Source of the DNA: Podarcis liolepis | Taxonomy: Eukaryota | NCBI GenBank assembly: GCA_965112155.1 | Contig: OZ218102.1 | DNA: 64,000 nt | Strand: one strand, 5' to 3' | Shown here: positions 1 to 64,000 of the stretch, in pieces | How positions within the stretch are numbered: position 1 is the first letter of the stretch | Layout of the letters: each line of letters starts with the position of its first letter | Program-made: the position numbers and the translations under genes | The notes under the pieces: model-generated | What the model was told of the DNA's origin: nothing | What the model saw: only the letters and a program-made list of their open reading frames with translations | Databases searched by the model: none

Positions 1-559
1 GCCGTTCTTGATAAGGGTCAGGTGACATTCCTGGCTGCTGGGTTCTTAGACTCTGCATTGGAAGCAGGGAAGAGTTATGAGGTGTGGGCGAGACTTCTCC
101 TGCAATACAAAGAAGCTGGACACCCAACAGTTGCTATGAAAGACGTTTGGGGAATCTGAAACAGCAACATAGCTTTTGGGCTGATCCGTCTTGACAAAAT
201 GTTAGACAGCCTCAGAAGCAGCAGAGCAAAGAGGAAAGGAAAGAGATTGTGCATTTCATATGCAAAACTGATGCTTTCGGAGAGACTCCAGCTGTGTTCC
301 AGGTCACCCCAGCATTGCTTGCAATTTAAATGTTCAAAGCAAGCAGTGAGGTACTAAAAATGTAAGAGGAGGAGGGGAAACCAGGCCAAAAGGTACTAAA
401 ATGAATAAAATCCTCAGCTGTAGATCAATATACTTACCGCGGGCATAGGAATATGCACAGCTGCAATTGTACATTTCAGTATCACAATTTGATAGTTGGT
501 CTGGAAGTATCGGTTATTAGCTTTCCTTTATATAGAATTAGCCTCTAGCTGCTGGTGGT

Positions 560-1100
560 TCCAGGCACTGGAGGAAGGGCATTTCAAAGAGGAGAAGGCA
601 GAATTCTCAGCAAGTTTCAACGGACTACTCTTGGATGTTTAACTGCAAGCAAAACAACACAGTCTGCTTGAAGAGTGTTGAATGTGAAGAAAGCCTTTGG
701 ACCAGCCGCCAGGAAAACTGCACTGCTGAAAACCTTGTCTAGAAAGATCATTGCAGACCATAGCAAGCAGATGAAGTGATGAGTAGAGCATTATTAAGAA
801 CTGTACTCATGGGAAAACATGGGTCTCTGACATAGCAATTGACAGCATCCAGACTCTGCCTGTCTTGAAAGAGCTGAATATCCCTCCGTCCCTTCCCCTG
901 ATAAACTGAAGGACACCATCAACTCCTAAGCAGGTGGTAAAGCACCAGGACAAGACGGAAACCCAACAGAAGTGCTGAAAGCTGACTTCAGTTCCTCCCT
1001 CATGATGCACCTCCACAGTCTTCCCTTTCAGACATGTGCAACCCTCTGTAAGAACGAAGGTGATTGCCATGATTGTAATAACTACTGTGGGATCTCAAGA
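560..1100 (+). mobile_element. Degraded RTE-clade LINE fragment (start of the RT domain); may extend to about 130
   Basis: Broken-frame peptides KKAFGP, QMxxxVEHYxELYS, GKAPGQDGNPTEVLK (933-980) and KNEGDCHDCNNYCGIS (about 1050-1097) match RTE-type KAPGxDG and KxKGDxxDCxNYRGIS motifs. Confidence 0.8.
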
Positions 1101-2814
1101 CAAGGGATAGTGGGATGGAAAACCTGATAGACTTCATGGTAACCTAGGCTGGTTCAAGAAAGGTCCAGTAATATTCAAAGATTTTCTGGAGGAACTTGCT
1201 CAGACCTGGGTAAAAATATGTCCCATGTCTATGTGCTGAGCCACAAAGTGATATATGTTGCGTACTGAATTGTAAACACTTTGGTGTACCAACTCTGAAA
1301 GGACAAAAATATATCCTGCAGTGCCACAGGATAGTAAATTACTCCTGGCCAATGGTGTTTAAATCCCTTGCAAGTGAACAGTTAACAGTAAACAAAGATT
1401 CAACAGACACACAGATGAGCACCTGCTCTGAACAATTCCATTATTAATGAGAAACTGGTTAGCCAGAAGGTGCTTCTAATGAAATTCAGATGGGAGGGGG
1501 ACCACAGGAGCTGCCATCTACTGCTTTCCCACAGATCTTAGGTATCTCTCTCTCTCTCTCCTACAGTGGAGAATACTTGTCAGTGGGGTGCAGCAGGGTA
1601 AGATGTTGGAGAGACAAGTGCTAAGAATCCAATAGCCACAGGAAGCAGCTACTGGTCTGAAACTAATTTAAACAGAGGAGGGATGGGAAATGGCAATTTG
1701 CTGACCTCCCTCCCAAGGATTTCTGATTAATATCTCTATATCTAAGCTGAGGTGCTGAATATGAAGGCAGGGAACTCGTCTACAAGGCAGCCCCATTTTA
1801 ATCAAACCCCTGCTTTTTCAACAGAGTTGTGCAACATATGCCACAAGCAGAGAATTGGTACAGTAAGCCTGCAACTTACGCACATTCAGCTTTACGCGCT
1901 TGGCAAAATATATATTTTAAATGGAAAGGGGTGGAATCCAGGAAAAGGGACTTCGACAATCCTATCCAATGTGTTCTGCTTCTACGCAATCTTGGCTTGA
2001 GGGTGCAATCCCTGGAACGTGACCCTTGCATAAGTTGCTGGTTTAGCCCCATGTTTCCACAGGCCATTTTTTCCATCACTGAGCTTTCTATTAAAGGTAG
2101 TTTTAAGATCTCATAGTGACTGTTTTAAAGAGACAGGACCAGAATCTGCTTGAAGAGAAAACAGAATTGGTTTGGTCTTAGACAACCTGGATCAGAGGAT
2201 GTTCATACCACATTAGACCTGTTGACTGATGGGTGACGGAAGAGCAGAAGAGATGGCTCCAGGGGGTCACACAAATATCAAATGATAGTTCCCCAACACT
2301 GGAAATCCCATGACATATCTGGTATTGTGGACCTTGCAACTGGCAGCCCATAAGAAGATCCTGTCCAGTAAAATGCAAAAGTAAGGAAGTTTTCATTTGA
2401 TTTGGAAAGGATTCCTAGAACTCTTTGCTGAGTAAGAAGTAGAGTCTATGGTATTGGAAAACGCATCACATAGAGTTCAACCTTTTCTGTATTGTATCAT
2501 AATACCAACAGCAAAACCTAATAGGCAGCTTTGCTGGCTCTTCTTATGGAAGCCCCACTGTTTTTTGTCTGCTTGTAGCAAGACCTGTTCTATATGTTTG
2601 GCAATTCTGTTCTTTAATAATATGTTAAGCCTACCCATCAGTGAGCTTCAAGGCTGGGCAAGAATTGAACTTTGGACCTCTAGTACTAGCCATATACTCT
2701 TAACCATGGTATGACTTGCAGGCTTCTCATAGGCACCTAGTTGGCCAATGTTGGGTGAGATGCTAGATAAGGTGGGGCTTTTGGTCAGATGCAGCAGGTG
2801 AGGAATCCCAATTT

Positions 2815-3180
2815 GGAATGGTTGGAAATCTGAAGGAACGTCTCTTCCCATATACTCTTCCCTGGACCGTGAGGCTGGTTGGGAAAGCCCTTCTGGTGGG
2901 GTCCTCCTCAGCTGAGATCAGGAGATCTACAACTCACCAAAGGGCCTTCTTGGCAAGAGCACTCCTGTTGTGGAGCACTCTCCCCTCCCAGACTCATTTG
3001 GTTTCTACTTGGTCTATCTTTCAGCGCCAGCTGAAGACCTTCCTTTACTGCCAGGACTTTTGACTTGGGCACATTGAAATGTATTTTTACTTTTATTAGT
3101 TTCTGAATTTGAAAACTGTTGTGACTCGTCCCATTATCACTAGTGATCAGGGGCAGGACATACTTTTTATATATCTATAA
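2815..3180 (+). mobile_element. L2-like LINE 3' fragment
   Basis: LKERLFPY..RAF..APxLWxxLP..FxRxLKTFL peptide (ORF 2818..3063), followed by an AT-rich 3' UTR-like stretch. Confidence 0.7.
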
Positions 3181-4314
3181 AAAGAAAATTTGCAATTATG
3201 CAATCACCCAATTAAAAATGCATTGCACCTCCTTATAACTGAACAATAGCAGTTAAAGGAAAGCAGTGACCATGTTCAGTCTGCCTGTATGGTAAAGCTT
3301 GAAAGCCTGCAGTCCCTTGCACTGCCTGTCCTTTGTCCACGGGAAGATATCTGATTTGGGGCACCTTACTGCGCATCAGGTAGAACAAGAAACATTTGTC
3401 ATAGCAGAGATTGGCAGGAAAGGGCCTCAGAGTCTCATGCAGCACCCCAACGTGACCATAAGGCCCTGCCATTCACTCTGTGTCACAATTAATGAAAAAC
3501 AATTAGACACTGTCAACCAGGGCTAAATCTTTCAGACACACAGCCGACCTCTGCCTGGGGTCACATCCAGTATTTCTTCCCCCCAAAAGACCCTCCATTC
3601 CCAATCACCACAGAGCTTTCCCAGTGGTTGGAGAATGACGTTGAGTCATATATTCCCTTCTGCTCAATGGATCTTAAACAATGGCTCAATCCTTGCTTTG
3701 ACTAAAGGGCTCAGAGCTTGGGCTGCAGAACTGTATGTCCCTGATGAGAAGGTATTTCTTCTTGAGGGCTCTTACAAAACTAAGGCCCTTTCGGGTGCCC
3801 AGAATTTTAGTCAATCAAAGCAGACTAATTAAGATGGGAAAGAATAAAATCTCCTCTCCTCCCTGCCAACATCCGGAGTGCTCGTTCCTTTGGCCAACAC
3901 ATTTATTCCGAGGGTCGTGACCTTTGGGGGGAGATCACAAATGGGCATTGGGAGGTTGTGACCCTTTCTAAGCAGAGAGTGAAGGAGTGAGCAGCTATCC
4001 CCATCTATTTCCTTTGGTGGTTATGGGGTCGCAGGCTGGGAAGGGTCAAGCACTGTAGGATTAGTTCTTTCATCCAGGCCACCCATTAAAAATCCCAGAT
4101 CATTAGCAACACATTAATGCTGTCTCAGAAAAAAAAGGGTTGATCCCCCATTACCCAATACTGCCTCTCAGCAGAGCAATGAAGCCAGTTGCTTCACAAA
4201 TTCCCCGAGGACACTGGGATGGCTGCAAGGAGCTCTAGAATTGATCCTCCATTCTTCCTAAACCGAGCTGCACCCAATTTTTCCTGGAACTCAGAAAGTT
4301 GACTCACAGTAAGA

Positions 4315-4519
4315 CGCCTTATAACAAGTTAGATTTTTCTCCATCTAGGTCAGCATTGTTTGCACAGAAAGGGAGTAGTTCTCTAGGCTTTCAGGTGGGA
4401 GTCTCTCCCAGCCGTATCTGGAGATATAAATTCAATTAATAACAACAAGACCACTGCTAGGGATTGAACCTGAGACCTGTTGCGTGCATGACAGGTGCTC
4501 TGCCACTGAGATATGTCCT
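4315..4519 (-). mobile_element. Old tRNA(Ala)-like SINE, degraded
   Basis: Reverse complement resembles 6991-7170 (CTCAGTGGCAGAGCACCTG, CAGGTTCAATCCC, ATCTCCAGAT, GCTGGGAGAGACT). Confidence 0.65.
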
Positions 4520-5534
4520 TCCTCCATTCAACTAATTGAAACATTTCAACTCATACCCAACCCTACAGATCATTTTCCAGCCATTGATTATTAGAGCCTA
4601 TAATGGGTGGGTGGGTGACTATGTCAGTTATCTTGCTATAGCTACTATGACACATTGATGGCTACAAAGAAGAAAATGCACAGCTTGCCGAATGATCTTT
4701 TGTCGTTTCCCCAATATGTTAGGGGAAAGGCATTAAAGTGGGCATGGCTATAGGCCAGGGCAGGGCAGAAGGTGGATCAGGATCTACTGGTAACTCTCCT
4801 TGTGATCTGCAGTAGATCAACAAGAATTCTGACTCCCAATTGTTTGGCAATGGCAACAACTAAATGGCTCCTTCTTTCAAATCCAATTAAGAACACTTGG
4901 GTTAACCAGGAATGGATTTTGATGCAGGAGGACTGTAAGTTCAGCTGGTACTCAAAACAAATCCTTGTGCTCAGCAGCTACTTCAAAGTACCCTATTCTT
5001 TCATCTTAAGTGTATGTCTTTTACACCTGGCCCCAGGTGGCAGATCTTGAGGTTCAAGTCAAACACAAAATAGGTACTACAAGTCTGAAGTCTGGCCTCC
5101 CCTCTAAAGGCTTTTAAGTCCTTTCCAGCTCCACTACCCAATACCTCTTTAAAAAGCAGAGGGGCACCCAAGGACATACAGCATGCAAAGTATTGCCATG
5201 TTCAACCGTCAAACCCAGAAGGAAATTCAACTAATGCGATTTAGTTCTCTAGCAGTTTTCAGAGTGTGCAATGCTCTGCAGCTCTTGCCTCATTTATCCT
5301 CCCAGCAAGCCTGAAAGGTAGGTTAGGCTGAGAGCACACACACCTTGCTCAAGGCCACCCACTGAGCTTCAAAGCCCAGAATAGCTTTGCTCAAACCAGA
5401 TGCTCTTTCCATGGCAGAATGCAGGCTGGTGAGCTGATTTGAGGCTTTGTAGTTCATTCATCGATATTACCGGTACATTGTCCTCATGGAAGGCCACAAA
5501 GAACCTCCCTGGATTTAAGGGAGCTGTTTCCCCA

Positions 5535-6528
5535 CAGTATTTTCCCGTGTATTGGACGAGGTTTTTTTTTTACTACAAAATTGTGTCAAAAAACTGGGGT
5601 CATGAGTCCTGGCTTCGTGAGGGAGCCCTCGCTTGTGTGAGGCGGCGACGCTTGCAAGGAGGTGATGCCATGGCGGCCCCTACGCAGCCCTGGAGCCCTG
5701 AGGAGCTCCACGGAGACACCCTGCCCAGGAAGGAGATTGTCTGCTTCCTGCAGGAGCAGGCGGCGCACAAGTTCCTGTCAGAGCACAAACTACTAGGACA
5801 GATAAAAAATGTGGCCAAGACAGCCAGTAAGGAGCAGCTGATCATGGCATATAACGAGCTATTTGAAACCGAGAGATTACATGGTACTGAGAGTCCAGAG
5901 CATGTAACAGAGCAAGTGAAAAATGTCAAAATTGATGAGGAGAAGCCCAAGGAGACAAAGCCTGAGGAAGCTGTGGATGAGGGCCCCCCAAAATAAGTCA
6001 GTACTGAAGAAGGGGGATAAAATCAACATTCCCCAAAAGGGTGATGTCGTTCAATGTTGGTATGCAGGGAAGCTGCAAGATGGAACAGTCTTCGATAGTA
6101 ATATTCAAACAAGTTCAAAGAAAAAGAAAGCTGCAAAACCACTGAGCTTCAAAGTCAGCGTTGGAAAAGTGATACGAGGCTGGGACGAAGCTCTGCTGAC
6201 CATGAGCAAAGGGGAGACTGCTCACCTGGAAATCGAACCAGAATGGGCTTATGGGAAGAAAGGGCAGCTGGATGCCAAAATTCCACCAAATGCAAAACTT
6301 TTCTTTGAAGTAGAACTGGTGGATATTGAATGATGGGTTGCTCCTCCTGGTCCCCCATCTTTGAAAACTGTGAAGATGCTCTTGGAAGTCCAGGAAATGT
6401 GTTTGTGGTCTTGTTTCCCACACAGTAAGGGTGGGATGGCGGGGAAACTCATTTTCTTAAAACTTGAGTCCCCCAAAATAGGGGGGGGGTCTTATACACG
6501 GGGATGACATATAGACGGAAAAGTACGG
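5535..6528. mobile_element. Tc1/mariner (Tc2-type) non-autonomous element enclosing the FKBP3 copy
   Basis: Left end CAGTATTTTCCCGTGTAT and right end ATAGACGGAAAAGTACGG are inverted repeats (14/18). TA follows the right end; the left flank is CA. Arms 5535-5601 and about 6448-6528 align with the ends of the MITE at 42580-42736. Confidence 0.85.
5670..6333 (+). pseudogene. FKBP3: Processed (intronless) FKBP3/FKBP25 copy with a frameshift and stop at about 5994
   Basis: ATG 5670 in gccATGg context; MAAPTQPWSPEEL...KKEQL-like N-terminal domain to EGPPK*, then +1 frame SVLKKGDK...VIRGWDEALLTMSKGE...IPPNAKLFFEVELVDIE*. No introns, whereas FKBP3 is multi-exon. The expected KYTKS codons are reduced to AAA T AAG TCA, a 5-nt loss. 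Confidence 0.93.
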
Positions 6529-6990
6529 TACTCACCCATTTTATGGGTCTGGGTTATGCAATACTACAGCCATAGAGCTCACACAATATCCCACCAAACC
6601 ATTTCTTGCTGTTCGCCTCATCATTACTGTGCGTATAAAAAGTGTTCAGGGATGGTCACAGGGCCTGAATTGAATACAAAGCCATGTGGATCCATTGCTT
6701 ATGCAGACTGTTGATTTATTTTTCAAGTAAGTGGTATATAAATCTTGCTAAATACAACAGAATAAACCAGGAGCACACCAAATCCACACATCAACAAGCC
6801 TGCTAGCTGGGGGAGGGCAGAATTCTATAGGCCGTTCCTTAAGAAACCTGTGATCCATCCTCTTGACATAGAAAGCCAGGTGCTTGTGGAGACCTGCTCA
6901 GGTGCTATTAAGGCCCACAGACCCCCTGTCTTCCATCAGTCTGGGCACTGCCTAATGGGGGCAGGGGGAGGGGCTTGAGTGAGGTGGCTA

Positions 6991-7170
6991 AGGGCCATAG
7001 CTAAGTGACAAAGAATCTGGTTTAAATGCGAAAGGTTCCAGGTTCCACCCCCAGCATCTCCAGGTAAGGCTGGGAGAGACCAGTGCCGGAAATCCTGCAG
7101 GCTGCTGCCAGTCTGTGTAGGCAACACAGAGCTAGACAGGTCTGACTCAGTGCAAGGCAGCTCATGTTCC
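6991..7170 (+). mobile_element. Old tRNA(Ala)-like SINE
   Basis: GGGCCATAGCTAAGTG head, CAGGTTCCACCCC B-box remnant, GCATCTCCAGGTAAGGCTGGGAGAGAC body; related copies at about 4315-4519 (-) and 7608-7930 (+). Confidence 0.7.
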
Positions 7171-7607
7171 ATACCTCCAGGTTTCTGGCTTACGGTCAAC
7201 CTGCTCACAGCCTGTCTGCTACTGACCGGCCAGCCTGTCTCATCCCCCACCTGCCTTTATGATCTCTTGCCTGACATCTGACAGGCACGCTGCAGGGAGT
7301 TGTCTGCAGTGCAAACAGCTGCAGAGGAAGGCCCCGGTTTCTTGCCATCTTTCTCCCTTCTTTTTCACACGCCTGCACCTTCAAAATTCCAAGCTGCTTT
7401 CCAATAACCCAAATTAACTCGAGTTTAGGTTTAACCTCTATGTTAATTAGGGAATGCTTGCTAAGCTCATTGAAGATAAAAAGGGGCTAAGAGAAATTCT
7501 CAGTATAAAATCCAAGGGAAAGCAAAACGAGGGAGGGAGGAAAGAAGGCTAAGTTAGGAGAAAAAGTAGCAATGAAGTCAGCTTTGTGATCAGAGAAAGA
7601 CTGGGGA

Positions 7608-7930
7608 GGAACCATAGGTCAGTGAGTAGAGAGCAGGTGTTTGGCCTGAAGAAGGGCTAAGGTTCAAGCCAGGGCATCTCCAGTTATAAGAATCAGGTAG
7701 CAAGTGCCCAAGACCCTGGAAAGCAATCTTGGGTTTGCCTAGATCAGGCATCCCCAACCTGCGGCCCTTCAGATGTTTTGGCCTACAACTCCCATGATCC
7801 CTAGCTAACAGGGCCAGTGGTCAGGGATGATGGGAATTGTAGTCCAAAACATCTGGAGGCCCGAAGGTTGGGGATGCCTAGCCTAGATGGACAAATAGCC
7901 TGTGCCTGTAATTCATTAGTTTCTTATCCA
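7608..7930 (+). mobile_element. Old tRNA(Ala)-like SINE interrupted by the hAT MITE
   Basis: CCATAGGTCAGTGAGTAGAGCA..GGTTCAAGCC..GCATCTCCAG; the SINE resumes with CTAGATGGAC after 7880. Confidence 0.6.
7745..7880. mobile_element. hAT-type MITE
   Basis: CAGGCATCCCCAACCT ... AGGTTGGGGATGCCTA inverted ends; exact 8-bp target duplication GCCTAGAT (7737-7744 and 7881-7888). Confidence 0.92.
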
Positions 7931-9295
7931 CCTATGTACTCTATGTCTCCTCCTCTCATAGATGTGGGTTGCTCTGTCCATCTCAAAGAGCTAGAAGATA
8001 TTCTGGGCCTCTTCACTAAGGTCAGATCTGCATCATTCTTTCAAAGCACATGGCTTCTCCCAAAGAATCCCAGGAACAGTCGTTTCCCCCTCATGAGCAC
8101 CCTCAACAAACCACAGTTCCCAAAGTCCTTTAGGAGCAGCCATTGCCTTGACTGTATGGTGTAGATGAACTCATGGTAGTTGTAGGAAGAAGGTGTATTT
8201 CCTGACACAGAACCAAGGACACCGAGTTGTGTCTAGGCTGCAAGGCTGGCCCACCCATGAGGCAAGGTAGGGAATTGCCTCGGGCGGCAGGATCCACAAC
8301 AGCAGTAGATTCCAATGTAAATCTTTATCTCCCCCCCCCAACTGATGTAGATCTTCACTCACCTGTTCTTCCCTGGCATTTTGTGGTGCTGATGCTGCCA
8401 GGCTGCCATGCACTTTTATCAAGTTACAGCACACACAATTTTTCTGAGAGTCACTGAATACTGCATTCAACAGTGTTGCGACAATAGCTTGCAAACTGAC
8501 ATGTGCAGGGCTTTCAGGGCGTTTCTCGTGGAGATTTTATATATATATATATATCCCACCTTTCCTTTCCTCCAAGGAACCCAAGGTCACTCAGTGAACT
8601 TTATGGCTGAGTCAGGATTTGAACCCTGGTGTGCCAAGTCCTAGTCCCAACACGCTAACCAAAGAGGCCCCAATGATCCTAACATGTTTTCAGCCAGCCT
8701 GGGGCTGTGAAAATGACTTACCTGTTGATAATTATTTTCCCCACAGCCAGTCTGTTTATTAGACCTTTATAACTCAAAAGAAAGATCTTTAATCTCTCTT
8801 TCTTTCTTAAGCAGGACTGTGACTCTGACCTGGAGAAGGTGGGTGGGAAGTGAGAAAGAGAGAAACTGCCGTGTTTTTATTTAAACAGAAGAATCTACAC
8901 GTTAAAGCTCCTAATAGGTTTCAGGCTAGCCAAAGCAGGAAACCAAATACTGTGTGGGGGCCAAGTGAATGCTTATAGCAAGTTCCAGGAAGTGTTACTT
9001 AGTAATCTGGCTAAGCCCTCACAAACACAACTTGTGTAGGCAGAGTTGAGAAAACAGCCACGCGGCACAGGCAGCCTGGCTAGGGAGAGAGCAGGGAACC
9101 AAGTGAATGAGAATTTGGAAATGCAGATGAACAGCTGATGATCCTGGGTCCCAAGATACCAGCAGGACGATAATATTCAGAGAAGGCTCCTCCCAGTATA
9201 ATGGTGTTGTGGAGATGACAGGAATGCCTAAGCTCCTGCACTAACGCCTGCCCTTTAAAAGCCGCATGCAGCACCTTTATCCGGCATGGCTTGTT

Positions 9296-9652
9296 AAAGG
9301 TACCCCTGCCGGTACGGGCCAGTCGTGTCCGACTCTAGGGTTGTGCGCTCATCTCACTCTAGAGGCCGGGGGCCAGCGCTGTCCGGAGACACTTCCGGGT
9401 CACGTGGCCAGCGTGACGAAGCTGCTCTAGTGAGCCGGCACCAGCGCAGCACACGGAAACGCCGTTTAACTTCCCGCTAGAAAGCGGTACCTATTTATCT
9501 ACTTGCACTTTAGGGGTGCTTTCGAACTGCTAGGTGGGCAGGAGCTGGGACCACAGACGGGAGCTCACCCCGTCGCGGGGATTCGAACCACCGACCATGC
9601 GATCGGCAAGCCCTAGGCGCTGAGGATTTACCCACAGCGCCTCCCGCGTCCC
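9296..9652 (-). mobile_element. Sauria SINE, full length and young
   Basis: Minus-strand head GGGACGCGGGAGGCGCTGTGGG, B box GGTTCGAATCC, core TGCAAGTAGATAAATAGGTACC, ACCTTT tail; exact 12-bp target duplication GCATGGCTTGTT; CpG rich. Confidence 0.93.
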
Positions 9653-10589
9653 GCATGGCTTGTTGCACGTAGCCAAACATAGCAGTAAACACGAAGGCTA
9701 GAAACACACTTTCAAAAACTATTTTAAAAACTGAATCTTAGGGATTAGCTTGCAAGGCACCAGAAAACTAGGGTCCATTCACAGGTAGTTACCATAATCA
9801 GAGCACAAAGAGATTTGTGTGTGCCAAAATATGCAAAAAACCCAAGACAAAACTGTGCAATGCAGCATTTATTTTGCAGAGCACATTTGCTTCCAAGATC
9901 TAGAATTCAAATACTTTTTGTTTGTTTTTTAAAAAAGCACAAATGAGAATAAAGAACACTGTGGGGGGTCACATGAGGTGGCCACTTCCCGTGGGGGCGG
10001 CACTTACAGCGGTGCCTGCAGTTCGCCTGAGCCATGCCTCTCTCCTGGGAGTGACGCGGTGGCTTGGGCAGCTACAGGCACCATGTTGTCTGAAAAGGCA
10101 GTGTGGGACCTGTGTCTGTTCGCTGCCCCCTCCTCAGCCACCCTGCCGTGCCCCATGCCCCAGCTCGCCCTGCCCCTAAGCCCTGATAAGGAAGGAGAAC
10201 AGGATGTGAAAACTGGGGGCAGGCCATTGGAGCAGATAGTAAGGCACGCAGGCAGTTTAAGAGCTGTACCCAGTATCCTCCAGGCTGTGACCGACAGAAC
10301 GTTAGTCTGGTCTTGCCTTTTCACTGCACAAGGAGAGGGGTCTGGCTCAATTAACCGGGTTCAGTTTCCTCCATTTGCAAGATACAGAATAAGGCAGAGG
10401 GAAATGGGAGGAAAATGGTCTTTTATTTTTTAGTTGGAAAATCTCCACCTCTGCAAGAAAGTTTGGCTCTAAAGGAGGCATACTTTTTTTTGGTATCTTT
10501 GTTGAATACCGCCCATAGTGGCTGGGGCAACCCAGTCCAGTTAGATGGGCAAGGTATAAAATAAATTAGCAGTATACTATTATTATAAA

Positions 10590-11005
10590 GTGCAGGTTTG
10601 ATCTATAAAGCCTTAAACGGTCCAAGGCCACAATACCTCAAGGACTGCCTCTCTCCATATAATCACAGGACTGGACCCTTTGACCATCACCTGAGGCCCT
10701 TATTTGTGTTCCCCCTCCACAAGAGGTCCGGAGGGCAGCAACACGAGAACTGGCCTTTTCTGCAGTGGCTCCCTGCTTGTGGAATGCTGTCCCCAGAGAG
10801 CTCACCTGGTGCCTTCATTACGTATCTTTAGGTACTAGGCAAAAGCATTCCTCAAGCTGGCCTTTGACTAATTAAACCATCTATGGCCTTTAAAACTCTG
10901 TGTGTGTGTGTGTAGTGGGTATTACGTTACACATTTTTGTGTTTTTATACTGTAAACCGCCCTGTGATCCTCTGATGAAGGATAGTATATACATTTAATA
11001 AATGA
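10590..11005 (+). mobile_element. L2-like LINE 3' end
   Basis: LIYKALNGPRPQYLKDCLSPY motif, GCCTTTTCTGCAGTGGCTCCC..TGTGGAATGC, terminal TGTAAACCGCCCTG..TATA..AATAAA. Confidence 0.8.
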
Positions 11006-12429
11006 TAACTACTGGTTACACGTATTTCTGGGCAACTTAATCTGCAGCACAAGCCCCTTCCTGCTTTTTCCTTAGCTCATGCAGACACTAATGCCAACAG
11101 AGTTGGGAGATCAGTTATTTAAATCTTAGCATTCACTCTCCGCACAGCATCCTTGATGCATCTTCAAAGTTCAAAAACCAATCTGTTTCATATTGTGCAA
11201 TGTTAAGGCTGACCAGATGCCTAAGGGCACTTCCAGATACATGTTTTGCAGAAGACTGCAACAGCCTGCCACCATTGGACCAGATGGGACTAGTAGAATC
11301 ACACAGCTACTATACTAGTAGCAGCTCCTTGTGCTCCCCTCCCTTTAGATCATTTGTGGTTTGCTTCTCTCATTGCTGCTAGGATCAATGCCTGGGAGTG
11401 CATTACCTTATTTTTTCCTTGTTTCAGTTGCTTCAGAGCAAAAAAAATTGCAGACTGAGCAGCTCAGCTCTTGCAAAGCATGTCTGAACTTTACAACGAC
11501 GGTAAGGAAATCAGTGGCAATAAAAACGTTCTGCGGCCCTTTAGAAGAAACAATCAAAAACTAGAATTCACTCTGGGATAGTAGAAAAGATTTGGAAGTG
11601 GTAGGGAAACGGCGTCAGCCCCATTATTAGTTGACTGCTGCCTAAAGAGGTAAATGTTGGCTGGTCTGCAAGAGCAAGCCCATAGCTGCCTGTATGCTGC
11701 AGGTGTATGCCTCCTCCAGCCTCAGTGGATATTTAGCATTCAGCCCAACCTCAAAGCAGTTGAAATATTAACTTTGTGCCATAGGCCAGATGCGCATTGC
11801 CTGAGGGTGGTGAGCACAGAACTCTTTCTAAATGGCTGAGTAAATCAATGCCCCATTCTTGCTGGTATTCTGTACCTCCCACACCCGTGTAGATATACTC
11901 TTAATCTGTATGCACCTACTATCTTGTGTGTTGGCAAGATCTAACTTTCCGTATCATGAGAGAATGCCCTAAATGCATTCAACACAAAAAGAAATTCCAA
12001 ATTCTGCACTGAAATAAATCCCAGAGTATGAGTTAAGAGTGAACCAACTCTGCAGGTATCTTGTGTTATGCACCACTTTCCAGTTCCATATACAGTAATG
12101 GAAACATCTGTAATTTTTAGTAAGGAACTGGGCATTGAATGGCATGAAGGAGACAGGAGTGGGCTGTAAGGGTCCAGTAACAGGCCTAAATCAGGGCTTT
12201 GCCTAAAGCATGGGTGAGGAACTGGTGACCCTCCAGACCTTAAAGCATAAATCTGTAATGTATGCTTTAATTGAGATTCCTGCTTTGCAAGGGGTTGGAC
12301 CAGATGATCCTCAGGGTCCCTTCCAATTCTACAGTTTTATAAACCTGTGACTACCAACTTCCATCAGCTCCATCAATGCTCAGGGATAATGGTGTCTTTT
12401 GTCCAGCATCAATCATTTCGAAGCCCTAG

Positions 12430-13030
12430 GTTACCCCCCTTTGGCCTATGGGTACCCACAGAGTACCCTGAGATGAGATTTGAACTGTTAGTCTTCCAAT
12501 AAAGTTCACCCCCCCCCTTTGATTAAGAACACTAATATTTATCCCAGGGAATATCAAACAGTAACAAAATCCATATAAACATGGGGATAAAGTCCAACAG
12601 AGGAATCGAAACGGCTTCCCTGTCAAATAAACAAATCCTGCCATCAATTTCCAATTATCAGGTGGTTCTCAGATCACCTATAATTATATATGAAACATAT
12701 TCATACCTTAGTTCATAAAATATTCCTTGTCTTAATTCCCTTCTGAAGCCTTTAGACTTTTGCATTTGTTCTTATAGTAATACAATATCCCACACTTGTG
12801 TGTATCATCGCTCAACTGCAGACCCCTCTTCTGTTTTTCATGTCCAGGTTATAAATGGCCTAGCAATCTTCAAGAGGAAAATTGTTAGCTCCTTAACCGT
12901 TACTTCTGCCAAATCATTTTGAAAGACTGCTAATATAAATGTAGGACTCACCTAAAAGCATTTGACCAGAATGATTGGAGCCTTGTACACTGCCACCACA
13001 TGTGGAAAGATGTTTCAACCTCTGCGACTC
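12430..13030 (-). mobile_element. L1/Tx1 LINE 3' fragment
   Basis: Minus strand encodes ETSFHMWWQCTRLQSFW (about 12965-13020), the L1 ORF2 CCHC-region motif; left boundary approximate. Confidence 0.7.
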
Positions 13031-15291
13031 CAACTGAGATGATTATATATCCTACTGAAAGTGAAATACCATCTCAGTGAAACTTTAAATGTGTTCTCCC
13101 TGATCCTTGATGACATAGAGGGAAATGGCTCCCCCCCCAAAAAAGTTCATGCTTTTAACCTACACTCTACACTCTTTAAGGCTGTAGAGCAGCTGTAGAG
13201 GATGAACAAGTAACTGTACAGGCCTCTTCCCTCACCTTTCATTTGCTGAATACTGCAAGTCCTTGTCCAGCCTTCATTAAAGCTCTCCTCCACATTCAAC
13301 ACTAGAATTAGGATGCTGATCCCACACCAGATACTATAGCGATGCAAAAATACAAAAACAAGACACCCCCTCACAGCCCTATCTATGTGGAATTGATTCC
13401 ATGTCCTCCTTTGACCCAAACCCACAGGCAATGCTAGGCCGCTAAGGATCTTTGATTAAAATTGTGGATGTACCACTCGTTGACTTTGGGAGTCTCCAAA
13501 TTCAATTTCAGGCATGAATGAAGCACAGAGGAGCTCCATCTTGTCAATTTCCTTTAGCTCTTTATAACGCATAAGCGCCATTTTTGTGTGGTTTCTAATG
13601 TGGCTGTAAAAACACAGAGAAACTCATCAGGGCTGAGATTCACTGAATCATAATTCAGACAGGTACTGTAGCTAGAAATTTGGATGACAGAAAGATTTTA
13701 TTTACAATTTTGGGGGGAAAGATGTGAATTTAGCAACACTGAAATGCAGATGGAATATGTGTCTATTGGTCCTCAAAGTAACCCCTGGGTACATGAGGCA
13801 CAATCTTCCCTAGCAGCAATAACTTCCAGTGCTATAGGCCTCTGCCATTCAAGAGCAATGATGCCCTAAAGTGAGAAACAAGACCCAGTGAGGAGCCACA
13901 GTATTTCTATGCACCCAAAGCACAGCAGACTGGGGGATCCATGCAGTTTGGGCATGATGTGTCTGGTGTGTCACAGCATGCTTCACATGATACCTCCACA
14001 ATTGACTGTGGGAGTTGTACAGGAATATGGACTTCTCAGAGTGTGTCACATCCTCCTGCATGCTAGGTGGGGCAACAAACATAATTTTTTACCTTTGTAC
14101 ACTGGTAGGCTAGTTTGTACACTTGCGCAGCCCTCCCCCCCCCCCAAATCCAGAAAAGCAAGAGGCACAATCAATGTTCAAAACACACTGCAGCCAAGCA
14201 AAAACATTCGGGTGCAAAGCAATGTCAGTGAGGAGTATAGCCTGGAGACAGAGAGGTCTGAAAGGCCCTGTTTGGCTCTTGAGCTTGAGGTTCCGTACCC
14301 GTGATCTAATCTGATAGAGCTAACCGTCCCCAACATAGGCTGAAGAAAGGAAGACTCTCTGTAGGAGTCAGGCTCTCTACAGAACAGGGTGTTATGGTGG
14401 GACCAAGCCTCAGTGAGTATTTCTAACCTCTGAGGAAGGTGTCTTCATTTAAACTGCAATGTTTGATGAAGAAGATGTTTGTGTATACAAATAAGTTTCA
14501 TTTTGTGTGAAGGCCAAGACTTGCCTGTTATTACTTTAATAAAGCCCAGGTGTTTTTCACAGATACATTGCAAGGAAGCTAGGAAATATAAATGATATAT
14601 TAATCACCTTCATTCTCTTTGTCCTTTCTTGCAGAGGAAAAAACCCCCAACAGCCCTATTATAGACATTAAAACTTCGAACACTTGTCTGCAAGCCATTA
14701 CTTTAGGATCCAATTTAATGCACAAATGATTGCCGTTAAGACAAATCACTATCACGCTCCATCTGCAATTCAGTGACAGTGTGGTAACAGCACAAGTGGC
14801 CACTACTACCCATGGGAATGTGATTTGTAGGAGTGTGACTTGAACCTTGGAGTCGTTGATCAGAGTACAGAACTCAATCCATTCTCGACCACAGCGGTTA
14901 TGGTATATCCACCCTATCCAAATATAGCACACACAAAAACGTTAATCAGAGCAACTTAATGTGCAACTGTGGTTGTGAGGGTAAAACTGATAAAAAATTG
15001 TAAAAGCACCTACCACTTCAAAGTAAGTGCCATGGAAATTATTAATACAAGCCTTCTCCTGAGGCAGATCATATTGTGCAAAAGGAAACAGACCACATCA
15101 GAAGACCGTTGATAAGCAAATGCTGGGGCCCAGGCTCTTACGTTTGTGTGCAGACAAAGGGCCCCCTAACCTGGCTGAAGCTTGTAAAGCACTGGAATGA
15201 GAAAGTTAAACAAGAGTTAGAGTATAAAGTCTCATTTATCAGTTCTGCAATCACTCAATAAATGCACACAAGACACAACTATGCAAACAAG

Positions 15292-15297
15292 TTTAAT
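15292..15297 (-). terminator. Candidate polyadenylation signal ATTAAA
   Basis: Minus strand reads tgtgtattcaaagtgcATTAAActtgtttgcatagttgtgtcttgtgtg, i.e. the hexamer followed by a GU-rich element. Confidence 0.5.
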
Positions 15298-15572
15298 GCA
15301 CTTTGAATACACAGGAGGGAAACAAAGCTTTGTGATCACAAAAATATTACAAAAAGTAGTTTTGCGCAGGTGAACACACACCGGCACTGTGATAATGTAA
15401 GAATATACATTAGAAACTAATATAAAATATTTTTAAAACCTCTGCTAGTTTAGGTTCCCATTGTTTTTTTTGGTAGAAAAAAAGGCATACTACAAAGTAC
15501 TGAGAATTTCACTGCAGGAATGGCAAGCCATTTTCAGACAGCTTCTGCAATGTCCTTTAGATTTTTGTTGAG

Positions 15573-15574
<2 letters not shown>

Positions 15575-15614
<40 letters not shown>
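15575..15614 (+). repeat. (AC)n microsatellite
   Basis: About 20 perfect AC units. Confidence 0.95.
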
Positions 15615-15618
<4 letters not shown>

Positions 15619-18600
15619 CACACAGATGAACTACAAAAAGGTTCATCTCAGCTGAAGCTGGTAAAAGTAGCCTCAGCAGTCAGAATTAAAATTGAGCAGG
15701 TCTAAGGATTAGGTCCTCCAAAAGCAAAACCACTCATTTTGTTTTCTAGCATTACAGCCATCCAAATTATAAAACTACAGTAACAACAAGAGCACTATCA
15801 TGTAAAAAAAAAAAAAATCCACCCTGCTTTAACAGTGAACTCTGGTTCCTACCGATATAAAACAGTCTCAAGAAAGGAAGGCAAAGGCAAACCTGGAGTG
15901 TAACATTACCTTAATTTATTCCTTTAAGTCTCATTTGCTGTGTTTAGAAGCAGCGACAATCTGATCTGCTAAAACTGAACACCAATGCTATGCTCCTGAG
16001 CCCTCCCACCCAGGATCCAGCACACGGAATGTCCCTAAGAATGGGGGCTGGGCCACAAAGCCCGTGGCTTTTAGGAGCTTTCTTCCACGATGGCAGTTTG
16101 ATCCTGCTAAATTGTGAACTGCAGCTCCAGAAAAGCCAGGCCCCAGACTGTGTAATTCATCAGCAATCAGAGCACAGAATCTTTTGAATTAACTCACTGG
16201 TTTTATCACTTTAATAGGTTTCGCTTTCCCTAAGGTAGGTGAAGTCTTTATACAGAATTGAGATTCTGTTCAGTGTTGAAAGGGAAACTAGCGAAAGGGA
16301 TACTCGGCTTAAACCTGAGCCAACAGATCCTTTGAAGACAATTGCACACTCCTGTGTTTCCCCAGAATATTAACCAGGGCTGGCAGTGGCTATCCTCTCT
16401 TATTGAAGGGCCTACACTAACATGCACTATTGTCAACAAGGCTCAAACCATCCTCCCCCTCTTTTTCCATTATGTAGAGGAGCAGTGATGAATGCAGACC
16501 TTTGCCATCAGGGCCCAGGAAAGAAAACAGCAGCCATGTTGATTTCAACCCAAACTAGGAAACAAGCAAAGGGAAATGTGTGCAGGAGGGCGAGGAGAGT
16601 AGTAAGAGAAGTGTTTGCAAAACCAGAACCATCAGCTGGTAAGCAGATTCTGGTCTGTGCTTTTAAACAAATCTGTTTTCTGAAATTAAAGTGTATTTGA
16701 TTGAGCCCTTTAAACATTTACTTCACACGCTGGCATTCATTACGCTATTCTGCTATCAGGCTTCCACATTTCAACAGTGAATCATAAAAGTAGGTAGATG
16801 GAAAGGGTACTTCAGAATACTTCTCCAACCTCCTTATTAGCTGGCTGGCAGAAAGTAGAAAAGGCATACCTTTATGACAGCCTTGGAATGATACTGTAAA
16901 GCTAATGTACCACTTATTACGACTTTATGGTCTGTAAGCAATCTGAGGAAAAAATAATTGTGTATGAAATGAAGAAGCTGAAAAGTGCATAATGCCCATG
17001 GGTTAATTGCCTGAGAGGCAGGTCAGCCTAGGGATCCTTTTGAAACCCTCATCAGCTACAGGCTCATTTTCTGTTTGACATTTTGGATGCTCAGTAAAGG
17101 AGGATTCAAAAGAGACGGAACAACTAAAGGTAGGAAAAGCTACAGTAACATAGGGCTGCCAGAATATGAAGGTATTCTTTCTGTTCCTATAAAGTACAAT
17201 GATGGTAGTGGTGTAGAGAAACATTAAACATTAACACATTTTTGCCCCAAGCCATTAAAAACACTTCTGCAAATACATTTGCTTTCTGACCCTTACTTCC
17301 CTTGCTTTTATGTGTAAAGGGCTTTTCTTTAAAACAGTTCATGATTTTCTCCCTGCTGCTAGAAAAACACAAGTGTGATGAGATGGAGCAATCCCTACAG
17401 CAGCAATGAACTCCACCAGCATGCATGCAGATGTGAAACCCATGCTTTCATCTGCCATAGAAGTGCCTGACACTTCCAGATCTGCAAAGCTAAGTGGATG
17501 ATCATGGTGCAGTGCAAAACATGCTGAAGAAGCTTGCAGTGTGCATGTAGAGCATCTCTGTCCAACCAACCATCTGGCTTAGTGACAAAGTTCAGATTTA
17601 CACACCAGAAAAACAAAATCCTGAGCTATTGTGTCTAATGGTGCACACAGATGTACAAGGAGCAAGCTTCTTTTGACCCTGTGGGGTAAGCTCAATAACC
17701 CTCATTCTTTAGACTCTCTCTCTCTCTCACACTCTCTTTGCAGTGAGCACTGGTTTCTAGGCCACCCTCACCCTTCTCTGCTGAGCTGCCTGTCTTTCTT
17801 GTTATCTTTAAAGTGCTGCTGGTAGGACCCTGCATTTAAACTATCATACAGTGCCTGACTTATTGATGATTAAAGAGCCATCATTTATTCTGAAGCTGAA
17901 AATTATTACAGGCAGAGGTTGTTTCATGGTGTCACAAATGTCCAGCCAGTTAGCACTTTGAGCAGCCCCTTCAGCTTCAAATTGACATGTGTAATATGGT
18001 TTAATGCAAATGAGCAGTGTGCCGGAATGAGCTGGGAGCAACAATCCACAGGTGGTGTGTCATCTAAACTTAAACGCATGGCTTGGTTCCCCCAAACAAA
18101 CCAGGAGCATGGGTTTGGACAACATGACAAGTCAAGTCTTGTAGTTTGTTGCTCCTAGTATGATGCAGCCAGGAGCGAGGGAGGAGCAAAGAAGGGACTT
18201 TTGAGCAGTGTGCACCAGCATGCTGCTCATTCACATTAAACCACAGTTAAATATTAACTATGGTTTAACCTTACATGCAAACACAGCCGATGAGTGTGCT
18301 TTGAAGAGGGGAGTGGATTCTGTTTTTATAACTTCCCTTGCTACCAATGTCAGTGCCATGGGGGAGAGGAAACCCACAGAAGTGGGGATAGATTTTTTTG
18401 TTTTGCTAAAACTATATTCTTATAGCTTGCAGTGTTCTCATGTGAAATTCTACAGCCCATCTATATTTTGCTCACTTACTTACTGACTGCTTCATATTGA
18501 GACAGTAAACCCTCTGGAATGGCTCTTTTGTTGCCATTTGGTCTGATGGCTAGGTTAGCACTGTCCTGGCACATGGCTGCTGCAACAGCTGCACTGAAAG

Positions 18601-21600
18601 TTAATAATTGTCGCAGCAACCGAGGAATGGTGTTTACAGCTCCAGGTGCTGAAGGGATTAAGCAGCAGGTGCAAACCAACTGAAGAACAGCCAAAGCTCC
18701 AGTTTCCTGTTAGCCAGTTTAGTAACTAGCAAGTGGAGAACAAGAGTGCAAAGTAAACTCTTCCTGCCTTGTCTTAGGGTGGGAGGAATGGTCAGCATAA
18801 GTGACCACAGTGAAAAGTTAGTAATACACAGTAAATGGAGAGACCAAGCTCCATTCCATTAAGTCCTCTGGGAAGCCAACAATAATAGTTTCTAGCAGTT
18901 ACTGCCATAAACTGTTACTGATTAAACACCAAGACACTTTACCTTTGATTTGCCAAGGTAGTAATTTGTGGGTACTTTCAGGCAGATATGAAATCTGAAT
19001 ACTCTGCAAACCCTACAAGACAGTCATTTTAAATACACTTTGGACCAGTTCTTTCTCTCTAAAGGAATGCTCATGCAGAACAAAACGTTTAAAAGGTTAT
19101 GGAAAAATGTAACATCAGTGTGGACTTTGCAGCAAACTATCAAAAGCCACAGAAGACTGTAGTCTAGTCTCCAGCTCACAGATCCTTCCTGAAAAACCCA
19201 CAAGATTTTTTTTTCACTTCCAGATTAACATTTCATAGGATTTCTGGCTTTCCCTCCATGGATTCTTTCATTTCTCAGATAGGAAACTCCTCAGCTCTTT
19301 ACTGCATATGGTAGAGGGTAAACTATAGAGAGTAACAAATGAGACAGTATAGCTGTGTAAAGCCTCACTACATTAATTAAATTACTATGGAACACAAGGC
19401 TTCCAAGATAAACTGTAGAAAAGCCAGACAGTTTAGATTCTAGAAATGACTTCTAAAGCCTCACATAATTGAATTCTCCTTCATCCAATAACATTTCTAT
19501 GTACATAGGAAATTTACGTCAGGCAGAAGGTTTCTACACTCCTCCCTGACATGCCAGTTTTCTATGTGCAAGGATTTTTTCTCTTGCACAGAGGAGCATT
19601 CCGTCATATGAGACTCCATTGCAGTCCTAAGCACAGCAGTCAAGAAACAGCTTTATCATCCCAGCTGCTGTTTGTGAAAGCTAGGCCTAATAAGGATGGC
19701 TTTTGTGGGGAAAATATGTTAGGTATCTGACAGTAACATTTGAGTGATAGCACACCATTTGAATGCCAAAAGATTTTCCTCATAAGCAGGGACCCCTTAC
19801 AAGATTTCGTTACAACCTTCTATGGCTTGGCCTATTTCAACCTTGCAGTGTTTTATGCTTAGTCAATTTGGCAATAGCGGTTAGTCAATTTTGCTTACGT
19901 TAGCACGTTTGAATTGTGCTCACGACAGCACAACAGCATCCAAAATACTACAAACTAAGTGAGTGACTCCCAAAGCATTTTTGCCTTGTAGTCCCTAAAC
20001 ATCAGACCACACTAGTGTACCATGTGATCCTAAGTCCTTTACTTAATGTGAAAGGTGAGGCTTCTAGGATTCTGACAGGGAGCCTGTGGGCAATATTAAA
20101 TAGTTTATTGTGAGCTACTTTATGTCACCAGCACATATCTATCTAAACTTGCTCGAGGTCCAGTTCCCTAACCATCAGCCCATGGGTGTACACCAATTCT
20201 GGTGTACATCAGTATACAACAATTCTGACCAATTTCTGAAGGTCACTTATGCCCGTGACAAAATTTCTGAAGAACCTAAGTATACACAACAAGAGAACAT
20301 GGTATTTTGAACAGTTGCCTAGATGAAGTGGACTCTCATTCTCTTGGGATGGGAAGGGAAGAGAACCAACATGTTTCCTTCTACAAACTTTGTAACAGAA
20401 ACTTTCAGAAGATAGTTTCAGGTTGTAGATTTCTGCTTTAGCAGTGCCAGATTTCATTTTCAGTAGTGAGCTATGGAGCTACTACCACTTTCCTCTCCTA
20501 GAAAGTTAGTCAAACTGCCTATAAACACAAAGTCAAAGTCTGCACAAAATGGTGTTAGAAATACAGTGTAGCTGTCTCAAAATCAGACCAGAACTCTGAA
20601 AATTAATGCCTGTGTTTGCAGTAGTACATCAAGCTGAATTTTCAAAACATTCTGAAATGGCCTGACTCAATATGCATTAAAATTAACAGATATGCCTTCC
20701 CAAAATACGTGAATGGAAAGTGAAAACATGATTTCAGCAGAAATAAATGTTCTTTGGAAAACTTTGTTTTTAAAGCCAATTTAGAAACAAGACAATAGGT
20801 TTTCAGGCATCTCTTTAACTAATGTACCCTTTTCTATTTCTCTGCAGTATGAGTCAGGAAAATTTGGTACAAATCTATAGGAAACTTCAGGAAGGATACA
20901 GTATCAAAATTGTTAACCCAGAAGATCTGGCTGTACCAAGTTAGAAAATAAACACCCAAAGCCCTCCGCTCATTGTACAGTCCAGTGAGAAATACCTATG
21001 AAACCCAATTCTCCATGTACTTGTCCCTTTTATAGGTGACCATGAAACAAGGAAGTTATGCTTATCTTTGAAGAGAATCAATTATCATTTTGGCCTATTA
21101 CCCTAGGACACACTAAGATAGGTGTTTAATCCTGCAATCCAGTACTTACCTGGTAGGAAGCCCCACTGAACACCATTAAGTTTCACAGAACTTTTTAAAG
21201 CAACCTTTTCCTAAATATAACCCAAGCTGTATCTCTTCCCTAGGGCAAACTCCTGACTTAAATAGGATGTTTATAGGCCTCAGAATTGAGAATCTAAAAT
21301 GACAGCTTAAGTACAGCCCCCTCTGTAACATCATGGCAGTTTAGCCAGTGGGACCATGATTCCCCTGCCAAATCAGTCCCTAGCGTGGCATCAAAACTGA
21401 TCAGTGTTTCCTCAGTTTGATTGTGTGTACATAAAGTATAAACAAAATGGCCTTTCTGGAGCAATAAAAAAAATCACACTGAAGGAATAATTCTGGCCAG
21501 AAGAAGCATGGCTAATTAAAGAATTTGAGAGTTACAAAAAATACTTCTAATGGATTGTGTGTTTACGCTTGAAAATTGTGTGATTAAGCCAAGGCAGATG

Positions 21601-21945
21601 AGGCACATAAACCCTGAGCTGGGGGTTGCAGGGACCTCTGGAGCCAGTTAAAGTAGGGAAAGGATTCTTACAACTACTATTAATAGTTAAATACTTCTCT
21701 CTCTTTGTCTCACTCTCGCACTCATTCATATGCAGGTTATTCAGAGTTCTTCCATGACGGAAGAGAATGCCAGGTACTGGAAGAATTGAGTTCTGGCTGG
21801 ACTGCTGTTGAGTAACCCCTCCGTTGTTTGCAGTGGATATGCAGCAGCATCTCTTATTTGCAAGAAGAGCTTTTACTGCACTAAATTATCCTATGAGTCA
21901 CTGGGCAGCATACAGCAACTTGTTGCTTGTGGGTGTCAGCTGGCT

Positions 21946-22035
21946 TTAATGCAGTGGGTTGTCAAATACAGCATCAGGCAAGATGGAGACTTTCAGTTTC
22001 TTTTCAGGCCAACTATACTCCTTTGGAAGTTTGAA
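21946..22035 (-). CDS. SUFU: SUFU terminal exon 12, coding part with TAA stop
   Basis: ttctttag acceptor; FKLPKEYSWPEKKLKVSILPDAVFDNPLH*, the SUFU C-terminus. Confidence 0.97.
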   Translation of the reverse strand, partial: FKLPKEYSWPEKKLKVSILPDAVFDNPLH

Positions 22036-25000
22036 CTAAAGAAGCAAAAAAGTTATTAGTTAATATAACTTACCATGATGTATGATACACAAAGCAAACA
22101 AAATAATACCATTAGACCCAATAGAAGCAAATGTTTCCAGCTATCAGGTAAATAAGGAAATCTTTTTCCAAAGTGTTCATTTGGGACAGAAGACTGTTAT
22201 TTTATCATTATTTATTAAAAAATGTACACCACCCTTCATCCAAAGATCACAGGTCACTTTACATAGATTACATAGTCAAGTATTTTTTTCCTATTTCTAC
22301 CACTCACTTGTGCATTGCTGTCTTACTTTGCTTTCTCTTAATTGACCAGGGCCTCTTTTTTTGGCACCTGCTTAAGAAGGACTGAGTCAGTGAAATCAGA
22401 GGTTTTCTAGCCCAGCGTATCATGCATATAGGACTTCAGGGTACAGCAAACACGCACAGAGTTCAAGACATTGAAAATTCAGTGATAAAACAGTTTTAAA
22501 ATAGGTTTGATATACAACAAACACAAGTGAAACCCCACAATAAGGTAGTTGAGGAAGAAGCTGGTGAGACTGGCAAATAAAGGATTCATGCAAGGGTCGT
22601 GGGGAAGTGAAGTCCCAATAAGCCTCTCAAGGTTAACATCAATCCCACATGAACGTAACAAGAACAGTAGCAAAACTAGAAAACTAGCAGAAATATAGGG
22701 ACTTATGAGGTCCTGGTTATTTGGGAACAAATTCATTCCCCTGAGGCTGACTTTGAAAAACAGAGGGGCAGAATTCAGGGACACATAGAGGAGCCTTACT
22801 CCATGCCAACAGTTCATTTGCTATTATGGAGAATGAGGGTCTTAGCTGAGGAATTTAGGGGGGGGGATTCCATAGAACTGTCCTATTTCTTGGGTGCTTA
22901 ATAACTTACAGGAATTGATTGGGGAAGGGACTAGTAAGAGGCAATCACAAAACTGGGGGTGGAGTCTGCCTGGTGGGAAGACTGTAGACTGGATAGACTG
23001 TTAGATGGAGAAGTCAATGACCATTGTGCACATTGGCTGAGGAGTGGTTAAGTTACATGGGCTTTTTTCCTGCCAGAACTCAGTTCCAGCAGCTCTCAGG
23101 TGGGCACCATTGCCATTCAAAGAGAACGAGGGAGGTGTTCATGCTGAGTTCTGGCACCTCTTTTTCTAGAAAAATAGCACTGAGTAGAACATTGAGTCAA
23201 AGCCCTCCAAGGTAGTATTTTCAGAAATGCTCTCTCTTCCACATACATGACCAGCTAGACTGATGGAACTGCAGGGCCCTAGTTCTTGGATGTGATAGTG
23301 GTATGAAGAGGAAGAGTATAGATTAAGGAAATTTCTATCACACTATTAAGCAAAGCATTTTAGAGCAGCCATTTGCTAGACATCAGGGTCTCTTCTGGGA
23401 CAAGCTGAGCCTGTACAAAAGAGGCACCCTCCACTTCAACTGCAGTGTAACCAAACTGCTGGTGCTGAACATGAAAGAAGTCACAGAGCAGCTATTAGAC
23501 TTAACTTCTCAGGGTAAGCAAACAGGAGTTGAGGATCATCAAGTTCGGGATGATTTAACACTTAAGGATGATGATGTAAATGTTTTTCAGGTAAAGTGGA
23601 GGAGAGAGTACAACTCTAAAATGAGTATACAGAGAAAAATGGTAGCTAGCAAAAACCCAAAGAGTGACTGAAGAAATTGAACTAGAAAATGTTTGAAGAG
23701 AGATAGAATATATAGGTGTTTATATGTTAACATTACAGAAATCTCTTAACTGTGATGGGAGAGCTTAAGAGCTTGGAAGCTAAAAAAAAACAGGAATCCT
23801 GGGTATAACAGAAACCTACTGTCAACAGAGTGAACCAGTAGATCACGCTTACAGAAAGTCAAGAGAAAGCTCACATTAGGGCTCTCCTTTACTGAGGGAA
23901 GATCATTCAATGGTAAACTTATTTTAAAACTCCTCCAATAATTTCTTCACATGAAAAAATGGTTAAAAAGTAATTTAGAACTATCATTTATTCACTAAAA
24001 ACTTGAATGATCTTGAGATAAATAAAAATTAGGGAGGCAGTAAACTTGGTGTAATAATGAAAGACAACTTCATTCACATTACTGAGTTAAGTATTAGATG
24101 CAAGATGAAACAGTCTTTTAACTTCATTCTTTTTTGTTTTTGTTGCTGTAAAAAAACCACACCCCCATTTTTGATGTTGACTGTTCCTCAAAATAGCTCT
24201 CAAATCCATTTTTAATCCATGTAAGAAGTGTGCCAAGCCTTCCTGCATGGTTTTAAGATTCTAGGTAACTACGCAGTCCCTGAGCCAGCTGTCTTTCTGG
24301 CCCTGACCAAGAGGCAGTCACCAACTCCTCATATGATGAACCAAACTTCTCATTGACCTAAGACTTTGGGGAATGGAGAGGGTTCCCCACTGCCAATCCT
24401 GAAGACTGTTATGAAGCACCCCTAAAAATAAATATGAAGCATGCCTAAAAATAACTTTTCTATAGTAGCCTGCACCTTAAAAGGAAGTTTCAGTTTTGGC
24501 CAAGAGAGGCCCCAAGACAGACTCCATTACAGAAAACCAGGTGTGCATGTTCCAAGTTGGTTGTGTTATCTCCTTTGACTGTAAATTTCTGCCACCCTCC
24601 CCTTATCCTGCCAATTTAAAAATAAACAACTACTGTAGCTTTCATTACAACACAGCCTTCTAATTCTGAGACTACAAAACTTCAGCAGTAAGAATTAAAC
24701 AACAGGGCAGTTTGGGCAGTAGACGTAGGAAAGGCTGTTCTACAAGCAGACAAACCTTGACTGGAGTCAACAGAACTGTGAGAATTAGGATTATTTGCTT
24801 TTCATGGCAATGAATGAATGTTAGGGAGGATTACCTTATGATATGCACATGAAAAACCATTAGCAGCCCCACAGAGGAGTCATATAAATGCTCTTACCAC
24901 AATGCAAGGCTGTCAAGTAAGCAGTAAAAAACTACTGAAGGTGTCATTACAGACAGTCAAAGTCTATGTCTACATTCAGTAGACTATAAGGGATAGGAAC

Positions 25001-25277
25001 TCCATCGGAATTTTGCCAAGACATCAACAACTGCCAGGGGAGTGGCTAGCATAGAAGTCCTAAAATAGAACATTCAATCTTTACCATCCCCAGTGCTCCG
25101 ACCACATAATCTTGGGGTGGCCACATGAAGGACTTTCAAGGACTGGGTGATAACAGCAAAGAAAACATGAGCCCTGGATTTATAGCCAAGAAACCAGGCC
25201 ATCAAACCATCAACCAAGCAAATCAACCCCCTGAATACAGAAAGAGTCCCTTTGGATATTAGAGTTAAGAAACTTAC

Positions 25278-25346
25278 TTCCTCTGAAGAATTCAGATCTT
25301 CTAGGTCTTCCAGCATTCTTTCCACAAACTCTTCAGTCAGCAGGAT
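25278..25346 (-). CDS. SUFU: SUFU coding exon 11 (69 nt)
   Basis: ttgcag acceptor, gtaagt donor; ILLTEEFVERMLEDLEDLNSSEE. Confidence 0.97.
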
Positions 25347-28300
25347 CTGCAAAAGGGAGAGACAGTAGTTTTATTCTTTTGCGCTCCAAGCTTCACCTAA
25401 TTGCCAAGCAACAGACTCTTTCTTAGTGCACAGAGAAGAAACTGTACTGTTGTTCATACAGAAATTCACAAAGCCCTTGGAGGTTGGTTGGTTTGTTTCC
25501 TCCCCTAGTACCTACAAAATGCTGCAATTATTAGGGAATCTAGTTGTATCATCAATTCTCTCCCTGTGTCAAAAACTGAAAGCTTTGATTCAGAGAAGAA
25601 GAAAAGCTAAGAATTGTGAAGAGAGATCACATTATCTGAAAAGACAGGCAATAGGAGAAAGGAGGTGCTTTTTGTCTGAAACACCATGAGCTAGCCTTAG
25701 GCTTCAATGAACTGATAGGAGGAAGAGGAGCAAGCTACTATTAGCCTGCAAACACATTTCCTACCAAATGGGTCAAATAATCTAACCTTCAAAGAACTTC
25801 TTTGTTAAACCATGCCTGAAATACCAAGACGTAATCCAGTGCTAATAGACAAAAGATATACCTGCCCTAGCAAAAATCATGTTTCTTCTGCAAGGGTCAG
25901 ATAAACCAGATACACAAGGGCATTTAGGCATAGCATCAAAACCCCTTATCTCCTACCCATGTTTTCACCCTCAAGAGTTCCTACAGCATGGCTTTTAAGG
26001 AGACTGTACAGTTAGCTATTATCAACAATATCTTTTTCACAGCATTCCTTAAATTCAGCACTGTTCCTGCAGTGGCGGCACCACATTGCACTAGAAATCG
26101 CATGCATTTGATGTGCATGATATTAAAGGTGACATCTGCAGCAAATCAACATCACAGGCTGTCATAGCTCTAGGCACCTCATTTAATTTCTTCTGGGATT
26201 TAGAAGCTTAGAAGTTGAAATTGAACAAATAGGCCCTGTTCTTTGAAAAATGTTCAACTTGAACTGAGCACCACCTTTTGAGAATATTTAAGAGCTCCTA
26301 ACAACAGGACACTATGAAGAGACTGGTAGCAGACAGTAGCCATTTATTCCCCTATTGGGGGGGAAATTCCCTGTAAGAAAATGATAGGAAAATCTGAGAT
26401 AAGTATCTCTGTTGTTCTACACACATTCAAAACTCTCATCCAAGAGGATCTTTTCCTCCCAGGGAAACTTTCAGCTACAACTAACAAGGTAAACAGTCCC
26501 TAGAGCAGCAAACAGGCCCTAGACTATCAAATGGTACTCACTATGGGGCTTTTGAAATGCCACAACACTTCAATAGACCTGGTGGCATTGTGCAAACAGT
26601 TCCTGCCTCACTAGCCTGCTGTAACTGGTTACTCAAGCTAGGACATGGTTCTGCCTTTGTATGGAGACTGTTTGTAAAACATACAACACCCCCCTCTACC
26701 TTACAAGTGTGCTCCGCCTTTAGCAACCAATGCTAGGTTTTCTAGGCTCAGGCAAACAGTGGACATATCTGGACAGCAATAACTGGAAATATGCTTCATG
26801 AAAGACCACAGCAGGGGATGAAAACAGCCCTCCTCTGCTGTCTGCACCTCAGCTCGGGATGTTCAGAGAAAGACAATCTTTGAGACTGGGAGGCTCTGTT
26901 TAGCTATCATATTATGCAGTGATACACCCATCCTCTATAAGTCTCATTTTAAAGTCATCTAAGCCTGTGGCCCTCACTACATCTTGCAGCACTGAATTAC
27001 ACTAGGCAAGATGGAACAATGAGAATACTGTGCAAACACAGAAATGATGCTTTACATTTATGGAGAAGACATGTTTGTATTTTGAGGCTATTTCCCCCAT
27101 CTTGCAGGATCAGCAGTTAGGAATTTGAATCTCACTTGCATTTACCAAGAGCACTTAAAAAAACACAACTGAACTCACATTTCTTGTTTACAATGAAGGC
27201 TTGGCATATACTATGCAATGACAAAATAGGAAAGCTGAAACATTTTCTAAAAATGTAAAAAAAAGAAGCAGACGTATGAGTGGCATGACCAGCAAAACCT
27301 CTCTCTCATCCATTGGAGGGAGTCTCTACAGCAAGGCTAAAGGAAACTGGAGGTTTTGAGAAAGCAAAGGTAACTCTATAGGTCTGGTTGTTGATGCCAA
27401 GAAACAATAACAAATTCCTTAAAATTACATTTTATGAACTAATGTTAACAGGAAAAACTTGGCTGGCCAACAATAGATGTTCTCTGTAAAAAGGGTTTGT
27501 CTGCACTGGTTGTTACCCAACCCCAGATGTATCCTAGAAACATTCTCATTCTAATAGTTGATCTCATACAGCAGGGGTGGGGAACCAATGTGGCCCATGA
27601 GGCGATTTCTCCCAAACCACGCCTACCTGCCGATGTCAGTAGATCAGTAGGACGATGGGGTTTAAGTCTGGCTTGGCTGTGTATCCTGTTCCCAGCAGGA
27701 TGTAATCTCTGCCCATTTGCCCATGGGTGGGAATTATATCCTGCTCAGAAGTGCTGTTTGAGGCAGTGCATGTTCTTCTCCTACAAGTACGCAGGCAATG
27801 TGGGGAAGAAAGGTCTCTCACACTCTCCCCCCTGCCACTACCACCTGCTCACAAGAGAAGTGTGCAAGTGGCTTCAAACAGTGCTTTTGAGAAGAGAGAG
27901 AGCCCCGTGCTCCTGTTTCAGCAAAGGGGTGCATAAAAGCACTGTTTAAAGGAGAATGGGGATGGATATTTCAAACAGCGCTTTTGGAACTCAGTACCTA
28001 GCAGCTGGCGTGAAGGAAGAACGATCCTCCTAAGAACTGGGCTTTCGGTGCATGTGAGGGCTCTTTGCTGAGTAGGATCCCCACCACCACTGGCTGATGA
28101 AAGGGCAAGTGAACCTGTTTGGTGCAGGAATGTAAGAGTGCACCCTGCAGGGAGCTCTCTCACATGCCTGAAATTAGCATTAAAAGAATCCCCCTCCCTA
28201 AGCACTGGCTAATGTGAAGGGTGAGCAATCCTGCTTGCTCTTCGAAACAGCAGCGAGGCTTCTCTGCTTTCGCTTGCAAAATATAGCTTTATTTCTCCCA

Positions 28301-28379
28301 CCCCAAGCCAAGCAAAGGGGAGAGGAGAAACAAAGCTAGGTTTTGCCATCCTTCTCCCTTGATCCAGGTACCCCAAAGG

Positions 28380-30075
28380 TTATATTTTCAACACACATTG
28401 TCTGACTTCTTCAACTATGCTGGAATCCACTGACCTGTCCCTCGGTACACGACTTCCTCGGCCTACAATGATGATATGATGACCACAGATATGACAGAAA
28501 TGTGGTAGGTGGCTGAAGTGCCACAGCAAAACAGCCCTTTTTGGGGTAGGAAGAGACAATGCTGCTGCAGCTTCTATGGAGGAAAAGCGTTTTGTGGGAA
28601 CAAGCAGTTTGTTGTTGGAATCCTGCTAATTATTTCACTTATAAAAGTTGCCACCTTAGACCATTCTTGCTGTGACATATTCACACCATCTAAAACCTGA
28701 GGAAGTATTTTTTGTCCTTCAGATCGATTGTTTAAGCCACCAAATGGAATCACACAAACTAAGGTTTATTAAATTAGGTTGATGGTCTGAACATGGACCT
28801 GAGCCCGGATCACTTCAAGAACCCAGTTCACTTTCTGGACACCAGTGTGCTTCTATGCAATAAAAATGCAAGCATCACCTTATACCAGAAACCCACTGCA
28901 CATTTGTAATCTAACTTTCACCACAAAGACACTACAAGATCCACTGTCCATAGCCAAGTCTTATTAAGAGAACTGCATCTGTTCCAACCTGTTGCACAGG
29001 GACTCACACCTTTAGGATTTACATCAGGAATTTCTTAAACAATTAACACCAACCCAATGAAGTGAAAAAGCAGGATCATCAAGGTTATACTTGTATCTAG
29101 AAATAATCTACTACAGGAGAGTCCCGTAAGGGGGAAAATTTGACAGAACACTACCTGTCATCTACAGCTCACAAGTAAACCATGTCTGCATAATGTCAAG
29201 GATCTACAGGCCATCCTGAACAATGATACTGTTTTCTCACAGGCCTTGAGTTGACTTATCCTTGCTTGAAGATAGCTACTCTCAAATTCAAGGTTCTGGT
29301 TAACAGAGAAAGCCTGGAATAGTTGGGGCTCTGACTACCAGAAGGAGTGCCTCTCCTGCCCAGGGTCTGATATTTGCTGAGATCTTTTAAAGTAGCTGTA
29401 CATGGACACAGACCCTACTGCAACCCTAGATGCCTGAGTGTTTATTAAGACAAAGTTGATGCACTATTGTAAGACCTAATGTTAAGGACTCGTGCACCTG
29501 CTCATATTCCTTTGTAATATATTGTCACCTGCTAGCAATGTCCTTCTACATAAAGGTCAGTCTCTATGCAAAAGATGAAACGTTTGCAAATCAGACACTA
29601 GAAATGGCAGCATTCAGAAACCAGTAAGAGTACATTTCAACATCCCAGAGCCCTGTTACTAACCTGAAAAATTGCATTCTCTGAAATTATTTTATAAGGA
29701 GACTCCAGCGTGAAATTGTTGAATTAGAACCAAGAAGTCCAAGTCTGTTCAGGCTTGAATACAGACAATAGTTTCCTGTTCAGTACAAATGTTAACTAAC
29801 AATTGCAAAACTTAGGATAATTATATTATCACCAATTGCTGCTTTTGTGAATGTTTTCCCCGTTCTCTTCAGGTTTATAGTTGTGACAATTTTATGTACT
29901 TGTTGCTGTTCACGGCCATTTGGCCCCCTTTTCTCTCTCTCTCTCTTTCTCTCTCTCCCACTTCTCTATACCCATACTGCCAACTGTGTATAATACTACA
30001 TGTATCTGATGAAGTGGACTCCAGCCCATGAACACTTATGGTAATAGAACACTGATGCCATGGGACCCTATGTTT
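28380..30075 (+). mobile_element. Degraded Penelope-like retroelement (RT C-terminus, GIY-YIG endonuclease, terminal hammerhead-like motif)
   Basis: Broken-frame peptides VHFLDT, TLYQKPT, TTRSTVHSQ, CICSN, DSHL, KSDTRNGSIQKPVRVHFNIP, RLQREIVELE and GLNTDNSFL occur in Penelope order, then CTGATGAAGTGGAC..CCATGAA at 30006. The segment before about 28790 is less certain. Confidence 0.8.
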
Positions 30076-31728
30076 CCAATTCTCTGCAATCTACCTACCC
30101 AATTCTGGACAGACATTGCCAAGAACAGTGCCTCCTTCCCTCCAACAGTGGAAGGGAGGGAGGGAGGCCTGCATCTTCATACTGCTAATGGACCTTCTTA
30201 TATGAATAGCAGCCAGGAATTTAATGGGGCAAGAGCTTGCAAACTTGAGAGAGCTGACTGTTTCTTCTCTTGCTAAAAATGGGATGGTGCGGCAGAGTCA
30301 TTCAAGCTTAGACTGTAGAATCAACCCTATGCTGGTCCCTGGAGAGGCTAAACATGGCTTAATAGTGCCTCTCAACACCTACCAGAGGGTAAGGCACTAT
30401 TGCCTTGTTTTGCTTCAACAAACCTAGGGGATGATTTGCACAGTGCTATGTATGTACACAAATCTTGAGAAAGTGATAAAACTGCTAAATGCTTGCCTCT
30501 GGATAGCCTTACTAGAACGGAGCAATTGTACAATATATTAAGTCAGCTCTCTTAGTTTGTTCAAGCAACAAGTAAAGCAGTTTGTGGTGGGTGTTGGTAA
30601 TTGTGTTGGAATGTGCTTGTCACAATCATCACACTTCCCCTGTAAAGCTACACTACTCAAGGGAGACTTGAGGAAATGACACAAAAGACTCAACCTATAT
30701 TGTTCCACAAACCTTTAGCATATATTGGTATTCCCAGCATGCCACTGAGACTTGGGGAACTTTAAAGAAAAAATTATTTTATTGAAACAAGAAATTACTC
30801 TTCAGAGGTAATCTCAAAAACTGCATGTCAGAGACCCTTATTTTCTTATGAAATGCTTGGATAAGGATTTTTATGAAGAGAAATCCTTCTTTATCAACGT
30901 AACAGAATTTTTTGGGCATGAAACCTAAGAGTGATTCAATACACATCAAAGACATGGACCTTTCAAAAAGGTACATCAAGTTCCCTGCTCTAAAAATAAG
31001 AACCCAAGTCAAGGCCTGTTAGGGATTAGCCTTCTGTTAAATATTAAAGAAAAGTAGCTAACAGGAGGCAAAAATGGCTGAATAATAGGACATTCCAAGG
31101 ATGGTTTTGAGTCTGGTTGGTTAAGTACAGTTGCAACTTATGTTTGCTTTTTTCACCTGATGCTATGGTTTTCACCTGTTTTGCCACATTTGTGACTTGT
31201 TTCCCTATGCTGTTGCATACCACCTTGGGACCCTACATGACAAAGGGTTAAATAAATAAAATATTTGTTACAGCTGTTGCTATTATTACTGTTATATAGC
31301 CAAAGCTTGAGAAGAACTTGATTAGCAAGGGTGATCAACAAAATGGCAGACTGAAACCTTAATAGTGACTTCAATGTGCACAGTGGAGCTTCTCACTTCC
31401 CATGCCAGGCCTGGTTCAAGTGCTGCCCTGCATTCTTGCTTGACAAGCCAAATGCCAGGCACTTTTGAAAGCAAATTTTGAATGTGGTATGAGCAGTGGC
31501 TGCTGCAATTTCTTGTGTATTTCTTCCCAATGATCACATATGCAGCTACACTTAGACAACACCAAGCGCAGAATTAGTTGTTACCACTACCTAAAAGGCA
31601 GTACCCATTTCTCACAGTGGCCAGCTCCTGGGAAGATGGCAAACACAACATAAAGGCAAGAGCCCTCCAACACTGTTGCTCCCAAGAATATTGTTGTATT
31701 CACTGGCATACTGCCTCTTAACATGGCT

Positions 31729-31959
31729 CATGGGCATAGCCGGAAGGGGGAAGCTGCCTCCCCCCATCAAGTAAATAAATAAAAATACTTAACTAAAAGT
31801 AGAAACTGTAAAAAGATTTTTTGACAGATTTTTCTGAGCAAAAGAAAGTGATTTAAAACTGTTGTTGAGACATTTCATTCCAAATCTGCCAGACAGAGGA
31901 TGATGACAGGTGGGTGTCCTGCCTCCCCCCCCCCAACATAAATCCTGCCTATGCCTATG
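31729..31959. mobile_element. hAT-type MITE
   Basis: CATGGGCATAG ... CTATGCCTATG ends; 8-bp target duplication ACATGGCT/GCATGGCT. Confidence 0.8.
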
Positions 31960-34900
31960 GCATGGCTGTTTCATACACCCATTATGGCTTACACCTGTTG
32001 AGATGCCTATGCTCCGCAACAAATAGGAAGTTAAATTTTATTTGGAAACAGATAACACACAGCAACATCAAGAGGAGACATTTTTTACACTGCTCATACC
32101 TGTAGGCATAATCAGGCATGGCAGCAGCCTTCTTTGGTTATTAGATTTTTATCATTGTCTAAATTGTAGGAAGTGGCTGTGTCAGGGAGGGGAATTTTTG
32201 TATTTGCGGAGGCTCCTTATAGGGGAAAGTATGGTTCCAAAATGTGCTGGAAGCCTCCATAGATATTAAAGGCTCCCCCACCAGACACAGTCACCTTTTA
32301 CAAAGTGGAACACGACAAAAACTGATGAAGGCCAGAGCTAGAATACTCATCCCTAACAGCCCCTGTTTTCTTACCCACATTTCTTACATCTGAAGGCAGA
32401 TAGTGTTGCTATTTTTAATACTTTAATAATAGCTGGGAGGGGGTGGCAGGGGAGATCCAGCCAGAATCGCAGAACTGGAGTGTGTTTTAACCACTCTCTC
32501 CACACCATTCTTTCTGTGGGTCAAAACATGCAGATATTATAAAGGTATTAATTTCTGCCCAAGACAAATGACAGCCCCAGGGAGAGGCATTATCCCTTTC
32601 CTCTTACCCTGTAGTTTCAATGGGGGGAGGCATGGCTGTGACTATTAAAATACTGTTTAAAAAACCAGCTGCCTACTGTTGTATCTAGTCTGGCCCTGAG
32701 CTGTAGAACTTTTCTCACCAGCAGCATAGTAACATCCAACAGCAAAATCATGTTACAAAAGATGGCTAAGCATGTAAATTACAGGACTGCTTTTCAAATG
32801 AGTTTTCACCTAGATGAAGGTGAGGTCAGGCTCAGCACACCAGTTTCTCCAACATGTGTATTTACAGCAAAATGAACATTTGTGCCAGTTTCAAAATAAT
32901 GATGTTCGCTATTTTTCTTACCTTTCACATTATATTGTTAGATGTATAAATATAAATTCAGAGTGGGCAAGCAACAACTATGCATTTGCAAATGCCTGTT
33001 AAGCAGATAAAGACACAATGGAGCCAAGAGAGGGGTGGTCCTTTAATACAGCAAAGGCACTAGCAAATGCATGTGTGCTGCTACATAAAGAATGAAGCAG
33101 CCATTCTATTATTTCGGAAAAGGGACTGTCTTAATGCAAGTTCTGTCTTAGCTTTTTAATGCTTTGACTATTCCTAACACCATGGACTGACAGATGCTGG
33201 AAGAAAACAGGAAGAAATAGAAAATGCTGTTTTAATAGCTTCAATGCTATTAAAATTTTTGTATGTGGTTTCTATGACAGAAAGCCCATTACACAACACT
33301 GGATAGGCTATTTGTTTGACCCAGCATGGCTGTTTTAATGCTCACCTGAAGCATTCACTCTGCCCCCAGGAAGAGGTTTGCCTTAGCAATATCTTCAGAA
33401 AGAGGTGCTGATGCTTTTGGCAGCCATTATTCCAGAGGAGGTGAAACCGTTGCTGGAAGCCTTTGATCATGTACAGCATTAGTATGAGTGTTACACATCA
33501 GAGACACTGCCACAGTAACTAACATACAAACAGAAGCTTAGTGCTAACAAATGAGACTTCTTGCTTGCTTAGCATCTTTGTGGCTCAAAGTGATTTTCTC
33601 ATTGAACAATACCGGAGACAGTGGAAGGTGTTAGGGAATTAAGCTAGGCTGACACAAGGAATCCTGAAGTTTCAGCTTTGTGTAACTGATTAGCAGGTAT
33701 AAAAAACTTGTAGAAAAGTTTTCTTCATGGACTTTAATATGTAATGCTAAAAAGCCTCAAATTTTGTGGCCAAAAAACCTTAATTTGCTATGAGATTATT
33801 ATAAAATCTAAATAATATTAAGTTGCACTCCTCTCCATAATACTATTTGGGGGAGCATATAGATTCCTAAACAATCTGGAATTGTGTGTTCCAAGTTGAT
33901 GTTAGGGAGCTCAGCAAGTTCTGAGCTTAAAAAGGTGGAGAAAAAGGTATGCAACTGCAAGAGAGTATTAAAAAAGACATTGAGGAAGAACTATGAGCTG
34001 TACTGAGGGCAGAAGGCTCACTTTGTGACTAATGGATGCTCTCTGTATGAAAAATGAATAGTATATGCATCAGGTACTAGCAATGGCAGCTTGGGGGGGG
34101 GTCTGAACTTTTGGTGTGGAAGCTAAAACCAAACATGACAGAAGCCTTATTTTGGTGTTCAATCACCTCACATGTAAGCAAAGTGGGGCCAACTGTTGAA
34201 ATCAAACCATGAAGTCAAACAAAATGGGGTCTGTAGTCACTGCAAGTCAGCTCATCAGTGGCAGCTGCAAGCCCCACTTCCAGCAGGGACTGGCTGCACT
34301 CATGAGATCCTGTGTAGAACCAATCCCAGAAGCGGATTTGACACCCATTTTAAAAGGCACCAAATAAAAGCCCCCTCCCAATGCAGCTGCGTCTTTTTAC
34401 CTGCCTCACACCTGACATGTGACGTCAAGTGTGGGGTAAGTGGACATGGATTGGGGGAAATTGCCTCCAGAGGTATCTCACCGCTGCTGTAATCCATTGG
34501 ACGTGTGGCTGTCTTTCAACAATGTTCACTGAGGCAGAGTGTGTGCCTATTAACAGATACTGACTGCCAGGGATTTTATTATTTCAGAGTTAAAACATCT
34601 AGACTGGATTTCAGTTTGCTTCCAAGGTTTTGTTTGTTTGTTTTTACCAGAGAAGTGAGTAGTTTGCTTCCAAGTTAAATGCAAAATACTGGGTTATGTT
34701 TTGTTTTCCTTTTAAATCCTTAAACAGGCTAAGGTCAGGGTATCTAAGAGCAGCCCTGCTGGATCAGACAAGGGGATGAGCTGCTTTTTCTTGCTCAATT
34801 TAATTCACCTTCACCTTGGCAAGATTAGTACTTAAAGTGGAGCTAATCAATTCTTGGTAAACACACCTTGTTCCTGTAGAAGTATGACCGTAGGGTTTTT

Positions 34901-37593
34901 GGCAGCTGATTTTCTGTAAGGTAGTAGTAATAGAAGGAAAGGTGCTTTGGAAACATGAGTGCCATATTTCCAAAGAAGGCATACAAAACACTGGTTGACC
35001 TCTGTCAAGATTCAGAGAGCACAGCTGGATTGCTGACTGCTAAAAGGTTTAAAGATCTTTCTATAAGGATGTACATTGTATTTAATTTATAGCTGAACAT
35101 TTACATTTCATCATGTTCAGAATCAAGAAAAGTCCAACCTGGATCTTCCTTAGTTCAGTCACATGCTCACCTTTATATCCACATGCTCACCTTTACATCC
35201 ATCCTTGCTATCACAATTTCCTGGTGGTTTTTACATTAGAAAACATAATATAATCCTCTACATGTCTACTCAGGAGTAAATCCCATTATGTTCTGTGGAG
35301 CTTATTCCCAAGTAAACGGGCAAAGGCTTATAGTCTGAATCTTACTACATTCTCTTTTGTTATCGTTATCCAAAACATGCTTTCCATTTAGAGCCAAATA
35401 CCTTTATGCTTCTAATGAGGAGTCAAAAGCACTCATTTAGAGGTCACATTTTTTACACTTTCATACATCTCCCACTTCCTTGCTAGACAAAAATGAAACA
35501 CAGTAAAAGGGCTGGGTACGAGTAGTCACTGTTAGGTACAAAATCGAACGGGGAGTAAATGTGGTTGGGTGTCCAGAGCACACCCAGCCCCAACAAGAAT
35601 AAGCAATTGGTAGTTTAGTTCTTTGTTGGCAAAACACTCAACTACATCAGCTCCTAAGGTGCAAGGGATATACACAGCACTCCTACTAATTAGCTAGCTA
35701 GGCACCTACTTCTTCAGCATTGTACTCTGGCCCAGACAGTTGGAGCAACCATGCCCCTTCCAGCTCACTTAAGCCCCCTCACACAAGCAACTGGCGACTT
35801 CACCTGCACAGCAGCTCCAGCTGCTCCTGTCGCTTTAAGCCCCTCCTTGTCCTTGGAGACAGGGGGGAGGGACAGAGGAGCCCCCCGCAGCTGCCTGCCC
35901 ACCCAGACTCTTCCTCCAGCTCCTGCCTCACAGGTGGCACAGAACCCCCCAAATCACTGGCTTCTTTCCCTGCCCCATCCTCCTACCCCCGTGCCTTCTC
36001 TGCCCACCCCTTGGAACTCCTGCTTGTCCCTGACATTGGGGAATTCTTTATCTGATTATACAAAACCTCTGCTGAGGACAAATGTGCTCTTTTATCCCCC
36101 CAAACATGGGTTGTGCCAAGCTGCTATTTCATTTCGAAAACTAAGAATATTCTACAACTACAGGTTCACCTACTAACCTGCTTGCTCTAGGCCCTAACTA
36201 CTCATTCTAGCTTTCCTATATCTGTCAGTTATGTCTAATTATAGGGCAGGTAGCAGCAAGAAGGACGGCCAGAGGTGCATGAAACTGGGTAAGGTTATTT
36301 CCAAAAATGTCACACCCACAACCAGCAAATGTAGATCATTCTTTGTCTATTCTGAAAAGGGTCTGTACTGTTTGTGCTTTCTTAATAGCCGGAGCACTAA
36401 CTGAGAAGCTATACAGGGCTCTTCAATACATTCCCACATGGACAAATCCTAAAAAGCCATTATCTGGAGCAAATATTCAGAGGACACAGGCAATAGTACA
36501 AGAACCAGAACAATGGACTAGATCCTTTGAGTGTCTATCCTAAATCATTAGTGTGCTGGGAAAGCGAATCCATTTCTCAGAAAACAAGCTGACAGGGACT
36601 TCCTACATTTTCAACATGTTCTAAAAGTGTTTCAAGCTCCTATGCCTTAAGAATAATTTTTTTTTAAAAAAAAAAAGTTCATACCCAGCCCAATTGTGAC
36701 ACCTACAGGAGCAAAGAACTGAAGGGTTCTTAGGAAATAAATGCATCTTGAAAAATGTGAGGGGGGAGAAATGACCACACATCTAAACTTCCTGTCCTTT
36801 TCTTAACTAGTTGTAGATTATATACACAAAGCTACAGCCTTTGAAAGTATTTCAAGACGAGATACAGAAGCCATGCAGAGTTCCATCCTTCATAGGCATG
36901 GATTTCACTCAGTTGTTTCAAATAGTTCCTCTATTTCCTGCCCCCACTAGCTCATCCTAGAGGATGTACGCAGTTATGATGGCAAGATTTTAGGAAGGGT
37001 GAAACATACCCAGTGTACAAAGGGGCCAGGAGGAGTGCTGTCATTTCTAGGAATTCATGTTTTGGATATCTTAAGAAAAAAACTCTTGAATCAAAAGTGT
37101 GTTACAGTTTCATATTAAGGGAAGAGGAATACTATGCCTCTCTGCTCAAAAACCAGGCCTCTTCACAACAGCACCCTAGGCGAAGATCATTTTGCAAGGT
37201 TCCCATTTCTGCAGTTTTGATTTTCCTTTTGAGTTTTTCAAGGGTTCAAGTATTGTAACCTTGTCTTCTAGGCTGCATTGTGCTGTTCAAAAACAGTAAC
37301 TACAAGAGGTAGCTGCATTGCAGTGGTAAGAGAGGGAATTAGAGGATGCAGAGTTGGTAAAATGTTCTGGGATTCTGGGAGAGAAAATTGCTGTTTACAT
37401 AGAAGAGAGTATTAGAGACTGCCATTACTTTTTGGCTTTAAATTCTCTTTCCTAAACACTTCAAAAGAAACTGCAGCAGAATGCAAAGGCTTCCTTGGCC
37501 TAAAAATAATATAGTAAAATGAAGTGAAGAAATGTTCTTTTGGGAAGAAGGAGTGGCTGCAGCAAGATGGAAAGAGGATGAGAGGGCTCTTAC

Positions 37594-37732
37594 TTGTAAC
37601 CAAGGCCCATGTGCTGCATATGGATGCTCCTCTGTAGCAAAGGCCCCTTCAACTCCTGTTGACACAAAAGTGATTGCTGTATCTCCCGTAATACTTTTGT
37701 ATGTAAAGTGCCGTCCATGTAATAGTCTGCCC
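37594..37732 (-). CDS. SUFU: SUFU coding exon 10 (139 nt)
   Basis: ttccag acceptor, gtaaga donor; GRLLHGRHFTYKSITGDTAITFVSTGVEGAFATEEHPYAAHGPWLQ. Confidence 0.98.
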
Positions 37733-38385
37733 CTGGAAGAGTAAATATAAACACTCATAAATGTGATTTCTAAATCCACAGTATCTTCTCCATGTGACAC
37801 ACTGCTATATTATAAGCACTAAACTACTCAAGTCTCACAGCATGTACGCACATTACTCTAAATTCACAGATAATAAAAAAGTAAGGCATAAGGGGGTGAA
37901 CATAACATGACCACAGTAAACTATGATTAAGGCCCTTGCTGACTATTTTGGCCCTGGGTAAAAAAGAAGACGACTTAGATTTGACCTGTGTTTCAGTTTC
38001 AATACTGATGAGCATAGTGCAGCCTCATGGGTTCACACCACAGGGAATTACTGAGTGTGTTATAAGGGAGCTCAAGTGAAAGCAATTCCATACCAAAACT
38101 CCACTTTCGATAACCACACTCAATTGTACTCTTCCTCACTAACTGCAATACACAATCTTTCATAAATCAATCAAATCAGCTGACAGTTACTTAGGATTCT
38201 ATCGATACAGGGCTGTATATTGGACTAAATTATGATAAAAGCAGTGCCTTGTGTACCAGTGCATTATTATTAGCATGTACATTCACAAGTGAACGTCACA
38301 TGGACAAAATGCCTTGTTAAATGGTGACAGTGTGCTTGAAGTGACAGCAGCAAGAGGGTGGTAGTTCACAGAAAGCTGTAGTTCA

Positions 38386-38531
38386 CATAATTATAGAGTT
38401 GGAATCGACACCGAGGATCATCTCGTCCAATGCCCTGCAATGCATGAATATGCAGCCATCCCATATGTGGTTCGAACCTGCAACCTTGGAGTTATCAGCA
38501 CCACGCTCTAACCAACTGAGCGAACCAGGCT
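38386..38531 (-). mobile_element. tRNA-derived SINE with CR1-like tail
   Basis: Minus strand GCTCAGTTGGTTAGAGCGTGGTGCTGATAACTCCAAGGTTGCAGGTTCGAACC (tRNA-Ile-like), then TTGGAC.AGATGATCCTC..TTCCAACTCTA. Confidence 0.8.
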
Positions 38532-38541
38532 GACTACTCAC

Positions 38542-38676
38542 CTTAAACAAAGTGGAATCAATGCTCCTGATTCCTGGTTGAATTTCAGGTGCACACTCTC
38601 AAGCTGTCTTGTGCGAATCAATTCATGAGGAATAATTGTTGCCGAGCTTTCACTTTCTAGGCTGTCCTTCCGACTC
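38542..38676 (-). CDS. SUFU: SUFU coding exon 9 (135 nt)
   Basis: ctcttag acceptor, gtgagt donor; SRKDSLESESSATIIPHELIRTRQLESVHLKFNQESGALIPLCL(R), including the RKDS PKA-type site. Confidence 0.97.
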
Positions 38677-38944
38677 CTAAGAGAAAGAAAAACATAGGCG
38701 TGAATTTAGAGCCCAAGACCAATACCCTGCTTTACATCACTTTGTAAAGTTAATGGCAAAGGCAGACAGATGTGCCCTGGAAAATGGACAACACACTTTT
38801 CCAACAGAGAGGAACATGGCTGTATGCAACCATCCTCAGCAAAAGTACACTATGTTCTACCCTCCAATTTAATATTCCAGCGTATCACATGCAATTTTGA
38901 CCCAGTAATTCTGGCTCACAGGCAGCTTATTCTCCAGCTCTATC

Positions 38945-39125
38945 TATCTATTTAGAAATAAAAACATTATTTATACCCCGCCCTTCCCGGTTCAGAAAAC
39001 CGGGCTCAGGGCGGCTAACAACAAATTTAAAACATTTAATTGATGCAACAAAAAACAGCATAAAATACAATATAAAACATGAGTAACAATAAATTCAGAA
39101 TTCAAAAAACAATTTAGGGGGGAAA
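38945..39125 (-). mobile_element. L2-like 3' tail
   Basis: ATTTATACCCCGCCCTTCCCGG..CCGGGCTCAGGGCGGCTAACAAC terminal stem-loop followed by an A-rich stretch. Confidence 0.65.
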
Positions 39126-39491
39126 TCCATCCAAAAATCCATCTTCATGTGCTCCAAAGTGGTAACAGTAAGCATAGGGGGGGGGGCAGTAGGGTAAAAT
39201 GTGCTAGGTCCACCACTATTGCCTTCAAACCTATGAAAGCATTCCAATACACACAGGAAGCCACTACAGATACAAAAGCATCCCCACTGCAGACAGACAT
39301 TCTCCTTTCCCAAGGCAGAAGGCAAAAAAATAGAGAGAGGAGGGGTGAGGGATGAAACGACCACACTTGTTCCTGCTGCCTCATCTCACAAGTTTCAGGA
39401 CTTTGAGGCACCTGAAAATGGCTACACTCTCATTTTAGTATGAGCTATATTTTTTAAAGGTGTCACTCCTACTTTCTAGTATCCAGGCTAT

Positions 39492-41152
39492 GCTTAGGTC
39501 TTGTGATTCTTTCGACCGGATTTCTGCCTCCCTGGGGAAACTGGCCAGAAGTGTCGAGGAAGGGTTGACAAAAAATTTCAAATCCAAGCTTTTGCAAAAA
39601 ATCATGAATACGTTTGTCAGGATTGTATAACCTGAAGGTAGTAGCTATGGGTTGGGAATATAGAATCATAGAATTGTAGAGTTGGAAGGGACCCTGAAGA
39701 TCATCTAGTCCAAAACCCTGCAAAGCTGTCCCTTACGAGGACTGAACCTGCAACCTTGGGGTTATAAGTACCACTGAGTTTTGCACTGCATGTGAACAAC
39801 CGGCTCAGAAGTGACCTGATGTCATTTCCCTGCTGGAGGAATCACTTAGAGATGGTAGCATACCATGAAAATATTGGGAACCTGCTAGACCAAGCTCCTG
39901 CAGTATCCATATTAATATTTGTATGCCTACATAAATTTGTTAAGTCATCCAACCTCTCACATAGCCAAGATGTATGTAGCAAGCATGTCCCGCTGAGTAA
40001 AATAGGATCATTCACAAATAAATATTCATAATATTGCCTTTTCACAGTTAAAGACCCACAGGCATATTTTCCAGAGGATTTTTCACTGCACAGCCTAGCC
40101 AGATCCTATCACGGATGGCCTATTTTTACAAGAATCTTATAAGGCACTGTGAATATCCTCTTCAATGTAGAAACAACCTTACTGCCAATTTTATTATCAT
40201 AGTGAGCTAGAATCAATGTGAGAAGTTACTGATGCCTCTAGACATTATCTGTGATGATGGAGTCACTAAAGGAAGAATGACCATGTCTGTTAACACTTAG
40301 TATTGATTCAAATATACATTCACACACAACGGTACCTGAAGACTTGAAACATATTCCTAAGTGGTACTCAACGAGTCTGGTTGCCTTAGAAGCAAAGTTT
40401 CAAACACTGTTATATGGAATTTTTAAGAGATCAGGTCAGTTCTTACAGTGCTGCTTGATTTACATATGGGAATTAGCGAAGGTGTATATCAGGAGCACAG
40501 ATCTTAAGGAAGTCTCAAGTCCAAACATCAGGGTGGTGGCGAGAGGTCCTAGTGAACAGTTTGGTAATCAGGGTGTATTTAAGTCTAGGAGCTGGTGCAC
40601 ACATTGTTCCAGGACTCTGTCTAGAACTGAAGCCTAAAGTCTTCAGAGCCCTGACTTGTGAAGAGTGGCTTATTCTCAAATATCTCTTTGTTCAAATGGA
40701 TACTTTATTCCTCAGGCAAGTACCTGCAGCTGGAGATTGACCAATTCTGCACCATTAGGTACCTGCACTCCTGAGGACTAGGTGGCCATTTGGCGTCTGT
40801 CTCTAAGACAAATATGGGGTTACCTGTCCCGAGGGCACAGAATCAACAGATCTGCTTCAAGAGCCATTGCCAAAGACTGCACCATTGTGATTTTAGCTTC
40901 AGGAACTCCATGTGAGCCCTCAAAAAAGATTCCTCCAGGAGGGACATGACATTGGATCACTTCTCAGTTAGCCGGTTGTTCACATGCAATAAATATCCAT
41001 AGCTACTGCCTTCAGGTTATACAACCCTGACAAACTTGGTCATGATTCTTTGCAAAAGTTTGGATTTGGAAAACTTTGTCAACCCTTCCTCAACGCTTCC
41101 TGCCAGTTTCCCCAGTGAGGCACAAAGCCAGTTGAAAGAACCACACCTAAGC
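39492..41152. repeat. Long inverted repeat pair (about 225-bp arms) enclosing about 1.08 kb; possible foldback or TIR element
   Basis: The reverse complement of 40928-41152 aligns with 39492-39843 once the SINE at 39658-39778 is removed. Confidence 0.85.
39658..39778 (-). mobile_element. tRNA-derived SINE with CR1-like tail, 5'-truncated, interrupting an inverted repeat arm
   Basis: ATAGAATCATAGAATTGTAGAGTTGGAAGGGACCCTGAAGATCATCTAGTCC on the plus strand; similar to 38386-38531. Confidence 0.8.
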
Positions 41153-41224
41153 CGGTAAAAGTTTTATTAATGCCAACCTCTCTATAAGATACTAGCCATT
41201 CTTTAATATATGGAAGGCATAAAG

Positions 41225-41357
41225 AAAGGATGGGGAAGCTACGGTTCTCTGGATATTGCTGGACTCTAGCTCCTAACATTCCTGGCTACTGGCCACCCTG
41301 GTTGGGGCCAACAGAAAAGCCCAACAACATTTGAAGGGCCACTGGTCCCCTACCCTG
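41225..41357. mobile_element. Degraded hAT-type MITE related to 7745-7880
   Basis: GATGGGGAA..GGATATTGCTGGACT..CCCAACAACATTTGAAGGGCCAC..CCCTACCCTG layout; another degraded copy at about 50355-50487. Confidence 0.55.
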
Positions 41358-42239
41358 ATTTAGATGACTATAATCTAAGGGTGAAAAAAGGGAATAAATC
41401 TCTCCATGCAAATAGTGAAGAAGATGTGAACAAAACACTTTGTGATTTCATCTAAGGCAAGCATGGGGAATACTTTTCAACAAAGGGCCACAGACTCCCG
41501 TGGGCAACCTTCCAGGGTGTTCATGCCAGTCATGCATACAGCCAGATCCAAAAGCAAGTAGAGCAATGGATGTGACTCTTACCTTTCTTATAACAGGCTA
41601 TATCCCAACTATGTACAACTAAAGAGATTTCTACACATCTCCACTCTGACAACCAATAGAAATGGCAAGGACACATTCCTCCGAGGCAAAAGCACTTGAT
41701 CAGGGTACAGAGCAGGGCTGGTGAGAAATATGGATGGGGAGAGAGGCCAGAGTTTCCCCACCCAATTTAATGAACCCTGGCAAGAAGTGCAGAGGAGGAT
41801 GTCTTCCATGACTCACTGATTTATTCCAGCCCACCATTTCAGAACTGTTGCCATGTGGGTCATAGAACATTCAGGTTGATACAGCTGGAACCTCTGGAGA
41901 AAATATATTTCACTCCCCACCAAATGATTTCAGACTAGATAGGATACAGAACTGCACTGATGTGTAGGTGGGGCCTTTGTGTGTTTTTTTTTAAAAAAAA
42001 ACCAACCATAGCATGGAGCAGACTCTTGAATAATAAGTTTGGCAGTTTATCATTTTGTTCTAAAATAACTGAAGAGCCAATTGACCACTAAGTTAAGCTT
42101 TCTTGATCTCCAATGTACATTTAGCAAAATTATCCTGCTACCCACACATTCTATTTATCTGACACTAACTCCTAAAAGCAGCATATAGTCACCAGAAGAA
42201 TATCAAATTATGGCTGTGAGTCGTGGAAGACTTGCTCCC

Positions 42240-42577
42240 TGCCTAACTAGCCTGTTCCACCTGGCTTGGGAGGGCAGAGCTCTGACTTACTCCAGCTACA
42301 AAAGCTGGGGCTGCTGAATAGACTCTTGGGTTGGGGCATTGTTTAGGAGGGATTGTTGGTTTTTTTTGTGCTGTTATATTATTTTTTGTATGTTTATGTT
42401 TACATTTTATTTATTTACATCTTATTCATGCAGAAATTGTTCAATAATGGCTGTGTACTTTTGATATGCTTTAGTCATTGTTTTTGACTACTTTTGATAT
42501 GTTTGTAATTACGTAAATCTTTTCACGTGTAAGCCGTCTTGAACATGGTTTTAACTATGGAAAGACGGCATACAAAT
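42240..42577 (+). mobile_element. L2-like 3' tail, host of the 42580 MITE
   Basis: T-rich stretch ending TGTAAGCCGTCTTGAACATGG..ATGGAAAGACGGCATACAAAT; the tail resumes after the MITE (AAATGGTGATG). Confidence 0.55.
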
Positions 42578-42579
42578 TA

Positions 42580-42736
42580 CCGTATTTTTCCGTGTATAAG
42601 ACTAGGGTTGGTTTTTTTTACCAGAAAATTAGGTTTAAAATTGGGGCTTATCTTATAGACAGGTAGTGCTAAAGAGTGTTTTCTTAATTTGGAGTCTCCC
42701 AAAATAGGGGGCGTCCTATACACGGAAAAAATACGA
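42580..42736. mobile_element. Tc2-type MITE, empty 157-bp copy of the family that flanks FKBP3
   Basis: TA-CCGTATTTTTCCGTGTATA ... TATACACGGAAAAAATACGA-TA; TA target duplication. Confidence 0.9.
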
Positions 42737-43535
42737 TAAATGGTGATGGAGAAATTTTTCATCCCTAAGTTGCAAGCTAAGAAAACAGTTGCAAACCTTA
42801 TGGACACTGGAACCAAACTGTCTTTACTCTGTAGTTATAATAAAAAATGAGATTAAGTATTCATCGTAATGCTAAAAAAAGGGCAGAATTCATGCTCATA
42901 CTCTGATGCTCCAACTGTGACAATATATTTGGCTCTAGTGTTAAAGCAGTAATAATGGCAGCTGTGTGTTTCTCCAGACAGCAATTTACAAGTAAATTTA
43001 CAATTTTGGGAGATTAGGCTCACATTATGTTTTTGTATGAGGTCCACTGCTGAGAGAACCCTAAACCACAGGATTTCTAGGGCATAATGGAAATAACTGT
43101 ATCCACTTAGATTTACGTAGCTGTGCTTCTGTTTACAAAACCCCCAAATAGAACTGTTCTTACTGTAGATTGTGCTCTAGTGTTAACTTGCCCGCATAAA
43201 TTGTTTTTCAGTGCCAACTTCTCCATCGCCAAGCCCTAATCACAAGATCAGGTTCATTCATTTTACTGAGACACGGGCTGCTATTGACCAGAGCACCAAA
43301 CTACACATAAAACAACAATGGCCAGAATGCAAATGCCATGTTGTCCAAATGCAGTGTTATGCATCCAGAATCGCTGTAGCTGGGTCCACAGAACGTCATA
43401 GATCAATAGAATATTCTGTACTATTGTATAAAGGTGTCTCTGCAGCTTCAGAAGCCCGTATCTTTTTGTGGCAAGAGTGTAGCTGCACCACTATCAACAG
43501 CATAGGTTGTGTATCTGATCACAGGTTACATTATA

Positions 43536-43891
43536 CAGTGGTGCCTCACAAGACGAAATTAATCCGTTCCGCGAGTCTCTTCGTCTAGCGGTTTTTTCGT
43601 CTTGCGAAGCAACCCTATTAGTGGCTTAGCAGATTGGCGCTATTAGCGGTTTAGCGGCTATTAAAGGCTTAGCGGCTATTAAAGGCTTAGCGGATTAGCG
43701 GCTAAAAGGCTATTAGCGGCTTAGCAAAAGGGGGGGGGGGCCGAAAAAAATCGGAACACTCACAAGACGTTTTCGTCTTGCAAAGCAAGCCCATAGGGAA
43801 AATCATCTTGCGAAGCAGCTCAAAAACAGAAAACCCTTTCGTCTAGCGGGTTTTCCGTCTTGCGAGGCATTCATCTTGCGGGGCACCACTG
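43536..43891. mobile_element. Tigger/pogo-type MITE
   Basis: TA-CAGTGGTGCCTCACAAGACGAA ... TTCATCTTGCGGGGCACCACTG inverted ends; the right flank is TT rather than TA. Confidence 0.88.
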
Positions 43892-43961
43892 TTGTTACAT
43901 ATTCCAGCGTTCATTCTGGACTGCTACAGAATAGGCTGTTAGCATAAGGGATATTTATGTA

Positions 43962-44658
43962 CCATATTTTTTGCTCTATAAGACACACTTTTCCCCTCCT
44001 AAAAAGTAAGGGGGAATGTGTGTGCGTCTTATGCAGTGAATGCAGGCGGGAGGCTCTGCTCAGCGCTCCCTTTAAAGAGCCGCACGCACACTCTGTGTGC
44101 TCTTTAAAGGGAGCGCGACTCTTGGGGGATCCTTAGCCACGCGCAGCCTCTCCTGGGCAGGGGATGAAGGCGCACGGCCAAAGAAGAAGCCAGGACAGCC
44201 AGCAGGATGCATCCTGCTGGCTGTCTTTGCTTAAGCCAGAGAGGCTGCGTACAGCTAAAGAAGCCAGGACAGCAAGCAGGATCCCGCTGGCTGTTCTACC
44301 TTCTGGCTTAGCCACGGGATAACGGGGAGCCTTTATCCCACTGCCCTGCGGAGGCTTCGCGCAGCTATCCCTGGCTTTTGCAGGAGGTGGGGGAAGGGAC
44401 AGAGCGCGCGGCTCTTGCGGGAGGAAAGCCAGTAGGCTTGCTTTTGCTAAAGCCAGGAGGGCAAGAGGGATTGGTGCGCACCGATCCTGCTTGCTCTCCT
44501 GGCTTCAGGGATAGCCCCACAAAGCCTCCTGAGCGAAGATGGAGGAGCGCTCCCTCTTAGCTCAGGATGCTTTGCGTTCCTTTCCTATTTCTTGTTTTCC
44601 TCCTCTAAAACTAGGTGCGTCCAATCGTCTGGTGCGTCTAATAGAGCGAAAAATACGG
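43962..44658. mobile_element. Tc2-type non-autonomous element with GC-rich palindromic interior
   Basis: TA-CCATATTTTTTGCTCTAT ... ATAGAGCGAAAAATACGG-TA; arms match 47910-48076. Confidence 0.9.
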
Positions 44659-47600
44659 TACTTTTCTTTCTCAGAAAAACGAACAGAACAGATTTAAAAG
44701 TCCATGAACCCTCCACATGCCTTTTGCTGCTGCAATTTCCTCCTTAAAGCTCTGCCTGCTCCAGTATTCCATAAGTCTATTCCCCTAACCTGAACTGTGC
44801 CTCATTTCCTGGCTTGACCACATCCTGATGAGCTTCTTCTCAAAACAAGACAATATATTAAGTCCCTGGAATAAGCTCCCCATAACCCATATGTGATTCA
44901 GATTTGCTGGCTCTAACTCTTGAACCAAGAGATTTTCTTTACAGAGTGACTCCGGAAGCGTAGAATTCCCCATATAATTTGTCTCCTAAGTGAAGGCCCT
45001 TCTCTTTGCCTTGCCAACCTTTGAATGGGAGGGTACTGGAAGGGCCACCCACACATTAGATGTTCAATAACCTACACACTAAGCTGAAAACCAAGTATGC
45101 AGGAGATTTTCACATTCTTCAAGCATGAATGAAAATCCATGCCTGGCCTTTGCAAAAGAAGGCAACCTAGATGGGGGGGGGGGGAATCAGTGTGGGAGGG
45201 GAAGAACCCAATAATTCATTACTGCACTCTCTTTTATCTAAAAATTATAGCTTTAAAAATGGCAATTAAGCATGCCTTTTGTTTCAATTACTTGTATTTT
45301 TGTGCCATCCATCTTGGCCTCTCCCTGCTCCTTCCCAAAAGCGCAAGTAAAAGGTGGCACAAGTTTTCTTTTTTTGCAGTAACTAGCACGTAAAAATATT
45401 GTAAACATCTCCACCAGACTGAATGCTTCACCCAACCAACACAAATAATTCATGATCCTCGGTTTGCATCCAGAAAGAAATGAAACAAAAAACTGACAAA
45501 AGCCAAGGCTGCTGTGTTAGGAGAGGGAGAGCATTTGAATGAGAGCAGTGTGCCGGAAATGCCCCAGTTTGAAGACTGCATATCTAGCATTTTATGGAAC
45601 TGGAGGGGAATCTGAGATTAAAGCTCATTCCCTAGTGATTGAAGGATTGTGGGAGGTGTAAGTGTGGGCAGTTGTCAGATTAATTCTTTAGATGATTAAA
45701 TTCTTTTTGTTTCTTTAAAGCTGTTTGTAGTCATGTTTGAAGTCTCTTCATTCTGAGCGAGTGTAATGCTGCAGTTACCAAGGTGACTTTTGCTGACTTT
45801 CAACTATTTCTTCCCCCATCTTCTGTTCTTACCAACAGCCTGAATTGGTTTTTAAATCTTGTGAACTGAGATGAACAACAGTGCTGTTAGCCGCAGTGCT
45901 GTTAGCTGCAGCCACATTAGACTTTGGCACTGGGCTTGTGTAGCAGTTGGCCAAACTCGTAACTTGCAGCAAAACTACACACTGCAGCATCTCCTTATCT
46001 TTTTGCTATATGCAAAATGACTGAAGAAACAACCTGGTTAAAACACGCCATGACCACATGCACAAACCTGCAACCACCGTTGGTCCTCTTGGCACATTAG
46101 AAATGGGTGGCTGAAATCAGCACCCCTTTATGCCAATTAGTAAAAATCTTTAGGCCCCTGGAGATATTCCAACATTTACTTGCTACACAAAGTTTAACCA
46201 TTCCATTCTTGGTATAAAATAAAAAAGTCACATGCACAAAACTACTGCAGACACAGAACTCCTTGCAAACTCTTACTTTGCAGCAAACTATACTTTGCAA
46301 TTTTATCCAAACCAGGCAAATTCTGGTTTGCAAAAGCCAGAGATTGCGAGCAAAACAGAGTTCACAGGTAGCTGAAGAAGGAATCTAACCACACAAATTC
46401 AAGGCTCAATAATATAATGCCAAACCACAGTTTGATGCTACATTTGAGCTGACACTATGTCCATTTTATATGCTAGGATAGTACAATTCAGCAAACAGGA
46501 AAATAATAATTGGATGTTAGTAGAGTTTAGCTTCCATGTAGTGCAACAACCTTGCCACTGTGAAAGTCAGTCTCCTCCGCTTCACAACTGAACTGGAAAA
46601 AAGACAGCATTTGAGCACTATTAAGCTGAGTAAGACATTTATACTTCAATTTTGCCATATTCATAGTTGAGAAAGCCTTACTGCCTAGAATATTGCTTTG
46701 GTTAACCCATTATTTAAACAGCTTTTAGATTCTCATACCACACAACTTCCCTGTGTTTCACCTGAACAAATGGTGCACTCACACTAATTCCATGTTGTAT
46801 CAGACTACAAATGATCTTTAGAACATTCTCACTGAGAAAAGGTGTTTAACAAATACATGAAAAATAATTTGAGTTGCATTCAACTAAGTCCTACTCAAGA
46901 GTAAAACTGGCACCAACCCTTTTATTTCTAATCCCATTTTGAGGTATTGAGACCATGCGTTTGATCTGCATCTCCTAGATTTCTAGTGGGATGCAGAGGC
47001 AGCTTTAAATATGTTAAGGTTTCTGGTGCAGGATTTATTGTACTGAGAACAATTAAGAAGTCTGGCTGATCTTTGCTACTCTGAGCCAGGGCATTTCATA
47101 CCAGCCCATTATGCTGAAAGCGTGCTTAAGACTGTTGCCAGTTCTGACAGTTGTGTGCCCGTGCTAGCCTTTCTTCTGACATCCATCACAAAGTATGCAC
47201 CAGAAAGAATAAAATACAGCTTCAGCATACATAACCATTCTAATACTCCAATTTTACTACATATAGCAGTTCTCTCTTATCCATTATTTTGGGCATTTCA
47301 TTTGGCCAAGAGGCAGAGAACTAACCTTTTCCATGATGGTGTATATTATGATAACTGGAAGTAAGAGAGCTTTTCATTTTTCAAATCCTGACTGTTTGTC
47401 TGAGGTGCTCCCACGGTTCCCCTCATTTTCCTTAGAAGCTGCATATCTTAACTCTCCATCTTACTCATTGATCTGCCTTGCCCTTGCTCCAAAACAATAT
47501 GCAATGCATGGCTACCTAAACTGTGTTCTAGCTGCATCTGGGTGGGCTTAAACAATCCAAACCACCATCCTTAACAAGACCCTAATCCTAAAGATTTGTT

Positions 47601-47909
47601 CTGGTTCTGAGATTCTGAAAAAAGTCTCCATGTCCGTGACAGTACACTGCCATGGTTGAATTTGCTCTATTTGCAGGTGAAAAATGCTTGGGATCAAGCT
47701 ATTTGAAAGGCTTGGCATAACATAGTTTAAGAACTCCTTTCCAAACTGAGAGCAAGAGTACTGGGTAACCAATAAGAATACTTTTTGCAGGTTTGCTAGT
47801 CATACGTTTCAGCATATACACTGAGTCAATAAGTGCTATGAACAAAAACATAATTTTGATAATTTTGTCTATAGGCCTCCACTTACTAGGCTAATGAGAA
47901 AAGAACCTA

Positions 47910-48076
47910 CCGTATTTTTTGCACCATAACACTCACTTTTTTCCTCCTAGAAAGTAAGGGGAAATGTCTGCGTGTTATGGAGGAAATGCCTACGGGTGGC
48001 ATGCCTACGGATTTTCCTCCTCTAAAAACTATGTGCGTGTTATGGTCGGGTGCGTGTTATAGAGCGAAAAATATGG
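47910..48076. mobile_element. Tc2-type MITE, short 167-bp copy of the 43962 family
   Basis: TA-CCGTATTTTTTGC ... GCGAAAAATATGG-TA; shares TTCCTCCTA.AAAGTAAGGGGAA and TTTTCCTCCTCTAAAA.CTA.GTGCGT with 43962-44658. Confidence 0.9.
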
Positions 48077-51000
48077 TACATCACAGGTAGCAATAACCTT
48101 CTTTAGTATGCTCTGAAGAGTTTAAGATCACACACAATGTAAGATATATTGCTCTGGTAGGGAACTTGTCTTCAGCTTAAAGTTTGTAGACCTAATACCA
48201 TGTGCCACTATCCTTGGCCAAACCAAAGTCCAATCCGAAAGGTAAATTCTGTGGCCAGTGCCAGATGCTTCTGATCAAGTGCATGGAAACCTGCAGAAAA
48301 AACCAGTCTTCTTTAAACAAACAAAACAAAACAAAACCTGAGGATACTAGAGGCCTGTTTAAGAATTGATGCAAGTAATTTAGGCTGCCACCATAACCTC
48401 ACTAAGCTGGGAGTGAACCCCATCAAATTCAGTAGAACTAAGTAAACATGGTTAGAATTGCTCTGTTAGATAAATTACTTCCTTTCAATAACTTTCCTTT
48501 GAGAGAAACTGAAACAGTAATTAGAAAGAAGACTCATAACTAGTGTTCATGTTAATCCACATACTACCTGCTTTATCAATAGTAACTGGTTCTTCATATA
48601 GCTCTGAGAACATATCCAAAAGCATTTACAAAACTGAAAGTCTTTTCAGCTATCCACCAAACTGAGCACACATACATCCCACCAATCCCCCCCAGAACAC
48701 TGGGAAGTAGCTGCATTTGATTCATGCAGAATACAGGAGAATATTTTCCATCACTATGTGCCATAGGATCAAGTAAAATGGCAAAGGATATTGATTCCTG
48801 TGCTTGTTTGCTCCCAGCAGTTGCTGGAAGCCAAGCATGTGAAAGGATTCTCCCTTTGGATGTAAGGCAACTGGGAATATGGCAACAATCACCATGCCAT
48901 CACTTCCTTACTTCCACTAGCTTAAAAGGCCAATAGCTCAGTTCAGAGGTAGGTCTCCTTAAATATCTGAAGCCCAAGGAAGCAACATTCATGCAATCCC
49001 ATCTCTAGCCCAGCCCAGCACAGACTGTATTGCAGTTTATTGAGTATGCAACAGAGGGCGATCTAAGGCTACTTCATGGAAGAAAGAAAACAAATATTCC
49101 CTGTTAACTGTTATTCTTAGACTCTTCTGTTCAGTTCCACACACAGGACTGAATCTGCACAGTTCCCCCTTCCTCTATAACCATCTGGAAGCAAATAGTA
49201 GGGCACAGTAGCTTCTCATTTAGTTATTTCACACCACCGAAAATCTGCAATTCAAATCATGTCAGTTATATTCCTCTTGAGGAGGAGAGGAGTACAATGC
49301 AATTCCAACATAAAAGGTAAGAAACTTCATTTTCTTCATGACGTGCGAGCCTACATACAGGAGACCAGCAAACTGGTTATATGGAAAAATCTGTCAATTA
49401 CACAACTTAAGAACTGCCTGTTCTACTGCTGCAGCCTCTCTTGGTTGGAGGACCCTAGTGTAGGCTGGATGATCTTTAAGAAGATTAAGAAAGACCATGT
49501 TGCCCTCCTGAAATGTCTGTTAGGTATTAGCCTTACCAGAATGCAACAGAGGATAACAAAGACAATCAGCCAGACTACTGTACATACAAAGTCTACATCT
49601 CTGAGAAAGACTGGCAAGATACCAGAAGACCTTTTTGCTATTGGCAAAACCTGTGGAACAGCTGGGAATTTTGATAATTCCTGGTTCTGATTAAACGAGA
49701 AAGTAAGGGCTTGACAAAACACAGTGTGGAGAGAAAGAGTATGGAATACAAAGCAAGTTATGAAGGCTTCTTAGGCTGCATCAAACCTATCCTACAACAA
49801 CCGCTCACGTTCCTTTGCTTGTTCATAATCTTATTCTTTGCTAACAGTACACACCACCTCTGTGGAGTTTATTCAAACACCCTCAAGACGCATGTCACTG
49901 CTCTTTATTCCAGTGAACTGACTTGTGACTTGGGTTCTGAGACCACAAACAACCTCCCTTTCAATGAGTATGCCAACCTGTCACAAGTATTTAGAGCACT
50001 CTGGAACAGAATCTTTGACAAGGGTATAAACCACATGTTGTCTGAAAGCAATATTCCACCACCATTTTGGGGTGGCTCTAAAATATACATTTTTGGGGAG
50101 GGGTGAAAGTAAGCTATTAAAGTTCTAACAAACTATGACAAAAGGCACTTGGAAGTAGTAGTAGGCGTAGTAGTTGTCACAGCAGTTATTATTATTTAAT
50201 TAAATTTATACTGTAAAGCCCATCTAAACTCAACTTTAAAAAACCCCACCCCCTCTCTTTTCTTGTAACAGGCAACAACAAACTTCCTTTTGTGTACCTG
50301 GAAATTATCATTTTGGGACCACCCTACTCTTTTGTAAGTCTTTGTACATCAGAGGCCAGATTTTCCCAACCTGATGCCTTCCAAATGTTTTCAACTACAA
50401 CTGCCACCAACTAGCACAACCAATAGTCAGGGGGTGGTGAAAGCGGTATCAAAAACATCCGGAGGACACCAGGCTGGTGAAGCCTATCAGATTAGAACTA
50501 CCTGGACTCAGTGCATCTCTAGGAAACACTGAAGTATGTGTTTCTCGTTCGTTTTGCTGGCATCCCCACTGTCTCAGGGATAGCTTTTATTGTTAATCAT
50601 TAAATTGCCATTTTGTTACACTCTCTCAATAAAACTCCATTTGCATTCTTCTCTGTGTTGTTCCCTGTATGCCTTACATGAGGGCACTAGACTAAAACAA
50701 GGCAAAGCTACTCATGCTATACTCCTGTGTATTTTAATAAGTGAGCTAGCTCTACCAGATGGACAGCAGCTTATCCTCTGGCAGAACAGGCAGGGATGCA
50801 GTGGGGAAGTGTCTCCCTAGCACACGTAAAGGGAATATTTTATTCCCTGAACAGAGCAGCCATCTGCAGACGTGTTTAGGATGTGTGGTTACAGCAAGCT
50901 GGGGCAGGCAAGTAGAGACAAGCTATATATACTTCTGATATTCCTTTGAAGGGACAAAGCCCTACAATAAAGGAAATCTACCGCTAAATCAGGAATCAAG

Positions 51001-52874
51001 TAGCAAATTGGCAATGGATCATTTGCACTGGTTCCAGATGGGTTTTCTGGCAAGACTCAAGCTTGTGTATCTCGAGTTCAGCACACAAAAGTCCACAAGT
51101 TATTCCTGCAAGGAATAGCACACTTAGTGTAGCCAACTAAATTTTACTCAGAGTAGGGCAATTAAATTAATGGATCAAAGTTAGCCATGCTCATTATTTT
51201 CAACGGGTTTACAATGGGTAAGACTATAATTTGCTACAACCCAAGGATAGCAGAATTGTTGATGTTGGTGCTGCCTCAAACAGGGCACTACGCATCCCTA
51301 TTCATGCACTTTTTAAAAAACCATCAATGCCATGCGTAAGATGAAATATGAAGATATATGTCTTTCAGGTCCAAGGGCACAAACTGCTCAGTGGAGCAGG
51401 ACTTCCAGCAAACAAGGCATATGGAGTTCTACGTGGCCAAAACATGTTCAACAACAAAAGATCTAATACTGGAGGGCAACCATCTGCCTATCTTGGGAAC
51501 TGCAAATTAGTAAGAACAATCCCTTGCTCTCCTCCCCAAGGGGAACTGTTCTCTCACTCCTGAACAGAAGTGTTTCTGACTCCTGCAGAAGGAAGAGATT
51601 CTGATAATCCTTGCAATGTCCTGGTCTCTGTCAAGATGATTAAGAAGACTCCGTTAGAACTCTATAAAGAGCAACTGGTTCTGAACTGGATGGACTGTTC
51701 CAAGTAATGGATTCCCACACTAGAAGGATGTGATTAAGCTGATACCCTTACGAATGGCTGGCCAAGATGCAGTGCTTACAGATAAAGTTACTAAGGCTCT
51801 GTCTCTCATGGGAAGTCCGAGTTGGCTACGCTTTTTCACAGACTTTTAACAAGATTCAACAATGTAATCCTCTCCAAGGTATACTGAATAGCAAATGTAG
51901 AAGATGAGATCTTGCCCTCGGAAAGACAGTATTTTTTAAAAATTATTCACCCCTTTGAGTCATCTACAGATAGCAGACGCTGATAGTGCTAAGAATCACC
52001 TTTGAGAACAAATTCTGCTACTCGTTACCATCACAAAAAAGAGTACCTGAGGTACCACTGTACGAAGGAAAAACATCCAAAAAGCAGCAACATATAATAG
52101 TTATACAAACAAATTTCAGAGAACAATGCTCTTCTTTATCGCTACTAATGCACTGGTCATAAGGGGCTTCCCTACAATCTCATGTGTGAAGTGCAAAAGG
52201 CCTTCAAATGAAGGGAAGGATGAACATATGCTTCCAAAAAGGCTCTACTATTAACTGGATGGCAAGCAGGAGAAACATAAAATACCCCAAGTATCAGTGA
52301 CAGGCCTCCACATTCACTCACTTGCTTGCAGTTGGTAAGTAGTCATGCTTATGTTCTTTTTGCAATTAAGTTTATTAGTTTATCAATATTCCCTCAACAA
52401 TAGCCAAATTATAGCAATATCAATTAATTTCAGAACAATATCAATTAATTGCCATGCTTATGTTCTGCCCACCCACTGATAACATCACTTAGGCCTGTTT
52501 TGCAGAGCCCCGTTTATTTTACCCATTAGTATCTATGTTCCTATCTGGCCATCATCCACTTTGCTTATATCATCTACTTTGTCAGTCTGGTAACACCATG
52601 GATGACTTAACTATCAGAGGTATGCACTGTGTAATTCTTGGTCAGCTGTCTAGAAATTCTGAACCTGCTCTAAAACACAAACCTACCTTTATGTTGCATT
52701 CTCCCTTTTCAATTTCTGTCTTTTAGATTGTGAGCCATCCAGAAGTATTGCATAAATAGCTATCACCAGGTTAGAAACCTTAAGCCAGTCTTTCCTTCCA
52801 TTATTTTCCCAAGGCTAAGCCAAATTAGACACATCTTCCACCACCTCAGGACCCAAACACAAGACTAAACTTAC

Positions 52875-52986
52875 GGAGCTCTGTCATTATTCAGTCCATT
52901 CTGTCTTTGATGGTTAATTGGGGGCAGAACAGGCTTGCTGTTAATCTCAAGTCCCCTTCGCAGAGTCTCCCGGATTTGCTCTGTAT
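52875..52986 (-). CDS. SUFU: SUFU coding exon 8 (112 nt)
   Basis: tttcag acceptor, gtaagt donor; (D)TEQIRETLRRGLEINSKPVLPPINHQRQNGLNNDRA(P). Confidence 0.97.
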
Positions 52987-53887
52987 CTGAAACGATAGTT
53001 TAAAAACTGAGTCAGGTTTAGTTCAGATGATCCTCCAGAGCATGGACCAGAAGATTAGAAACAAACTTCACACACTTCCCCACTCATATGGCTTCCTTCC
53101 TTTCCTGCACTAAGACAAACTATTACTGGCTGATTTGGAAGCCGCCGAGTGGCTGGGCAACCCAGTCAGGTGTGTGTGTATGTTTGTGTAAATTTACTGT
53201 TGTTGTTGTTATTCATGGTGCTTACCCTCCAAACCACAATCAGAAGCTATAGAAGTAGAAGTAATTTTGTTTGTTTTAAAAGAGTAGTTGCGGGGTGGGG
53301 GGGGAGATGAAACACCACAGAACCGACACTAACTGCTGAGCAGCACACAGAGTACAAAGTGATTCAGGTTTGCTATAAATAAATGAGCAAAAATTGAGAG
53401 GGTTGGGAGAGCTAAACCTTGAGTTTTGGGCTTTGAATTTAACTTGATATAACAAAAAAATCAAGTTCCATACGAAGCAACTTTGCTCATGAAATAATCA
53501 TATTAAATTTAATGAAGCACAGCAAATATCTGGTTTCCTGTTTTAATACATAACTTGATGCAATACAGCCTCCCAATTTCATACTTTTAGCCATGCCTTC
53601 TACCACTTTTAAAAATACCTGTGATTATCAAGTATGCGACTTGTAAACAGAATTTTAAAAAATAGGGAACTATCTTCTTATAATAGTCCAAAAAGATTAT
53701 ATTTTTTTGTATGCTGACATGGGATGAAAACAAAAGATCAAGATTGTAATGGAGGAATATTGCAAGTATTTCAAGTTGTAAACAAAATTGTACCTATTTA
53801 GAAACACAACAGTATGAGAACTCCATCCAACTTAGCTGTGATGCCGAAAAAACAACCTTCTGAGTGGCTTTCCCGGTTCCCTCTTAC

Positions 53888-54041
53888 CTTTCCCAGACAA
53901 TCGTCGGGGATGTGTGCCAATGCAGATACTTCTACTGTCTTCGTCATCCTCTGGCGGCCGGCTAAGATCATCCCAGGCACACTTAGCACTGACACCACTC
54001 AGGTTCGAACCGTCTGTCTCAATCCCTTTATCAACTCTGTC
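53888..54041 (-). CDS. SUFU: SUFU coding exon 7 (154 nt)
   Basis: aagcag acceptor, gtaaga donor; DRVDKGIETDGSNLSGVSAKCAWDDLSRPPEDDEDSRSICIGTHPRRLSGK, inside ORF 53832..54101. Confidence 0.98.
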
Positions 54042-54824
54042 CTGCTTAAAAAACATCCAAAACAGCCAAGTCTTTTGAAGCCAAAATCTCACCTGTGCCA
54101 CTACAGGAACTACAACCTCATGGAGTATGTTTTCCTAGATTGTGGATCACCAACACAGAGCCTGTGGATGCCCGCAAATCTTCAAACTCCTGCCTTGTCA
54201 TCCCACCCCCCCACCCCGGCTCCTTGAAATTAGGCTTCAAAGCAGCCTTCTGGTGAAAACAAAGGAAAAAAGATTCCACTACCCTTGACAAAAATGCAAC
54301 TTAACAGAGTTAAGGGGGAAACATTCAATTCTAAACTGTATAAAAATAGATTTTTAATATTCCATAAGATAAAATGAACAGTATAAATGAATATAAATAC
54401 AAGCACTTCTTTTTCACTTACAAGCCACTGCCAATTAAAAACAAGGGCTTCTAAAAACAAAACAGCCAGACACATTTCAACACTGAGTCTTTTTCTGTGG
54501 CTCAGTCATTATTATCTAAGAGAAAGGTAAGTAGAAATCGTTATAGCCAAAATCCCAGACAGGCAAAACATTATTTCAGAAACAAAAATATAGTTCAATT
54601 ACTCACCCTTTTGCCTCATTAAAAAAACTTTTTAAACTGGAATGATAACCTAAGTGTCCATACATTTCTACAAATCAATGAATTCCACTGAAGACATATA
54701 AACACATTTCAAATATCAATGCAAAGCCATTCTGGAATATTAAAATATGGAATATTAAAACTCTATATTTATACAACTTATAATGAAAAGCCTTCTAGTG
54801 TGGCCATTAGAAGACTTTTTCCAA

Positions 54825-55122
54825 GGCTAATTACAGCAGGGGAGGGCGACTTTGAGGGTCACAGCTGGGGAGGAAAGGGTTAATCCTCTTCTTTGGAGTG
54901 AACCTCACCCTGAAACCACCCCCCTCACCACAATTAAGATTCAAGGAAGCCTTCTATTGGCTATAATTGAAGGCTTCTTTGAAGTCTAATTCCAAAGGAG
55001 GGGCAAAGTCTGAAGTTGTCACTGCTGGAGAAGGGAAGGATTACTCTTTCCTTCCCCACCCCCATCCAAGCAGCTGTGACCTCCCCACCAAAAAATCCAC
55101 ACACTCCCCACTGTAATTAGGC
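54825..55122. mobile_element. Old palindromic MITE, superfamily uncertain
   Basis: CTAATTACAG..GGGGAG and CTCCCC..CTGTAATTAG ends; internal GGTCACAGCTG/CAGCTGTGACC inverted match. Confidence 0.6.
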
Positions 55123-56653
55123 TTTAAAGTAGCTTTCTACCATAACATGTCCCTCTGTCCCCCAATGTAATTTATGGGGTGGAGAAAACTGTGTGTGTGA
55201 TCTCCTAGCTGAGGAGCCACAGTTAACTCTTACCTCCCCAGCTGCACTCTCCAGGAATATCACAGACTGAAACACTCCCCCCCCCCAAACTAATTGCAGG
55301 GGGGAGATGGGATCGTGTATGCCTCTGTATGGTTGCCATGTGAGCACTTGGTGGTGTGTGTTTGGAACCCAAGGTAGAGTCTCCAGTTTGCAAATGGAAA
55401 ATTGGAGATCCCCATTCTGCGTTTTATTGGCAGTCAGCACTTGAGAAATGAAGGGCTTTTATACTGTCCCACATTGCACTAAAGGAAAGGAAATGTGAGC
55501 CACAACTTCCAATTCATCAAAACTAAATTTTGCAAAAAGTTGTTACATCAAGAATAGGTTTCAATGAATCCTCAATACACCCTCCCGACACACGTCACTT
55601 GTGATTATCAAATTTCCCCCTTTGAACAGTGCCTGACTGTCGAAGAATCAACCTCATAGTGATTCTACAAGCTTAAATCTGAATGAAAAGTTCTGAACAT
55701 GGTCTGAACATTGCATTACATGCAAACCAGAAATTCAAAATGTAGACAGAGCAACTTAGGAAAATTACTTGTGTCAGCTTCTAAAATTCACCACCAGATG
55801 ATGCTGTTAAGCTAAATATCGCAGTGAGGGGAGCCTTACAAGGAGAAGCAACTGCAGCAGTTTAATGTAAAAGCCAAGGAGAAAATATTTATTCAAATTT
55901 TCTTTTCACATGCAAACATATACACTCAACTCTAATGGAACTACATTTAAGAAACTTATTTCTCTGCTGCACTAATCAAATATGCTTAGCTCTTTGGCAT
56001 GGTGAAAGAAAATTTCACTCTGGCCTATCAGACTCACACATACAGTGTTTCGCCATTTTTAATGCCAGATTTGGAAAGATAAGCTTCTCCTACTATAGCA
56101 ACAAAATTCTGTATTAAATGTATTTATGAACAGTTTGACATAGTGCTTTATTAAGAGCTGTACAGAGGTAATTGCTTTTCAGCTTTTTGTACTGTATGGT
56201 TGCTGTGTTGTTCAATATTATCTGAAGAGAATCAGAGTATGCTGTGTTGGTTATTAACCCTACTCTGTCATTGTCGGAATTGCATGTAGTAAGTGACTTC
56301 CCACCCTCTCCAAAGCGCACGTGCACTAGAAAACAGACAAGGCAGGGAAAATAGAGGTTCAGTAGGGTAGGAGTCTGAGCTGCTTGTGGCCCTGTTGCCC
56401 AAAATTAAGCTGTTGAAATGTGTTCAGGGGCACTCAGTGAAGCCAAACACACTTTGATCAGGCAATCAGTGGTCTACAACCACTGCCTCTAGGAAATGGT
56501 ATTCCAAAGATACTCAGGTTGAGTCCCAGCAGCTTCTGACAGTGATCAACAAGTCTATCCTGAGCACATTCAGTTACCAGAAGGTAGCTGTTCCTCATGA
56601 CTAAGAAAGCAATGCCCTGCTGTCATCTAGGACCAGACTGAGTAGTTACATAC

Positions 56654-56726
56654 TTGCAGGTGTGGATCTATTTCAAATATGGTCTCTCCACGTCGCATGT
56701 CTGTTATCAACCATGGGCCTCCTGCT
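56654..56726 (-). CDS. SUFU: SUFU coding exon 6 (73 nt)
   Basis: tttatag acceptor, gtatgt donor; AGGPWLITDMRRGETIFEIDPHLQ; phase agrees with exon 5. Confidence 0.97.
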
Positions 56727-58073
56727 CTATAAACAAAATAAAAAAAAAAGAAAAAATAAGTGACTGTACTACCATTGCTCCAATGCTAGGTCCCCAATGA
56801 TTTTAGTGCAAATGCAATAAGGGACAGAAAGGAGGGATAAATTTGGGGTTCTGGATGAATAATTAGCACTTCTACCTGTCCATTTTAGATGTTGGATTAT
56901 TGTTAAGCCTCTAATTCAACTATAGAAAATGGACAATTTAACTACAGGATGGTAATCTGTACTGTTTTCCCATTTATCACAGCAAGAGGGTAAAAATGGT
57001 TGTAACATCAAAGAGAGACAGGGATCTTCATAGACTGGACTTACCCTTCCTGCATATAAATGGCCCCTCAATTCAAAAGCACAGAACAATTAGCAAAAAG
57101 ATTATTCAAGTCCAAAGATAAAAGTACAGGATTGGAAAGAACCTCAAAAGTCATGTAATCCTTGTACTGTCAGCATTCTCTAGAATTAAACTGTACAAGA
57201 CAGATGACAAACCAGTTTTCTTCAGATAATACTCATATTGAGCTGCTTTGTTCCACAGCTTTTGTTCCTAGAAGTGGAAATTCTATAATTCATGTTTAAG
57301 GGTGGAGGGCTTGTATTAAATAAGAGCCTGAGCACTTGAATACTTTTTTAGGGCAAAAGGTTAAAAATTGATAATGGAATTTTAAATACAGAAAAAGCAA
57401 ATGGTCAAATATGCATTTCTAGATTAATTTAATTTCTAAAATAAAAGATATTCGAACATTCCCAAGCAGAGGTGGAGAACCTCATATGTGGGCCCCAAAT
57501 GCAGATCTTCGGGTTTCTGCATCTGGCCCTCAGGAGCTCCCAACTAGGTCATGTGTCTCAGTGTCATAACCCCACCAGTTCTGCTCCACACAAACCTTAA
57601 GGGCTTTTGCCTGGATGGAAAGTATCCTTAAACTGTGCTAATGCATCTTACTTGGCCTGGATGGAAGTGGGAGAGATGTGGGTGGGTGGGACAGTGAAGA
57701 AACCTCTTAACTTTGATGTGGATGGAATGTATCTCACAAAATGTAGAGAGGTATTCTCTGTCCACCCATGCCTCTTACCCTGCCCACTTTTGTCTCCAGA
57801 ACGCACCCCCACATCCAAAGTTTTCGATGAGGGGTGTAGCTACTGGTCTGAAAAAGCTTCCACAAACTTTGAGCAAAAAGACTGAAAAATTCAAATTGAG
57901 CTTTGACATCAGAATAAACCATGTCAATGTATATGCAGATATCCCAAACTACATAATTTATTCCAGGTGTAGAATTTATAAGCTTTTATGATTGCATTCA
58001 TCTTTAGCAGGCAATATTTCTTTAAAGAATATTTATAATACTGTTTTTAGTCAGCTGGCAATGCTGTACTTAC

Positions 58074-58159
58074 ACAGGAACAGTGCGAAGCAGTTCCAAT
58101 ATACCCTGTCCATTCCACTGCTGTGCTGCATGAAGCTCCTCTGTACAGACGCCAACAAT
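58074..58159 (-). CDS. SUFU: SUFU coding exon 5 (86 nt)
   Basis: ttccag acceptor, gtaagt donor; IVGVCTEELHAAQQWNGQGILELLRTVP(V). Confidence 0.97.
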
Positions 58160-58329
58160 CTGGAAAAGGGGTTAGAGGTACACACTTGTAACATATATTA
58201 GGATCGGATTCTACATTGGAGTACCACATCCAAGGCTTGAGACTCTGGTTATACACTCTTTTTTGAGAAATCCCTTCTCCATCACGTTTCATTCTAGATT
58301 TCATTTAGCATGAACTAGATTTACCATGA

Positions 58330-58680
58330 GGGACGCATGTGGTGCTGTGAGTTAAACCACAGAGCCTAGGATTAGCCTATCAGAAGGTCGGCGGTTTGAA
58401 TCCCCGTGACAGGGTGAGCTTCCGTTGCTCGGTCCCAGCTCCTGCCAACATAGCAGTTCAAAAGTGCAAGTAGATAAATAGGGACCAATCCGGCAGGAAG
58501 GTAAACGGCATTCCGTGTGCTGCTCTGGTTCACCAGAAGCGGCTTAGTCATGCTGGTCACATGACCCAAAAGCTGTCTGCGGACAAACGCCGGCTCCCTT
58601 GGCCTATAGAGCGAGATGAGCACGCAACCCCAGAATCGGTCACGACTGGACCTAATGGTCAGGGGTCCCTTTACCTTTAC
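58330..58680 (+). mobile_element. Sauria SINE, full length
   Basis: GGGACGC head, TGCAAGTAGATAAATAGG core, CCTTTACCTTTAC tail; 15-bp target duplication CTAGATTTAC(C/T)ATGA. Confidence 0.93.
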
Positions 58681-58697
58681 CTAGATTTACTATGAAG

Positions 58698-58845
58698 GAT
58701 ATCACAGTTGGTAGAGCATGAGACTCTTAATCTCAGAATCATGGGTTTGAGCTGCATGTTGGACGTAAGATTCCTGCACTGCAGGAGGTTGGACTAGGTG
58801 ATCCTCATATTCCCTTCCAACTCTACAATTCTGTGATTCTGTGAT
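58698..58845 (+). mobile_element. tRNA-derived SINE with CR1-like 3' tail
   Basis: tRNA-Lys-like head CAGTTGGTAGAGCATGAGACTCTTAATCTCAG; tail GGTTGGACTAG..CCCTTCCAACTCTACAATTCTGTGATTCTGTGA. Confidence 0.8.
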
Positions 58846-59330
58846 CCCTGATTGGGCATTTTATGATAAGTGCTAATTCCATAATATGGATTTGTACCTG
58901 GGGCGGTTAGATTAGTATTGACCATAGCTTTTCTGATTCAAATATCATGTCAAACTATAGTCAAAAGAAACCCAGAAATGGAGAAGGAAAAGGAAATATG
59001 TCAGCCCATGGCACATTCTCAGTCTTCCTGTCAGAACTTAGCAAGATGACTAATAAGGACAAGGGCATGGCTATACAAATCCTTTACATTTGTTTTCACA
59101 TGTTGAGCTCCTCAACAGAACCATGGAGATGAAGCAACAACCTTGCATCTGCAAAGCCTAGATCTTTTCTGGAATAATACACACAGCCAACTGTATATGG
59201 AGTGATCTGTTCATTGGCATAGTGGAAGCCAATACATCATTCTGAGGTTAAACAAGTTTGCTACCATTGCAACATACCAAGCTATGCCAGATCAGTAAAT
59301 ATCACCAGCTGCCTCGGAAATCAAGACACG

Positions 59331-59352
59331 CACACACACACACACACACACA
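59331..59352 (+). repeat. (CA)n microsatellite
   Basis: About 11 CA units. Confidence 0.9.
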
Positions 59353-59758
59353 AAAACTTTAAACACACAATAATTGCTAAGTTAACTACAATACTTCAAT
59401 ACCAGTTGGAATATACTTTGTTTTGTATGTAAAAAATAGATATTGCAGACTGTATCATGGTAGAGTTTTCCCGCTGCCCTGTTAAGGCCTATGAATAAGC
59501 AACTGTAGTAGTAATATTTTGCAAAAAGTCAGGGATAGCGATTCTCTCAGCTATACTCTGTTTAAACCCAGATTTATGTATTTGCAGTCCTTCACTTTTC
59601 CGCTGCTATTAATACTCTCAGAATACTTACAAAACCTCCTAGTAACTGATATATTAAGCTTAGGTATAAGATGGACACCAACATTAAACTCTAAAGCTGG
59701 AAAGTATTTCAACTAAGATTGTTGGTGTATTAAAAAGATACTATGTACATAAGGAATA

Positions 59759-59982
59759 CAGTGGTACTTTGGTTTATGAACTTAATCCGTTCCAGAAGTC
59801 CGTTCTTAAACCATGGTGTGCTTTCCCATAGCAGCGGGGGACTCAATTTACAAATGGAACACACTCAACAGGAAGCGGAACATGTTCTGCTTCCAAGGCA
59901 AAGTTCACAAACTTCCGGGTTTGCAGTGTTCTTAATCCAAGTTGTTCATAAACTAAGCTGTTCTTAAACCAAGGTACCACTG
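59759..59982. mobile_element. Tigger/pogo-type MITE
   Basis: TA-CAGTGGTACTTTGGTTTATGAAC ... GTTCTTAAACCAAGGTACCACTG-TA. Confidence 0.9.
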
Positions 59983-60846
59983 TACCTCGTTTACTGTACA
60001 ATGTACTGTACACTGTACTATTTACACTGGGGTCCTAAGCTGCCTGGTGACAGTTTCTGTTCCTGACACTAGCCTTTAAGCAGCTTTTACCTCAGGCCAA
60101 ATTCTCTGAACCTCCACCCCAGTCAATTACCCCCACAACCCAGTCCAGTTACCGGGGACAATCAGCCTCTGTACCCCAAAGCTCCTCTTGCTGTACTTCT
60201 GGCTGCCTGAACAGTTTAGCTAACTTAAAAAACCCAGATGTGTGACCTTCCTCTGGTAAGACCTTACACAGGGTAGCCTCTCAGACCAACTCAGCCACCG
60301 GCTCTCTACTCCTGATCTTCACCAGACAAGTGTTCTTATCACAGTGGGAATTAATATTCAGGCCTCAACTTTTCCCTCAGCTTATATTGGAGGTTTCCTG
60401 AACAATAGCACATCACCTGAACCATTTCTCCATGCTTCTTAAGGCAAGGGCTAGCACACCATAAGAAAGCCCCTGGAAATCAGAATCCAAGAATATGCAT
60501 TCCATGAATGAAAGCACTCCATCCAATTAAGTTGACAAGAACATGAAAATATGCAGAATTTACTCAGGGTACTGGAAAGCTTTTCACAGCTGAAAAGGCT
60601 CAGTATCCTATTAGATATACATAGCAATAAAAAAACCTGACATTTGAAAAAATTATTAAAGTGACATGAAATATTAATATAATGGATGATGGATAAGATA
60701 TAGTTTTGCCTTCACCCATGCCAAACCTGCACCTGCTTTTAAGTACCCCATAGTTACCACAATCTCATTTCAAAGAAAACTCAATTGTTCATTTCAGTTA
60801 TTAGCTCCTTAAATGAATACCCAGAATATTGATTCTGTTACCATAC

Positions 60847-60989
60847 CTGAAGAAAAGTCACCACCCCAAATGGTGTTTGAACTGGCTGCATTTGGGGATC
60901 TTCAGTCAGCAGCATATGTTGGATCCTCGACTCACTGTTGTCTAACGGACTATGCCACGATACATGATCACCACTACAAAATGTATTTT
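60847..60989 (-). CDS. SUFU: SUFU coding exon 4 (143 nt)
   Basis: AG/GT-bounded; translates (E)NTFCSGDHVSWHSPLDNSESRIQHMLLTEDPQMQPVQTPFGVVTFLQ, matching vertebrate SUFU. Exon numbering follows the human gene as recalled. Confidence 0.97.
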
Positions 60990-63900
60990 CTGGTGGGGAA
61001 AGAGAAATATGAGCAATGAATACATATTTCTAGCTGCTTTTTTAAAAAAAGACGCCTGCACAAAAAGCCTTAACAACACCGAGGAAACATCCTCACAAAA
61101 CAAGATATATAATTTTTCCTATTACTGTTACCCATCTTAAGTGGTGATATAGTACAAAAAACAAAAAAAGGAGAGAGACTGCTTGATAAAGCTATGCTGA
61201 TATTTGGTGCATCAACTTGTTAATACCAACATTATAGAAAGGCGAGTAGCTCTTGCCTATGTACAGGGAATCTGTATGTTGGGGTTCATGTAAGATGAGT
61301 GGTTAATGTACACAACAACCTGCGATTGTGCACATGCACCAAACCAGACCCCACTGCCATCACATGGTTGCATTAGGCCTGAATCTGGCTCCAGACTGCC
61401 ATGGAGATTTGCCTCCCCCATCTCACCTAATGATCCACATGAGCCACGGGGACTGACTGTGGCCCCAGTTCTATATTAAGCAGTATGTAGTATATTCTTC
61501 TAATTTAACATGTGAATCGCAGCTCCACTCAATCAGCTGAATTATGCATTTTAGTTATTTCAAGTCAACTGTAGTCTGGACTACATATGGATAATGTGCA
61601 CTGGCCTCACAAACATAATGTAGTGCTTGGTAACAGGAGGTTTGAAAGCATGGAGAAGAACAGCAAACTACAACACAGCTTTTTTTGTTGGCTCTGTCTT
61701 CTAGATGCAAGGGCTCTTGGAATTTGGTTGGAGAATGGGGTTCCAGGTGAACCACAGCTGTTGAAATGCTGGTTTAACACCCATTTCATAAACGATCAGC
61801 TTCCCCACTCAATTTGATTTTTGTATTTAAACTGCTCAACATTAGCTGTGAAGTCGAGTGGGAGAAAGAGGTTAGAATCTACTTTCTCAGGAGAAAATCT
61901 TTAAATACCAGCTGCAGCAAATCCACTGAAATGCTATCATGAAAACCAGTCTTATAGCCTGTTTGAAGTTGCTTTCCCATTTGGGCAATAGAAGAGGTGA
62001 CAAGTACATGATCTGCACTATTTTCTTCCTGCTATGGAGAGATACCATATGATGATGAAGTCTGAAAGATTATTTAAGTAAGGAACTGATCATCTTCTTT
62101 CTTCTTGCCAGATCGTAAATGGTCACAGTGAGAGTCAGGATAGCAGATAGAGCTTTCTAAATCAGACAACACTTCAGGAATGAAGGTAAGGTGGAGCTCA
62201 TCGCATTAACACATTATAGCTTGCTTGGTTCAGACATCTGGTATTCCTAATCTTATACTCCTCATACACACAAAATGTGCATGGTGCACTTCAGTTGCTC
62301 CCACTCAGTGGCATGATGTAATATGCATCAAGACTAGCATTCCTCTATTATCATATAAACTGATCTGCGGGAAGTGTTTGTTTATGGATGATCCTTCTTC
62401 TCAATAGGACTAAAATTGTAACATTCACACCTTGAATTAATAACCATGCCCTTCTGCAATGATACTAATCTTCTTTTCATTCTAGCACCTTTTATCAGTA
62501 GATTAAAAGGAGACCCACCATACCAAGATGCTCTTTAGAAAATTCTCATGATCATGACAAAATGAATGAGCTTTGAATAGAAACATTCCCAGTCTAGAAT
62601 GCCTATGTATATTTCATGGAGAGCTCCCTTGACGTGAAATTCTTCCTCTTGTTTGAAATGTAAACCAAGATTATTTCAAGTTTATATATTGACTATGAAC
62701 CTGTGACATCTAGATTCATCATACTAACTAGGCTCTAGGCTTACATAGTCTATGAGATATCAGTTGGCCAGGAAAGCTCATTAGCTCACCAACCTTCCCT
62801 GCACTACAAATTCCCAAGGCAGTGCAAAAATGCACATAAATCCCAGAAAGGAGGTTTACAAATGCAAAACAAGACAGCAAGAACTCTTTAAAAAAGCAGA
62901 GGGTTTAAAAAAAAATGTGTTCTGCAATTGATGCTTGTAATTGCATTTCTGAAGTTCACACATCACTACTGATGTTGTTCAGTACAAATGAACACATCTT
63001 GGATGGATCTATCATTTCAGCAAGCATTAATGAATTGCTGACCAGAAAAGTTTCAGACAAATTCTGTTCAGTTGACAGGTTGCAAGACTGAATCTACTTA
63101 GCCTCTTGTGGTAACTCTGATCATCCACCAGATGTCCTCACTGTTAATTTAGGTATAAATTTAGTTCTACATTTTTTAAAAAAGCTGAATTTTGACTTTT
63201 TACTTAAAAAAACAACCACCAAGCTACCCAGGATTCCCAACCTTGACTATAAAAGTCTGAATTGAGGTTTAAAATGTATTCAAAATTTAAGACACCTTAA
63301 ACCAAAATTGTGACAGTTTGCTCAATATCAACATTATCCTGATGATGGAAATACAACTGTAGAGTATGGGGAGCACCCAGATTCTGAGCACAGAGAAGAT
63401 TTTACAACATTACAGTTTAGATAAACAAAAGAGTCACACATAAGCAGAAAGTAAGGCCACACTAAAACCCACAAAGGCAGTGACATTTATTTCAACTGCA
63501 CTGTAGCCCATAAGAGTAAGGAGAAAATAATGAGCAAAATAGTTAAGTAGATTTTCAAGTCTACTTAAGATATACATAGGATTGGATCAGAAAATGCCTT
63601 CACCCCAATGGAAACCCTTTGCAGTTTCCCAGAACAGCCTTATTGTATTATCACCAAGCTACAATTTGGCCAAAGGGTTGGGTGTGGGGAACATAAGTGC
63701 TGACATGAGTATAAAGGAAATGCCTCTCCATTAACTGGCAGATAAGGAAAAGTATCAGATAAGAATTGCTTAACACTAAATATGATAAACCGTTCAGTTT
63801 ATCACCAGTTGCATAGTGTGAAAAAAAGAACTTACTGGTTGTTTAAAAGCCAGTGTAAAATGGACTCCATATGCATTTAAAGACTTTAGTGAAAGAACTA

Positions 63901-64000
63901 GAAGTAGTTGTTCTACAGCATTAAATAAACTTAACAGTCCAACTTAAATTTCAATTCCTAATACTTCCCAGGTCAGATGGATCATCCAAGATTCTGCTGA

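What the first reader, a model, noticed from the sequence alone, without database searches (positions are those of the whole stretch)
5535..6528. Spliced FKBP3 cDNA packaged inside a Tc2-type DNA transposon (Pack-TIR-like element with mRNA-derived cargo)
Seen: the whole intronless FKBP3 coding sequence plus short flanks (about 5602-6445) lies between a 67-bp left arm and an 80-bp right arm. The arms carry inverted ends and align with the two halves of the empty MITE at 42580-42736. There is no poly(A) tail, and the left arm breaks off at GGGGTC, so some internal MITE sequence is missing. Known: LINE-made retrocopies usually have a poly(A) tail and a target duplication, and described Pack-MULE/Pack-TIR cargo is mostly genomic DNA. 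Inferred: a cDNA, or an earlier retrocopy, was copied into the MITE during gap or break repair. That would give a unit a Tc2/pogo transposase could move, joining RNA-based and DNA-based gene duplication.
Basis: partly seen in the sequence, partly recalled or inferred. Interest (0 to 1): 0.9.

Follow-up and report, generated by a model that had tools for sequence, protein, structure and literature searches.

The report
FKBP3 pseudogene nested in a MITE
A dead, intron-free copy of the lizard FKBP3 gene sits in the middle of a small cut-and-paste transposon remnant; the layout is real, but it looks like a one-off accident fixed at one place, and nothing shows that the transposon ever moved the gene.

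Summary
Bases 5602-6447 are a spliced FKBP3 copy: 5'UTR, BTHB domain, FKBP domain and the first 114 nt of the 3'UTR. They lie between a 67-nt arm (5535-5601) and an 81-nt arm (6448-6528) of one TA-flanked MITE. About 32 nt of MITE interior are missing. There is no poly(A) tail, no poly(A) signal and no target duplication at the inner junctions.

Two corrections. The coding sequence is broken: a 5-nt deletion after 5994 shifts the frame and gives a stop. The cargo also ends inside the parental 3'UTR, which runs on for at least 665 nt in the mRNA.

Public reads show the same filled locus in a second individual and in another species. They show only one other FKBP3-like sequence, the intron-bearing parent. 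A second individual carries two further deletions. The copy differs from the parental mRNA by 4.8% with a neutral pattern.

Best reading (0.4): a cDNA patch joined into a break in a resident MITE, the non-classical, endonuclease-independent kind of insertion. Mobility of the loaded element is unsupported, though cut-and-paste transposition leaves it unrefuted. The pre-insertion site in outgroup lacertids would decide.

The parts
5533..5534 (.). CA, the degenerate left copy of the TA target duplication of the MITE
   Evidence: Read from the sequence. The five family ends found in the window by a pattern that itself begins with TA, plus the right end of this element, all start at TA.
5535..5601 (+). 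Left arm of the MITE (67 nt), with terminal inverted end CAGTATTTTCCCGTGTATTGGAC and an A6 run at 5588-5593
   Evidence: Aligns to 42579-42646 at 79%. Other family copies in reads match up to 5601 and have many different flanks before 5537 (table 7).
5602..5669 (+). Part of the cargo derived from the FKBP3 5'UTR
   Evidence: The 24-nt 5' end of an mRNA contig matches 5616-5639 uniquely with 3 mismatches. 5602-5615 is assigned by exclusion.
5670..5996 (+). FKBP3 codons 1-108 (BTHB domain), ending in a premature TAA at 5994-5996 caused by a 5-nt deletion
   Evidence: Pfam PF18410, E 5.6e-27. 90% identical to Podarcis FKBP3. The parent has ATACA after 5994 (table 4).
5998..6333 (+). FKBP3 codons 112-222 (FKBP_C domain) in the shifted frame, with the original stop TGA at 6331-6333
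   Evidence: Pfam PF00254, E 4.7e-30. 94% identical to Podarcis FKBP3. ORF table.
6334..6447 (+). First 114 nt of the FKBP3 3'UTR. The cargo ends in AAA, inside an A-run of the parental UTR. No poly(A) signal and no tail
   Evidence: The parent DNA contig matches to 6447 and then runs on unlike. An mRNA contig matches to 6435 and runs on for 665 nt (GTGAAAAAGC...) (records 7 and 22). Signal and A-run scan.
6448..6528 (+). Right arm of the MITE (81 nt), with a doubled subterminal motif and terminal inverted end ...GACGGAAAAGTACGG
   Evidence: 6452-6501 aligns to 42679-42725 at 82%. 6510-6530 matches the terminal motif with 1 mismatch. Other copies begin to match at 6448/6450 and end at 6530 (table 7).
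6529..6530 (.). TA, the right copy of the target duplication
   Evidence: Read from the sequence.
42578..42738 (+). Uninterrupted member of the same MITE family, used as reference. 42647-42678 is the interior that the FKBP3-bearing copy lacks
   Evidence: Only the terminal 23 nt pair when it is folded.

Best explanation
A processed FKBP3 pseudogene entered an already resident copy of a TA-flanked (Tc1/mariner-superfamily) MITE as a single event. It has stayed at that one locus since.

Most likely route: a reverse-transcribed piece of spliced FKBP3 mRNA was joined into a double-strand break inside the MITE. The piece ran from about the 5' end of the mRNA to an A-run 114 nt past the stop codon. 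End joining took out about 30 nt of MITE interior. It left no target duplication and no tail.

This is the 'non-classical' or endonuclease-independent kind of LINE-RT insertion, also called a class 2 templated sequence insertion. The copy was dead on arrival or soon after, and has decayed neutrally since.

Shown: the anatomy, the mRNA origin, the 3' truncation, the lack of tail and duplication, the decay, and the same filled locus in two species.
Inferred: that the break came first, that a LINE enzyme made the cDNA, and that the MITE was resident before the event.

The broader claim is a one-off nested retrocopy that does not work as a Pack-TIR. It covers this route and the first rival, and I put it at about 0.65.
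For: (1) mRNA origin. The match to RNA contigs is unbroken across exon joins, while the parent DNA contig leaves the match at 5982 (records 12, 19, 20).

(2) 3' truncation. Parent sequence continues beyond 6447 for at least 31 nt in DNA and beyond 6435 for at least 665 nt in mRNA (records 7 and 22). No poly(A) signal, tail or junction duplication was found.

(3) Target microdeletion. 32 nt of the reference MITE (42647-42678) are absent.

(4) These are the defining traits of non-classical L1 insertions: 3' truncation, no TSD, no tail, and target deletion in 18 of 21 cases (PMC1920257). They are also the traits of class 2 templated insertions, whose templates include multi-exon cDNAs (PMC5110952).

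(5) One locus. Contigs of a second individual bridge both inner junctions with 0-1 differences. Another species has cargo, right arm and the same flank on one contig (records 2, 6, 8, 16). Every alternative letter in the DNA run equals the mRNA letter, so the only other copy seen is the parent (table 3).

(6) Neutral decay.
- A frameshift and a premature stop.
- 35 differences in 723 aligned nt (4.8%) from the mRNA of the same species.
- 20 nonsynonymous against 13 synonymous changes.
- 19 of 33 changes are G>A or C>T towards the copy, and 13 of 33 lie at parental CpGs.
- A second individual carries a heterozygous 119-nt deletion and a 10-nt deletion (tables 4 and 5).

(7) Chance nesting is not exotic. 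Four elements with this kind of end cover about 1.2 kb of 64 kb, or about 2% of the window.
Against: The pre-insertion site was not seen. A later deletion could therefore mimic all the 'non-classical' traits; PMC1920257 states this confounder itself.

An A6 run lies 14 nt before the cargo. AAAAAACTGGGGTC (5588-5601), with bottom strand TTTTTT/G, looks like the left copy of an ordinary L1-type target duplication. That favours the classical route.

Both MITE ends are kept and only the interior is replaced. That is also the expected product of abortive gap repair after excision.

The size of the target deletion is measured against a 79-82% similar copy of a somewhat different subfamily, so it is approximate.

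Contigs cannot prove that further copies are absent. A cut-and-paste element also leaves no donor copy.
Confidence: 0.4

Rival explanations
1. An ordinary LINE-made processed pseudogene inserted into the MITE by target-primed reverse transcription, with a poly(A) tail and a 14-nt target duplication. One later deletion of at least 700 nt then removed the rest of the 3'UTR, the tail, the right duplication copy and about 30 nt of MITE interior.
For: The 14 nt left of the cargo, AAAAAACTGGGGTC, start with an A6 run. The bottom strand reads TTTTTT/G there, which is close to the L1 endonuclease site TTTT/A. At the same place the reference MITE reads TTTT/AA on the bottom strand (site consensus from PMC1920257).

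Deletions demonstrably hit this element. A second individual carries deletions of 119 nt and 10 nt, and the copy differs from the parent by a 5-nt deletion and a 12-nt indel (tables 4 and 5).

Earlier scan notes report tail-and-duplication retrocopies elsewhere in this genome (unchecked).
Against: It needs a second, large event. That event's right breakpoint must fall within a window of about 30-60 nt that spares the right arm.

The MITE is A/T-rich, so an A run near the junction has a fair chance of being coincidence.

No remnant of a tail or of a second duplication copy is left.
Confidence: 0.25
2. This is the reader's idea: the birth of a Pack-TIR. The MITE was excised by a transposase. The gap was repaired by copying the sister copy inward from both ends, and synthesis switched template to FKBP3 cDNA or mRNA. 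The result is an element with both ends, a foreign interior and a lost middle. It has not moved since.
For: Both terminal parts are kept and only the interior is replaced. No duplication or tail is expected at the inner junctions, and at most 0-3 nt are shared there.

Other family copies seem to differ in their interiors from the same points. One copy matches to 5601 and then reads GTGCTGCTGC.... Copies entering at 6448/6450 agree with one another only 68-73% upstream (table 7).

Most other MITE copies lie 85-95% from these arms (table 1). The family need therefore not be much older than the 4.8% cargo.

Template switching in gap filling is the accepted model for Pack-type capture (PMC8277862).
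Against: Captured DNA in known Pack elements is genomic. An RNA or cDNA template in gap repair has not been shown for any animal TIR element. PMC8277862 treats intronless inserts as a confounder. Its one retrogene-in-transposon case, ARF6 in MER20, was left open as possible retroposition.

No autonomous partner and no second loaded copy were seen.

Every structural trait is equally produced by a break at any time in a dead MITE.
Confidence: 0.15
3. The loaded arm-FKBP3-arm unit was assembled elsewhere and jumped to this TA by cut-and-paste transposition. That would make it a working Pack-TIR.
For: The unit is bounded by family ends and by TA/CA exactly at 5535 and 6528. Cut-and-paste leaves no donor copy, so single-copy status does not exclude one hop.
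Against: No second locus or second flank was seen for the cargo-bearing junction contigs. The junction contigs have depths of 40.8 + 39.9 and 116, like the flanks at 70-106 (contig depth is a rough guide only).

The ends are degenerate.

The locus is fixed with the same flank in two species (record 16).
Confidence: 0.05
4. The arms are not one MITE. They are parts of the parental FKBP3 UTRs, or two separate MITE fragments that happen to flank a retrocopy.
For: None found. The parental 5'UTR upstream of the stretch matching 5616 could not be read.
Against: Parental mRNA and gene contigs leave the match at 6435/6447 and do not enter the right arm (records 7 and 22).

Both arms are high-copy and have many different outer flanks (tables 2 and 7).

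They are complementary halves of the reference copy, in the same orientation and at similar identity, and their outer edges are TA flanks.
Confidence: 0.03

Closest known systems
Class 2 templated sequence insertions (Onozawa & Aplan, PMC5110952) and non-classical, endonuclease-independent L1 insertions (Sen et al. 2007, PMC1920257)
   Same: The insert is RNA-derived. It has no target duplication, no poly(A) tail or signal, a 3' truncation and a small deletion of target DNA, with at most a few shared bases at the junctions. Spliced multi-exon cDNAs are among the known templates.
   Different: Those cases were proven with the pre-insertion allele, which is missing here. They are from humans and primates; this one is in a lacertid lizard. 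The target here is the interior of a MITE.
Pack-TIR / Pack-MULE elements (Tan et al. 2021, PMC8277862)
   Same: Family inverted ends and a TA-type flank enclose host-gene sequence that replaces the element's interior. The ARF6 retrogene inside MER20 mentioned in that paper is the nearest published look-alike.
   Different: Pack cargo is genomic DNA, and the screen excludes intronless copies of multi-exon genes. Here there is no sign of amplification or movement, and the cargo is a broken pseudogene.
Classical LINE-mediated processed pseudogene nested in a transposon
   Same: It is an intronless copy with UTR parts at a new locus that decays neutrally. There is an A-rich, L1-type site 14 nt from the 5' junction.
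   Different: The tail, the poly(A) signal and the duplication are absent, and the copy stops inside the 3'UTR.

Membership tests
Processed pseudogene (retrocopy) | Intronless copy of a parent gene that has introns | tested here: met
   RNA contigs align without a break over 5657-6406. The parent DNA contig leaves the match at 5982 and runs on for 811 nt (records 12, 19, 20).
Processed pseudogene (retrocopy) | Carries UTR sequence but no promoter or intron sequence | tested here: met
   5'UTR match at 5616-5639. 3'UTR match to 6447 (record 7).
Processed pseudogene (retrocopy) | Poly(A) tail at the 3' end | tested here: not met
   No A run of 4 or more at the junction and no AATAAA-type signal in 6334-6447.
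Processed pseudogene (retrocopy) | Target-site duplication of 7-20 nt around the insert | tested here: not met
   The longest shared word between the inner flanks is 6 nt and does not lie at the junctions.
Processed pseudogene (retrocopy) | Loss of coding capacity and neutral evolution | tested here: met
   A 5-nt deletion and a stop at 5994-5996. 20 nonsynonymous against 13 synonymous changes, with CpG-type decay. Polymorphic deletions.
Non-classical (endonuclease-independent) RT insertion / class 2 templated insertion | 3' truncation of the template, no tail, no duplication | tested here: met
   records 7 and 22. Criteria as in PMC1920257 and PMC5110952.
Non-classical (endonuclease-independent) RT insertion / class 2 templated insertion | Deletion of target DNA, shown against the pre-insertion allele | tested here: inconclusive
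   32 nt are missing relative to another family copy, 42647-42678. The true pre-insertion allele was not available.
Non-classical (endonuclease-independent) RT insertion / class 2 templated insertion | Insertion site departs from the L1 endonuclease consensus | tested here: inconclusive
   An A6 run 14 nt left of the cargo could be an endonuclease site. Without the empty site this cannot be decided.
Pack-TIR (Pack-MULE-like) element | Inverted ends of one TIR family at both ends, with that family's target duplication | tested here: met
   Both ends match the family motif. TA on the right, CA on the left. 16 of 25 outer positions are complementary.
Pack-TIR (Pack-MULE-like) element | Interior derived from a non-transposon parental locus | tested here: met
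   FKBP3.
Pack-TIR (Pack-MULE-like) element | The captured piece is not an intronless copy of a multi-exon gene (exclusion rule of PMC8277862) | tested here: not met
   The cargo is intronless and the parent has introns.
Pack-TIR (Pack-MULE-like) element | Evidence of transposition of the loaded element (further copies, or an empty site) | tested here: not met
   One locus in two species, with no other cargo-bearing contig.
   TA lies next to the family ends matched in the window; the search pattern itself began with TA. The elements are 160-700 nt and have no transposase ORF.
   There is no autonomous element in the window and no repeat library at hand.

The most novel reading that the evidence does not exclude
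The FKBP3 cDNA (or the mRNA itself) served as a template when the gap left by an excising Tc1/mariner-type MITE was repaired. This would be the first animal Pack-TIR whose cargo came from RNA. It would directly link reverse transcription with cut-and-paste transposon repair, and the resulting unit could in principle be moved by a transposase.
Probability: 0.17. Interest if true: 0.65.

Novelty: new member of a known kind. Interest (0 to 1): 0.27.

Why it matters
As it stands this is a tidy, datable example of a tail-less, 3'-truncated cDNA insertion in a reptile. It shows that such non-classical insertions, or classical ones eroded by deletion, can imitate a gene-carrying DNA transposon. That is a practical warning for Pack-TIR screens, which already filter such cases out.

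It would matter more if the pre-insertion site or further cases showed that MITE interiors in this genome take up cDNA more often than chance. That would point to RNA-templated repair of transposon excision gaps, a route of gene duplication not yet demonstrated in animals.

Tried and rejected
(1) Fetching the parental FKBP3 gene of a lacertid with the look-up of encoding contigs. The parent was read instead from RNA and DNA contigs laid on the window. The transcription start and the full 3'UTR therefore remain unknown.

(2) An older 236-aa Podarcis model (P0130) as a proxy for the 5'UTR. Its N-terminus is unrelated, so it was no use.

(3) The idea that the MITE is a long palindrome whose centre is fragile. 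Only the terminal 23 nt pair and the centroid interior is open. Dropped.

(4) Rfam on 4500-7500. Nothing relevant, only one chance-level lncRNA hit in the flank. The arms are not a known RNA-derived element.

(5) A target duplication at the inner junctions. None found.

(6) An 'earlier retrocopy' as DNA donor. No third FKBP3-like sequence appears among the contigs of the same species at 85% likeness or more. This is a weak negative.

(7) The exact 16-nt word shared by 5359-5374 and 6139-6154. With E about 0.05 and no extension, I took it as chance.

(8) Relative dating of arms against cargo. The arms are 79-82% identical to the one other copy in the window, but 85-95% identical to most copies in reads. 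No firm order follows, so I make no claim.

(9) The two reading-frame pieces were always searched apart and never joined across the break. The window has no N.

Full report
**What is there**

The window holds no N. The stretch 5535-6528 has three parts:
- a 67-nt left arm, 5535-5601;
- an 846-nt middle, 5602-6447;
- an 81-nt right arm, 6448-6528.

The middle is FKBP3. 5670-5993 translates to a BTHB domain (PF18410, E 5.6e-27). 5998-6330, in another frame, translates to an FKBP_C domain (PF00254, E 4.7e-30). That pair of domains is the FKBP3/FKBP25 architecture. In a search of 5.8 billion proteins the best match is the lacertid FKBP3 cluster (Lacerta agilis, Podarcis muralis, P. lilfordi, P. 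raffonei, Zootoca vivipara). The two pieces are 90% and 94% identical to Podarcis FKBP3. They share the lacertid residues that differ in Anolis and Tiliqua. The copy therefore arose in the lacertid line. I searched the two pieces apart and never joined them.

**The arms**

5534-5599 aligns to 42579-42646, and 6452-6501 aligns to 42679-42725, of the uninterrupted 160-nt element at 42578-42738 (79% and 82%). 6510-6530 carries the family's terminal motif with one mismatch. The same motif, always starting with TA, marks five other element ends in the window and none in shuffled sequence.

Public reads make the repeat nature plain. Summed contig depth is in the thousands on the two arms and about 100 beside them. 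Other copies stop matching at 5537 and 6530, the outer ends, where their flanks are many and different. They also stop matching at 5601 and 6448/6450, the inner ends (tables 2 and 7).

The right arm's extra 17 nt are a second copy of a subterminal motif that other family members also have (loose ends at 6503). The outer flanks are TA (6529-6530) and CA (5533-5534). The reference interior 42647-42678 (32 nt) has no counterpart.

**The cargo comes from spliced mRNA and is cut short at its 3' end**

I therefore laid contigs of four public runs on 5300-6760.

Two small runs give single contigs at depth 109 and 494 that lie unbroken on 5667-6406 and 5657-6278. These runs hold 65 and 113 million letters. 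That is far too little for a genome at such depth, so they are RNA. Every listed difference turns the window's codon into the residue of the annotated Podarcis protein, so these contigs are the parental mRNA. A DNA contig with parental letters matches only 5900-5982 and then runs on unlike for 811 nt, as into an intron.

At the 5' side, the first 24 nt of one mRNA contig match 5616-5639 uniquely. At the 3' side, the parental DNA contig of the same species matches to 6447 and continues unlike. An mRNA contig of another species matches to 6435 and continues for 665 nt, reading GTGAAAAAGC....

So the cargo stops at an A-run 114 nt into a much longer 3'UTR. There is no AATAAA-type signal, no tail, and no duplication at the inner junctions.

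**It is a pseudogene**

The parent has ATACA after 5994. Its absence here shifts the frame and gives TAA at 5994-5996 (table 4).

Against the mRNA of the same species there are 35 differences in 723 aligned nt (4.8%) and two indels. Of the 33 listed coding differences:
- 20 are nonsynonymous and 13 synonymous;
- 19 are G>A or C>T in the direction of the copy;
- 13 lie at parental CpGs.

A ratio near one half of the synonymous rate is expected if the copy drifts freely while the parent changes only synonymously.

A second individual of the same species (run X1) shows further decay. Its contigs are otherwise identical to the window, but it carries a 10-nt deletion at 6264. It also has two half-depth branches, read as a heterozygous 119-nt deletion of 5603-5721 (tables 4 and 5).

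**One locus, shared between species**

In X1, contigs bridge flank to left arm, left arm to cargo, cargo to right arm, and right arm to flank, with 0-1 differences (records 1, 2, 6, 8).

In X14, the most distant of ten coded organisms that hold the stretch, one 698-nt contig spans cargo, right arm and the same right flank (record 16). Another contig carries the undeleted 5' part (record 10). Flank divergence there is 0.7-1.8%, well below the 4.8% between copy and parent. The insertion therefore predates that species split.

At every variable site in the cargo, the only alternative letter in the DNA run is the mRNA's letter (table 3). No third FKBP3-like sequence is seen. Contigs can hide copies, and the tool warns that depth is not copy number, so this is a moderate negative and not a strong one.

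**How it most likely arose**

The traits are 3' truncation, no tail, no duplication and about 30 nt of target lost. These are the defining set for non-classical, endonuclease-independent L1 insertions (PMC1920257). They also define class 2 templated sequence insertions, whose known templates include multi-exon cDNAs (PMC5110952).

I therefore favour a cDNA patch joined into a break within a resident MITE (0.4). Landing in such a MITE is not exotic, since elements with these ends fill about 2% of this window.

**Rivals**

*Classical insertion, later deletion (0.25).* Without the pre-insertion allele, a later deletion can mimic all of these traits; PMC1920257 says so itself. This locus has a hint in that direction. 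The 14 nt left of the cargo, AAAAAACTGGGGTC, begin with an A6 run whose bottom strand (TTTTTT/G) resembles the L1 nick site. They have the length of a normal duplication. The element is also visibly prone to deletions.

However, it needs an RNA or cDNA template in transposon gap repair, which is not documented. The Pack-TIR survey of 100 animal genomes deliberately removes intronless inserts as retroduplicates. It left its one retrogene-in-transposon case, ARF6 in MER20, open (PMC8277862).

*One hop of the loaded unit (about 0.05).* This cannot be excluded, because cut-and-paste leaves no donor. Nothing supports it, and the ends are degenerate (16 of 25 positions complementary).

*Arms from the parental UTRs, or two unrelated MITE fragments.* This is close to excluded (records 7 and 22).

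**Membership**

The locus meets the core definition of a processed pseudogene but lacks the tail and the duplication. It meets the testable criteria of the non-classical class, with the pre-insertion criteria open. It has the outward form of a Pack-TIR but fails that class's exclusion rule, and there is no sign of mobility. The MITE shows the Tc1/mariner-superfamily marks (TA, short inverted ends). 'Tc2' could not be tested.

**Verdict**

This is a new instance of a known kind. Interest is modest (0.27). The orthologous site in outgroup lacertids would decide among the routes.

**Unexplained**

The left breakpoint of the 119-nt polymorphic deletion lies within 1-2 nt of the arm/cargo junction.

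Noticed in passing
window 5603-5721 and 6264 (run X1): A second individual of the same species seems heterozygous for a 119-nt deletion. Two branches of depth 40.8 and 39.9 leave one upstream contig, and the left breakpoint falls within 1-2 nt of the MITE/cargo junction. That individual's retrocopy contig also lacks 10 nt at 6264. The coincidence of breakpoint and junction is unexplained.
   Followed up: partly
window 43960-44661 and 47908-48079: A second TA-flanked MITE family (ends TACCATATTTTTTGCTCTATAAGAC...) is present as a 700-nt copy and a 172-nt copy. The arms match at 82-84%. The long copy's 579-nt interior is a GC-rich array of alternating inverted arms (AAGCCAGGACAGCAAGCAGGAT). An earlier scan note describes the same kind of interior elsewhere in this genome, so this is probably a regular long family member and not captured cargo.
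   Followed up: partly
window 43535-43892: A short element with 23-nt inverted ends (ACAGTGGTGCCTCACAAGACGAA ... TTCATCTTGCGGGGCACCACTGT) and internal TTAGCGG-type and TTCGTCTTGCG-type repeats lies right beside the 700-nt MITE.
   Followed up: no
window 5359-5374 and 6139-6154: An exact 16-nt word, CCACTGAGCTTCAAAG, occurs in the left flank and again inside the FKBP domain of the cargo. E is about 0.05 and there is no extension, so it is taken as chance.
   Followed up: partly
window 5300-5348: The stretch left of the locus is a very high-copy repeat in the reads. Summed contig depth is about 9,480, against about 100 in the next bins (table 2). It was not identified.
   Followed up: no
window 5640-5656 and 6343-6354: Parental sequences of two species start to align only at 5656/5657, although the 5'UTR match resumes at 5616-5639. 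The copy thus seems to carry about 17 extra nt in the 5'UTR part. The parent of the same species lacks 12 nt at 6343 that the copy and another species' mRNA both have, which is an indel on the parental side.
   Followed up: no
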